DNA of 64,000 nucleotides from Lama glama (lineage: Eukaryota), in the NCBI GenBank assembly GCA_028534125.1, contig CM052842.1, positions 12,276,001-12,340,000 of the forward strand, in the 5' to 3' direction. Positions 1-64,000 of the stretch are shown piece after piece (the first letter of the stretch is position 1; every line of letters begins with the position of its first letter). The notes beneath the pieces were generated by a model, which saw only the letters and a program-made list of their open reading frames with translations, was not told the origin of the DNA and made no database searches. The position numbers and the translations under genes were made by a program.

Positions 1-250
1 ATTTTCTTCTAGAACTTTTAAAGTTCTACTTTTCATACTTAGGTACTAATCCACTTAGAACTATTTATATACTGATGTAAGGTAGGGGTCCAGTATAATT
101 TTTCTCCTCATGAATAACTAAAGGATTACTAATTGAGTAGTCTACATTTACCTGAATTCCACCTCTGAAACACATAGTTTGTCTGTTTACATGAGTGGTC
201 TGTTTCTGGGCTTTCTATTCTGTGCTATTTATTGGTCTATGTGTCCATCT

Positions 251-495
251 CAGTAGTTCTCAACCAGGATCAGATTCTGCACGCCTAAACCCAACCTCCC
301 CATCATTTGGCAATTATCTAGAGACATTTTTGGCAGTCACAACTCAGGAAAGGGGAGTGCTACTCTATTTAATTGGTACAGGACAGGGATGCTACTAAAA
401 ATCCTACAATTTACAGAACGGCCCCACCCCCCAAAATCCAACAAAGAATTATCCCATCCAAAATGTCAATGGTTTCTCTCTCTGCAGAGAATCCC
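251..495 (+). mobile_element. MER20-like hAT-Charlie DNA transposon fossil
   Basis: Begins CAGTAGTTCTCAACC and contains 'catttggcaattatctagagacatttttggcagtcacaact' and 'caacaaagaattatcccatccaaaatgtcaat', matching the remembered MER20 consensus. Confidence 0.75.
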
Positions 496-2800
496 AAGGG
501 TACCACTATGCAGTCAGAATTACTACTGCTTCACTTTGTTTTTTACACTTTACAGGTTTTCTGAGTTCTTTCTACATCACCAAAGATAACTATCTCATTC
601 TTTTCAACAACTTTACTGCATGGCTGAACCCAATACAATGAACAGATCCCTTTTAATAGACATTTAGATTAACAACTTGTTTTTGTTTTGTTATTACCAA
701 CAATGCTGCAATGAATATTCTTGCCCATAGTTTTTGTACTTTATCTTTAGGCCAAATTCTCAAAACTGGAATTGTGAGTCAAAAATATATGATGAACTTC
801 AGATGATAGTGCCAAACGGCTTTCCAAAAAGGAACGGCCTACCAAAATTGTTTAACTTCACCTAGTTTCCCATACCTTTGCCAAACCCGTTTTAATTCAA
901 ACTCTGAACACTTCACCAATCTCATTTCCACTTCAATGAGTTATCATTATATGAATAATACTATTAAAACAAACGCCTATGCTTGCATTTTCTGCCTCGG
1001 ATTTAGATTTGCTAATTCAGCATTATGCTGCCCTGGGTTGCATTTCATTTAGCATTTAACACCTCCTAAAAATAGTTTAATATTCTTAAATATTATATAT
1101 ATTATGATATGATTCATTTGAATCTCCAAAATTAGATGCTTTATATTCTGACCTGCTAAAATTCTCTTAGTTTGATATCAAAGTATACTAGTAACAGTTT
1201 TTTGTAGAAGCAGAAGTAAATTCTTCAGACACTATATATAAAATTAGATGCAGACAAAATTTCCATTTTTACAATTCCATTTAAAAGAAAAAGGTGATAC
1301 TGACAATTCTGTGATTTATATACAGCAGTACAGAGGAGTCTACAACTACAAAAAGCTAATCAGGTAGAACAACTGATTTCAACTATCCTTTGGTATCTTT
1401 TACACACAAACCTGTCATTTGCTATAACAAATAAGATGCTTCATTGAATGGTCTTCAAATATTTAAAGACACTTGTTTTTATTCAGGGTAAATTTTTTTT
1501 TTAACCACCAAAACCAGTTTTCAACAATTTTATTACTCTTACAAATGCGAAAAATGAGCATAATTACACTGGCATAAAATGAGGAGCAGTCAAGCGTTGA
1601 AAAACATTTTGTATTTCTCATAAAATCTGACCCAGAGAATAGTCTGGGATCCAAATTGTCAAATAACACCAACATTTTGCTGATGACTTCCAAAAACCGA
1701 AATATCTGTAACACAGTATAGTCTTAATTGAAGTATTAAAAACAAATTAAAGGTATCATGTTTACTAATAGATAACAATTAAATAGCCCTTACTAGGTTC
1801 CAGGTACTGTTGTAAGAGCTTACTACCCTAATTCATTTATTGCTCTTAACACCCTAGGAGAGAGATTCACCATATAGTCCATCTTTTAAAAGGTAAAGAT
1901 AAGAAAAGGGAGGCACAGAGCAGGTAAGTAACTTGCTCAATGTTACATTCTTCTTTAACCTGCGAAATACAAACGTCCAGGATTTACTACAAAAATAAGC
2001 AGCATGGATAGTACAAGGAAAATACGAGACTGCTTTATTCAGTGTTCTTAAACTACAAGTTACTTAATTAAGGAAAATGCTCCTTTAAAGCTCAACTCTG
2101 AGAGTACTGCACTGAAGTACGGGCTCTCAGAGGTTCTGTAGTGACAGGTCATTAAGAACATTCAAGGCACTGGCTACACTACTGGCAGAATGAGTATATG
2201 AATCCTCTCAAACACAGCTCATTTTTTCAGAGTGGGGGGTGCCTTCACCATGGCCTCCTCTCAAAGCAGAATTGAAGAAAGCCCCTCCTCCCACCCTCAG
2301 GTCCCTGTTACATTTGGTTATTTAGTGCCCGAAACAGCACTTGCTTATCCCAAATTTGATAAAGTTCCCTAGAAGTCTGTTAGCTTCTACTCTCTAGAAA
2401 GCTCTCTCTTGTCCTGTGAGCTTGAGGAATAGAAACGATCAGTTTTCTCCATTTCTCAGTCTTCCCATTCCAGGAACAGCACAGGTCTTGCCTGTAAGCA
2501 TATCATCAATTAACGTGAACAGGTACGGGAAGGAGGGGCTGGCAGGCTATCAGGCTCAGCTGGGACCACCTTTCCATAAGCAACTGCCTGTTAATTTATA
2601 ATCATGATGAGTGACTTCTAACTGGCAATTATAAAATGCCTTCCCAGCAGGTCCTCATTCTTACTAATTTCACTGTAATAATATTTGACTAAGCTCACTT
2701 TAACCCACAAGTATCAGAACTAAACAAAATATATTAAATATACAAATATATATATAACAAAATATATAAAATATATACAAAACATTAAAGCTAGCCAATA

Positions 2801-2878
2801 CTTTTTTAATTGAGGTATAATTGGCATAAACATTATTCTGAGGTGTGCAACATAACGATTCACTATTTGTGTACACTG
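2801..2878 (-). mobile_element. Short L1 3'-end fragment
   Basis: 'ttttttaattgaggtataattggcataaacattattctgaggtgtgcaacataacgattc' is the reverse complement of a typical L1 3' terminus. Confidence 0.6.
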
Positions 2879-4239
2879 GAAAGCACACAGCTCCATTTTG
2901 CCACAAATAATGAGGGCATTACTTGTTGCAGCGGTAAGCAGGAATGGCTGGGATTAAGTAGCTGGTGGGTTACTGAAAAGCCTTGTGCTAAAGAACATCA
3001 TGCTCACATCTGTTACTTTTAAGATCTACAATACGATCATTACTATACCATTCTGTATCTGGACTGCAGCTGTACTGAGGAGGAAAATGAACCACGCCTG
3101 ATGTCAGGAGATTGTTAAGCCTAGGCGCTGGCAACCAATTACTTGCTGTGTATCAAAAGCAAAACACTTAACCTCTACGACCCTCAGTTTCCTCATTTAT
3201 AAAAGGAGAATACCACCACCCACCTTCCTGTGAGGGATTTTTGAAGGTTAGGTTAGATAATACCAGTGAAAATGCACTGCAGAAGTCCAGCACCGAACAA
3301 ATGTAAAGTGTTACTTACTGCTAAAAGCAAAACTCGACATTACCATTTTTTTTTTCAAAGTACGACTAAAGCAGCAACAGATGACTAATTCAGAAAGGCT
3401 TGGTAAGAATCTCACCATCAGCCCGTCTTCTACTTCAAAAGCACTAACCCACTAAAAACCGATCAGAAGAACTACCTCATCAACAAAATTTGTCAAGTTC
3501 TAATAACTTAAAAAAATCCTTCTACGCATAAATGTTTCTCACTAGAGTAATGCAAGAAAAGATAGAGTGAAGTATGTTTTTAGCACTCCAATCATATGCA
3601 GCGAAGACCCTGATTTTCATACGTCGCACCACTTTCTAGCCACGTTTTTATAACCATCAATATCTTCTCTATTTATGGAAAATTTTAGGACTTATAATCT
3701 TCATGAGGATTTTTGGTAATGGTTTCAAGGCCTGATATTCGAAATCTTATCTCTTTCGTTCGGATGTCATTTAAATGACAGTATACGAGTACTCTGCATT
3801 TTGCAAAGGGGGAAACTGAGGCCCAGGCCTGGGCACAAGAGCCCAAGGTCATACACGGAGAGATCCGGACAAGAGTTGCTGTTTTTCCAAGGCTGTCGCA
3901 TAAGGACGCGGTAAGACAGCACTCATTCCCCAAGAGAAACAGCAGACACAGAGCCGCGGGCTCACACACCAGTGCTTCCTCCCCCGCCCTCACTCAGAGG
4001 CAAAAAAAATGAACAGGGGGCAGACTCGCTGGCAGGACCGCTCCGCTGTCAACTCTGAGACAAGTGTCATCTCCTCCCCCGCGCCTAGCCCGCAAGAACG
4101 CCTCGGTGGGGGTGGGTAGGGGGGAAGAAACTGGTTCCTAATACACACACACCACGGCCTGCGCGCGGCCGCCAGCTCCCTGCGGCACGTCTCCGTCCAC
4201 AGAGCCGTCCCCCGACGCTGGCTACCCCGTCCCTCTTAC

Positions 4240-4420
4240 CAAGGAGCCGGAGGAAGATCTGGAGCCCGATGCAGAATCCGCTTTGGCTNNNNNNNNNNNN
4301 NNNNNNNNNNNNNNNNNNNNNNNNNNNNNNNNNNNNNNNNNNNNNNNNNNNNNNNNNNNNNNNNNNNNNNNNNNNNNNNNNNNNNNNNNNNNNNNNNNNN
4401 NNNNNNNNNNNNNNNNNNNN
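4240..4420 (-). CDS. RNF139: RNF139/TRC8 sterol-sensing ER RING E3 ubiquitin ligase, coding exon 1 (only 4240-4288 visible; start codon presumably in N-gap 4289-4420)
   Basis: Visible minus-strand frame SQSGFCIGLQIFLRLL-G matches remembered human RNF139 residues 45-61 (SQSRFCIVLQIFLRLFG). It ends at a canonical phase-1 donor CTTG|GTAAGA (GT at 4239-4238). Synteny with TRMT12 and TMEM65 agrees. The upper coordinate is inferred. Confidence 0.88.
4289..4420. other. Assembly gap (132 N)
   Basis: Run of N. Confidence 1.
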
Positions 4421-5506
4421 GAGCCGCTGCCACACCGGGGCTGGGCGGGCCGGGCAGGGCCGCGCGGGGCAGGGCCCGGGACAGCGGCCGGGGGCGGAGG
4501 CGAAGGCGGGCGGCTCCGCCCCCGCCCTTCCTCCTCTCGTGTCTCGCTCACGGCCCGCCCCGCCGCCCGCTCGCGTCTCTCGAGCTGGAGCAGGCGGCGG
4601 AGGCGGTGGCTGAGGCAGCAGCGGCGGCTCCGGGGAGGCTTCTGGGTGTCGGTGTTTCCGGCAGGCTATGGTCTGGCTCCTCCTCCCTCTACCGCCTCCC
4701 CCGCCCGCGAAGCCACCATCTTGACCTCGCCCGCCCGCCTCTGCCGTTGCTGCTGTTGCCAGGCCGGGAGGCTGCGCCCGCGGTCACGCGAGACCGTGGA
4801 GCCCGCGCGCTGACGCCCGCGTCATAATCTGGCGTTGGGAGCGCTTCCCATGCGGTCATCACGCTCGGCGTAGCAAACGTCCCTGAGCGTTGCCATGGTG
4901 TCCGCCCACCTCCGCGGTCCGATCCGCCTTCGCGGCTTTGGCGCCACCCGGTGGCGCAGGCGCTCTTGGGCGGCCGCGCCCTTTGGCCTCAGGGTGGCCG
5001 CCTCACCGGGGACGGTGTTGGCTTAGTGAGGAACTCCCTACTTCCGGGGGCGGGAATTATTAGCTGCTTTTTCAGAGCCCATTAAACGTCCCATAAATGT
5101 GATTCAGCGCTGCTCGAGAGGAGGAAAGCTAAAGCGCGTCGCCCGCCAGACCTACCCCACCCAACCCGGAGGCCTGGTCGGGGAAGATACTGCCAGGGCG
5201 CCTGGGCACCTGTTGGAGGGAAGGCTGCGTACGTTTTTTGGAGCGGCTGGTTCGTGGAATTGGGCTGGGTGTGGTAGGCGCTACCGAGAAAAAGATCCTT
5301 CCCATCCCTTTGCGCATCACTCTTCCTGCCTCCTACCTGATTGGGCAGAAGTGCGGACACTCCTGGCCACATTTTACTAATGTCAAGGGCTCCTGTGACT
5401 TAAGGACCAGAATTTTGGCCTCTGTCTGTGTTGCTTATCTTTGAAGTAAGCACGCCAGGCAGTCCTTTCTTTGTCACAGTAGAAGAGGCCGTACATCCTA
5501 TGTTTG

Positions 5507-6036
5507 TGTAGGGGATCAGAACATGCCTCCCCAAAATATGCCACTTTGACATAATTATTTTGAGCTGAAGACAGTTGAGAAACAGCAGGAATAAACAAAA
5601 AGTGCTTCATCTCAACACTCCCCCTCCCTTCCCATTTGCCTAAAAATCCAGCATGAATTTCCGTTTGTAAAGGTGTCTCCCCTACCAAGAGGACAACTCT
5701 TGGACTGGATCACCCCCCAAATAGTACTGAACGAATCCTTATCTTCCGTTAGTTTCCCCCATATATTTACTTTCCCAGTTTGCCACCCCTAAAAGCCTAA
5801 ACCCCTTCTCCTTTGTCTTGTCATTTATCTACAAATGCATTGTTCCTTGTTAATATGCTATAGGAGCCCCAAACTGTAGCCACCTCTTGGAGTTAGTCAT
5901 CACTAGTTTCTCCCAGACATATGTGCACCACATGAGCTAATAAGCTCTGTTTTTCTCTTGTTAATCTTTTGTCAGTTTAGTTCAGAGCCAGAGCCACAAA
6001 ACCTAGGAAGGAAAAGACTTTTGTCCCTCCTCTACA
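5507..6036 (+). mobile_element. MER34/MER39-like ERV1 solo LTR
   Basis: Starts TGTAGGGGATCAGAACATGCCTCCCCAAAATATGCCACTTTG and ends ...CCTCCTCTACA (TG...CA termini); resembles the MER34 family. Confidence 0.75.
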
Positions 6037-6612
6037 CTTTTTTGCCTATCCATGTAATTAATATAATCTGGCTATCCTTATCTTTATGTTCCTTAACCAG
6101 CAAGAGTTTAAGTTAGGCCAGAGTCTGCACTGTAGACCAAGCCATTTTAGATTAAGGGCGATGAAATAGAACTTGGCTCACTTAGGCTCCTAGTCCAAAT
6201 TGCACTCTGCAACCCAGTGTTTATCAGGGGTTCTATATGGGTGCTTATGGGCTCTTTTTTGGGTCCTCCATCAGTGAGCCCTCTGGAGGGAGGAGAACTA
6301 TAAAACTCCAACACCCCTTTCTCTGGGTGGAGGACTGTGTTGATTGAACCCACACCCAGACTCCTGACACTAGTCTCTGGTTTTAACCTTCTTTTGTTAT
6401 CCCCCACTAATAATGACTGCCATCTATGTAGTGCTTACTGTGTACTAGGCTACTGTGTATTGTGCTAAGGGTTATACTTTACTGAAATCTTTGCATCAGC
6501 TTCACTTTGATAGGTTTTATCTATTTCTAAGAGGAAACTGAGGCTTAGATAAGTTGTCAAAACCACAAAATTGGTAAGTAAATAAAGTGGTGGGTGGCCA
6601 GCATGGCCATAG

Positions 6613-7032
6613 TGAAGGAGTGGGAAACAAACTGACCAGCTGACTTCCCTAATGCTAAAACTGTTTGCTGATTCATTCTTCACTGAGAAGAACTTTAACC
6701 CAGAGGCTGCGCTCCCGGAAGGAGATAATAGGCTGATAATCTCAGAAGAATAGACACATCCCCCAGAGTTCCTCGTGCAGATTCATTGAGGTTAAGAGGA
6801 ATGTAGCAGCCTGAAAAACGCCCTAATTGTTATTACCTGTTCTGTTCCATCCAGTTTTTCTATGAAACCTCAAGACCGCAACCCCAAGATGGGCCAGAGT
6901 CTTCAAGGCATTAGCCTGCTATGCTCCCTTTGCCTGGCAAAGCCATAAAGCTGCTCTTTTCTATCCTCCCAAAACACTGCCTCCAAGTCTCAATTCAGCT
7001 ATCAGGGAACAGAGGCTGGTTTTTTGGCAACA
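6613..7032 (+). mobile_element. ERV1-type solo LTR inserted into a MIR
   Basis: TGAAGGAG...TGGCAACA termini, near-TSD ATAG/ACAG, MIR-like sequence on both sides (about 6410-6610 and 7033-7100). The 3' part is similar to the LTR at 31439-32036. Confidence 0.7.
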
Positions 7033-9095
7033 ACAGCTAGCAAGAGTTGCACCTAAGATTCAAACCCAGGGCTACTTGAAGCTTAAAACCCCAGGCATCT
7101 TTGCTTCCTTCCCCTTTTCACCAACAATCTGCAGTCAAATCTCACCCATTCTTTCTTGATGGTCTCTTATACCCCTCTCCTTTCTGTTGTCACCGTCACC
7201 ATCCCAACCCAAGATTCTACTGTAGCTTCCCGATTTATGGCACCGTGGCCACCACTTTTTCTATTCCAGTCTGTTTACTTCTGTAGGGTTAATTTTCCTG
7301 AACAGCACATCTGGGGAGTAACCTTGTGGTTTTGACAAAATTCCCAAAGGAAAGCAAACTTGGTAAAATGAGAGAACTATGAAGACTTATATAGAGAACC
7401 TCAGAGATGTGAGTTAGCTAGTCAACCTACCAGTATTCTGCCCTGATTGCAATTTAAAGCAAAATGAGGAATGCTAGTATGGAGAAAGGTTTCCACAGGG
7501 CTAATCTAAAACAGTGTGGAAGAGGAGACAGGAGGTGAGAACCATTATATTTTGACCATGCAAAATGAAGAATAAAATAGTTCATGGGTCCTCCAATTTT
7601 TATCTAAAAAGTTAAATGTGGCAAAAATTAAATAAGATTTTTTAAAGGAACAAATGGTCAGTCTCATTAACAGTCTCTGTTCTTAATTTGATGCACAAAT
7701 TTTATTAGTATAAGAATTTCTAATTAAAACTAAATCCCACCTTGGGCCCAGAATTTCAGTAGTGGTGGCACAGTCATTTTTATCTTACTCACACATGACT
7801 TCAAGCAAGTCTCTAAAATTTAAACCCCCTGGGTCTCTCTTTTCCCCATCTATAAAATGAAGGTCTGAAAAAGATCCTGGAAAGTACTTTAAAATATTAC
7901 CTTAAAACCAAATTTATATTAATGAGGTTGTTTTTAGAATGCTTTTAGGAATTTTTATATGAAAAGTTTTCAAAGGGATAGCTGCAGTTCCCTGAATCTA
8001 ATCTCTTTGGCTTCTACATTGATTTGAATATTGCACAACTCAGGTACATACTAAAGTCTACCCAGAGCAGTACGTGGAGTGTGTGTGTGTATTCATAAAT
8101 AATCGATGTTCAAAAATAACAGTTTGTTCATTTGGCTTTAATGGCTCAGAAACCTTTTAATAGTTGTAAAAAGCCTTTAGATGTGGAATGTGTAAGGACC
8201 AGTTTGAATTCTCTACTGATATTTGCATCGGCCAACTCTGTTACATGCGACAGCAACTGATTCTGGGCTATCTTATGCAAAAAGGGAATTTATTAGAGGA
8301 TTATCTGAATTATTCTTCAAGATTTCAAGTTCCAAGAGTGACTATGCACTTGGTCAAGCTTACTGACTTGTGTATCTGTACCCTAGCTGTACCAGAGGGC
8401 AGTACAAGCAGCCTCCTTAGTGGAAGGAAGCAGGAGGAAACAAGCACTTGAATTACCCACCTCACCCATCCCCACCAATGTATTATGTATTTCCTTCAAG
8501 TGGAAGATGGGGATGCTGGTAGGAAGCACAGGGACTGGTAGGCCCCCCCGCCACCCCCAAGGCATTAACACATACTATTTCAGGCCTTGGAAATTACTAT
8601 CTCTGATCCTAAATTACTTCATAGTTTTTATCTCATTAAAGTAAATTTCAGGTATGCTCATCAAAATACAGCTATTTGAATTTTCTGGTTTTGTAAATGC
8701 CAAATGAATAGGAAGATTCTGTTGTTGTTTAGTTAACAAAGGAAACATCAGAGAATATAGTGGCATTTGGAGTCAATGTGGCATACATATTGACTGACTT
8801 TGGCTCACTTATTCATTCAACAGACATTTATTGAGCACTTTCTATATGCTTGGCATTATGCTTGCCCACTTGTGCTGCTTACTAGTTCTCTGTCTCTAGA
8901 CAAATTACTTAAACTCTCTAGTCTTCAGTATCCTCATCTGGGAAAAAGAAAAAAAGCAAATTAATAATGTCAGATTAAGATATAAAATACATTAAGATAT
9001 ACTATCCAATTTAATCCCCTGTTAGGAACCAGCCCTCTAGACTCACAAAGTTGTGGGGATGGGAAGCACGTGGGTCAGTGGAGACAGTAAGTAGG

Positions 9096-9544
9096 TGTAT
9101 TAATTTCCTATTGCTGCTATAACAAATTACCACAAATTTCATGGTTCAAAACAACACAAATTTATTCTCTTACATCATGGAAATCAAGAATCTAAAATTG
9201 AGGTGTCAACAAGGCTGTGTTCCTCCTGAAGGCTTTGGGAGAGAATCCATTTCTTTGCCTTTTTCTATTTCTAGAGGCTGCCTACCGTTGGCTTATGGTC
9301 CCTTCCTTACATCACTCCAACCTCCTACTTCAGTCATCACATCTCCTGCTACTTGCTCCCACCTCCCTCTTATAAGGACCTCTGAGATTATATTGGGCCC
9401 ACCTAGATCATCCATGATACCCTCCCCATCTGGAGATCCTTAACTTAATCTGACAAATCCCTTTTACCATGTAAGGTAATATATTCACAGATTCTGGGGA
9501 TTAGGACATGGACATAATTGGGGCCCATTATTTAGCCCACCACA
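9096..9544 (-). mobile_element. MLT1 (MaLR) LTR, MLT1C-like
   Basis: 'tgtattaatttcctattgctgctataacaaattaccacaaa...ggggcccattatttagcccaccaca' is a typical reverse-complement MLT1 LTR. Confidence 0.85.
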
Positions 9545-9549
9545 GACTT

Positions 9550-11520
9550 GCAGCATTTTCTATCTATAGTGGATGTGGCACTATGTGATGTGTTTTTTAG
9601 CATGTATACTGAGTCTTGGTGGACAGCATTGTCTTCACAGGGTATCATCTCCAAGCTCTTGTTTCAGTTCCAAAGGTTTTTCCACCACTCCATTGGGCCA
9701 GCATTTCCAAGGTTCTGTAGTATGTGATAGGACTGGTGAATTCCAATGGTCACGTGCTCACTGAAACACCTCTTTTGCAGCAAAGTGGGTCCCCAGGTCA
9801 AAGGCAATATTATGCAGGATACATACCGATGGACACTTGTAAACCCTGCAATAAGTAGTCTGGCTAACATCTTGTGGGCAGGAAAGGCAGACTCATACCT
9901 GGAGATGGGAAGATTCTAGTCAAGGTGAATCACTGTCCTTCCAGGATAGGAGTCCAGTGTAATCAACTTGATACCACGTAGCTGCTCAATTTCCTTGAGG
10001 GATGATGTTGTATCAAGGGCTCAGTGTTGAACATGACGGAGTGGCCACTTGGTGAGTGGAAGCCACACTGTTGGCCTCTTGCTAACCCGCACCCCTGCAA
10101 CATGACTACATGACGAGCCCATCATGCCAGTCCTGGGAGAGCTGATGACTGTGGTCGCTGAAGTTAACTGGCTGGGGCTCTTTGTTCACTTGATATTGAG
10201 CGCCTCTTCCATGGTGGATGTCCCTGGTAGGCACTGTCATGCAGCGCAAAGTTCTTTACTCGGTGCCCAATCCCATAGATTTCTCCCCTGCTTCTTCTCT
10301 AGGTTACCTTGTTCCTCATCTTCTCATCTTTCTCATTCCAGGCCCCGACCATCTAGACAACCTATTTGCCACTTGCCAAAAAGCTATATTCTTACTTTCA
10401 GGCCACTTTCCTTTCCACACAAGGTGGACAACCAGGAAGACTGCCCCAAGTTCCGCCTGTTCAGAGAACTCCCGTCTTTTAACAGCACTCCCGACTCAGG
10501 CTGAAGGACAGCAGCAGTCTGTTGTGTTTCGAACCCATATTCCAGCAAAACCCATCAGTGAACTGAGCCTGGGCTTTTTGTCCTCCATCAGTTAGACATC
10601 AGAGCTGAGGGAGGGATCTTGGGGTGAGTTGTGAGTTTGACACATGCCTGTGCAACTGTTCATTTCCTCTGGCCCTGCTTGTCACCGATCCCAGACGTAC
10701 CACTTCCATCTTATGATGGACTGACTTGGTGGGTCTGACAAAACCTAGCTCATGATGAGCAACTCAGGCTAACGTCCCACGAGAGGCTCCGTTCTTACCA
10801 AGGCTCGTTGGCACGCAAGGAGCCACTTTTGAGTGACTTGCAGTCCTCCGCAGCGGCTGCCCTGGCCTTGCTGCAGAACCTAGACGTCTACCTTGGGATT
10901 CTCCTGCTGGACCTTGCATAGGCTCCTAGGGCCACTTCGCTTATCAAGACTGCCTCACCCCGTAGAATCTCCTGGACCGAACGGTCCACATAGCAAGGTT
11001 AGTCACACTGCAGCCTGAACCTGCTACAGAGCCTTTAGAGCCAAGTGAAAACCGGCAGCCTTCTGTCACCCAGTGTATGAGCCAGGGCAGCATTCCCGGT
11101 TCTGAATATCCCCCACAAAGAAGCCTGGAGCTAGATGTGCTTCTTTGGTGGCAAAATAATACTGATAAAATAAATGTGGAAAAAATATCTCTATTATGAG
11201 TGCGGCATCTTGACATGCAAGCAGACCACTCCCTAAAAATTTCACTGATAGAAAAGTTTTCTGGTTCTTATTAGTGATCATTTCCGATCCTTGGGAGTAC
11301 AGTGTGCTGGCTACTTACTGTTTATCTGGCCCAAGTACTGTGATGTCATGAATGTAACAGGTCAGGGCGGCGTTCTGTGGAATGTTCACATGGTCTAGAC
11401 CTCTTCAGAGTATATTACGATGGAGACTGGGAGAGGGCTGTTGTCTGTCCTGTGTGAATGCAAACTGCTTCTGATCCCACGCCGTCAGGACCCAGTTCCA
11501 CGGACTCTCACGGCTCCTGG
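9550..11520 (-). mobile_element. Decayed ERV-L class internal region (pol: RT and RNase H remnants)
   Basis: Minus-strand peptides QKQFAFT, YIHDI (from YIDDI), SVKFLG, WKWYVWDR and QAELGAVFLVVHLVWKGKWPE match ERV-L pol motifs; there are many stops and frameshifts. Confidence 0.8.
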
Positions 11521-12169
11521 TGGTACAGAGGTCAGGTCCTGTGTCTCCTCTGGCAAATAAGCCCACCTGAAGGTGGTGAAAGTAGACACACAACGTGAGG
11601 GGAAGGAGCTGCGGGACAGCTGCTTCAGGATGGTGCTGTGTGCAACAGCTGCTTTTTTCATAAAGTTCTGTTACTTTTATTTGAGTTTTGAAACTGTGAG
11701 TATGCATAGCTGTAATTTAAAAAAATTCAATTACTAAAAAGAAAAAAGGAGAGCGCAGGAGAAGCTAGGACAGGCTGTCTATCCATCTACATCTATCTAC
11801 CTAACGTGTGTGTGCTATACCAAAATCCAGTTTAAGCTTCATATTCAATATTTCCTACTTACCTTTGATTCACCCTTGACCTTGAAAAACCCAAGGAGAC
11901 AAATTTCTCAAAATTACCTATTTTCTTACTATTTTTGGCCTTCTGAAATTGTGTGTGACTGTTGGTCAAGAAATCTTGCAGGTTATTATCACACTTAATC
12001 AGAAAGATTTCACTGTATTTATTGCTAATATTTTAATATTCACTTTATAATATGGGTAAGCATTCTAAACATACTTATAGCATCAAATTCTTATGTGCTT
12101 TCTATGTTGAAACATGTCAACTGAAGTACGTATGTATATTTATTATTGCTAGAGTGAATCTTTTCAGTA

Positions 12170-12885
12170 ATAATCATTGTGAAAACTAGTAATGTATGCA
12201 CAAAACAATTATTATAAATCTTTAAATAGTTTATAAAAAACTAGACAAAATGTATGAAACAACAGCCCTCAAGGCAGTAGACAGCAGCTATGAAGGGCAA
12301 CGGTCCATGAGAGATGGAAAAGAAAAGAGCCATACAACGGCTCCAACTCACTGCCTGGAGTTTTCCGGGCTGTGGCGGGAGGTGGGAATGGAGGCCAGCA
12401 GACTCCCTGAGGTGAGGAGATGGGACTGGGAGTCCTGGGAGCCCCCGTACCTAGAGTTCACAGGGCAGGATGCCAGAAGGGAGAGAGCCACACACACAGA
12501 GAGAACTCCAGGGATCTGCTGACCACTGCCCGCAAGTATTCAGCTGACTAATGATCAGCACGCGTGACAGGAAACTACCAAGGGCCAAGAAAAGAACCAT
12601 CCAAAGAGATTATAGGAAACAATACTCAGCGCTCACACAGGCTGGCGAATAATTCCTGTGTCTACCAGCAAGAGTAGGAAATCTCGTAATTCACAAGGCA
12701 TCGGTACGAGAGCTAAGGAAGGTCTTGCTTCAGTAGTGGAAAAAAATTAATCCTAGACTAAGTGCTGCTCTAACAAATGCTTTTTTAAAAGCAAGACTCA
12801 AGAGGATCAAACTGTTTCCAAGTAATGACTATATTCCAGAACAAAACACAAACATGTTTTGAGAAATATGAAAATAACTGTAATC
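12170..12885 (+). mobile_element. Old L1 (L1M-type) 5' region fragment
   Basis: 'cactgcctggagttttccgggctgtggcgggaggtggga' and 'aagaggatcaaactgtttccaagtaa' resemble ancient L1M 5' sequences. Confidence 0.5.
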
Positions 12886-15509
12886 ATTTAAAATAATAGT
12901 TTAGTTTGAAAATGACTAGTTTTATGGCAGCCAGTGTGGAATGCCTGCATCCTGAGGCTGTTCAGAATGATATATATTGGGTTTCTTCTCACACGTGCAC
13001 CCAGGGCGGGAGAAACTGAATTAAGAATGCTTTTTCTATTTGTTTCTCATCGCTTAAAATGTCTATGTGTGTGTGTTTTAAATGTATACATTATACTCAT
13101 ATATTAAAACATGCATGTAATTGTATTAAAATTATGGAATTAATGAATAGAGCAGCTCTCAATCGAGGGAGTTTGATAAAATTATTATTGTTTTTTAACC
13201 ACACTTCTCCATCTGAAGTGGGTGCATTAACCAGTAACTAATACTGAGGATTGCCACGGAAGCCTTTAGAGCTTTTAGAAATTCGCAGATTGAGGTGACA
13301 AGGACTCCGGGAGCCTCCTGACCCTTCAGTCTTTTTATCTTGGTTCTAGTAAAGTCTCTCCCTGAGCAGACCAAACCAGTGAGTGCTTGGAGAGAACTGT
13401 AATGTAAACGGATATCCTCAAGTGGAGAAAAGGCTTAAGGGACCTTTATTTTCTTCCATTCACACAAAACTCCTGCTCATCCTTTAACTCTCAGTGTAGG
13501 CATCCCTGCTCCCACCATCCCAGTCACCCTCTCCACCTCCCACCACACAGATCCCCAAATGTGGGCAGCTGCCTCCCCACGTGTGCCTGTGAAAACCCAT
13601 TTGTCTCTCTGTGTACACTTGGGACACAGACTGATGTTATTCCTGTGTCTGCTTTACCAGATGGTGATTCCACTGTGGGCAGGACTCAGCTTTACAGGGC
13701 CTGATGGAGAGAGTGCACAGCACATCCTAACTAACCAGTGAATGGCTTCCAAATAAAGACATTCCGCTGTAAGTAAAGCAGATGTAGAGCAATCCTCACA
13801 GCCAAACTGGGAAATGGCAGTTCACCTTGTGCAGAGAAGGACTGACAGAAGTGCTCATGGTACAGCAGTCACTGTGATGACAGTTAACTATGTTAACTCA
13901 TCTAAACCCAACAACCCCCCTTCAGGGTGTGAACAATTGTTAATTTCAATGTGCACATGAGGAAATAAAATCCTGAGAGATGCATGACTTGTCTCAGGTC
14001 ACACAGCAAGTAGAGGAGCCAGGAGTTGAAAGAGTGGAACCTAAATTCCATGAAGGCAGAGCCCACGTCAATCTTCCTCCACCAGGAACACTCAGGGCCT
14101 GATATGTGTAACAGGTGGAATGAACTCATTCGGGTGCCCCTGACATCAGCTCCCTCTCCATAGTCTGTGGCAGGAAGGGAACTCCTCAGCCCCCAGAAAC
14201 GTGGCTCCCTAATCATCTTCTTCAGTGTCTCTCCCCCGCCTTCCTCCCCAGTTTGGCTCAAGCCCCAGCTTGTCATCTCTGGGTTAAGGAGAGGAAGCCA
14301 TAGGCACATATGTGAGAAGAAATCCAATATGTGAAAGAGGAAATGATGAAGGCACACACAGGAAGGCCATTCTGTGAGATGGGGATGGAAATTAACGGGC
14401 TCTCTCTGCCAACACATTGGAGAGCCTACTGTGCACAAAACACTGTACTTTTTAATCCTTACAACTATCATCTCCAACACATCTCTCACTGCTTCTTTGG
14501 TTCCAAGCTGATCCAAAGGCGATGCTCCAAACACTTCCTGAGCATTCCAACTTTGGCATCTGTTGGTCTCTTCAACCAACATCTGCTTTTGCCCTGACTC
14601 CACTTAACAAAATCTCACCCAGTTGTTTTTTTTTTTCCATCTCTGCCATGACATCTCTTTATTTTTCAACCTTTCTGTAGATTTTGCTTTTTTAATTTGA
14701 ATTTTTGGATAATTGTAGATTCACATGCATCATAAGAAATAATATGAAGATCCATTCCATGTACACTTTAGCCCATTTCCCCTACTGGTAACAATATGCA
14801 AAACTGTAGTATAAATTTCACAACCAAGATATTGACACTGATACAATTCACCCAGTTTTTAAGAGCCAATTCAGACACTACCTCTTTGAAGACGTCCCCA
14901 TTCAAGTCTCAGAACTCTTCCTCCCCACCTCTGCACTCATACCACGTGCTATCACTCACATGGCACTTACTGTATCCCAATTCTTTCAGCATTTGTTATT
15001 TCTGCTGGTAGCTTGTGAGCCCCTCAGACAGTATCTAATGTCTCTTCATATTTCCTGAGGCTCACGTATACTATATAATACTGTATTTGTACTTAATATT
15101 TGCAGAATAACACAACTAGCAGCAACCCTGTCCTCCTTGCCTCTGCTGCTAGAGAAGGACAAGCAGCCCAGCCCTACCCAGGCAGCCAAATGCCAGGGAC
15201 AATCGCAATGCTGATAAAGCCACACTTTCCTCTACTTCCTTCATCAGGCAAACAAGCCCAGAGGGCTTCAAAGGGCACCAAAATGAAGCTCTGAAAAGTA
15301 GTTCTCAACCTATTGTCATCCCAAAGTGATTCCTTACAATTAGTCAAATCCAACCATAAACAGTGATGGCAGAGAGCCACAAAATAAGGTGAGGCCTGAA
15401 AAACCACAGAATATCTCACTTTCCTTACAGCTTCTTGCATTGGTCCTGATGATGTCAGCCAGGAAGGGAAGATGAAAAGCGAGTCTGAGGCCTGTATAAA
15501 TCTAAGATT

Positions 15510-15815
15510 TTTAATTCAAACTTTAAAAAACAGTTTGCAATTGGCAGCTACTGCACAAGCTTAAGGCTGGAAATCTAGCTTCCTTATGACTTAAAGCAGT
15601 CATCCTAAGCCCTTTTTCTACCACAATAAACCTAACATAAGACATTGCCCGCCTCCCCAGCACTCATTTAGGAATGCTAAAGTAGGGGAATGGAGTTAAT
15701 ACACTGGAGTCATTTCTGTCCCCTTGCCTCCCTCATTTAGTCAGTCATAATAACAAAGAAGCACCACTTCAATGCCTTGATTTGGACTCCACTGCTTTGG
15801 CCCATCAATTTTATT
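15510..15815 (-). terminator. TRMT12: Candidate TRMT12 polyadenylation signals: AATAAA (15815-15810) and ATTAAA (15515-15510)
   Basis: Hexamers on the minus strand about 0.57 kb and 0.87 kb downstream of the stop codon. Which one is used cannot be determined here. Confidence 0.45.
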
Positions 15816-15819
15816 TCTC

Positions 15820-15960
15820 AAGTCCATCCACCTCCCACTGCCACCACTCTGGTCCAAGCCACCATCATCTCATGCCTGAACAACCATAGAAGCCTCCTCA
15901 CCGGCCTCCCTGCTTCAATCCTTGTTCTGCTCCGGGCAATTTTTCATACTGTAGCTGAAG
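15820..15960 (+). mobile_element. L2 fragment within the presumptive TRMT12 3' UTR (antisense to the gene)
   Basis: 'ccactgccaccactctggtccaagccaccatcatctc...gcctcctcaccggcctccctgcttc' is a typical L2 3' region. Confidence 0.65.
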
Positions 15961-16386
15961 TGGTTTTCGAAACAGCACTGTGTCCTTCACTCTAACCAGT
16001 GCCCTGTGTACAGCTACTTATTAGGTAACAGTCATGTGAGACCATTCAAAGAAACCTTCATCTTGCAAACAAGAAAGTCTATGGCCAACAGAATATTGGA
16101 ACCACACATGCAAGGTCAGACAGAACTGAGCTCAGAATTCAGAATTCATGATCGCACAGACGGGCTTCATTTCTATGAGCTCATAGCACTTCTTCCAGAT
16201 AAGCAGCTCATTCTCCCTGTGTTAATGGGAGACAATAAAATGATATATATTGGTTTAGAGCCTGCTTTCAGGACTACAAAATATTAAAACATGTTACCAG
16301 GAGACAAGAGGGGTGAGACCGCGGCCTGAGCTGATGCATTAAGGATCACTCACACAGAGATCCTCATGTCTCAGGAGCCACCCTCT

Positions 16387-17706
16387 CTAGCCAACTAGAG
16401 GACAAGGGCGGCAGTCCAGATCCAGGACTATGTGATCCACGTGGGGAGCATAGGATTTCACTGGCTGGATGTGCAAAATTTGTGTCTTCCACGGCTTCCC
16501 GTGCACCCGCTGAAGGAGAGTAGCAATGCGAGTTTCTGCAGACTCCGCCCACCTTTGCCACGCTGGTTTGGTGGCTGCTGACAGCATTTTTCTCCCAGAG
16601 TCACTGGTAGCTCCGTTTTCCAACTCGTTGGTGATAATAAGCTGAGGAGAAAGCCAATGCTCCTTCTCCGTGTCACTGTTCCCAGGAGGCTGGACAGTCT
16701 TCCCTGGGAAAGATTCCACATTTTGGTGAATATGCAAAATGCCTCCAGCATCCCGTCTTAGCACTTGGCAGGCAATGGGCCAGCCTTCTTCAGAGCTGGG
16801 AATCAGCCCCAGGTTCACCCTGTCCCCAACGTTTGAAAGCTTCAGTTTTCTGTTATCCCCAAAGTGTATTTGGCACCGATCCACTACTCCATTGAGCTCA
16901 AGGTTATTTCTCAGAGCAACTACAGCATGGGGGTTCCACTCACAGGCATGGACAAAGGCAGCACCAGCATGAACTAGGAAAGGCAATGTGAAATAACCAA
17001 TCCCTGCATAGAGATCCACCAGTACTTCTCCAGCACAGGGCAACGAAGCCACACGAAGCTTCTCAGTGATGTTTCCGAAGGAGAACATGCACTGGGTCAC
17101 GTCAAACTTATATCGGATGCCATTATCCACATGCTCTACCCAGCCACTGTCACCTAGCAGCAGACTCACTGCCGGAGTCCGAGCGCCATCCGGTGATACC
17201 CGCCCTCGTTTGGCCAAACGCTGGACGCCAAGTGCCAAGGCAACAGTCTCCCAGAGTTCTGGTTCCAGATTTCTCCACTGCTTGGCTTGGAAACAGTCCT
17301 CACTCAGCAACAAGAGATCACCGTGTCGTTGCCAAGATCGGGGCAGATCAGCCTCCAACTCAGCTGACCACGTCACTCCGCAGCCCTCTACCCAGCGCCT
17401 CACCTCAAGACACAGCCTTTGGGCAGGTGAAAAACCCCGGGCCTTCTTTGAAGGAACAGGCTCCAGGAGCTGCGTTAGCACACACGGGCTGCCTGGAGCC
17501 ACACGATTCGTCAGCTCCCGCAGGTGCTGCTCAGGGAGGGCCTCTCCCAGCACCGGTAGCGCCACGGTGCCATCCGGCATCTTTTCCACACGGTGCTGTC
17601 TATCCAGGAGTTTCTGCTTCTCGAGATACTCCCTGTACCGCTGGGTAAACCGAGGCTCAGTTACAACTGCGACAACAGCCGCGGGCTTCCCGCCTTCCTT
17701 TTCCAT
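16387..17706 (-). CDS. TRMT12: tRNA wybutosine-synthesizing protein 2 homolog (TYW2; SAM-dependent aminocarboxypropyl transferase), 439 aa, single coding exon
   Basis: Uninterrupted 439-aa ORF with strong Kozak context (AGCATGG). Contains SAM-binding motif VDLYAGIGYF, MFSFGNITEKLR, CEWNPHAV and C-terminal VKSYAPHVDHIVLDL; closely matches remembered human TRMT12. Confidence 0.97.
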   Translation of the reverse strand: MEKEGGKPAAVVAVVTEPRFTQRYREYLEKQKLLDRQHRVEKMPDGTVALPVLGEALPEQHLRELTNRVAPGSPCVLTQLLEPVPSKKARGFSPAQRLCLEVRRWVEGCGVTWSAELEADLPRSWQRHGDLLLLSEDCFQAKQWRNLEPELWETVALALGVQRLAKRGRVSPDGARTPAVSLLLGDSGWVEHVDNGIRYKFDVTQCMFSFGNITEKLRVASLPCAGEVLVDLYAGIGYFTLPFLVHAGAAFVHACEWNPHAVVALRNNLELNGVVDRCQIHFGDNRKLKLSNVGDRVNLGLIPSSEEGWPIACQVLRRDAGGILHIHQNVESFPGKTVQPPGNSDTEKEHWLSPQLIITNELENGATSDSGRKMLSAATKPAWQRWAESAETRIATLLQRVHGKPWKTQILHIQPVKSYAPHVDHIVLDLDCRPCPLVG

Positions 17707-17950
17707 GCTGCTGGCCCCACATTCTCCGACTCCCTCCGCAAGACTCCCAGTGCTCGGAGTCCACTCACCTAGGTTCTCACATCCACGCTCAAGCAGGAAG
17801 AGAGGCGAGCAAGCCGCCGGCCGGGGCCGGAAGTGATGTCAAACAGTCAGGCCGGAACTAAGTGACCTTGTCCCGCTGGTTGACGAATGGCGTCGCCGTG
17901 TGAAGCCGCTGCCGCCATCTTTGTTGTGGCCAACCATTACTTGCTCGAAC
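17640..17950 (-). promoter_or_regulatory. TRMT12: TRMT12 CpG-rich promoter/5' leader with ETS(GABP) and YY1 motifs
   Basis: CCGGAAGTG at 17827-17835, a second CCGGAA at 17852-17857, and AAGATGGCGGC on the minus strand (17911-17921); I saw no TATA box. Confidence 0.8.
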
Positions 17951-18284
17951 CTAGGAGGAAGTTAATAAATAGAAGGACTTCCGTCGGCTTAAAAACTTCA
18001 AGTTAGCTGGTATCTTCCAGAATTCTGATGCACGCTCTTCAATGCTGTTCACAGATCCAAAGAAAGAGGTGAACCTGGAAAGATGGGCCAATTTGGAGAA
18101 AGGTTTCCCATATTGTCTTGCTGCGCTCAGGTCGGCATCAGCGGCCAGTATTGGTTGAGAGTGAAGAGTCAGATGTAGCCTCTTCATTCCTTTTCCTTGC
18201 AATGACAGTCATCACCACCTCACTGTCCTGTAGTATAGGACACAAATGTTTGGAAGGCTGAAGGATCTGAGTTGGGGTAAATTA

Positions 18285-18535
18285 TACCACATACAACAGC
18301 TGCACCAAACTACATTCCCATCAACAGTGTAGGAGGGCTTGCTTTTCTCCATACCCTCTCCAAAATGTAGGAGGTCAGAGAACATATTTTGATATGATTT
18401 TAATCCTTTTACATTTATCAAGACTTGTTTCACAGCTTAGCATAATGGTCTATCCTGAAGAATGTTCCATGTGCTCTTGAGAAGAATGTGTACTCTTCTG
18501 TAGTTGGGTGGAGTGTTCCAAGGATCTGTCTGTTA
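18285..18535 (-). mobile_element. L1 fragments
   Basis: 'ctgcaccaaactacattcccatcaacagtgtaggaggg' and 'ggtctatcctgaagaatgttccatgtgctcttgagaagaatgtgtactc' are reverse-strand L1 ORF2 pieces. Confidence 0.7.
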
Positions 18536-19163
18536 GCTGACATCTTTGCAGTTCATGCTCAGGTAAAATAATGGTCCCTACAGTTAAATCACAAACAGTC
18601 TCAATTCAGAAACTAGAATGCCTAGTATCAAGTACTAATCTAAACACATGGCCTTCTTTTTATTCCCTTGTACTCAACACACTCCCTCCCTTCATTGCAG
18701 CTCACTTTCATGACTGCTCTCACCGCCCAGAAAACTCCCTTCCTAACCTGGTTATACCAGAGATCTCAGGCCAATCAGAACATTCTCAGGAAAACCCTCT
18801 ATGACCTCCTACCCATCTCCCCTCTAAGTCAAATCTCTATCAGCGACTCTCAGAAAACCATGCTCTTCTCTGATAGCCTTTTCCAGTAGTACTTTTTCAT
18901 CTTTTAATTTGATGAATGGCTATCTTCCCCGAGTGTGTATGTTTCAAGGGGCAAGGAGCTGGATTTCCCCCTTCGTTATTATATTTCCTTATTGTATTTA
19001 TGAGGGCCCACCACACATAGTACACCCTTATAAAGTATTTGGAGAATAAACACATAAATGAGTGAGCGAATGAATGAATGAGGTAAGGAAAGAAGAAAGA
19101 ACTTCAGGGAAAAAAGAGAAACAAAACAGTTCATAGCCAGAAAGAGTTTTAGTTCCAAAATAT

Positions 19164-19181
19164 TGCCACTAGATGGCAGCA
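19164..19181 (+). promoter_or_regulatory. CTCF motif
   Basis: TGCCACTAGATGGCAGCA fits the CTCF core consensus CCASYAGRKGGCRS. Confidence 0.65.
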
Positions 19182-19316
19182 ATAACCAGCACCAAAGTAG
19201 TAGAAGCCTCTGAATTCTTGGGTTTCAGATGGTTTGGATTTTCAAGGCTCCTCAGGGGTCCTACCATGGCCAAGGTCTCCATGGGCCTTTTTTCATCAGT
19301 CTATATTAGAGCCTCC

Positions 19317-19430
19317 TTTTTTGGGGTGTGGGAGGTAACTAGGTTTGTTTATTTTTTAATAGAGGTAGTGGGGATTGAACCTCGTGCATGCTAAGCATGC
19401 ACTCTACCACTGAGCTATACCCTCCCCCCC
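19317..19430 (-). mobile_element. tRNA-Ala-derived SINE (camelid vic-1 type)
   Basis: Minus strand reads GGGGAGGGTATAGCTCAGTGGTAGAGTGCATGCTTAGCATGCACGAGG(del)TTCAATCCCCACTACCTC followed by an AT-rich body and A tail. Confidence 0.85.
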
Positions 19431-20189
19431 TTAAACATCCCTTATTGACATGGCTAATCCAGATGTGCAAGTGTATCTGGCAGCAAGTAACAGAAACCCC
19501 AACAAACAACAGCTCAGCAGTGGGTGGGGAGGTATACACATTTTAACATAAAAGTCCAGGGCTAGTGTAGGGAAATCTTCAGTAAACCAGGCTTCTTCTC
19601 AGCCTCAGCGTGAGCCTTTCATCCCTGTGGTTTCAAGCTGGCCACTTGACTTCCAGGCTCTGTGAGCACACGGAGGTAGGAAGAAGAGGACAGAGCAAAA
19701 AGAGACAAGGTTAAATTGAGAATACATTTAGTTTGGGGTCAGTGGGATACACTTATGTGATCGCAGTCATTTCTGTGTGTAGTTAAGTACTAGCTAGCTG
19801 TTCCGGTTTGGGAGTAGTTTCCGGGAGCACTCCTATGGCTGGCTGCTGGCTCACTGGCATCTTGGCACAACAGCGCAGAGCCAGCTGTCCCACGATGATG
19901 TGAACACGTTCTCTGGTGCTGGGCACTGGAAGGATGTGGGTTGTGGAGGAGAAACTAGGTTTCTAAAGTAAGAGATCAGTAACTAGAGTGCAGAATATCC
20001 TTTTAGTCTTCAGACAGGTACAATTTTAAATGGAGAAATCAGTTCTCAACAATGTCTGCTTAAAATGGAAGTTCTTTCCTGCCAGGAATATACTAAATAA
20101 TGCAGCACATATAATCATAAATACACCATACATTAACACAACATTGTGAATTGACTATACTTCAGTTTTTTCAAAAAGGGGAAAAAAAG

Positions 20190-21810
20190 ATCTATTCCAA
20201 GTGCAAAAAAGACCAATGGATTTTATTATCAATGGGATATAAAAAAATTCATTGATATGATTTCAGATTCAACATTGCAGGTAGCCTTTAAGAAACTACT
20301 ACCTGTCAAGTTGATGTCAAGTCAAAGATTATCCACAGTTACCTGGAAAAAAGTATCAGAATGCTCCTCTTAATAGGTGAAATAAGTTTTCTTCATACAC
20401 TTAACTCCAACAGCATATTGTGACAGATTGCATGCAGCTGTCTTCCATTAAACTAGACATGAAAGAAATTTAGAAAACTGTAAAACACCAGCCTTCTTAC
20501 TAAATTTTTAAAAAATGTATACTTATTAAAAATGTTAACATTAATTTAAAAAAATTGAAGAGTAAGGTATTTAGTGAAAAATCACAATCAGCACAAGTTC
20601 AACTCACTAAGATACACTCTTCTGATTTAAAAACACACAGCACTCATGAAGCTGCTGGAATGGCAGAGCGGAGCACAAAGCACAGAGCCAGCCTCTGTCT
20701 GAATCATTCCACCAGCCAGCCCCCAATCTCAGGAGCAGTCAAACTTTTCAGGTTTATTCCTCATTTTGGTAGAATAGAGTAGAAACATAAATAAGGAAAT
20801 ATCCCACAAGAAGAAACAGGACAAGAATGAGAAGGACAGGAATAAAAGGGCACCTGGCTCTTGGCTGTTGGCAGCACGGTCACGGTCAGTACCTGCAGAC
20901 AAAGACACACACCTGATGGCTGGATTTCACGTTAGCCCTCCTTTGAGTTTCCCAAAGAATCTCCTGTCACTCAACCCATTAGTCTCAAGTAAGACTCATA
21001 CGTCCGCTCTCTGACAATGTGATTAACTCCTTTATCAAGAAATTATAAAAACAAGTGGCTGCTGGCTGAGAACTTTCTCAAACCTTACATTTCTTATGTA
21101 AACCACATAAGAAAAGAAAAATCCAGTGTTACACTTCCCTATGCTAGCTACCTCAGCGCAGCACAGGCCAGAATATTAAATAAGACAGGGCCAAAACACG
21201 CTTTTCACGTGAAAACATTTAAAACCGTGTCAGTGCAACATTATGTTTCTTCTGAATAAAATCCAAGACAGTAATTTGTTATTTGCTCTTCTTACTTTAA
21301 TGATTACAAGGATGACAAAATTAAAAATCCCATTTTTTTCACTATAATGTAACTCCATAAAATGTATATTTTAATTAAAAATATGTGACAATGCACACAT
21401 TTGAATTTATCAGAATCCTTGTGTTTCTAGGCCACAAAGCAATAGCAATAATAAAAACATCAAGTATGTCTGTGGTGAAGTTGCTTCTTTTGTGCATTCC
21501 AACCAGGGGTAATAAAAAACAAATTTCAATCAACCATGGAAAGACTGAATTATATTTCTTTTCTCTCTGTAGAAAATAATTGTATGAAATTGTTGTCACA
21601 TGTGGATGGGATCAAAGATCTGCAGCTAAATATGCAGAAAAGGGATTTTAGTTGCATTTGACACTTTAATAACGTTTGTTGTTATTTTTCAACATTTTGT
21701 CATGTTTGTGGTAGTTGCCAGTTTTTTCAAAGTTAGCAATAGGTTGGATTTTCTTTTCTTAATTCTAAATATTCACCTTTGTCCCTCATTTTATATTTGT
21801 AATTTTGTGT
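20190..21810. mobile_element. hAT-Charlie (Charlie1-like) fragments, interrupted
   Basis: Pieces 'aaaattcattgatatgatttcagattcaacattgcag...aagaaactactacctgtcaag' (about 20240-20480) and 'acatttgaatttatcagaatccttgtg...tcaaccatggaaagactgaatta' (about 21400-21560) resemble hAT fossils. Boundaries are approximate. Confidence 0.45.
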
Positions 21811-21816
21811 TTTCCA

Positions 21817-22110
21817 TTTTTTTGAGATGTAATTGACACATTATATTAGTTTCAGGTGTACAACATAATGATTTGCTATCTGATTTAATGCTTATATATA
21901 TTGTAAAATGATCACCCCCGTAAGCCTAGTTAACATCTGTCACTGTACATAGTTACAAATTTTTTTCTTGTGATGAAAACCTTTAAGATCTACTCTCTTA
22001 GCAACTTTCAAATATGCAACCCAGCATTCTGAACGACAGTCACCATGCTGTACATTACCTCCCCAGGACTGACTTATTTATAACTGAAAGCCTGTCCTTT
22101 TTGACCCCTT
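21817..22110 (-). mobile_element. L1 3'-end fragment (L1MA/MB-like)
   Basis: 'ttttttgagatgtaattgacacattatattagtttcaggtgtacaacataatg...tttaagatctactctcttagcaactttcaaatatgcaa' is a reverse-complement L1 3' UTR. Confidence 0.8.
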
Positions 22111-22895
22111 AAGTAAGAGGACCACAGAGTTTTCAGTTTCAGGCCCCACAGAAGCCGGATCTGCTGCTGGCTGTGCTGGGAAGGCCGTGGAGGGGCGTGA
22201 GCAGGGCCCTCCCCTGCATCATCCCCTCCTCCTCGGCTCTGGGCCCACCAGGCAGCACGCCGAGGTACGGGCAGGGCACGAGCGGCTGGCAGAGCCTCTT
22301 CTTGGGCCTCAACGCTTACCCACGACATCTGCAACAAGTAGGGGTTTATTTTCTCCTTTATTTTCTATAATTCAACTTAAAATTTCCAAACTCAAGTTCC
22401 CTTCCTCCCAACTGATAGAAGATTAAACTCATTCCTGGGCATCTTCCCACTGAGGACGGGGCCATGGTCTGGGAGACCCTTCTGCCACCTGGAATTTTGC
22501 CGTGAGTCAATATGATGATGATGCCCAAGTAGGGGTAATGAGGGCTCTGGTCAGCTTCGACTTGCCATCTGCATCTGTGTGGTCTCTTGGGCTCCCACCA
22601 CACTTGGGTAGGTCAGGGGGCTTTGGGGGAGCCTCCCTGTCTTCTCATTTGCTTGGACAAACCCAGAGGCCATTCTGGAGCATGAGGCCTCTTCCCTCTT
22701 CACCCAGGACCTATAGCACCCCTCACCTCTCTCACTTCCTCCATTCCAAAGTTGTCCTTTTTAAATTTTGCCCTCAGGCTTCTTGCTGATAAAAGAAATG
22801 TCCAGATATTGATGTATGGGGGAGTTATTCTGGCTCATGCATGGCTTAACTGGAACTTGAATATACTAACTGGAACAGCCCATTTTGTGGCTTAT

Positions 22896-23294
22896 CGAAG
22901 GTACACCGTACAAATGCTTCAACCAGTAAAGGAAAGGGTGCATTGGCCAGAAGTAAGGAATGTTGGTTTTAAAGATAAAGATTAAATGCCTCCCTACCTG
23001 GGGCATTACCGCTGGTGCTCCTTTGATAATAAGGCTCCCTTTCCAGGTGCCAAGGCCATTCTGACCTGCTGTGTATGTGCTGATCTGTCCTTTTCGAAAC
23101 CTGGAAGGAATGTACCTCTGTCACGATTGATGTTCTTGGTCCTGACAAGATATAAAACTGTGCTGAAAAATCACACATCTTTGGAACAGTTCCCCAGAGC
23201 TCTCTGAGAGGTTGTCTCCCAGGCTGTAGTCCTCAGTTTGGCTCAAATACCTTTTGCTGTTTCTATTATAGATTGTTTATTATTTTCACCAACA
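22896..23294 (+). mobile_element. Probable ERV1-type solo LTR
   Basis: About 400 bp with (T/C)GAAGG...CCAACA ends, TATAAAA at 23151 and an LTR-like R/U5 'gagaggttgtctcccaggctgtagtcctcagtttggctcaaata'. Confidence 0.55.
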
Positions 23295-24624
23295 TTGCCA
23301 AGACTTTTAGTTTGTATCTGGGGTTCCTCCTTGATCCTGGAGATTGGGCTTTGGGGAAAAAATTCAGGAAGAGGGATAGGCTATTTCTGCTCTCTCCTGT
23401 TACATCCCTTCTGAGGTGGCAAGCAGTGAGCCCCATAAATGTGAAGGGGGACAAAGGGAAAAGGGATGACAGGGGAAAACAAAGCTGAGTAAATGAATCC
23501 TTCAAAATGCAATACAACGTATATTTATTCTAAGTGTTTTTGTCAGGACTTGTCCTGTCAAAACCTTACATACTATTTCACATAATCCGCACGACAGCTC
23601 TGTAAGTTGAGTTTTATGCCTTCAATGTGGATGGTGAAACTGAGGCCTGGAGGGACTTGGTAACTTGTGCAAGATGACACGACGCGCGTGTGGGTCTGAA
23701 TGCAGCCTCAGCAGTCCTTGTGTGGCTGTGTCCAGGCGTGGCGTTGGCGTGGCAGGGTTGTGGGCTGTCACTGTGAATCCCAGGACAAGTCTGGCGTCTG
23801 GGAAAGACAGAGCTGGTGCCCAGCTCTGCCAGCTAATAACTGTGGTATCCTGGACCCGCCACTTAAATTACCTGGGCCGCAATGTCTGCATCAGTAAATT
23901 AACACTGTAGAGCTAGATTCTCTGGACTCCAAATTCCTCACAAGAAAATTAACAACGCAGAGCTGGACAGCTTCAAATGCTCTTTCTAGTCCAGACATTC
24001 TGTGGCTCCAAACCGTCTTTTAAGTTCCAGTCACCAAAGCAGTTTCTCTCAGAGTGCTCCTCAGTCCTGCTGACTGGTGTAGGCTGGGACAGGGTGGCCC
24101 GCTGGGAGACTCAGCCCATGAAAGCGGGCACTCAGAAGGAATCCAAGGACACAACCTGAAAGCACCAGGGATTTACCTTAGACTACCTCCTGAAGGGTCT
24201 GCGGAGTCAGACAGGAAGGGTGTCGGCAATGCTACAGCAGCAAAGCTCTGGACAAACCCACCAGTTGCAGGGCTGGGGGGGTTCAAGGGCAGCAGCGTCT
24301 GGGACCTGCCCCTGGAGGAGAACACTCAGGCATTTTGATGGCCAGCCTGGGGAACTCACTGGAAGGGGTGGCAAGGGGCAGCCCAGGACAGCGTGGCTGC
24401 ACACAAGCACTCCACTCAGCAGCAGGACTTCTGATGGGACGGCTTTTCATCTCTACTTCTTACGTTAAAGGCAGCTGGAGCCAAGGAGAGACCAAGGAAC
24501 CTAGCCCAGCACCTGCAGGGCAGGAAAAGGTGTACAGGCCACTGGTTTACCAGCAAATGAATGTTAAACAGGATTCCCCCATTATCTAACCCAAACCCTC
24601 CTCCTCCTCCTTTTACAGGGGCTG

Positions 24625-26140
24625 CATCAACAAAATCTTAAATCCACACACATACGGTCAACTTGTTTTCAACAAACATGCCNNNNNNNNNNNNNNNNNN
24701 NNNNNNNNNNNNNNNNNNNNNNNNNNNNNNNNNNNNNNNNNNNNNNNNNNNNNNNNNNNNNNNNNNNNNNNNNNNNNNNNNNNNNNNNNNNNNNNNNNNN
24801 NNNNNNNNNNNNNNNNNNNNNNNNNNNNNNNNNNNNNNNNNNNNNNNNNNNNNNNNNNNNNNNNNNNNNNNNNNNNNNNNNNNNNNNNNNNNGGCTATGA
24901 TATTATAAGCACAGGCAACAAAAGCAAAAATAAACAAGTGAGACTGTATCAAACAAAGGCTTCTGCACACCCAAGGAAACCATCCACCAAATGAAAAGGC
25001 ATCCTCTGGAATGCGAGCGGCTATCTGATAAGGCGTTAAAGGCCAAAATGTATAAGGAACTCTTATAACTCAGTAGCAAAAACAAACAAACAAAGCAAAA
25101 AAAAATCAAATGTCCCAATTGAAAATGGGCAAAAGAGCTGAAGAGACATTTTTACAAAGGAGACATCCAAATGGCCAATGGGTATACAAAAAGGTGCTCA
25201 ACATCACTAATCATCAGATAAATGCAAATCAAAACCACAATGAAATATCACTTCACACCTGTTAGGATGTCTATTATTTTAAAAAGGGTTAACAACTACC
25301 AAAAAAGAAAGGGGTAACACACACTGGCAAATGTGGAGAAAGGTAACCCTTGTACACTGTTGGTAGAAATGTAAATTGGTGCAGCCACTATGGGAAACAG
25401 TATTGAAGTNNNNNNNNNNNNNNNNNNNNNNNNNNNNNNNNNNNNNNNNNNNNNNNNNNNNNNNNNNNNNNNNNNNNNNNNNNNNNNNNNNNNNNNNNNN
25501 NNNNNNNNNNNNNNNNNNNNNNNNNNNNNNNNNNNNNNNNNNNNNNNNNNNNNNNNNNNNNNNNNNNNNNNNNNNNNNNNNNNNNNNNNNNNNNNNNNNN
25601 NNNNNNNNNNNNNNNNNNNNNNNNNNNNNNNNNNNNNNNNNNNNNNNNNNNNNNNNNNNNNNNNNNNNNNNNNNNNNNNNNNNNNNNNNNNCATGAATGA
25701 GGTTGGAGGGCATTATGCTAAGTGAAATAAGCCAGACAGAGAAAGACATATATTATATGATCTTACTTATATGTGGAATCTAAATAAACAAACAAACTGA
25801 TCTCATAGGAACGGAGAATAGAATGGTGGGAGCCAGAGGCTGGTAGGTGGGGGAAATATTGGTCAAGGGAAACAAACTTTCAGTTATCAGATGAGTAAGT
25901 TCTGAGGATCTAATGTACAGTATGGTGACTATAGTTAATAATACTGTATTGTATACTTGAAATTAGCTAACAGAGTAGATCTTAAGTATTCCTACCAAAA
26001 AAAAAAGCATATGTGTGTTAACTTGATTGTGGGAATCCTTTCACAGTGTATACACATATCATATCATCATGTTGCACACTTTAAACCTATTACAGTTTTA
26101 TTCATTAATTGTTTTTAGACCTCAATAAACCCGGGGAAAG
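24625..26140 (+). mobile_element. L1 3' portion (ORF2 end + 3' UTR), broken by two N-gaps (24683-24892, 25410-25691)
   Basis: 'aaatgcaaatcaaaaccacaatgaaatatcacttcacacctgttaggatg', 'cattatgctaagtgaaataagccagacagagaaagaca' and terminal 'ctcaataaa'. Confidence 0.9.
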
Positions 26141-26753
26141 AAATCCTTAAACCCTCCATGCTTCTGTAATAGTTTAAACAATTAATGAAAAGAATGGTTC
26201 AGCAAGGAACTGCTAAACGTCAATAGTTTAATGAAATCCCCCAAGGGGGCTCTCTCAGAGCCCCCATCTGCTTAACACATGCAAAGTGATACATTGTTCC
26301 TAACCTTTAATAAACAATTTATATAAACTGCTGAGCCCCAAAGGCATTCTAAATACAGTCTCTCCCTGGAGGAGGTGAACCGCACTGGAAACTAGTCAAT
26401 TAGGTTCCAGCATTTACATACACAGACCTGGCAGAAAATTTAGCAGTTTCTGGATTTCACTTTACTTTCCTTATGAAAAATAGGTGTTTTCCTATTCCCT
26501 TTTTTTATTGTCTTTCATATTTCCAGGATGCTTCAATCATAACTGATACTGGTTACATGACCACTTCCAAATTTTTGTTTAGTTCTCCAGGTTAAACTTA
26601 AGGGATATTTGGTACACGTGCCTCTCTATAACTTGTATGGCTTTATGTAGCCTTCAATATTCCCATGTTAATTAAGTTACAATTCATGTGAACTGTTAAA
26701 CATCTATCAGCAAATAAATTCTTGCCACATCCTGATTAGTGTCCTTTAACAAA

Positions 26754-27199
26754 CGTAGTAAGTTGAATAGTGTCCTCGACCACTCGTTGGAATCTCAGGA
26801 TATAACCCTATTTGGAATTAGAGCCTTAGCAGGTGTAATTGGTTAAGATGAGGTCATCCTGGATTAGGGTGGGTGCTAAATCCAATGACTGCTGTCCTTA
26901 TAAGAAGAGAAGAGGATGCACAAAGATACACACAGAGGAATGAAAGCCATGTGATGATGGAGTCAGAGACTGGAGTGACTTACAACTAGAAGCCAAGACA
27001 CCCCAAGGATTACTCGGGCCCCAAGATGTTAGGAGGAGCCAAGGACAGAGTCTTCCCTGGAGCCTTCAAAGGAAGCAGCACCCTGTTGACACCTTGATTT
27101 TGGACTTCTAGACTCCAGAATATGAGAGAATAAATGTCTCTTGTTCTAAGCCACCGAGTTTGTGGTCATTTGTTATGACAATCCTAGGAAACTCATGCA
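26754..27199 (+). mobile_element. MLT1 (MaLR) LTR
   Basis: 'ggttaagatgaggtcatcctggattagggtggg...aagccaccgagtttgtggtcatttgttatgacaatcctaggaaactcatgca'. Confidence 0.85.
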
Positions 27200-27369
27200 T
27201 ACGATCTTCTGTAAAATAGAAACTGTCTTCAATATTGCTCATTAATTCATTTGTATATCTACTCATTTGTCATTTTTGGGTGCCAGTGTGTAGGGGGCAC
27301 TGACTACAGATGAGTTTCTGTCCTAAATGTCATTAGAAGACCCACCCCGAGGGTCAAGGATGTGAAGCT

Positions 27370-27542
27370 CCATGGGGGTGACACCTATGCAGTTGCAGCA
27401 CACGGCCGGGGGCTTAAAAGGGCCCCGTGCTTGGTTTAACACTCTGCTGTTGCTGTCTTGAAATTCCTAATAATTTTTTTTAACAAGGGACCCCTCATTT
27501 TTCATTTTGCATAGAGCTCCTCCAATTACATAGCCCGTCCTC
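27370..27542. mobile_element. MER53-like hAT MITE
   Basis: 'gggccccgtgcttggtttaacactctgctgttgctgtcttgaaattcctaataattttt...gggacccctcatttttcattttgca' matches remembered MER53. Confidence 0.65.
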
Positions 27543-27736
27543 TCTAGAATGGATATAGAATCACTGAAGTTACAAAGAGGGTAGATAGGAGAACCCACAA
27601 TCCGACAGGATGTTTCACTAAAGCAATGAGGTAGGATGAATCCCTTAAAGGAGTCTGTTCGCAGACAAAGGTCTTTAGAGTAGAGGGAATTCAGTGTGAT
27701 TGAACAACTAAACGGACTTTGGGCTAGCACCTAAAG

Positions 27737-27754
27737 TACCACTAGGTGGCGCTC
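27737..27754 (+). promoter_or_regulatory. CTCF motif (near-perfect)
   Basis: TACCACTAGGTGGCGCTC matches the CTCF core consensus CCACYAGGKGGCGC. Confidence 0.7.
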
Positions 27755-28208
27755 AAGGAGAGGATGACGGAGAGACGTGGGTCAGCTCCTGAATGGCTTG
27801 TGGGCGGGCAATGCTGGAGTTGGACTTCTCCCAAAGGTGATAGGAACCATGGAAGATGTTGACCTCCCCAACCATGCTAGATCCAGGATTTCAGCTGAGC
27901 CATCCTGCGCTCAAAGATCTAGACCCCACAGACTTGAACATCTCACGTGGTTACACCGGGAAAGGGTTCTGAGAGAATCCACCCTCTTCTGGTGTCTACC
28001 GCTTTTGTTGTTTTTCTCCCTGAGTACTAACATATTACATGAATAACAATATGTGTTTAGTCTGTCAGGACTTTATGGCCTAAAATAGGATGGTCCAGGA
28101 GGACTTTCTGGTGAAGCTCCCTGGACTTGGCCCCTTGGGGGTGTCCAGATGGGTCATCTCTAAAGCAAGGTTCATGCGACATGAGCGATTTTCAGAAACA
28201 GTAGACTT

Positions 28209-28640
28209 TGTGGTGGGCTGAACACTGGGTTCTCAAGTATGTCCAAGTCCTAATTCCCAGAACCTGGAAATATGTTATAGGGACTTTGCAGGTGTGATTA
28301 AGTTAAGGATGCTGAGATGGGGAGATTTTCCCGGATTATCTGGGTGGGCCCAAAGGAATAACAAGGGTCCTTAGAAGACGAGATAAGTGGATCAAAGTGA
28401 ATTGTAGGAGATGTGCAAACAGAAGCAAGAGGTTGGAATGATGTGAGGAAGGCGCCAGAATGTAGTTGGCTTCTAGAAGCTGGAAAAGACAAGGAAATGG
28501 ATTCTCCTCTGAAGTCTCCAGCCCCATCCTCATCTCGATCTTAAACTCTGACCTCTAGAACTGTAAGAGATCAAATTTGTGTTGTTGTAAGCAACTGAGT
28601 TTGTGGTAGTTGGTACAAGCAGCAATAGGAAACTAATGCA
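28209..28640 (+). mobile_element. MLT1D-like (MaLR) LTR
   Basis: TGTGGTGGGCTGAA...'gagatggggagattttcccggattatctgggtgggccc'...AGCAATAGGAAACTAATGCA. Confidence 0.85.
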
Positions 28641-29150
28641 GATATTTCACAAATATTTTAACTCATTCTTTGTAAAGTTCTATCTTTGCTTATAATGTGC
28701 ATAACATAGGAGTATGATACGATGTGCATACACAGTTTAAAAATAAGTGAATTAACATATATGGAGTCTTTTATGATAGATATATGCATATTTAAAAATC
28801 TTTAGACCTCTGGGATAAAGTAAAGGTAACAAAAGTCTAGATACAGTATAAATTAATAATTATATAAATTAATTATAATTAATATAAATTTTCAATGTGA
28901 CTATACATGTACTCAATAATCGGAAAAGAAAGAGAATATTGCAAGGCAGCTGGCAATATTTTCCATACCTCTGGTGGGTGCCTTAACATAGATTAGAAAA
29001 GTAAAAGTTAAAAAAAAGAAAATTCTTTATTCTAGTCTGTTCACTTGGATAACAGGCTGCAGAGCATGTGTCTGGACCTATAATCCTATGATGCTGTCAT
29101 TGCCCCAGCACAGGTCCCCAGACAATTATTTCTGTTAAAAATTAGCTTTA

Positions 29151-29928
29151 TTACAATGAGGTGTCACCTCACACCAGTCATCATCAAAGTCTACAAATAA
29201 TAAATGCTGGAGACAGAGCGGAGAAAAGGGAACACTCCTACACTGTTGGTTGGAATGTAAATTGGTATAGCCACTGCGGAGAACAGTATGGAGGTTCCTT
29301 AAAAGAACATATAATCCAGCAATCCCATTCCTGGGCATAAAACCAAAAAAGACGCAAACTCTAACTCAAAAGGATACATGCACCGCATTGTTCACAGCAG
29401 CAGAATTTACAATAGTGAAGACATGGAAGCAACCTTTATCCATTAATTGGCAGATGATGGACAAAGAAGATGTGGTATATACAGAAATATTACTCAGCTA
29501 TAAAAAAAGAATGAAATAATGGCATATGGAGCAACATGGATGGACCTAGAGATTATCATACTAAGTGAATTAAGTCAGACAGAGAAAGACAAATACCATA
29601 TGATATCACTTATATATGGAATCTAAGAAAATGATAGAAATGAACTTATTTACAAAACAGAAACAGACTCACAGACATAGAAAACAAACTTTTGGTTACC
29701 AAAGGGGAAAGGAGGGAAAGGATAAATTAGTAGTTTGGGATTAGCAGATACAAACTATTACATATAAAACAGATAAGCAACAAGGACCTTAGCACAGGGG
29801 TATTTTATAGTAACCTATAATGGAAAAGAGTCTGAAAAAGAATACATATGTTATATAACTGAATCAATTTGCTGTACACCTAAAACTAGCACAACATTGT
29901 AAATAAAGTATACTTCAATTTAAAAAAA
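29151..29928 (+). mobile_element. 5'-truncated L1 (ORF2 end + 3' UTR, cetartiodactyl type)
   Basis: 'atggatggacctagagattatcatactaagtgaattaagtcagacagagaaagacaaataccatatgatatcacttatatatggaatcta' and terminal 'cacaacattgtaaataaagtatacttcaatttaaaaaaa'. Confidence 0.9.
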
Positions 29929-29996
29929 CCCAGTTTTGATTCACCCAAGGATGTTCCAGTTGTTTTGAAATATTGTTGATACCAAACTCATTTCAA

Positions 29997-30284
29997 GGGA
30001 GGAGGATATAGCTCAAGGGGTAGAGTGCATGCTTAGTATGCATGAGGTCATGGGTTCAACCCCCAGTACCTCCTCTAAAAAGAAATAAGTAAGTAAAATT
30101 AATTACATCCCCCCAACAACAACAGAAAAACTTTTTAAAATGGGGAGGGTATAGCTAAGTGGTAGAGTGCATGCTTAGCATGCACAAGGTCTGGGGTTCA
30201 ATCCCCGGGACATCCATCAAATAATTAATTAAATAAATGAACCTAATTATACCCCCCCCCAAAAAAAAGCTAAAAAAAAAAAAT
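29997..30284 (+). mobile_element. Tandem pair of tRNA-Ala-derived (vic-1 type) SINEs
   Basis: Two monomers (about 29997-30130 and 30142-30283), each with A-box TAGCT(C/A)A.(G/T)GG and B-box GGTTCAA(C/T)CC. Flanked by CCAAACTCATTTCA (29982-29995) and CCAAACTCACTTCA (30285-30298). Confidence 0.88.
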
Positions 30285-31438
30285 CCAAACTCACTTCATA
30301 AGAGATCATTAAATAGGGTCAAGCATTAGTTTGGGGGGATATATCCTAGAAAAATCTATTATATTTTCATCCAAGCATATTGCCTTGTTTGATTTTCAGG
30401 AGAATAATCATGCAAATAGTCATTTGTTTAGAAATTTTTCTGTAACTTTAAAAATAGTTTTTTGGCTTTTACCAAAAGTAGAGTAGACAGTTAGTTGTCC
30501 AGATCAGAAGTAAAAGATAATACCAATAACAGGAATAAATACATAAATAATGTTTAGTATAAGAAAGCATGGTTTTAATTACTGTGCATCTATTGACTCA
30601 CTTAACCCTTAGAGCAACCCCGTAAAAGTAACTGGGAGTGGTAAGCTGCATTACCATTTCTCCCAGTTTTATAGATGAGGAAATGAAGACTCAGGAAAGT
30701 TAGAGGAGGTACCCAAGATCACACAGCTGGAATTTGCACCCTGTTAGTCCAGTTCTGTAGCTATTAGCTCTCAACCACTGCAGTACGCTGCACAGCCAAT
30801 TAACAGAGGAGCCAAGGAAGATGTAAGCTACGGTCTGAAGTTTGAATTTCAGGTTCTACTTTAAAGTACGTTCAGTTTAGAGATGATTTGTCCATTTGTG
30901 GCCTTACCTTCAGTAAATACAAATTTATGGGGTAAACAAATAAAGGTAAGCTGGCTGTCCTGCATGGCCTCTGGGCAGATGGAATAATTATTCAGGATTC
31001 CTGTCCTTCAAACTGGTTCCTTTATAACTGGTTTTGGTTCTAAATTTCCCCTGCATGGACTAATACAATCAATGTCATAACGGAAATATTGCTTTAGTGA
31101 CTAGAGATTTGGGCTTATCTTTTCATTGTCTTCAACATTAGTTATCATTTGCATTTAAAGTACTCTGTGGTGGTCCCTGATAACATTTTTTCTGTATAAG
31201 ATTCAGCTAAAAACGGGCCTTGGGAAAAAAATAAATGAAAAAAAAAGTGGATAGTTTTTATTAAATTATTTTTACACTGATGTCTTGGATTCAAAGAGCA
31301 GACTCCAAGGCATCATAATGACCCAAGGAAGGAGAGTCAGAAAAATACATGGGTTGCATAGGAAGTCATCTTTGTTTTGGGATGCCAATTTTAGAGGAAA
31401 TATAAAGAACTCAGCGTGGTCATATTAGGGTGTGAAGT

Positions 31439-32036
31439 TGTTGCTGAAAGATCGGCCCCTGTCCCTGACGAGCCAAATAACTCAGAGACGAGGTCTTGGA
31501 GCTTAGAAGAAAAGAGGCAGCTTTATTTCTTTGCTGGGCAAAGAGGACTCACAGCAGGCTAATGCCTTCAAAACTGTGCACCCGCCTTAGGGTTGGGGCT
31601 CAGTGATTATATAGTGAACAAACTGGGGCGAAAAGGGGGGTATTAATTAACAAAAGTCTCTGATAAAGCTTCCTTCAGAATCTTGGCGTGTCTGTCCAGG
31701 GTCATGGGGCCGTCTGGTGGTTTGGAGGGTTATCAGCCCATGATCTCTTTCTGATCAGATTCATCAGGCGCCAGGAGGAACTTTGGAGGGTCTGGTCATT
31801 CTCCCGTGACTCCCTTACTGGGTTAATGACTCAAAATCCAAACAGGACTGTAAATTTCAATTACTGGAGTAAGGCAAAACAAACAGGGAAATCAATAGCT
31901 CTAACTCTAACAGTGGGCCTGGGGCTGGGAGCAGTGTCCGGTCAGCCAGATTTGCTGACTGCTCTAAAAGCAAGCAGTAGGCATAAGGCCAAGAATTAGT
32001 TAGCCTAAGCAAGGCCATTTTATTATTTCTCCTTCA
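31439..32036 (-). mobile_element. ERV1-type solo LTR with perfect 4-bp TSD
   Basis: Minus strand runs TGAAGGAG...CAGCAACA, is flanked by AAGT on both sides (31435-31438, 32037-32040), and has an intact AATAAA (complement of TTTATT near 31523). Confidence 0.85.
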
Positions 32037-33174
32037 AAGTTACTGACCAAGGTTCTATTACTAAGTGCTTTACAGAAATGATCATAAATACCAAATCTGA
32101 TCAATCAGAGTACATTTTCTTAAATGCATGTCTAGTCAATTTTTCTGCTTGGTGTCCTTTAATGACTACTCATTGTTTTTAAAATAAAGTTAAAAGTCCT
32201 CGGCATTGTGTTTGAGGCTTTTTATGCAATGGGCCTTAACTGTCTCTTACGGGATATCTGGCCACTTTCCTGAGGCACAGTGTGCTCCAGCCGTGGAAAA
32301 CGTCCTCATCTCGCTTCTTGCTTCCACTGGCAACACACACAGCCATGTTTACACCACCCTCCCAAATGTGGCTGCGATGCCAGCACCTGCTCTCAGGTGT
32401 CTGCCCTGGCTGCGTCCCCTTCGCCCTGGCTTAGCCCTGGCTTAGCTCAGCTCAGCTCGAGCCAAGTTCAGAGCTCGCTCCTTTTTTATGGTCCATGATG
32501 CAGCTTGTCTGTAACTCCCCCACAGCACCTACCTCATTGTAATCACTTGTTTTCTGCTCTGTCTTCCCCACCAGGCTGAACCCCTGGGGCGCCATGATTT
32601 TGTTCTTTTCCTCTGAATCCTCTGCTCCCGGCGGACATGGGGAATCTCAGCCTACGGCTCAATCAGCTCCTGTCAGCTCCTCCTTTTTAGCCCTGAAAGT
32701 ATGAAAGAATGGGTTCTGTATTTAAACATTCCTGTCACTGAAAACCAGAAACCACTGCTGTTGGTGCTATACTGCATAGATGGTTTAAGAGATTTCCAAA
32801 GTTAATTTATGTCTACATCTGAGTGTTATGAGTGTTAGGTGCCTGACTCCTGCATAAGATAGAGCTCCACTGCAATTATTTTCTATTTGCTACACACACT
32901 TTGGATAAAATACTTTTCCGTTTGAGAATTCTAATACTATGTCTCAGTAAAGCCCAACTGTAAATTCACTAGGGAGCTTGCTATTTTACGAAGGAAAGGA
33001 ACAATAACATAGTATCTTTCCTGGAAGAACAGGCTATTATACGTTGGATTTGTTTTAGCAAGAGATTTGTCATCTTTAAAAATTAGAATTGGGGCTGTCC
33101 ATAAACAAGATACTCTCAGAAAGAAACAAATGAGAATTTTTTTTTGCACTGATATTGACAATTAAAATCATTTA

Positions 33175-33364
33175 TTGATAAACAAGATTACACTGTATAG
33201 CACAGGGAAATATACACAAAATGTTATGATAAATCACAGAGAAAAAAATGTGACAATGAGTGTGTATATGTCCATGAATGACTGAAAAATTGTGCTGAAC
33301 ATGCTGAAAACTGGAATTTGACACAACACTGAAAAATGATTATGAATCAATAAAAAATGTAAAA
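33175..33364 (+). mobile_element. Severely 5'-truncated young L1 3' end with 11-bp TSD
   Basis: L1 3' UTR text 'ctgtatagcacagggaaatat...tcaataaaaaatgtaaaa' flanked by AAAATCATTTA at 33164-33174 and 33365-33375; the TT|AAAA endonuclease site is preserved. Confidence 0.85.
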
Positions 33365-34299
33365 AAAATCATTTACTTATTTAAACAGAGAAGGCATCCA
33401 TTTATTACCTTTAGGGTTGCTTCTTAGACAGGGAAGTGGTGAACTGCACTTAGGAGAATGCACTAGGTCTGACAGTTCTCGGTGTGGGGCACCCCAGTCA
33501 ATATTTTATAGAGCAACAATTCTCAGGAAGAAAACGCTCTCATTTCTGCTACTCAGTAGGACTTCATAATAAAGCCAAATGAGGACTGAGGTGACTGAAT
33601 TTGCTAAAAGCAATATCTAGTTTTACCATCAGTTCTCTTTTCTCTGTGATGTCTCATAAGTTAGAAAACTCAGGGGTCATGTTGGTGGATCAAAATACGA
33701 AGCCTGAACAATCATTTGTGAGCCTTTATGCGCCCCTGGCGATGTGTGGCTTGACTTGCTGTCACTCCTCAGGTTTGTGATGCTCCTCGTCCCTTCTCCC
33801 CAGGTGTCACTGAATTTCCTATTTGCATCTGCCAAAGCAGAGTTTCCTCAGGAGGATCTCTGGATTACTGGCCTGGGAGTCACTTGGAGTTAAAGATGCA
33901 GGTTCCTGGGCACTACCACAAATCCACTGAATCCAAAACCCTGGCAGGGCAGGTATTTCCCATCCCCTCCAATACTGTTGTAACCAAATAGGTTTTTACT
34001 TTTCTCATAGCAAGAAGCCTACAGGTAGGTACACCGGGGTGGTAGATATGGCAGCTTCATGATGCCTGCAGAGACCAGAGATCCTTCTGGCTCTCTCATC
34101 TATCCTCATGACTGCTCCATCTGTAAACCCTGAGCTGCCCTGCAGGAAGGAGGAAAAGGAAAAGGCCTGGAGGAAGTCCAAAGGCCCACAGCACTGAGTC
34201 TGCCACGTCTGATATGCTCCCTTAGAAGTGCCACCACTGAATGCCACTTATTTCTCATGGATTCTCTTTCTCTTCATGAGAAATCACATCTGCTGGTTT

Positions 34300-34945
34300 A
34301 ACCAAAACTTACACATCATCTGATGTAGTACTCAATGTATGTAGAGCAAATGCTTAGGACAATTATATTTAAAAAAAAAAAAGGAAGATAAAGAGACCTA
34401 CATGGACTATGAACTTAAAAAATAATTTATAATTGCATCAGAAACATAAAATAATTAGGGATAAATCTAATGGAAAATGTATAGAATCTCTACACCTAAA
34501 ACTACAAAACACTGCTGAGGAAAAGTAAGGAAAACCTAGATAGGTAGAGAGACATTTATGAATTAGAAGGTACAATATTGTTGTCAGCTCTCAAATTTTT
34601 CTTTAGGTTCTATGCAATCCCAGTCAAAATCCCAGTGGGCTTTTTGGTAGAAATGGACAGATTGATTCTAAAATTTATATGTAAACGCAAGGAACTTAGA
34701 ATAGCCAAAGCAATCTTGGACATAGAGAACTTACTAAAACGCTACAGTAACAGAGATAGCTTGAAATTGGCATAAGGGTAGAAAAAGGAACTCTGAAAGT
34801 GAATGATGGGTCCAGAAACAAGCAGGCAGACATGTAGCTATTGATTGTTTTGGATAAAGGCACCAAGGATATTCAGTGGGCAAAGGAAAACCTTTTCAAT
34901 AAATAATGCTTCAACAACTGGATATTCATTCGGAAAAAAAAAAAA
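34300..34945 (+). mobile_element. Old L1 ORF2 fragment, running into gap 34946-35446
   Basis: 'tatgcaatcccagtcaaaatcccagtgggctttttggtagaaatggacagattgattctaaaatttatatg' is degenerate L1 ORF2. Confidence 0.8.
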
Positions 34946-35446
34946 ANNNNNNNNNNNNNNNNNNNNNNNNNNNNNNNNNNNNNNNNNNNNNNNNNNNNNN
35001 NNNNNNNNNNNNNNNNNNNNNNNNNNNNNNNNNNNNNNNNNNNNNNNNNNNNNNNNNNNNNNNNNNNNNNNNNNNNNNNNNNNNNNNNNNNNNNNNNNNN
35101 NNNNNNNNNNNNNNNNNNNNNNNNNNNNNNNNNNNNNNNNNNNNNNNNNNNNNNNNNNNNNNNNNNNNNNNNNNNNNNNNNNNNNNNNNNNNNNNNNNNN
35201 NNNNNNNNNNNNNNNNNNNNNNNNNNNNNNNNNNNNNNNNNNNNNNNNNNNNNNNNNNNNNNNNNNNNNNNNNNNNNNNNNNNNNNNNNNNNNNNNNNNN
35301 NNNNNNNNNNNNNNNNNNNNNNNNNNNNNNNNNNNNNNNNNNNNNNNNNNNNNNNNNNNNNNNNNNNNNNNNNNNNNNNNNNNNNNNNNNNNNNNNNNNN
35401 NNNNNNNNNNNNNNNNNNNNNNNNNNNNNNNNNNNNNNNNNNNNNN

Positions 35447-35469
35447 ACACACACACACACACACACACA
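35447..35469. repeat. (CA)n microsatellite abutting a gap
   Basis: acacacacacacacacacacaca directly after the N-run. Confidence 0.95.
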
Positions 35470-37389
35470 AATTACCCCATGGGAATTCTCTCCACCTCAT
35501 TCCTCCTTCTCCTAGTCCTCTTCTCACCAGCCAGCTGTCCTGCTCACTGCTCCTACGTACTTTGACTCCCAATTGCTTGGGCAGCTGGTTGGTGAACTTT
35601 GTGCAGCCACTACCTGTTACCCAGGGCCTTGGATTGAGGGAGGATCCTGAGGTGCTAATGCTCATACTATCCCCCTTGCCATGTGGCTGTGGGGGTGGGG
35701 GGCAACTGTGACTGGGCTCTTGGGCTCCTAACTTGTTCGAGTCACAGAGCCCTTTGAGAATTGCCCTCTCCAGAGAAATGTGCATATGTCTAGACTTTGC
35801 CTACAATTTCAGAGGAGTCAGACTCTAGGACTTCTTTCATAGATCCAATAGAATCCCCATGGGCCCCAGGTTATACATGCCTGATGTTCATGAAAACACA
35901 TTATAAATGAAAAGGACTAACTTTGGCAGAGGCTGTTTTTAACATTATTTCCTGGGAGCCAGGTAAGTGCAAACTAAAGTCTCTGAGTCTCCTTTCCTGC
36001 CATCAGAATCTGCTCATAGGCATCCCCTCTGCCTTCATCTCTCTTTTATCCCCCTAGTCCAGGCTCAGCATCCTGCTTGGGGATTTAAACAGTGGCTGTG
36101 AATCAAAGATTTGTTTGGAAGGGAAACCTAGCCTAGTGATAATCCTTAAGAATCTTGTCATATATTAAAATATATGTAATGATGCTCAAAATAAAGCAGC
36201 AATCTGGTAGCTTTACTTATTATGGGCTCAACTGGAGTTTATAGGCAAGCTTGGAAACAATATGTTATATATTTAATATGACATTTTCTTATAAATATTA
36301 CATACTTACAATAGTTATAAGTTTGTAATGCTATGATTATTAATATATTTATATTATAGTTTCTATTCATACTATTATTTCTAAAGAAACATACACCTAC
36401 ATTTCTATAGAAAACTATGTTAAGATAAGGGAAATCTTTGTAAAATAACCTGTTTGTAATTTGGGGTTTTCTTATCCTGCTGTAAAAATTTTGAAGACAT
36501 GTCACTGCATTGCATATGTTCTAGATAATTTCTCCAAATTATCCAAAACTGGGAGGAATAAAAATTACACAATCTTCACCTTCAAGGAATTGATAGAAAA
36601 GTAGGGATTTGGTAGGTACTTCCTGATTTATCATGCACTGACCTTTGAACACTGGATAGCCTGGCTACTTATTACGTCACACATTGCTGATATCAAATAG
36701 ACGCACAAAGGGTAATGATTTCAAAGGAGCCTAATTAACAAGGGACTACTTCAAACACCAACAAAATATGGGGTTCATCAAGTACAATTTAATCATTAAG
36801 ACAGTAATGTTTCTCATGAATACTTTCTAGAAAAATACCTAATCACTTCATTCTTGTCTTAATCACCGTCTCAATTATAAATTATATTTGAACTTATGTG
36901 CCAAAGGTTACTCAAAAGAAAGGGAGCAAAGTTATAAATAGAAACAATAAATTATGTACCCAAAGCTATTCAGAAAACACTAATCAAAACTGGAACTAGG
37001 CTCCCAAACACACTGTCAGTATTTAAATATTTCAAGGTCAAAGTCAGATTAAGCAACTGGCATAGGTATTTTTAGCAGTAGCTACAATTAAGATTTAACA
37101 ACACTGGTTAGGTCTGGAAAATGTGGTAACGTGGTATGCTGATTATTATCTGGAAATTCATTAAGAAGTTTATAATCATAAGGGTTTTGGGAGACAGGCA
37201 ATGGAAAGAACATTTTCTTGGATTCCTACTATGAGCCTGGTGCTTGACGGTCTTTACAGAAATTGTCACATTTCATTCTCCCAACAACCCTGCAAGGTGG
37301 ATTTTTAAATTCCCATTTTATAAATGAAGAAACAAGGGGTAGTAATTTGCTCTAGGTCAAGCAACTAATCAGTGGCAGAACTCAAACTT

Positions 37390-38290
37390 TTAAAAATGCA
37401 TAAAATAAACTGCAGAGAAAATCACAAAGGAAGCCAGTTACAATGAATGATAATAAAATGTTGTGTTAGTTTCCTACTGCTATGAAAAATGACAACAAAC
37501 GTAATGACTTAAAGCAACATAAATTTATTATCTGACAGGTCCAGAGGTCAGAAGTCTAGAGCAAGTCTTGTGACACTAAAATCAAGGTGTCGACATTGCT
37601 GCGCTCCTTCTGGAGGCTCTAGGAGAGAATCTTGTTTCCTTGCCTTTCTCAGCTTTTAGACGCTGCCCACATTCTTTGGCTCATGACACCCAGCCAGCAA
37701 TTGCATCACTCTGTTCCATGTTCTTATCTCCCTCGCTCTGATTCTCCTCTCTCCCTTTTCCCGGGTTAGGGACTTCTGTGACCAGACTGGGCCCATGTGG
37801 CTAACCCAGGATAATCTAATCATGCCGGGACCCTTAATTCAATCACGCTGGAAAAGTTACTTCTGTCATGTATGGTAACATATTCACATACTGAGGATTA
37901 GGATGGACATCTTTGGGGAATCATTACTATGTCTACTAAAAAGCTATAGCAACCAATTTGTGATATAGTGATATATGTGACTCTTTATGACTGTGTTAAA
38001 TAACACGGTCCATGTTGGGGCCAGTAACTCCCATAATGTTGAAGTAACGTAGAGTATAAAAAATATTTTCAAGTATCTGCAAACATTTTAATGTAATATA
38101 AAGCATCTGTGATTACTACTGGGTGGTCAGTACTAATGATACTGTGGTTTGTTGCCTGAATTCATCATTGAAGACATTGCTAAATTTCAGCTAGAGGCTA
38201 GTGACAGTAAAGATGTAACTTTTTCCCATTCAAGTTTATGGACTTTCTGGATTTTATCCATGGACTCCCAGGAGGCAGGAGAACCTTTGT
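37390..38290. mobile_element. hAT-Charlie fossil with nested MLT1 LTR (37462-37939, minus strand)
   Basis: MLT1 'tgtgttagtttcctactgctatg...ggacatctttggggaatcattactatgtctac' interrupts a Charlie-like sequence ending 'gctaaatttcagctagaggctagtgacagtaaagatgtaactttttcccattcaagtttatggac'. Confidence 0.65.
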
Positions 38291-41200
38291 TCTGAACCAA
38301 TAGGCAAAATTCATCAAGGGTCAGTTTGAGTCATTAGAATTTGTGTCTAGCTTAAGTTCAAGGACACGAATACTTTTTATGGATCAAAACAAGGCTAGAA
38401 CTTCAAGGTAAGGGAGTCCCATTTATTCAACAAATCTTTACTGAGAACCATAAAGCAGTCTCTTGGCTCCACTGTGACAGGAACATCAACATAGGTTCTT
38501 CTGTTCTCTGTGGGATAGAGCAGTCATGCGGAACCTTGGCTCTACCACTGCATGACCTTGGGTAGGTTATTTAATCTCCATATACCAATCTTCTCTTGGG
38601 AGGCAGGAACGGATGGGACTAGGTGATCTTCATCTTCCCACCCAGCTTTAACAATCCATTCATGTACGTAGTATTTATTAGAAAACACTGTTCATTTTAA
38701 TGTTTCTTGGAAGTTTTGACTGCAATTTATGAAGACAATTCTGCTCTTTGGCCTGAGATTTAGACTACTGTGAAGTTGATGGGGTTCACTGGAACATTTG
38801 GCAAAAATTTCATCCACTCCTCCACTGAAGTTGAATACAGATGAGAAATTGTAAAGCCGCCTGACTGAGTCATCCTCTTAACCTGCTGCTCAATTTACAG
38901 AAACTTTCTCCACTTTATGTTGGCCTATTTAATGTTGTGGCAAGAAGAAAAGGCAAGAACCAAACAATTTTCAAAAATGAAATCCAAAAGCACTGGAGCC
39001 CAGGAGGATAGGGTAGGGTGAAGGAAGGATTGCTGCCCAGAAACAATTTTCTGGAAGTCTATAGTTGATTTTATTTTTTTTTAACAGAGGCAGGCAGTGT
39101 GAATCATGGGGGCCTAATATCAGTACGGTACTAAATTCAGGTGTTTTTTTTTTCCTGCCTTGATTGACATGTCACCACTGAGAAGAGTAATTTTCTTGGA
39201 CAAACACACCCCAGGTTGCAAACAAATAATTTACCTAACTAATTCTTAGAATTTCAGTCATTGATAAATTATAGATTGCAAAAAAAGAGAATATTTACTG
39301 GAGAATAATTTCAGCAATTCACTATGAATTGATAGCACTGAGCTAAGCCTTTTATTATTTACTGATAAAGTTTGCTATACTGGATATCCTGTGAATACCA
39401 TTACTTTTAAGTGATGTAATTGCAAGCCCCAATCCATTCACTTTAGTGGTATTAATTGCCTGAATTCTTCTTTGGTAGAGAGAGGAAATCTCAGAGCAAA
39501 GAAGGCCAGCACTGCTGTTGAGTCTGAAGCCATTCTGAAATGGGATTCCTTTTATTGAACATCCCTTGACAACCACTAACTTTGCTGCTGAGAACTTTTT
39601 AGACTCTTTTCTTGGTTCCCAGTGATCTGAAATGTCATGACAGGCTTTGGAATGGGTCTTTTTTCATCTAGCGTTCTGAGCCCTCAATGAACTCTCTCGA
39701 TCTGGGAACAAATGACCTTCATTTGGGGGAACATTCCTTCAGACATTTCTTTGACAATTTTCTCCCTTACATTTTCAAAACCGTTTTATCTTCTTTAACT
39801 CTCTTGCACCTCCTGACCTGGTTCTATAATTCTTCTATTTTTGGCTCAACCACATGTCTACCTTTATAGGTACGTGGTGCCTCCAATTCTTGTACTTTTT
39901 TGAGGTTGTTACTCGAATGAACCTTCTAGGTTGTTCCATTTCAGCTTGGTTTTCACCTCCCTCTGATCCGTTGGGTTAGTTACCACTCCTCTATCTGCTT
40001 CTCACCTTGTATTATTACAGTGTTGATGTCATCTACTCTCCCATTAACTCTGTGCTTGAGGAACTGTCTTTTTTCACCCACTGACATTCAACCCACCATT
40101 TCTAGTGAGTATTATCTTGTCCTTCAGATGCTCAATTTTGCCACTGCACTTGAAACTCCAGACTACTCATTCATTCTAGAAACTTTATTATCCTTTGGCT
40201 TTTATGGCCACCAAGTTGCTTTTCGTTTTCTTTCTGCATTACCTCTCCCCCTCTTCTTTCTTCTTCCACTGCTTGTCCCTTAACTGCTGCTATTGTTTCC
40301 CAAATCTCTGTCCTTTTACGTTTTCATTTATACATTTTTTATAGACAATGTCATCCAATGCATGGGTTTAATGACTTCCTTAAGGCTGCTGACTCCCAAA
40401 TCTTTGCCTGTGGCTCCATACCCATATAAAGCTCAGAAACCAGACAAAGAATAAGAGGATCCTGTTTCCCCATATTTCAATCCCAAGGAAAAACAAACAC
40501 TCTGGGGCCAAAACAGGCTTCCTTATAGATAAAGAAAATAGGAGTGAAGGAAGGCACTTAACTTTATAAAAGTAGGAAACAGAGTCAAGTAGGAGCTGCA
40601 CTAGTCATGCAAAATCTGCCGTGAACTGGAGCAACTCTCCAGGACAGTGGTCGTCTTATGTTGGCTCACTACTCCCCACCTCCTAAATTTCATGAAACTT
40701 CCATTTCAGCACATACTGTGGATCTCACCATGCTGAGAGGAGAGAGCAGCACAGCTGACTGCAGACAATCAAGTGCCTGCATTTGGAGGTGAAAATGTCA
40801 GGTTTCCCATTCATTGGCCAAAGAAGTCACATGGCCTCACCTAACTTCAAGGGCACAAGGAAGAGCAATCCTCTCAGCCCTTGAGAACTGATTCTGTTGA
40901 AAAGTAGTAACTGACAACAGTGAAAATATTCCATTTAAAACAGAAAATCTGGCCTTAAGCAAAAAAAAAGAATTTTTAATTTCCAGTCCTAGGTCAGTGG
41001 CTAGTATGGGGGGGGGCAATATTATTTGAATTCAAATATGTGGTAGAAGATTTAATAAGCCTCTTTAAAAAGAGGTTCAGAAGAGTCTGAATTGATGCCT
41101 TATTTTCCTTCAAAGACAAATAGAAACATTCAAAAATCCTTCCACTGACCCTCCTGCTGGGCTCAAAGTTGGAGCAATTTTTCAAAAACAGTTCTTGTGG

Positions 41201-44095
41201 CATCTAAATATTTGGAAGCCTCACTAAAGTTTGAAGAGAAGTCGTTTCATAGCCCTATTGTTTATATTTACCTTGGTCAACATTCTGGCCCAATCTCAAA
41301 CAAAATGGGCAACTTGGAAGGGGGAAGAGTTACAACATATTGCCCAGAAGGAGTCAGTAAGGGTGTGTGCATGCGTGTATGTGTGTGTTCATGTGAGTGG
41401 GTATTAGGTGTGCACATGCACTTTTCATGTGAGGTGTGGGACAGGCACACTCTTGTTGCTTACAGGTACACTGTGGGCAGATGAATATGAACATCTTGGA
41501 GTATGAAACTGACACAGGACTTCTGAGCTCCAATTGATAGCTCCTCTCATATTTTCCAAACTGCTCTCATGAGACACTATTTCTTGCCCTGTGATGGGCA
41601 CCTTCCAACACGTAGATCAAATTGTTTAAAATGAAGTACCAAAATGAGGTGGTGATGAGCAGCAGTAATGATTGACTGGTGGAGAGGAATGCAAAGGATT
41701 CAAAAGAGAGATTGTCTCTTTGGGATTAATTTTGGATTTTCCGAGTGTTCTTCATACCAAAAGTGTTCTGTAGTTCCTTTCTTTAGAGTAAAGCTTTCTT
41801 TTCATTTAAATTATATACACTTATTATAAACAAGCAACAGCGACAAGTGCAAAGGGGAAAGTTAAAAAAAATCATCCAGTATTCGAAGAATAATGATGAC
41901 CAGTATTATATTAGGCGAACATCGTTCTAATGATAGGAACAGAAGGAAGGACAATAAACACCATTGTCCTATGGTTTTCCCCCTACTTTGCTGACTCCTC
42001 TGCCTCTTCCAGTTCTCAGTGGTGAAGGGTCCCAGAGTCGATCCCAGGCTCTCCCCTAATCTCCATCTTTACTTTACGAGAAACCTGGTCAGTTCTATAG
42101 CTTTAAATCATACCTGGATGCTGATGGCTCTCAAATCTGTAATTCCTGCCTTGTCCTTTGGAAATAAAACAGCTCCACTGTGGGGCACTGGAGAGGGAAG
42201 AAACGCTGAGAAAACAGAGATCTAGTTGGATTCTCTTTCTTTCAGTTCTGAAGTTACAAAAACCTTTGATACTTTGAGATACATGTTTACTGCTGACACT
42301 AATTTTTTAATCTAAATGCCTGTCAATACTACCTTATCATTTCTTGAGCCCCTCTACATGTTAGGCATCATGTCATGTGTTTTACATACATCAACTCATC
42401 TTATGCTTATGTAGGGTAGTATTTTAAGAAATAATAAGAAACCCCCAAACCACGACTTTGCATGATAGACAACTTGTTCAAATTGACACAGTTAGTAGGT
42501 GTTAGAGTTAGGATTTGAACTCAGTGGGATTCATGCGCTTTCTGGTCTGCTATACTGCCTATATTTGCATTTCAATATAAACTTTAGTATCAAATTGACA
42601 AATTCAAACACACACATAGAGACACAGACTCAGCTGGGATTCTGCTTGGGACTGCCCTGAATTTATAGATTAATTTGGGGAGAACTGACATCTTTTACTA
42701 TGGAATTTTCCAAATGTGAATTGGTATTTTCCTCCATCTATTTTAGTCTTCTTTAATTTTTCTAATAAGACTTTTCATTGTGAAGCAGTAATTGATCACC
42801 ACAACCCTGATGGGGCAGGGGAATTTCAGGGGTCAGAATTCTAAGACTCAATGGATGAGAAGTACAATAAAAGAACGGTAAAAATGTGGGCAGAAGAAAT
42901 GACTGAAGGACCCACCAAGTAAAGCAACAATTTCAAGAATTTTAAAGTGGATGGCAGTGGCTGGGTGGATAATGTATTATAATATGTAGACAGCAAACTG
43001 CCCTGGGCCCTGCCAGCAACAGGGATGCCAGGATCTCTGGAGAGTACTTGCATGGTGCACTATTGATTCAGCAGTAATTTTTCCTAAGGAGGAGACTGTG
43101 AATGTTAACTGAGGCATGACATTTGTCATCTTTAAAAGTGAAGGGCAGGCTAGGCTGAACCCAGGCCAAGATTGCCTTCCAGGCCCTCCTTCTCTCCCTC
43201 TTCCATTTCTGTAACCTTCTCCAACCTGTTGGCACTGCCTCTTCAGCACCCTCACATTGCTTCAGTACCTTCCCCTTGCCACTCACAGCTAGACCTGCCT
43301 TATCCTTACATTTCTCCATGGCTCCATATCTGTCCCCGCAAGTGCTCCCCCTCCTCATCTCCTCCATTTATTCATATTTAGGGTATTAAAGGGTTCAGAG
43401 AAAGAGTGGACAGGGGATCCAGTTAGTACACATTACATGTGCATTAAATGACAGATGGCTACATAGATATTTCTCAAATTTGGGTCCAAAGAAATAATCC
43501 TATGGATTTGAGAGGTCTTTGGGAATTTGGATAATAATAGCTAATATTTCTTGATCACTTACATGTTCCAGGTGTTGCTTAAAATGCTTTGCATGTATTT
43601 AGTTTCACTATAACCCTCTAAAACAGATGCCCTTACCTCCATTTAACAGATGAGCAAACCTAGCAACACGCCCTTATCCCCATCAAAGAGATGAGCAGTC
43701 ATGCAAAGGCTGAGTCATTAGCTCAAGGCGATATAGCTAGGAAATGGCAGAGTGGGGACTCAAACCTAGGCAGTCTGGCTCCAGAGCAAATGTTCTCAAC
43801 CACTTTGCAATGCTGTCATCTGGGGCTTCCTTGGGACTGGACAGTCCAAGATGGCCTCATGCATGTGCCTGGTAGTTAGCTGGAGCTATTGCCTGTCACC
43901 TCCTCCTCCATGTGCCCTTTCCAGCATGATGCTCTAGATTTTTTTATACAGCAGCCAAATTCCAAGACAGCAAATGCTATGCAGGAAATTATTTTGATGC
44001 AATGGCAGCCTCCAAGTATACCACCAGACAGGTTGTACCATAGGTCATGGAACAGATAGGCTTACAGAACAAATTAAGATGCTTGAAACATATTA

Positions 44096-44765
44096 TGTGG
44101 CAGCTTTAAAACATGTTCCCAAATTCTTTGACATTGCTCCCCTTGAGAGGTGGGGGTCCACATCCCCTTCTCTTTAATCTGGGCCGGCCTTAGTGGCTTG
44201 CTGGTATTGAGTGGCAGTGGAATTGATGCTGCATGACTTCTTAGGATAAGTCAGAATGTGAAGGAAAAGCCCAGCTGGGCTAACGAGCTCAGTCACAAAT
44301 CTAAGTGTGATANNNNNNNNNNNNNNNNNNNNNNNNNNNNNNNNNNNNNNNNNNNNNNNNNNNNNNNNNNNNNNNNNNNNNNNNNNNNNNNNNNNNNNNN
44401 NNNNNNNNNNNNGAAAAGGCGATGAACCTGGTTCTTTATAAACATTTGCTCTCAGGGAAGCCAGCTGCCATGTGAGAAGTCTGCCATGCTAGAGGGGTGT
44501 GTAAGGCACTCTGGTTCGCAGCCCTAGCTGAGCTCCCACCTGGGCAACAGCCAGCATCAACTGTCAGGCACATGAGTGTACCACCGTGGATGTCCAGCCT
44601 AGATGAGGCTTCAAACAACAGCAGCTGCAAATGATACCTGATGAGAGACTCAAATAACTGCCCAAGCAAGTCCTTTCTGAATTTCTGGCACAAAATCAGG
44701 AGCAAAATAAACTAGCTATTCCAAGTTTGGTATAACGTGTTCACAAAAAGAGCAGCAATAGTAAC
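44096..44765 (+). mobile_element. Older MLT1 (F/G/H-like) LTR, with 100-N gap 44313-44412
   Basis: 'tgtggcagctttaaaacatgttcccaaattctttgaca...cagccagcatcaactgtcaggcacatgagtg...gcagcaatagtaac'. Confidence 0.7.
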
Positions 44766-45350
44766 CCAGTTTATCAACTAATTTAGAACACAGTGAGCAG
44801 CATGGGGAAAAGAGATAGATAAACAAGTTTAGAATAGGGTATAAGCAGGGTGAGGACTATGGTACCTAAATTTTGTTTTATGCAGTATTTTTATGTCCTA
44901 ACCTCTCTGCTGTACAGTTCCACAGATGGCATGGTTTTAAGGACCAGAGTGGAGAGTGAGGGGTTTAGGCAGATTGAAGGGGCCTGGAACCAACATATAT
45001 CTGTTCTGTCACACATCTGAGTGATAAGAGGCATGTGTGTTGGGTCATAACTGTAGATGGCCATTAACTGACTGAGTAGCAAGGGATTTATCTGCCTTTC
45101 TTGTGCAGAGAAACTATATGAAGCCATAATGGGGCTATAATGGGTTTCACTAGTAGGTGGCCAATTTAGGGATGACCTAGTTGTCAGTCTAGAGGTAGTA
45201 TGATTCATGCCTTACTAATATTTAAAGTTCACTTGGCCTATCTCCTTTCTAAAGTAGCACTTTCATTTGTTCCATCCTTTTTATCTATGTTCAACACACA
45301 TTCGTTTATTCTGTATAACATGTCTCATAAGCAAATTGTGTCTACATTTT

Positions 45351-45374
45351 ATTATTATTATTATTATTATTATT
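45351..45374. repeat. (ATT)8 microsatellite
   Basis: attattattattattattattatt. Confidence 0.95.
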
Positions 45375-46161
45375 AGTTCACATGATTTTACTTTTCGCCT
45401 ATTCCTAGAGCTCCACTGGCTTCAAAAGGCAAATAATTACACCTTCAACTTTATTGGTATGGTAATGTTACCTTCTTCCTTCTTCACTAACTTTTATGGC
45501 CCCAACTCTAGAATTAACTTACTGAGGCAAATTGTGTCTACATTTTAGTTTCTCTTATTTGCTATAGCAGAACTGAATATTCATAAAGCAGACAGCAAAC
45601 ACATTACAGCAAGCCCCAAGGAGCAAGCACTTATCAAAGCATGGTTGTGATGGCCCACTTACCGGCTAGAGCAAGTCACAAAGCCAAGCCCACAGTCATG
45701 TGGGACAAGGGAGTAGATACCATTAGGCATGATTCATTGGGATCACTACTCAATCTAACACTAAAACATAGCTAGGAAGTGCTTGATCCAGTTATCAAAT
45801 TTTCAGCAATGTTTCTGGAGCCCACACACAAAACTGGTGTCCTGGGGGCTGCTGGAAATTCTTACTGAAGGGCTTTTTCAAGCCTCTCTTCCCAGGCCCC
45901 ACCCCAAGCCCAGGTCAGAATCTCCTGAGGGTAAGGGATATAGAGGGGGGAAGTGGTGGAAATCTTAAGAATTTGAGACTTTAAATAACTCTGCAGAAGA
46001 TTCTAACACCCACCGGAGGTGTTGGGGGTTTCAAAGACAAAGTCTCTACACTTAAAGAACTTGCATTTCCACAGAGAACGCTCTTAATGGGCATTATTTT
46101 ACCAGAGGCATTGCCCTGAAATTTAAAAAAAAATGTAGATGCTTTCCAAGTTTAAGTTAGA

Positions 46162-46328
46162 GCAGTGATTCTCAAACTTTTGTGCGCATCAGTATTAACT
46201 GGAGTGCTTGCACACAAAGGACTGGGCCAACTCCCAGTTTCTAATTCAGGGAAGTCTCTGGTGGAGCACACTAATTTGCATGTCTAATAAGCTCTGCTGT
46301 CCAGGGACCACACTTTTGAGAATCACTA
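46162..46328. mobile_element. MER5A-like hAT MITE
   Basis: Terminal inverted repeats CAGTGATTCTCAAA...TTTGAGAATCACT with internal 'aatttgcatgtctaataagctc'. Confidence 0.75.
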
Positions 46329-46899
46329 AGTTGAAGCAGTAGGAGTATTTAGTGATAACATACCCCCTTGACTCACATTTGTAATATCGCATTTACATTT
46401 TTTATAGCGTATCTATTGCATACAAGGTCTAGGGCTTGGTGTAGCAGCAGATATGATAAGAACAGGATTTAGCTCTTGATTACACTTGAGCAGATTTATT
46501 CTCTAAGTAGATCCGTTCTCTAAGAAGACAGGAAGCCTAAGTGTCATTACAAACAGGTTCAGATAAAGTGAAGATCATCTCCCTTAGGAAGAGATAAATG
46601 AAAGCTTGCAATAGGAGATCCTAAGACCTAGGCCTTGAATGGACACGTGGAAACAGTGGAGAATCGCAGAATTCTTTCCAACTTGGCATAGAGGAAAAAA
46701 AAAAAAAAGACCAAATCAACAAACCTTGATAAACGCCTGGAAGCGGTCTGTGACATTCTTGCCTCAGGTTCCAGCATTAACAATCTGCAAGCTGATTACA
46801 TCAAAACAAAAAAGGTTGTTCTCAGTGCCAAGGTCTCAGTTTCAAGCTCTCCTTGGAAAGGGGTAGAATTGGAGTCGCCCTCCCTTTGGAGCTCCCAGA

Positions 46900-48420
46900 G
46901 TGGGTGCCTCAGAGACAAGAGTGGCCGAAAACTAGATGCGCGCCGACCTGGCAAAGGGCGCAGCTTGTGCGCTTCCATCCCCCAAAGCCTGAGCAGGGCG
47001 CTGCGGCCTTGCCCGTGCCGGGGAAGATGGGCCGCACCCTGGAGCATCGTTCAGAAGCAGCCTAGGAGTTACGCATGGCGCTAAGGTGGACCGGATGACA
47101 GCTGCACTACCTCGCCGAGCGAGGGACTCAAAGCTCTCTTCCTTTTTTCCCTCCGCTGGACTAAAACGTGGCGGAGGCTAGCGCAAGCGGGGCGCGCCCT
47201 CTCTCCCTCCACCTTCACGGACCGGAGACGGTGGAGACGCGCGTGCACGCTTTTTACCCGGGAGGGAGCGCGGCCCGCGAACTGCTCGCTGCGCCTGCGC
47301 GGCCCCGCCCCGCCCCGCCCCTTTTCTTCGCTCCGCCCTGTTACCCCTTATACCACCACTAGGGGTAGAGGCGACGGCTGCGGCCTGACAGCGCGGCTGC
47401 TTTGAGGGCGCGGGAGCGGTACGGAGTGGGGACGAGGGCAGGCAAGAGGGTGGGAAAACCGGCGAGAGAGGAGGGCGGTGCCGGAGAAGGGCGGCGCGTG
47501 GCTGACTCATCCCTCTGGAAGATCAGACTGACAGACACAAACCCTTGCCGAACCCGCCCGCCCGCGCTGCTCCTCCTCGGCCGGGAGGCGCCCGCCCGCA
47601 CCACCCGCCTGCCTTCTCCGTGAGCGCTCTCCCGGCCCGGCCGCCTCTGAGAAAGTTTTTGTCGTCGGGAGGGACCGGAGGCGCTGTGGGCCTTTGGGAA
47701 GGGAAGAGAGACGGAAGAAGAGGCTACAGTCGCGCGGGCCCGAGGAGTGCATGGTGCCCGGCGTCTCGGCTGCCTGTCAAGAGGACATCGGGGCGGGGTC
47801 GGGCTGAGCCCGGCTTCTTCTTCCCGCAGCCTCGCAAGAAATCTCCCTCCCGGGCTGCCGCGGGGTCCCCGCTCCTCAGCCCGCCATGTCCCGGCTGCTG
47901 CCGCTGCTGAGGAGCCGGACCGCGCGCAGCCTGAGGCCGGGCCCGGCCGCCGCCGCGCCTCGGCCGCCGTCCTGGTGCTGCTGCGGGCGGGGGCTGCTGG
48001 CGCTCGCGGCCCCGGGCGGCCCCCGGGCGCTGGGCACCCACCCCAAGAAGGAGCCCATGGAGGCGCTGAACACGGCGCAGGGCGCTCGCGACTTCATCTA
48101 CAGCCTGCACTCCACCGAGAGGAGCTGCCTGCTCAAGGAGCTACACCGCTTCGAGTCCATTGCCATCGCTCAAGGTAAGAGGGGCGAGAGGGGGCGAGCC
48201 GGGGGTAGGGGCGGCGCCCTCCCCTCCCCTCCCCTCCCCCGCCTGCGCCCTGGGAACCGTCCCGCCCCTCGTCCAGGGACCCTCGCCGTGGCCCCACTCG
48301 CCGCCTGGCCCTGCGCCTGGGAAGTGCAAGGGGGGGAACTTTTCGCCTCCTGAGTGTCCCCGGAGCAGGTAGAACGCGCGCGGATCGTGCCAGGCAGCCG
48401 GGGCCAACGTTTGGTTGGTT
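46900..48420 (+). promoter_or_regulatory. TMEM65: TMEM65 CpG island / promoter
   Basis: CpG-dense. Contains NRF1-type TGCGCCTGCGC (47290-47300), tandem GC boxes (47302-47321) and AP-1 TGACTCA (47503-47509). Confidence 0.9.
47886..48174 (+). CDS. TMEM65: TMEM65 mitochondrial inner-membrane protein, coding exon 1 (96 codons + 1 nt); remaining exons lie beyond the window
   Basis: CCGCCATG start, Arg-rich presequence MSRLLPLLRSRTARSLRPG..., conserved THPKKEPMEALNTAQGARDFIYSLHSTERSCLLKELHRFESIAIAQ, and donor CAAG|GTAAGA (GT at 48175-48176). Confidence 0.96.
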
Positions 48421-51194
48421 GCTCCCCAGCCTCAACAGCTGGAGCTTAGCCTCAGTTCAGAACCAATGCTGATTTGATTTTGTTTAGATTTGATGCTTGT
48501 CCCCTCCACTCCCTACCCCCACCCCCGACACCGGGCCAGCCTTCCTGTCCCCAAGCCCTTCTTGCTTTCTTGTGAACTTGCAGCCATGCAGGTGGCTTGC
48601 CGTACCTTTCAAAGTGTTACATACCCAAGAGACAGGCGGAAACTTTTCTTGACTGGTTATCAAACGAAGATGAAAGGGGGTCCAAAAGAAGGGATGGGAT
48701 GTTGCTTCATAAGGCAGAGAAGCTCTCAGCTGCTTGTTTGTACACACCTCTAAATTGTATTCATTTAAGCAGCTGAATGAAACATTTTCCTGGGAAATGG
48801 GGAGAGTGGATCAAACCAGCAACTGCAGATAACATTATTGCAAGCCCGTCACAGGTTTGGTGGTGCCCAAGTTAAACTCCAGTTTTTGTGGTTTCCCCAG
48901 AGAATGAAAGAATGTAGTAGATAAGAAGGTATTTTTTTTCTGGAAATCTGTGGCTCTACAATAAAAAGCAGACTTCTGCTCAAAAATAATTTGGAATAGT
49001 GAAAGCAAAGCTATTTTTAAGCTAACACTTTAAAAGAGGATATTTTTAAAACTAGTGCAGAACGTTGGTAGGTCAGAATTTGAGTCCAAGTGAAAAAGCT
49101 AAAAAGTCAGAAAATCAAAAGGATGAAAGGAGCAAATGATCAAATCATTCAGTCTTAAAATATTTTTTGCTAGTTAAATACGGCGATACAGACGAAATAA
49201 ATTGCTACTATTTTATATTACATTCTGATGTCTTTGAAAGTTTGTTTTTTCCTCCAAGTGTCCTCCTCGTCCTCTGCCTCAAGATTGGTAGGTTCATAAA
49301 CATTCCATAGATTCCTAAAGTTAAGAGCACATATATTTGGAACAAGACATTTTATTTGCCGGAGGCACTTGAAAGTGCTTCTTTGGTCTATGTACAGGAA
49401 TGGAGGAAAGAATTATCTATCTCATATAAGTATGGTTTTTCTAAACTACTTCTTCAGAAACTTTTTATTAGTTGTACCTCTTAACTGCTTTCCCCCCCCC
49501 TCAATTCAGGGAATTGTGGACCAATTTATAGAATTGGGTGATTCCACACATCCTCTATCCACAGTGCTTTTACAGGAAAAATGTAACATCGTGATCAATT
49601 CAGTTACTAAATATGTAATCATGATATTATATGAAGTCATAATCAAATACTAGCATATTTGTAAGCTTTGTGTGCAGTCAGTGTGTGGTTTTAAAATGTT
49701 CAATTCTGAAAATGTACTCCTTGGAAAACAGTGTAAAGACAGTCATGCAAGAAGCATTAATTTTAGGAAATCTTTCTCCATGGGCATGACTACTTGAATA
49801 TATATTTGGCCTTTTCTAAGTAATTTCTTGGAAATTCTGCATTAACATTGTTACAAGACTGGAGGGCCTTGTTAATATGATTTTATGACAGTTCTTGAAA
49901 AGCTTGTCATGTGATACAAACGGATAAATTTTATGTCATATGTTTTTATTTTAGCACATGCTAGTATTTTTGTGGTAGGGATGATACATTTTCAAAAGAA
50001 GACAATGTTTTAAAATTTAACATTGTTTTAAATAGTTTGGAAAGGACATATAAACTTCAGTCAATGGAGATCAGTTAGGATCAATTAAGCTTAATAATAC
50101 ATAAGTTGTATGAGAGAAGTTGGTAATTTAAGTAGTCTTTGTTCAAAATAAATAGGCAAAGATATGGGAAACTGTGGTAGTCAAATGCTTATCCTCTTTA
50201 TAAGCTAAAAATCTTCAGAGTTTAAGTCAACTAAATTTTGCCAGTGTTGATGACTAAATTATTACCCTTCGACTCAAATGACGCTGACGATGATGCTTTA
50301 ATTTTTAGTACAGTCTTAGTGTTCCTCATTGTTTTCAGTATCAATACATATAGTTTCTGTGGAGGTAACTGGAATCATCACCAGTAAATTACCTCATTCT
50401 TTAACCATTTAAGGTAAAGAGGATTTATTATGTTGAGAAAGCATGCAGCTTATTCCATTTCTGAAATCAATTTTTTGCCCTAGACAAATGAAAACCTCCC
50501 ATGTTTTTCTTTTATTTTGCTTTTTAAGTGCTTTTTAATATTTGACCCATGCACTGAACATGTGTATTCAGTGCACTTTCTGATGAAATAAATTCTGTTA
50601 AAAAAGCTGTTTTTTATAATAGGAAATCTTCGTGTTCTTGGAAAGTGTACTTTGTATAATCTAATGAAGTGTTTTGGATCTGGAAAATAAATCATCCATG
50701 TTTTGAAATGGAAGTGGAATCTACTGCTGAAATTTGGTATATTTGCCCTTATCTTTCATATGTATTTATCAGTAGACATTTGATACAGTCTGTGACAAGA
50801 TAAAGCTTTAGAAACAATTTGTAATAGATAAGGCAGACCTTGTGGGATGTTTTGTTATAGTTAAGTAAGATACCATGGTTTTTAAATTACAAACCAATTT
50901 CCTCCCCAGTTTTAAAAAAGTTGATACTGTGTTCTCAAATTATCTGCTCAACCGGCTCTCAGTTCTTCTAGAAACAGTCCATATTCTTCTGCTGGTGTGT
51001 TGTTGGTTCATTGTTTTTACAAGTAGGACTGGCAAGCTGATATTATTACTGTTGCCTTCCAATTTTAGTCACAATTTTTAAAATAAATTTGTTTTCCAAT
51101 TTTTGTAATTACTATTTCTATTTATACTTATACTTATTTGAAAAGACTTTTAAAAAACATCAATTTGGTTTTTAAAGGCTAGGCAGTGCTCATT

Positions 51195-51660
51195 GTATTA
51201 GTTATACATTGCTGTACGAGATTACCCCAAAACATAGTGGCTTAACATAAATATGTTTTGTGTCACAGTTTCTGAGGACCAGGAGTTCTGGAGCAGCCTA
51301 GGGAGATATTTCTGGCTCAAGATCTCTCATGCAGTTGTAATCAAGCTTCTACCTGGGGCTGCATCATCTGAAGTCTTGACTGGGGCTGGAGGAACCAGTT
51401 CTAAGAAGTTCTACTCACATGGGGGTTGGCTAGAAGTCTCAATTCCTTGCCATGTGGGCCTCTCCACAGGGCTGCCTAAGTGTTTCAAGACATTGAGCTG
51501 GCTTCCTCCAGAACAAGTGATGAGAGAGGGAAACCTAAGCTAGAAGCCACAGTCTTTTATGACCCAGTCTTAGAAGAGATAGTCCATCCTCTTTTGCCCT
51601 CTTACATTGTGAGAGGGTACTGTACAGGGTGTGAAAACCAGGAGGTGGAAAAAGGACCTT
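51195..51660 (-). mobile_element. Old MLT1 (J/K-like) LTR
   Basis: 'tgtattagttatacattgctg...ctgcatcatctgaagtcttgactggggctggagga...gccatgtgggcctctccacagggctgc'. Confidence 0.7.
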
Positions 51661-52599
51661 CTTAAGGATTATTTTTTGTTGAATGTGTACTTAAGGTGTT
51701 TTTAAAATGAGATTGTTTTTACATATAGCGATAAGGGATGTCATATTGAGGTGAACAGAGCAGTTTTTCTATCAGTGTTAGATCTTAATCAGCTTGCATT
51801 TTTTTGTTTCTCTGTGTAAATGGTAATTGTATGTTTTAATTTTTTTTTACCATTTATGTACATCCATATAGATACACCATATAATTCTAAACTTTAATCT
51901 TGTAGCTCCCCACATTTTGTGATTATTTACTTAAGGGAGGATGAGGAGCTTCATTTTAAGAACTTGCCATATACCATATTTAGAGTACTTAAAAACAAGT
52001 AAGATTTTTTTATGGAATTCCCATCCACTAGGGACTCTTAACAAAAGTATCCCCATTTTTCTCAGCCCTTTGTATAGGTTTATGTAAGAAAGTGGCAGCA
52101 TTAACTATTAGCCTCTGGGATGAATTGGAGATAATCTTGGCTTTTGCTCAAAGAGAATATGAAAGAAGGCAAGAAAACATTTCGTACTCTAAATTAAGAT
52201 TTGTGAATAAAGATATTTCAGTGCCTTGGCTGAAATAGTAAAAGGAAAGTGTAGCCCCAACTAGACCCTGCAAGAGGAGAAGAACCAGAATGAGGAGAAG
52301 TATGAATAGAATCAGGAGGAGTTAGAGATCCCTAATAAGCTGAGAGCTTCTATTTCTTGGGCCTGAATAAGTAAATGAAGCTTTTTTACAACAAGTTATT
52401 TTTACCAATATGGGAAGAACCTAATTATGGCAATGTATTCCAATAAGCTTAATTCTGAATACTTTATAGAGTTACTGGGCATGTTGGAATAGCCTTACAT
52501 AGCTAGGGATTACTGCCTAGAAAACAGGTAATGTAAATAGGATTTTTCTCTTCCATTATAAAATGGATATATTTCTACTTAATAATCTTTAATCATCAT

Positions 52600-53520
52600 G
52601 TAACATATAACTTGAGATCCAGAGTTATACATGACAACAACATTCCATTATATCTCATGATTTTGTGGATCAGGAATATAGGCAGGACTTGGGTGAATAA
52701 TTTGTTGTTTCATGTGGTATCTGTGGAGATCACTTGGTAAGCAGCTGGCAAGTGAGCTGGCCACAGGGTCCAAGATGGCTTCACTCACTTGCCTGGCACA
52801 TTGTTGGAGATGGCTGTAAGGCTGGGCTCAACTGGAACTGTTGGGCATAGTAGATGCATGTGATCTCACTAGTATGACAGTCTTAAAGTGGGTCAGGACT
52901 CCCAGAGAAAATATTCCAGGAGAGCTAGGTAGAAGCTATAAGACTTTGTGTCAGTTTCCTATTGCTGCTGTAACAAATTATTACAAATACAGTGTCTTAA
53001 AGCAACACAAATTTATTCTCTTAGCATTCTGGAACTCCGAAGTCCAAAATTAGACTTAAGGAGCTAAAATTAAAGTGTCAGCAAGGCTCTGTCATTTTGG
53101 AGGCTTCAGAGGGAGAATCTGGTCCTTGTCTCTTCCAGCTTTTGGCATTCCTTGGTTCCTGGCCACATCACTCTAATCTCCGTTTCATTGTCACATCATC
53201 TTCTTCATTGTCCTTTTTGCCTCTCTCTTAAGGATGCTCATGATTACATTTAGGACCCACCTGGATAATCCAGGATAATCTCACTCTCTCAAAATCCTTA
53301 ATTTAATCATATCTGCGAACTCGCCTTCGCCGTATGAGATAATGTATTCACAGGTTGGAGGATTAGGATGTAGACATACTTGAGGGACATTATTCAGCCT
53401 ACCACACACATTTATGCCCTAGCCCTGGGAGTCCCGGGACACCATTTTTTGTTGTAAGCTATCGGTCAAGCAAGTCACTCAGGCCAGTCTAGAGCCAAGG
53501 GAAGAGAAATTAGGAGATAT
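52600..53520 (-). mobile_element. Old MLT1 LTR with nested younger MLT1C-like LTR (52947-53406)
   Basis: The inner element 'tgtgtcagtttcctattgctgctgtaacaaatt...gggacattattcagcctaccaca' splits an older MLT sequence ('tccaagatggcttcactcac' ... 'aagcaagtcactcaggccagtctaga'). Confidence 0.75.
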
Positions 53521-53843
53521 TCCGTGTAGGTGACCATTACTATTAACTGTAGCTTGTTCCTTTATATTGGTACATTGAAAAACTTAATCATTTCTGTAGG
53601 GCATTTTGTATTATATCTTTTTGTATTAATGCATACCAGTAACATATTAGGTTTCTGATAGTTTGCTTTTCTTAAGACTTTTGAACGTACGTTCTTACAC
53701 TGAGTNNNNNNNNNNNNNNNNNNNNNNNNNNNNNNNNNNNNNNNNNNNNNNNNNNNNNNNNNNNNNNNNNNNNNNNNNNNNNNNNNNNNNNNNNNNNNNN
53801 NNNNNNNNNNNNNNNNNNNNNNNNNNNNNNNNNNNNNNNNNTA

Positions 53844-54100
53844 TCAGGATTTCTCAGCCTTGGCAGTATTGACATTTTGGGCTGGATAATTCTTTGCTGT
53901 GGCAGCTGTCCTCCACATAGGATATTTAGCAACATCCCTGTCTTCTATCCACTAGATGCCAGTAGTACCTTCCCACTCTCCTCACCCTGAGTTTTGTCAA
54001 CCAAAAATGTCTTTAGGCATTGCCAAATGTTTCCTGGAGGTGACATTGTGTTGCAGGAAGGGGAGGAAGTTAGCAAAATAACGCTGGTTGAGGGCCATTG
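53844..54100 (-). mobile_element. MER20 DNA transposon (next to gap 53706-53841)
   Basis: 'attgacattttgggctggataattctttgctgtgg...ccactagatgccagtag...caaccaaaaatgtctttaggcattgccaaatgt' is reverse-complement MER20. Confidence 0.85.
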
Positions 54101-56229
54101 CTTTGTATGGAATGCTCTGTTTCATATCAATATATAAACAGAAAAGGCTGTTGCTGTTTTTGTTTTTTTTTTCAGTCCTCAGCCTTGTCTCTCTTCTTTT
54201 CCTGTCATCCACTGATACTTGCTATTATCAGTGTATTTTCTTTGCTTCTAGCTCATTTGCTTTATTTTACATTTATTTGTCTCTGGATAAGGACGGAAGA
54301 GTAATTCCTCACTTTTCCATCAGATTCTTCACCTCATTATCAAATAAATGAGCTTTGTATAACAGTTTTCCTTGATTGTGGTGTCCCTTGACTTCTAAGT
54401 TTTAACTAAATTCTAAATATTAGACACTTAGAAAATACGGCTTCCAGGTAAGTCAAACACTGCTGTAGTTTAATTCACCAGTAATTTAGTGGTGTTCATT
54501 TCAGTAATTCCTATTTTCTGACTTTTTATAGCAATTGTGACAGGCAAATTTTTGTAAACAAATTGGTGGATAGGAACCTTGAGATAATATAAAGTCTGCA
54601 ACTTTCTCGGGTCATCCAAAGGGTCAGGTGGGACTAAAGATAATGGATAATCTTGAATGTTGGGGATGATCTGATATTGAACCATTATTAGTGGCAACTG
54701 TTTCCATTTTTCTGAAAATAGTGGTGAGTTTGCATAAGCATACTCGTGTCTGTTTTTTTTCTTTTTTCTTTTTTGGTGTGTCAGAGGATAAAGCTAACTG
54801 AAACAAATAGGGACTAAATTCCTGAGTGCAGATTTTACTAGCATCTTGCTCAAGTCAGCTGAATTAATTAGTATGTAGATTTATAGGACTCTAGCCTTGT
54901 CTTTGACTCATAGGTTTATGTCTGCTTTAAGTTAATGAAAACAACTGCATAAAAGCAAGTAGTTACATGTTGAAATATAATAATGTAGTTACCTCAAACC
55001 ATCTGGTAAATGAGAGGCTCTTCTAGACAAAGGACTTTGTAGGTAACAAAATGTCATTCCTCTTACCCTCTGAAACATTTACTTTGATGGTTTTTGATGG
55101 CAATGTATTGGAACATACTGCCTTTTTCTCTGCCTTAGTAAAAGTATAATGAGCACAATTTAGCTTCTACCAGATGCCAGAGTCCTTATATCCTGTGTTT
55201 TAATACAATGATTTTCTTTGGGGCTACTTACTTCTATTTGTAGATGTACTAGTCATCACACCAAATGCCTCCAGAACACTGTGCTGTTTCAGTTGGCATG
55301 CTTTTCAGACTGTGTCATAGTGCTGGGGAAATGTGTTGAGCCTCTTCCCCCCCCCCCCCCCCCCGTGCCCTCAGACTATTCTGCTTTGTTCTGTCCTCCC
55401 TGTGGTTGTGGTAGACTTTTCTGCTGTGTAAGGAGGTCTGCTTCTTGGTATCTCTGTTATTGTTTCTGATGTCTGCTCTTTGTCACTCTTCCATAGTGGT
55501 TTTTTTTTTTTNNNNNNNNNNNNNNNNNNNNNNNNNNNNNNNNNNNNNNNNNNNNNNNNNNNNNNNNNNNNNNNNNNNNNNNNNNNNNNNNNNNNNNNNN
55601 NNNNNNNNNNNTTGCTGTTGCTAACACCATCTTCATTACTGTTACTTAGAAATAATTGAATATTTGCTAATTAAGTGAGGTTTCATGTAATTACTTCTCT
55701 CGGAGAGAGAAGGAATTATCTCTATTCTATAGACTGAGATGCTGAGGCTAAGAGGAGCTTGCCCAGCATCCTAAAACCTGTGTGGCAGAGTAGAGTTTTT
55801 AATTTAGCTTTCTTTGACTCTAAAACCCCTGTTCTTGTTATTACACCTTTCTGGGTATTCATACCTGGGATTTTTAACACATGCTGGAAAAAAAGGTAAC
55901 AACTCAAATGCTAAATATAAGTCACATGTGCTGATAACGTATCTTTTGTCTTCTGTATGTTTGCATAATATACAACATTCAATACAAAAGCAAATATGGC
56001 ATTATTACTTTGAAATTAAGGGAAATCAAAATAAAATCAATATGCAAAAAAGTTTATAAATTGTGAGAGGATTTTGAAAAAGTCAGAAAACTAGTATTTG
56101 GAACTTCTGTCATAAATCTCTTTCTAACCTTTACTCTAAGTTTTCTTTAGAGTTTTGAATGAGTTTTTTTTTTTTTAAACATCTGACATGCTATTTATAA
56201 AAAAGCTTTCTAAACTTTGAAAATTTATT

Positions 56230-56855
56230 TATGTAACAACTATTTGTTACTCTCCCTACCATATAATAGGCACAATATTGAATGTTGGGGGTATGTCAGA
56301 GAATTAATTCAGCAAAATACTCTTGTGAGACATTTTTGAGAGGAAAGATATGAGCAATAAAGTAAATAAGTAATTATGGATAATGTGTGCTATCAGAATA
56401 AACAGAAGGACATTTACTTAAGATGGTTTGGAAAGGCCTTTGTTTAGGTAATATTTAAGCTGAAAATAAAGGATTTTGAAGAAGCCATTCATTCAGACAG
56501 GTGAAGGAAGAGCATTCTGAGAAGGAAAAGCAAATACCACGATCCTAAGAAAGAGACTTGGCATAGTGTAGGAATTAAAAGAAGGCAAATATGAGTGGAA
56601 TGTAATGAACAGAGGGTAGAGTGGAATGGGATGAGATGGGTAGGTAGGTAGAAACGAAATCAATCAAGACTTTTCTGGGTAAACCATATGAAGGCCATTC
56701 AAGCATTTAAACGTGAGGGTGAAATAGTTGGATTTAAAGAGCCCCCTGACTGCCGTAGAAGAACAGATTGGAGGGTGCAGATGCATAAACTGGGAGACCA
56801 CTTGGGAAGCTGTTGCAGTAGTCTAGGCTAGCGATGATGGTGGCTGAGACCAGGT
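56230..56855 (-). mobile_element. L2 fragment
   Basis: 'gggagaccacttgggaagctgttgcagtagtctaggctagcgatgatggtggctgagaccagg' is reverse-complement L2. Confidence 0.65.
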
Positions 56856-58224
56856 GGCCACCTGTTTTTAGCTGCATTGTGTAGAAAATGTACAGGCCAT
56901 TTATCAAGTAATGTTTTTTCATTTTCTTTGGTAAGAAGCTTATAGAATTCAAGAAGATGATTGGAAATTTCATTTTTCAAATTAGAATGCCTAAGAGCTA
57001 GGGAGAAGGGATATGGGGCTTTCGGTGCTAAAATTGAAACAGTCCCAGGCAAACTGGATGGTTGGTCACCTTACCTGCCCTAAGAGTGACAATATTTTTG
57101 CCCTTCTCACAGATTAAGGCTTCTGACTCATAGAAGAGATTGAGAAAGGGATTCGAGTAGAGTTTTTCATGACCCTTCTGCAGTCCTGCGTTTCCTCTCT
57201 TCTAGGTCCATACCACAATGGACATTTTCTTAGGATTCCCTCTTTAACCTTTTTTGTGTCTGGTGGAATTTCTGGTGAAAGGACCTGCAAGAAAGTGCAG
57301 ACTCGCAAGTTTATTCCTACCCTAATGCCTTCACACTGTCCCGCCAGCCCTCACCCTGCCTTCACCTGTTCCCTTACTATTCTAGCTGAACTCTTCTTAT
57401 GGTGTCTGGTTGCATCTGTCTCAAGTAAGCAAGTGCTAACGTCCCCTCTGTCCTTGCAAGGGCCTGCTTCTCTTTTGATTTAGGGCCAATTGATTGCTCT
57501 GTGACATGAGTTCTCTTACCGATTCAAAATAAGCCATAAACTTGGATTTAGTTTTACTTTGTTTCACTGTCAGGGTGGGAGCAGTACTCTGTAGCTCTCT
57601 GTAGCCCACAGTGAAAACTAGTTTAATGTACACATAAAATCATCTGGGATTTTTATTGAAATGCAGAAGCTATTTCAGTAGATTTGAGGGGGCCTGAGAT
57701 TCTGCATTTCTAACAAGTTCCTAGTGATTCAGTGATTCAGGACCAGTATTTTGAATAGCAAGGTTATAGCAGGTGTTTTTGTTTTTAAGGTGAAAAAGAG
57801 TTGAAGTTATGTAGATAAACTCCGGCATGCTTGAATTGCAAAAGGAAACAGACAAGCAGATGTGAGAGTGATAATGTAAGATGTGGCATATTTTGTAAGC
57901 TGGCAGAATTTTATGTTTATGTGTAAGAAAGACCTTATGGTTAAAAAAATTATCATAGCATTTTTTCTACTCAAGGGGGCTTCTTAAAAACATTCCAAAA
58001 ATGTGAATTGTTAGCACTGATTTTATAGTTATGCAATGATCACTTTTGAGTAATAAATGCTGTGGAACAGATATATTCTTTTTTGTTCATTTAACCTTGA
58101 ATATGCTGTCCATTGGTTAAGTCTCATTTCTTCAGAGAATCCTCTGTCATACTTTTTTCTTCTGCTTTTCTTCATCCTGCTCTTCCTGTGCTTTCCCCAC
58201 TTAATTTTGTATTACTTAAAGAAT

Positions 58225-59900
58225 TCTGAAACAATCTAAAATTTATAGAAAAGTATTAAGTATAGCAGTTAGCTTTTTTCCCTTTCCCTGAATCATTCGA
58301 GAGTAAGTAGCTGACATGATGCCCTGTCATCCCTGGCACAGGCTAAGCTCCTTGAGAAGCAGTCTCTAAGGCAGGCAGTTTTTTCGGGAGTGCTGTTGGA
58401 ATCCTCACCTTAGAAAGGGAAGGGAAGAAAGCAGATTCGGGCAGAGGTAGAAGTAAAGTGATACGATCTTAGTGGAAGCCTTAGCTGAACCTGAGGAGAG
58501 TTCTAGAGATAGGAATGACCCTCCAGTGTTGTCCTGAGTTGGGTGAGAGGTCTGGGCCTCCACCACTGAGAAAATGAGCTATTGGATGTGAACTGCCCTG
58601 AGCAGGGGGCAGGGCCTCAGGTGAGGCAGCTCCCCGGGAGGATTGTCTCTCAGGAAGGACTTTGGGCAGCTAAGGATCGACTGCACCACAATGCCCGCTA
58701 TGGCCAGAGTACTTTGGCTTATATTTCCTACAAACAAGAACATTGTCCTATATAGGCACAGTGTAACATGGATACATTACTACCATCTTACACTCTGGTG
58801 TCATTCAAGTTTCACCAGTTGTCCCAATAATGCTCCTTTACCGCAGAACGATCCAGTCCAAAATTACATGTTGCATTTAGAATTTCCTTTATTTGAAACA
58901 GTTTCTCATCTTTCCCTTGGCTTTCATTATTTTGATCCCTTGGAGGAGTACAGACAGTTATTTTGTAACGTATACTTCAGTTTGGTTTTGTGTCTTTCCT
59001 CATGAAGAGATTCCAGTTATGGATCTTAAGCAGGAATATCACAGAAGTAATTTTATATTTTTTTATCCTAATAATATCAGTTGGCTCATGATTTTGATTT
59101 GTCTCTGATGATGTTAACCATTTCCAGGTTAACTATTTCTTTTGAACACTTGACTAAGTTACATTTGTCTGACTTACCACTATATAAAGTTACTGTTTTC
59201 CTTTCTGTAATTAATATTTTGTGCAGAGATATTTTGAGTCTATGAAATATCCCATTCCTCATCAACTATTCAAGTTATGAATTTGTATCAATATATATAC
59301 ATGGATTGTTATTCTATTTAATGGGTTATAATTCATTACTATTATTTTTGATCCTCTAAACAGTCCCGTATTTCACCAGTAGGAACCCCTTCAAGCTGGC
59401 TTCTGTGTCTTTTTGACGTGTTTCCATTACTCTTTGAGCGTTTCCTTACTTTCTAGCACCATAAGATGTTCTAGGCTTATCTTACACTTTTCCTGCCCTG
59501 GCCCTGGAATCAGCCATTCCTGTAGTGAGCCCTGTTTTTGTCAGTGTGGAATGGCATTTAGAAACCAAGACCTGGACATTAAGTGTGCTCATAGCTATCA
59601 GTGTGTTGATGTCCCAGGCCCCCACAGTGAACAGAGTTAGTAAATATATGAATATATATATTTATATACATAATAAATATCATATATATTTATATTTTTC
59701 CATCTGTTTACATCTATTATAAAATAAGAGTTCATAACAATTTTTCAAATTCTGATCCACCACCACAGGGTACATTCTAGCTTTTATCTTTCTATATTCC
59801 TAACTTTATTCTCTGATGGAAAAAATACCTGACTCCCATTATCTTTTTAGTATAATTATTCTTTTGATCATTCCTCCTATATGTCACCTGTATCCCATCA
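58225..59900 (-). mobile_element. Old L1 (L1MC/ME-like) 3' region with an inserted LTR-like fragment (about 58340-58700)
   Basis: 'gttctaggcttatcttacacttttcctgccctggccctggaatcagccatt...tggaatggcatttagaaaccaagacctgg' is typical of L1MC 3' UTRs. Confidence 0.7.
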
Positions 59901-59949
59901 CCACCATCAAATTTATCTCATTTTATTAAATGATTCTCTTTGTTTATTG

Positions 59950-61018
59950 CAGTCAGTCCCTGCTTTATACAGTTCCCATACGAATGAATTTTAGTAACTG
60001 TGCTTTAGTTAAATAACACCAGTCCATAACAAGGTTCAAATTTTATTTACCACAATAATTAACTGTGAGTAATTGCATGAAGTATTAACTTTGCTACTAG
60101 CCCCTCAGGCCACAAGTCACTGTAAAAACTTTTGTGCATTATGATTATGACTAATCATACCACTCTTTCATGGTCTGTCAGTGATCTGTCACTACTTATC
60201 TGTTGTTCAGTTTACACATAGACAGCAAAATATGTAGCTGTGTTGCCTCCTTGTCTCCCAGTGATAAACCTATAAGACATTTTTTAAAAATGGATGATCA
60301 AAAGGGAAGTGACCAAAAAGATGAAAATGCAGCAAAGCAATTAAAAGTGATAATGCTGAAGAGAAATTTTAATCAAATGTAAATGGGGTTGTAGAGGAAA
60401 TAGCTGACTGTGGGAATGTTCACACTGCTGTTGAACTGCTGCCATTTGAGAGACTAGCTAGGCAGCCAGAGGAGCTAAGAGAAGGCAAACTTATAGACAT
60501 AAATGAGGAAAGTGAGGAGGCTGTGATGAAAAGGATGAAGATGTTCCAGGGGAAATGACTCTGCTAAAAAATTCACTCACAGAGATATTTCATGGTATCA
60601 AAAATACGAAAGATAAAATGTGAGCTATTTCAGACTTAGAAAGGAGTGTGACAGGTCACCAAGGTGTAGAAAAGATGCTTGCTCCATACTGTAAGTTATA
60701 TGATGAGAAAATGAGTGCTAGCACTATTGAAGCTACTTTGGATTTTTTTTTTAGCAAAGAAATGAAACACATTACTTCTTAGTGTTTCTTATATTTTAAA
60801 TTACAGTATAGTACAGAAACAGTTTTAGTATTTTAAAAATTTCCCTCTATATTTATAACTGCTAGTAAGAGAATTTTTAATGGTTTGAAATAAAAAGTTT
60901 AAAGGTCATACAACAACTGTGATTTTTTTCCCGTTGGTCATTAAGATTGCTTTGAATGGTTTCAGCTCGCATTGTCATTTTATGTCCCCACACTACTGTG
61001 CAAAGTGAGGACTGCCCA
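59950..61018 (+). mobile_element. Non-autonomous TcMar-Tigger DNA transposon, apparently full length
   Basis: Degenerate ~23-bp terminal inverted repeats CAGTCAGTCCCTGCTTTATACAG and CTGTGCAAAGTGAGGACTGCCCA, the latter followed by TA; internal acidic transposase C-terminal remnant. Confidence 0.75.
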
Positions 61019-61120
61019 TATTCTAGTATGTTTCACTTCAAAATTTTGTAAACATTTTAAAATTTACATATATTTTATTTATGTAATTGCTTGAGTACAT
61101 TGATTTGAAAATATTTTTAG

Positions 61121-61201
61121 CAGGCAGATATCCCAAACCCGAGATTGCCATTGTGAAGCGAGCGAAGGAGGTATCATCAGCAGAGACCCCTGATAGTTTT
61201 G
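61121..61201 (+). CDS. Candidate 81-nt in-frame cassette exon of TMEM65 (AGRYPKPEIAIVKRAKEVSSAETPDSF)
   Basis: TTTTTAG| acceptor at 61120 and TTG|GTATAG donor at 61202; symmetric phase 1-1 and stop-free in the exon-1 frame. Speculative, with no transcript evidence available here. Confidence 0.35.
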
Positions 61202-63199
61202 GTATAGTACAATCTTGCAGTATTGATTGTTTGTCAGATGTTTATTGCAAGTGGAAAAGCATCTGTTTGACAGAACTTCTTGCTTGTTTGAAATAGAGTG
61301 CTTTGGTTATAATGACAGTCTTTTTTCTTTTTCTTTTTTTTTTTTTGAATCAGTGTTTTAGACTATCTACAGAATGTTTATTTTTATTATCTAACCCTAG
61401 ACCTTGTAGATATGATGGACTAATAATTGCATGTTTAATTAACTGAAGAATTACATTTATGACCTTAACAAAAGACAAAATCACTTATATGTAATTATAT
61501 TTAAATAGCGTATTTTAAAAGTTGTTGAAATAACCATAACAAGTGAGACATAGGAAGCAACAAAGATTGAATTTCTTTAGGATGAATGAATAGGACAAAA
61601 GGGCCACACACAGGGAAACCCTCAGAATATTGCAAAGGAAAAGTGTATTTAAGTAACTGAGCTTTAGGAATATGCATTTAAAAAATATACCCTTGAATAG
61701 TTTGAAAGCCTTATATAAGTTCATTTTAGGGCCATTCATGAAGGTTTTTTTAGATGCAGTCTCCATGCAGCTTGGTATCTAACTTATGTTGCATGCTGTG
61801 GTGGTGGTGGTGGTAGTAAAGGAATTGTGCTGAGTGTGCGTGTGTGTATGGGGTGGAGGAGGGAAGAAGAAATGAAAATAAATGTCTCTCTGTCCATATT
61901 TTATTTTTTGATTACTATTTAATAGACGCATTGCCTAAGAAGTATAACACAATGTATTGAAAAGAATCAGAAATATTTTATGGACCAATTGAAATTTTGT
62001 AAGGATAAAGGGTAAATATAACTCGGTTTTCTTAGGCTGTACGTATACTGTCAAGAGCAAAAAGCTAGATTGTGAGAACCTCCAAGAAATGTAGAGGCTT
62101 AGGGTGTATGTGTGTGTGTATACACATATGCACACATGTATGTATATATTAACATATTAGTGCATTGCAACATTCCCCTAGTTTGCTCTACTTTGCCAGT
62201 TCTAATGTAATTCTGAAATTGAAAAATTTTAATCTCTGTGTGTGCAGAAGTCAAACGTTTAGTGAAAATGTCTTTTGAAGGGTAAAGTTTTAATTGTGAA
62301 TTATTCTGGATTGTTTAAATAGCTCTCATTTTTAGGACAATGTAAGGGGAAAGAAATGATATTTATTCTATGTATGATGGCAAATTACATCACTAGGAGG
62401 TAAGGTTCTGCTGAACAATAACTAAACTAATAGTAGGATTTAACCTTTCAGTGATCACCTTTTGAGACTCAGTCTTTAGTTGTATCCCCCTAATGCACTG
62501 CAGTGTGCTTCTACATGAATGTTTAGGTGGTACCTCTCTATTTTTTTTTTAAATCCTACTGGTTACACAATAAAGAAGAAATATAGAATCAGAATCTTAG
62601 AGCTAAAAAGGATCCAGAGACCGAAACTCATTTTATATAGCATGAAACTGATATATATATATAAGAGCAGGGATTAGTGTCAAGGTCTTTGGATTTTTAG
62701 TTCAGTGCTCTTTTCACTGTAATAAATTTATTCAGCATTAGCAGGGGAGATTAGTACTAGACTATAGGGTATCCAGTTGCTCTGAAACCAGAAACCATGT
62801 AAATTTCCCATTTAGAAATGTTGTATTTGGTAACCTTAATAAATTAGTTGATTTCCTCCTCTTTCTTTTAACTTTGATGGAGTTTTGAAAATGACTTATC
62901 TGAAAGGGAATGATTTCTTAAGAGAGAAAAAAGGCAATTTGAAAAGGTATTAGTATTTTAGTTAATTGTGGTTTTACTTCAATTTCAAATATTAATGCAT
63001 GACCAATGTTTTGACAATGTCTTTTACATATGATTGATTCTTGGTTCTTCTATGTCTTCCTATTGAGAATTTACTCATTGAAAGAGAAGTAGAACAAGAA
63101 AATGAGAATCTGGGTTCTAGACCCAGTTGTGTGTCCTTAAGTCAGTCACTTAACTACTCTGGACCTGAGTGGCTGGATATTCAAAATGGAGAATTAAGT

Positions 63200-63393
63200 C
63201 AGTATTTCTCAGTGGGCATACTCTTGGCTTCTGGCTGGATGATAATTCTTTATGAAAGACTCTCTTACGCATTGTAGCATGTTTAGAATCCCTAATGCCA
63301 GTAGCATTTCTCAGTCATTATCACATCCCCAAACAACCCTACATTTACAAGCACCTTCTAGGGTGAGGTACTACCCCATATTGAGAACCATTG
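63200..63393 (-). mobile_element. MER20-family (MER20B-like) fragment
   Basis: 'cagtatttctcagtggg...ggatgataattcttt...cattgtagcatgtttag...ttgagaaccattg'. Confidence 0.55.
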
Positions 63394-64000
63394 GCAGATT
63401 GTTTCTAAGGATCCTTTCACTTCTAACATTCCATGAAGGGCTTCTTATACGGGGAATGATTGAAAGGGAAAAAGTCTTCATTGACTAAAAAAAAAAATCT
63501 CTGTTCCTTCCTAGTATTAAGCAATTTTATCTTAAAATGAATGTTTTCTGGGGAATCTATGTCATTATATCCACAGATAGATCAAACACTAATGATGTTC
63601 CAAGGTGAATTATTATTTTTTCTAGCTCACTTTAAGCTCTCCATCTATAATATGATATATCCCTGTTATATATACTTAGTTACATGGTTTTTTAACTAAA
63701 AGTTTTATCATACTGTCTCTATACCTAATAAGTAAAAGTAACAAGATCTGTTTTTTAAAAAAACTTGTACTGTTGTTTTAATATCTTAGCCTTTAAAAAA
63801 AGGGAAATTATTATGTATGGTAATTATTTTCCTTGTCTGTTTTCCTTTGGCATGAAGGAAGGAAAGGGATATAGTCTCTGTTAGGCAATGTATAAATTGT
63901 TTCAAATATACAAGTTAGACGTGTAAAAGCAACCACAAATCAATAGTATGTTTGATTATCCTTAAAAAAAAAAACCTTGAAATGAGGGAAATAAATTACT

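Follow-up and report, generated by a model that had tools for sequence, protein, structure and literature searches.

A conserved in-frame cassette exon in TMEM65 intron 1, with candidate signals for tissue-specific splicing

The first intron of TMEM65 in the llama (Lama glama) contains an 81-nt segment, called exon A here, that is almost certainly a real cassette exon and that, to judge by the orthologous proteins, is at least as old as the tetrapods. It lies in the window, the 64,000-nucleotide stretch of DNA that was analysed, which covers the 5′ part of the camelid gene. Conservation and annotation settle the status of the exon, and the splice-site pattern does not. We favor, at a probability of about 0.55, the view that exon A is a conserved, regulated splice switch of excitable tissues that would tune mitochondrial Na+-dependent Ca2+ efflux.

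Exon A in the llama gene

Translation of the coding part of exon 1 gives 96 residues, with 100% identity to a dromedary TMEM65 record, and the exon ends at 48174 with the donor AAG/GTAAGA. The remaining gene was mapped on eight adjoining stretches of the same genome, in coordinates extended from those of the window. Exons 2 to 7 were located downstream, exon 2 at 72945-72989 and the start of exon 7 at 86942, and intron 1 measures 24,770 nt. In the encoded protein, three membrane helices form a domain that follows the matrix-side N-terminal part; on the camel isoform with exon A, the PF10507 (TMEM65) model matches residues 143-249 (E = 1.7e-45).

The preliminary description, made from the sequence alone, had reported a stop-free segment between an AG and a GT that leads from phase 1 back to phase 1. 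On re-reading the sequence this proved right, as did its coordinates for exon A, the end of exon 1 and the downstream motifs (Table 1). Exon A does keep three CpGs (at 61140, 61159 and 61163) in AT-rich surroundings, with a GC content of 51% versus 32% for the intron, and at least three CpGs are found in 85 of 17,100 81-nt windows of intron 1. It had also been called purine-rich; the direction is correct, but the excess is only mild (57% versus 47%).

Exon A is not a recognizable repeat, as the description had it: it is single copy, and a repeat search of 61000-61500, which ignores very common words, returned the self-match and three 35-nt matches at the T-rich tract only. The dispersed repeat that precedes it, presumably a Tigger-type DNA transposon by its resemblance, has matches that mostly stop at query base 217, about 105 nt upstream of the exon A acceptor. 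A transposon origin of exon A was rejected because the exon is single copy and the neighboring repeat ends before it.

Table 1. Features of the window around TMEM65 exon A (offsets are counted from the exon A donor)
Feature	Position	Strand	Remarks
TMEM65 exon 1, coding part	47886..48174	+	Encodes targeting peptide and matrix helix pair; donor phase 1
Dispersed repeat end	60800..61016		Mapped at its right end; 40/40 scored candidates match, at 69-78% identity
Acceptor region, tandem TAG/CAG (NAGNAG)	61098..61123	+	AGs before 61121 and 61124
Cassette exon A	61121..61201	+	81 nt, 27 residues, in frame; 78 nt if second AG used
Possible inner donor GAG/GTATCA	61171..61176	+	50-nt form, frameshift
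Exon A donor TTG/GTATAG	61202..61207	+	4/9 consensus match
Intronic element with both TGCT motifs	61269..61316	+	+68 to +115; likely conserved with marsupial
CTAAC/ACTAAT/TGCATG cluster	61391..61433	+	+190 to +232; candidate QKI/RBFOX enhancer, from sequence
Second CTAAC...TGCATG pair	61779..61795	+	+578 to +594; CTAAC at +578, TGCATG at +589

By a crude count, the splice sites of exon A are the weakest among the internal exons of the gene. Its acceptor region has 11 pyrimidines in 20 positions, versus 13-18 in the other internal exons and 15-18 in exons 2-7, and its donor agrees with the donor consensus at 4 of 9 positions, versus 6-7 for exons 1-6 and exon B (see below). A read-through record from the dunnart continues past the exon A donor with G-I-V, matching the camelid DNA. 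A crude filter with a donor cut-off of 5, below which exon A's own donor falls, found 17 stop-free, frame-keeping AG..GT segments in intron 1, so that the splice-site pattern on its own is weak evidence for an exon.

The tandem acceptor appears to vary between lineages. Position 2 of the insert is Cys in most mammals, and Gly2 creates the NAGNAG. At the level of gene models, eight records use the second AG (camels, Sturnira and hedgehog) and seven use the first AG with Gly2, the camel models showing both the 27- and the 26-residue forms. Second-AG models are confined to camels, a phyllostomid bat and hedgehog, which likely reflects three separate gains. In horseshoe bat models (P0069 and P0076) exon A encodes 24 residues, as would be expected if Rhinolophus had acquired a new inner donor that keeps the frame.

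Conservation of exon A and a second cassette in the same loop

Joining exon 1, exon A and exons 2 to 7 gives an isoform of 265 residues, 264 of which are identical to the wild-camel Camelus ferus model XP_032323684.1. With the second AG the isoform has 264 residues, 263 of them identical to another C. ferus model, and the skipped form has 238. Thus, the exon was not hidden, as had been claimed, since RefSeq models of all three Camelus species already annotate it. The claim of a frame-preserving exon that adds 27 residues before the membrane domain is borne out by annotated isoforms and by conservation, and orthologous inserts with the frame kept were found when the insert was sought in mammalian TMEM65 isoforms.

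The curated rat protein NP_001094465.1 (A1L1L9), listed with the cDNA AAI29128.1, contains the insert, and so do mouse XP_006521567.1 and chimpanzee XP_024201038.1. The placentals that carry it include primates, colugo, rodents, rabbit, artiodactyls, perissodactyls, carnivores, pangolins, bats, hedgehog and xenarthrans; beyond placentals it is found in marsupials, birds, the anole lizard and a tree frog. The lizard (XP_067323406.1) and frog (XP_069813223.1) inserts both start with A-S-R-[FY]-P-K at the same junction, and a partial alligator record resembles the end of exon A. Among the records returned, none from fish, monotremes or afrotherians showed exon A. No human record with exon A was found among the five human records returned, all without the insert, with 15 of the 21 members of the chimpanzee cluster listed.

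The end of exon 1 and the start of exon 2 are both visible in 252 of 478 TMEM65 proteins. Exon A is present in 100 of these, exons A and B in 30, exon B in 40, no insert in 76 and another arrangement in 6; two of the searches were aimed at inserts, so the sample is biased toward them and gives no measure of abundance. Included and skipped forms are both recorded in chimpanzee, vole, armadillo and horse. The records are not independent, because most are automated models that may copy one another.

Constraint on the insert was assessed in 39 aligned mammal and bird isoforms picked for carrying it. The insert has 27 residues in 36 of them and 26 in the other 3, and A1, R3, P5, K6 and E22 are invariant. 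Mean column identity is 80% in the insert; it is 79% in the targeting peptide, 91% in exon 2 and 98% in the matrix helices. The camelid insert shares 26 of 27 residues with that of chimpanzee, 15 with opossum and 14 with duck. In all 39 isoforms the first 16 residues are net basic and the remainder net acidic. R-[YF]-P-K persists to the frog, whose insert retains little beyond RYPK. The insert is predicted to be disordered and its middle is variable, which is compatible with a tolerated linker, and the exon A peptide has no Pfam match.

Ten kilobases downstream lies a second in-frame cassette, exon B (extended coordinates 71264-71359; 96 nt, 32 residues, phase 1), which inserts into the same loop of the protein. 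It is followed by TGCATG at +16 and +92. Exon B is near-invariant from carnivores and ungulates to marsupials, and was not seen in rodent, ape or bird records among those compared. It occurs alone or combined with exon A, and the 30 records with both argue that the two exons are not mutually exclusive. The llama exon B has one Ser that is absent from all 10 Camelus records. The preliminary description had thus overlooked the existing annotation, the age of exon A and this second cassette.

Other insertions were observed in the gene. A candidate third exon in the intron between exons 2 and 3, at about 75122-75183 (extended), matches a 20-residue insert in squirrel; from its likely acceptor it measures 62 nt, which would shift the frame. 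In rat, the available part of PMC6613909 reports an exon between Tmem65 exons 2 and 3, with an inclusion of 9-28% in aorta versus 1-3% in cultured cells. Horse models (P0062, P0064 and P0071-P0073) have, at the exon A junction, an additional insert of 60 residues that matches nothing in the camelid region. Within intron 1, positions 62332-62400 and 63080-63145 of the window resemble additional segments of a TMEM65 model from brown bear, with matches of about 61-64%; one camelid frame appears open, and these stretches are probably lineage-specific noise.

Downstream motifs and possible tissue-specific inclusion

The motifs reported downstream of exon A were all verified: CTAAC at 61391, ACTAAT at 61419, TGCATG at 61428 and 61790, and TGCT at 61281 and 61299. 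In the first cluster, CTAAC, ACTAAT and TGCATG start at +190, +218 and +227 from the donor, respectively. For adult mouse heart, with flanks of 200 nt, the available text of PMC10202634 describes ACUAAY downstream of an exon as a mark of activation by QKI, accompanied by an enrichment of RBFOX motifs. The ACTAAT and TGCATG that follow exon A sit just past a flank of that size, and the CTAAC sits at its edge. The cassettes activated by QKI and RBFOX in striated muscle, including exons 3a/3b of the mitochondrial Slc25a3 gene, resemble exon A in combining a weak exon, ACUAAY and UGCAUG downstream and a mitochondrial inner-membrane target; they differ in that the exon A motifs are outside the 200-nt flank and in that exons A and B can be included together (PMC10202634, same part).

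Of 2,364 300-nt windows of intron 1, the site itself included, 2.1% contain both classes of hexamer, as do 1.2% of 9,240 windows farther on. The pattern CTAAY-N2-12-TGCATG, which was picked after seeing the site, is found four times in the window on both strands, versus 1.0 expected, and 3 of 100 shuffles reach four. Upstream of TMEM65, the minus strand has two CTAAY..TGCATG pairs at a distance of 160 nt (43700-43721 and 43858-43879), and a divergent transcript may have an exon between them.

A dunnart read-through model (P0218) contains 71 residues of translated intron. Compared without gaps along the entire camelid intron, they match best at 61269-61322, with a score that 4 of 200 shuffles reached against the intron and 2 of 2000 against the 300 nt after the exon. 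The match is at +68 in the camelid and, worked out by hand, at +63 in the dunnart. A flanking element over the two TGCT motifs is thus likely conserved between camelid and dunnart, which says nothing about the QKI and RBFOX sites. A search of metagenome contigs for orthologous intron DNA gave 0 matches.

Weak splice sites, downstream motifs and a flanking element shared with the dunnart all fit a regulated exon. From the weak sites and the candidate QKI/RBFOX-type motifs we infer that inclusion of exon A is biased toward muscle, heart or neurons. The weak sites would lead to skipping by default, and QKI and RBFOX bound downstream would raise inclusion in striated muscle or neurons. TMEM65 is abundant in brain, heart and soleus, according to the available text of PMC13254257. 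RNA runs that contain the stretch comprise 20 entries from 8 studies; these are assembled contigs, most of them lacking a tissue label, and carry no weight on inclusion level or tissue.

The strongest alternative, which we regard as possible and distinctly less probable, is that exon A belongs to a conserved minor isoform, present at a low level in many tissues, that alters the length or stability of a linker and involves no muscle, heart or neuron switch. The predicted disorder of the insert agrees with this, as do the distal position of the motifs and their co-occurrence in 2.1% of intron windows. It also agrees with the absence of an exon A event from the neural, cardiac, muscle and aorta splicing tables that we searched. 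No such event is present in the accessible text of the supplements of PMC7782589, PMC5577920, PMC6952364, PMC8187152 and PMC12925949, several of which hold little text, nor in the 12 of 15 supplementary files searched for PMC5989265. The rat aorta table of PMC6613909, as available, lists the Tmem65 exon described above, which falls between exons 2 and 3, but not exon A; in the accessible part of PMC5582454 Tmem65 figures in a gene list only. However, this absence would be expected if the annotation used in those studies lacked exon A. The two CTAAY-TGCATG pairs after exon A, the TGCATG copies at +16 and +92 after exon B and the element shared with the dunnart also argue against a mere minor isoform.

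Control at the level of RNA appears improbable. In that scheme the inner donor would yield a frameshifted, decay-prone message that lowers TMEM65, the 27-residue form being a tolerated by-product. The inner donor matches the consensus at 5 of 9 positions, versus 4 for the outer one, and the resulting stop in exon 2 lies five junctions ahead of the last exon. The poison exon proposed in the preliminary description is computationally possible for the llama sequence: it would be 50 nt long and would lead, 125 residues into the protein, to a stop in exon 2. It is not a general feature, because the inner GT requires Val18, which is present in only 24 of the 39 aligned orthologues; the GT is impossible in the other 15, and a conserved poison (NMD) exon was rejected on that ground. 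Preservation of length and frame from mammals to birds, and of R-[YF]-P-K to the frog, likewise speaks against control through decay.

The matrix-side loop and possible consequences for Ca2+ efflux

The available portions of PMC12830682 and PMC13254257 place the N-terminal part of TMEM65 on the matrix side. In AlphaFold models (pTM 0.49 and 0.59), the helix at 76-97 ends at the exon 1 junction, and the insert enters the matrix-side loop that leads from the conserved pair of helices to the first helix in the membrane. The link to this long helix measures 8 residues in the skipped bovine form and 35 in the form with exon A, whose insert is modelled as coil, with a pLDDT of about 74 at residues 91-100 and about 50 after. 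No solved TMEM65 structure was found by sequence or fold search. This N-terminal part, as a "matrix hook", has been modelled against the regulatory loop of NCLX, according to the accessible part of bioRxiv 2023.10.06.561062.

If exon A is a regulated switch, the stretched link would display R-[YF]-P-K right at the end of the helix, in an insert that is basic in its first half and acidic in its second. This would alter the control of transport by the matrix domain, or its contact with NCLX or with a second TMEM65 chain, and leave the ion path unchanged. Inclusion of exon B, alone or with exon A, would give four linker states.

A different consequence, to which we give little credence, is that the insert alters the processing or location of TMEM65 (for example cleavage, import or the reported intercalated-disc pool) and not transport, part of the "long" band in heart being the mature form with exon A or with both exons. 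The blots in the available text of PMC9579145, PMC12830682 and PMC13254257 have only bands of about 25 and 17-20 kDa, which are interpreted either as precursor and mature protein or as a long and a short form, and PMC9579145 describes forms of 25 and 17 kDa in heart. Exon A adds 2.9-3.0 kDa, exon B 3.5 and both 6.5 to a mature chain of about 20 kDa, and the location of TMEM65 is disputed (PMC12830682, in part). Conversely, the unprocessed canonical chain of 25.0-25.5 kDa accounts for the upper band alone, the targeting peptide lies in exon 1 and is unaltered, and endogenous TMEM65 carrying a tag is located mainly in the mitochondria of heart and brain (PMC13254257, available text). Lastly, a chance open frame or transposon remnant spread by automated annotation can be dismissed as very improbable: despite the weak splice sites, the 17 similar open segments, the repeat ending 105 nt upstream and the preponderance of predicted records, the exon is single copy, the curated rat record has a cDNA accession, substitutions preserve length and frame in mammals and birds, and the lineage-specific second-AG forms occur only where residue 2 is Gly.

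The same loop carries other additions in distant homologues. An EF-hand-like motif is found there in 6 of 140 distant representatives (P0395, P0419, P0423, P0438, P0449 and P0466), from unicellular eukaryotes, with one cluster named from the cryptophyte Hemiselmis. All six match Pfam EF-hand models, and the match in the loop exceeds the curated cut-off in P0419 and P0466. P0466 has additional EF-hands beyond the membrane domain. Six further representatives (P0380, P0405, P0442, P0461, P0465 and P0467; mosquito and crayfish are named) share an insert of about 45 residues, which is missing from a locust "isoform X2" and others (P0390, P0429 and P0430), and this pattern suggests an independent alternative exon in arthropods.

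The four kinds of insert in this loop (exons A and B, the arthropod insert and the EF-hand inserts) were compared as profiles, and homology was rejected: for each of the six pairs, 15-69 of 100 column shuffles did as well. Exons A and B are therefore not shown to be duplicates, and a resemblance between RYPKP and RFGRP was discarded after the same shuffles. Exon A as an EF-hand Ca2+-binding loop was likewise rejected, since it lacks a Pfam match and its profile against the EF-hand inserts was equalled by 15 of 100 shuffles. As these four kinds of insert share a location and no detectable homology, the loop seems to have repeatedly taken up regulatory-looking additions. A broader proposal, which we consider rather unlikely, is that it serves as a matrix-side regulatory socket. 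Some unicellular eukaryotes would fill it with an EF-hand Ca2+ sensor, arthropods with an optional insert of 45 residues and tetrapods with two cassettes that can be combined. At this socket, tissue-specific splicing would determine whether TMEM65 exchanges Na+ for Ca2+ and in what manner, either by itself or via NCLX.

Two known systems resemble a regulated exon A. MICU1.1 is a skeletal-muscle splice form of the uniporter gatekeeper, in which four added residues act on the uptake side, in the intermembrane space, with a demonstrated function. Both are short optional exons in the soluble part of a mitochondrial Ca2+-handling protein, and that of MICU1.1 alters regulation by tissue. In contrast, exon A adds 27 residues on the efflux side, in the matrix, and is known here from sequence. 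In NCX1 (SLC8A1), the alternative exons A-F lie in the folded Ca2+-binding domain 2 and tune regulation by tissue without touching the ion path. The likeness is that a single regulatory loop in a Na+/Ca2+ exchanger takes several cassettes; the fold is unrelated, and exon A is predicted to be disordered and has no Pfam match.

The annotated long TMEM65 isoforms of rat, mouse, chimpanzee and C. ferus have the same exon, junctions and 27-residue insert as the llama. They are database entries, for which the literature searched describes no tissue pattern, regulation or function; exon A is known as annotation and unstudied as biology. Titles and abstract openings disclosed no paper on it, though Zhang 2025 (Nat Cell Biol), Garbincius 2025 (Nat Metab) and bioRxiv supplements could mention isoforms. 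The peptide occurred in 0 papers in a full-text search, and searches by accession and phrase returned two papers, neither of them on exon A to judge by the title and the opening of the abstract. In their available text, the main TMEM65 papers, searched by term, mention no splice isoform, and one labels the 25- and 17-kDa bands isoforms. VastDB or similar databases and spreadsheets may well list exon A already.

Since exon A was already annotated, the discovery at the sequence level is modest. It concerns a protein whose loss is lethal in mice by three to four weeks (PMC13254257, available text) and which is central to a dispute on mitochondrial Ca2+ export, as to whether it acts alone or through NCLX (PMC13483046, in part). 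The references differ, and this is a warning: the curated rat entry is the long form, and Swiss-Prot gives the short form for the human and bovine proteins. If true, the regulatory-socket proposal would help explain the disagreement between laboratories that use the short form. An exon kept since frogs, at the end of a matrix domain modelled against NCLX, would make it cheap to test directly whether Ca2+ efflux is under tissue-specific control.
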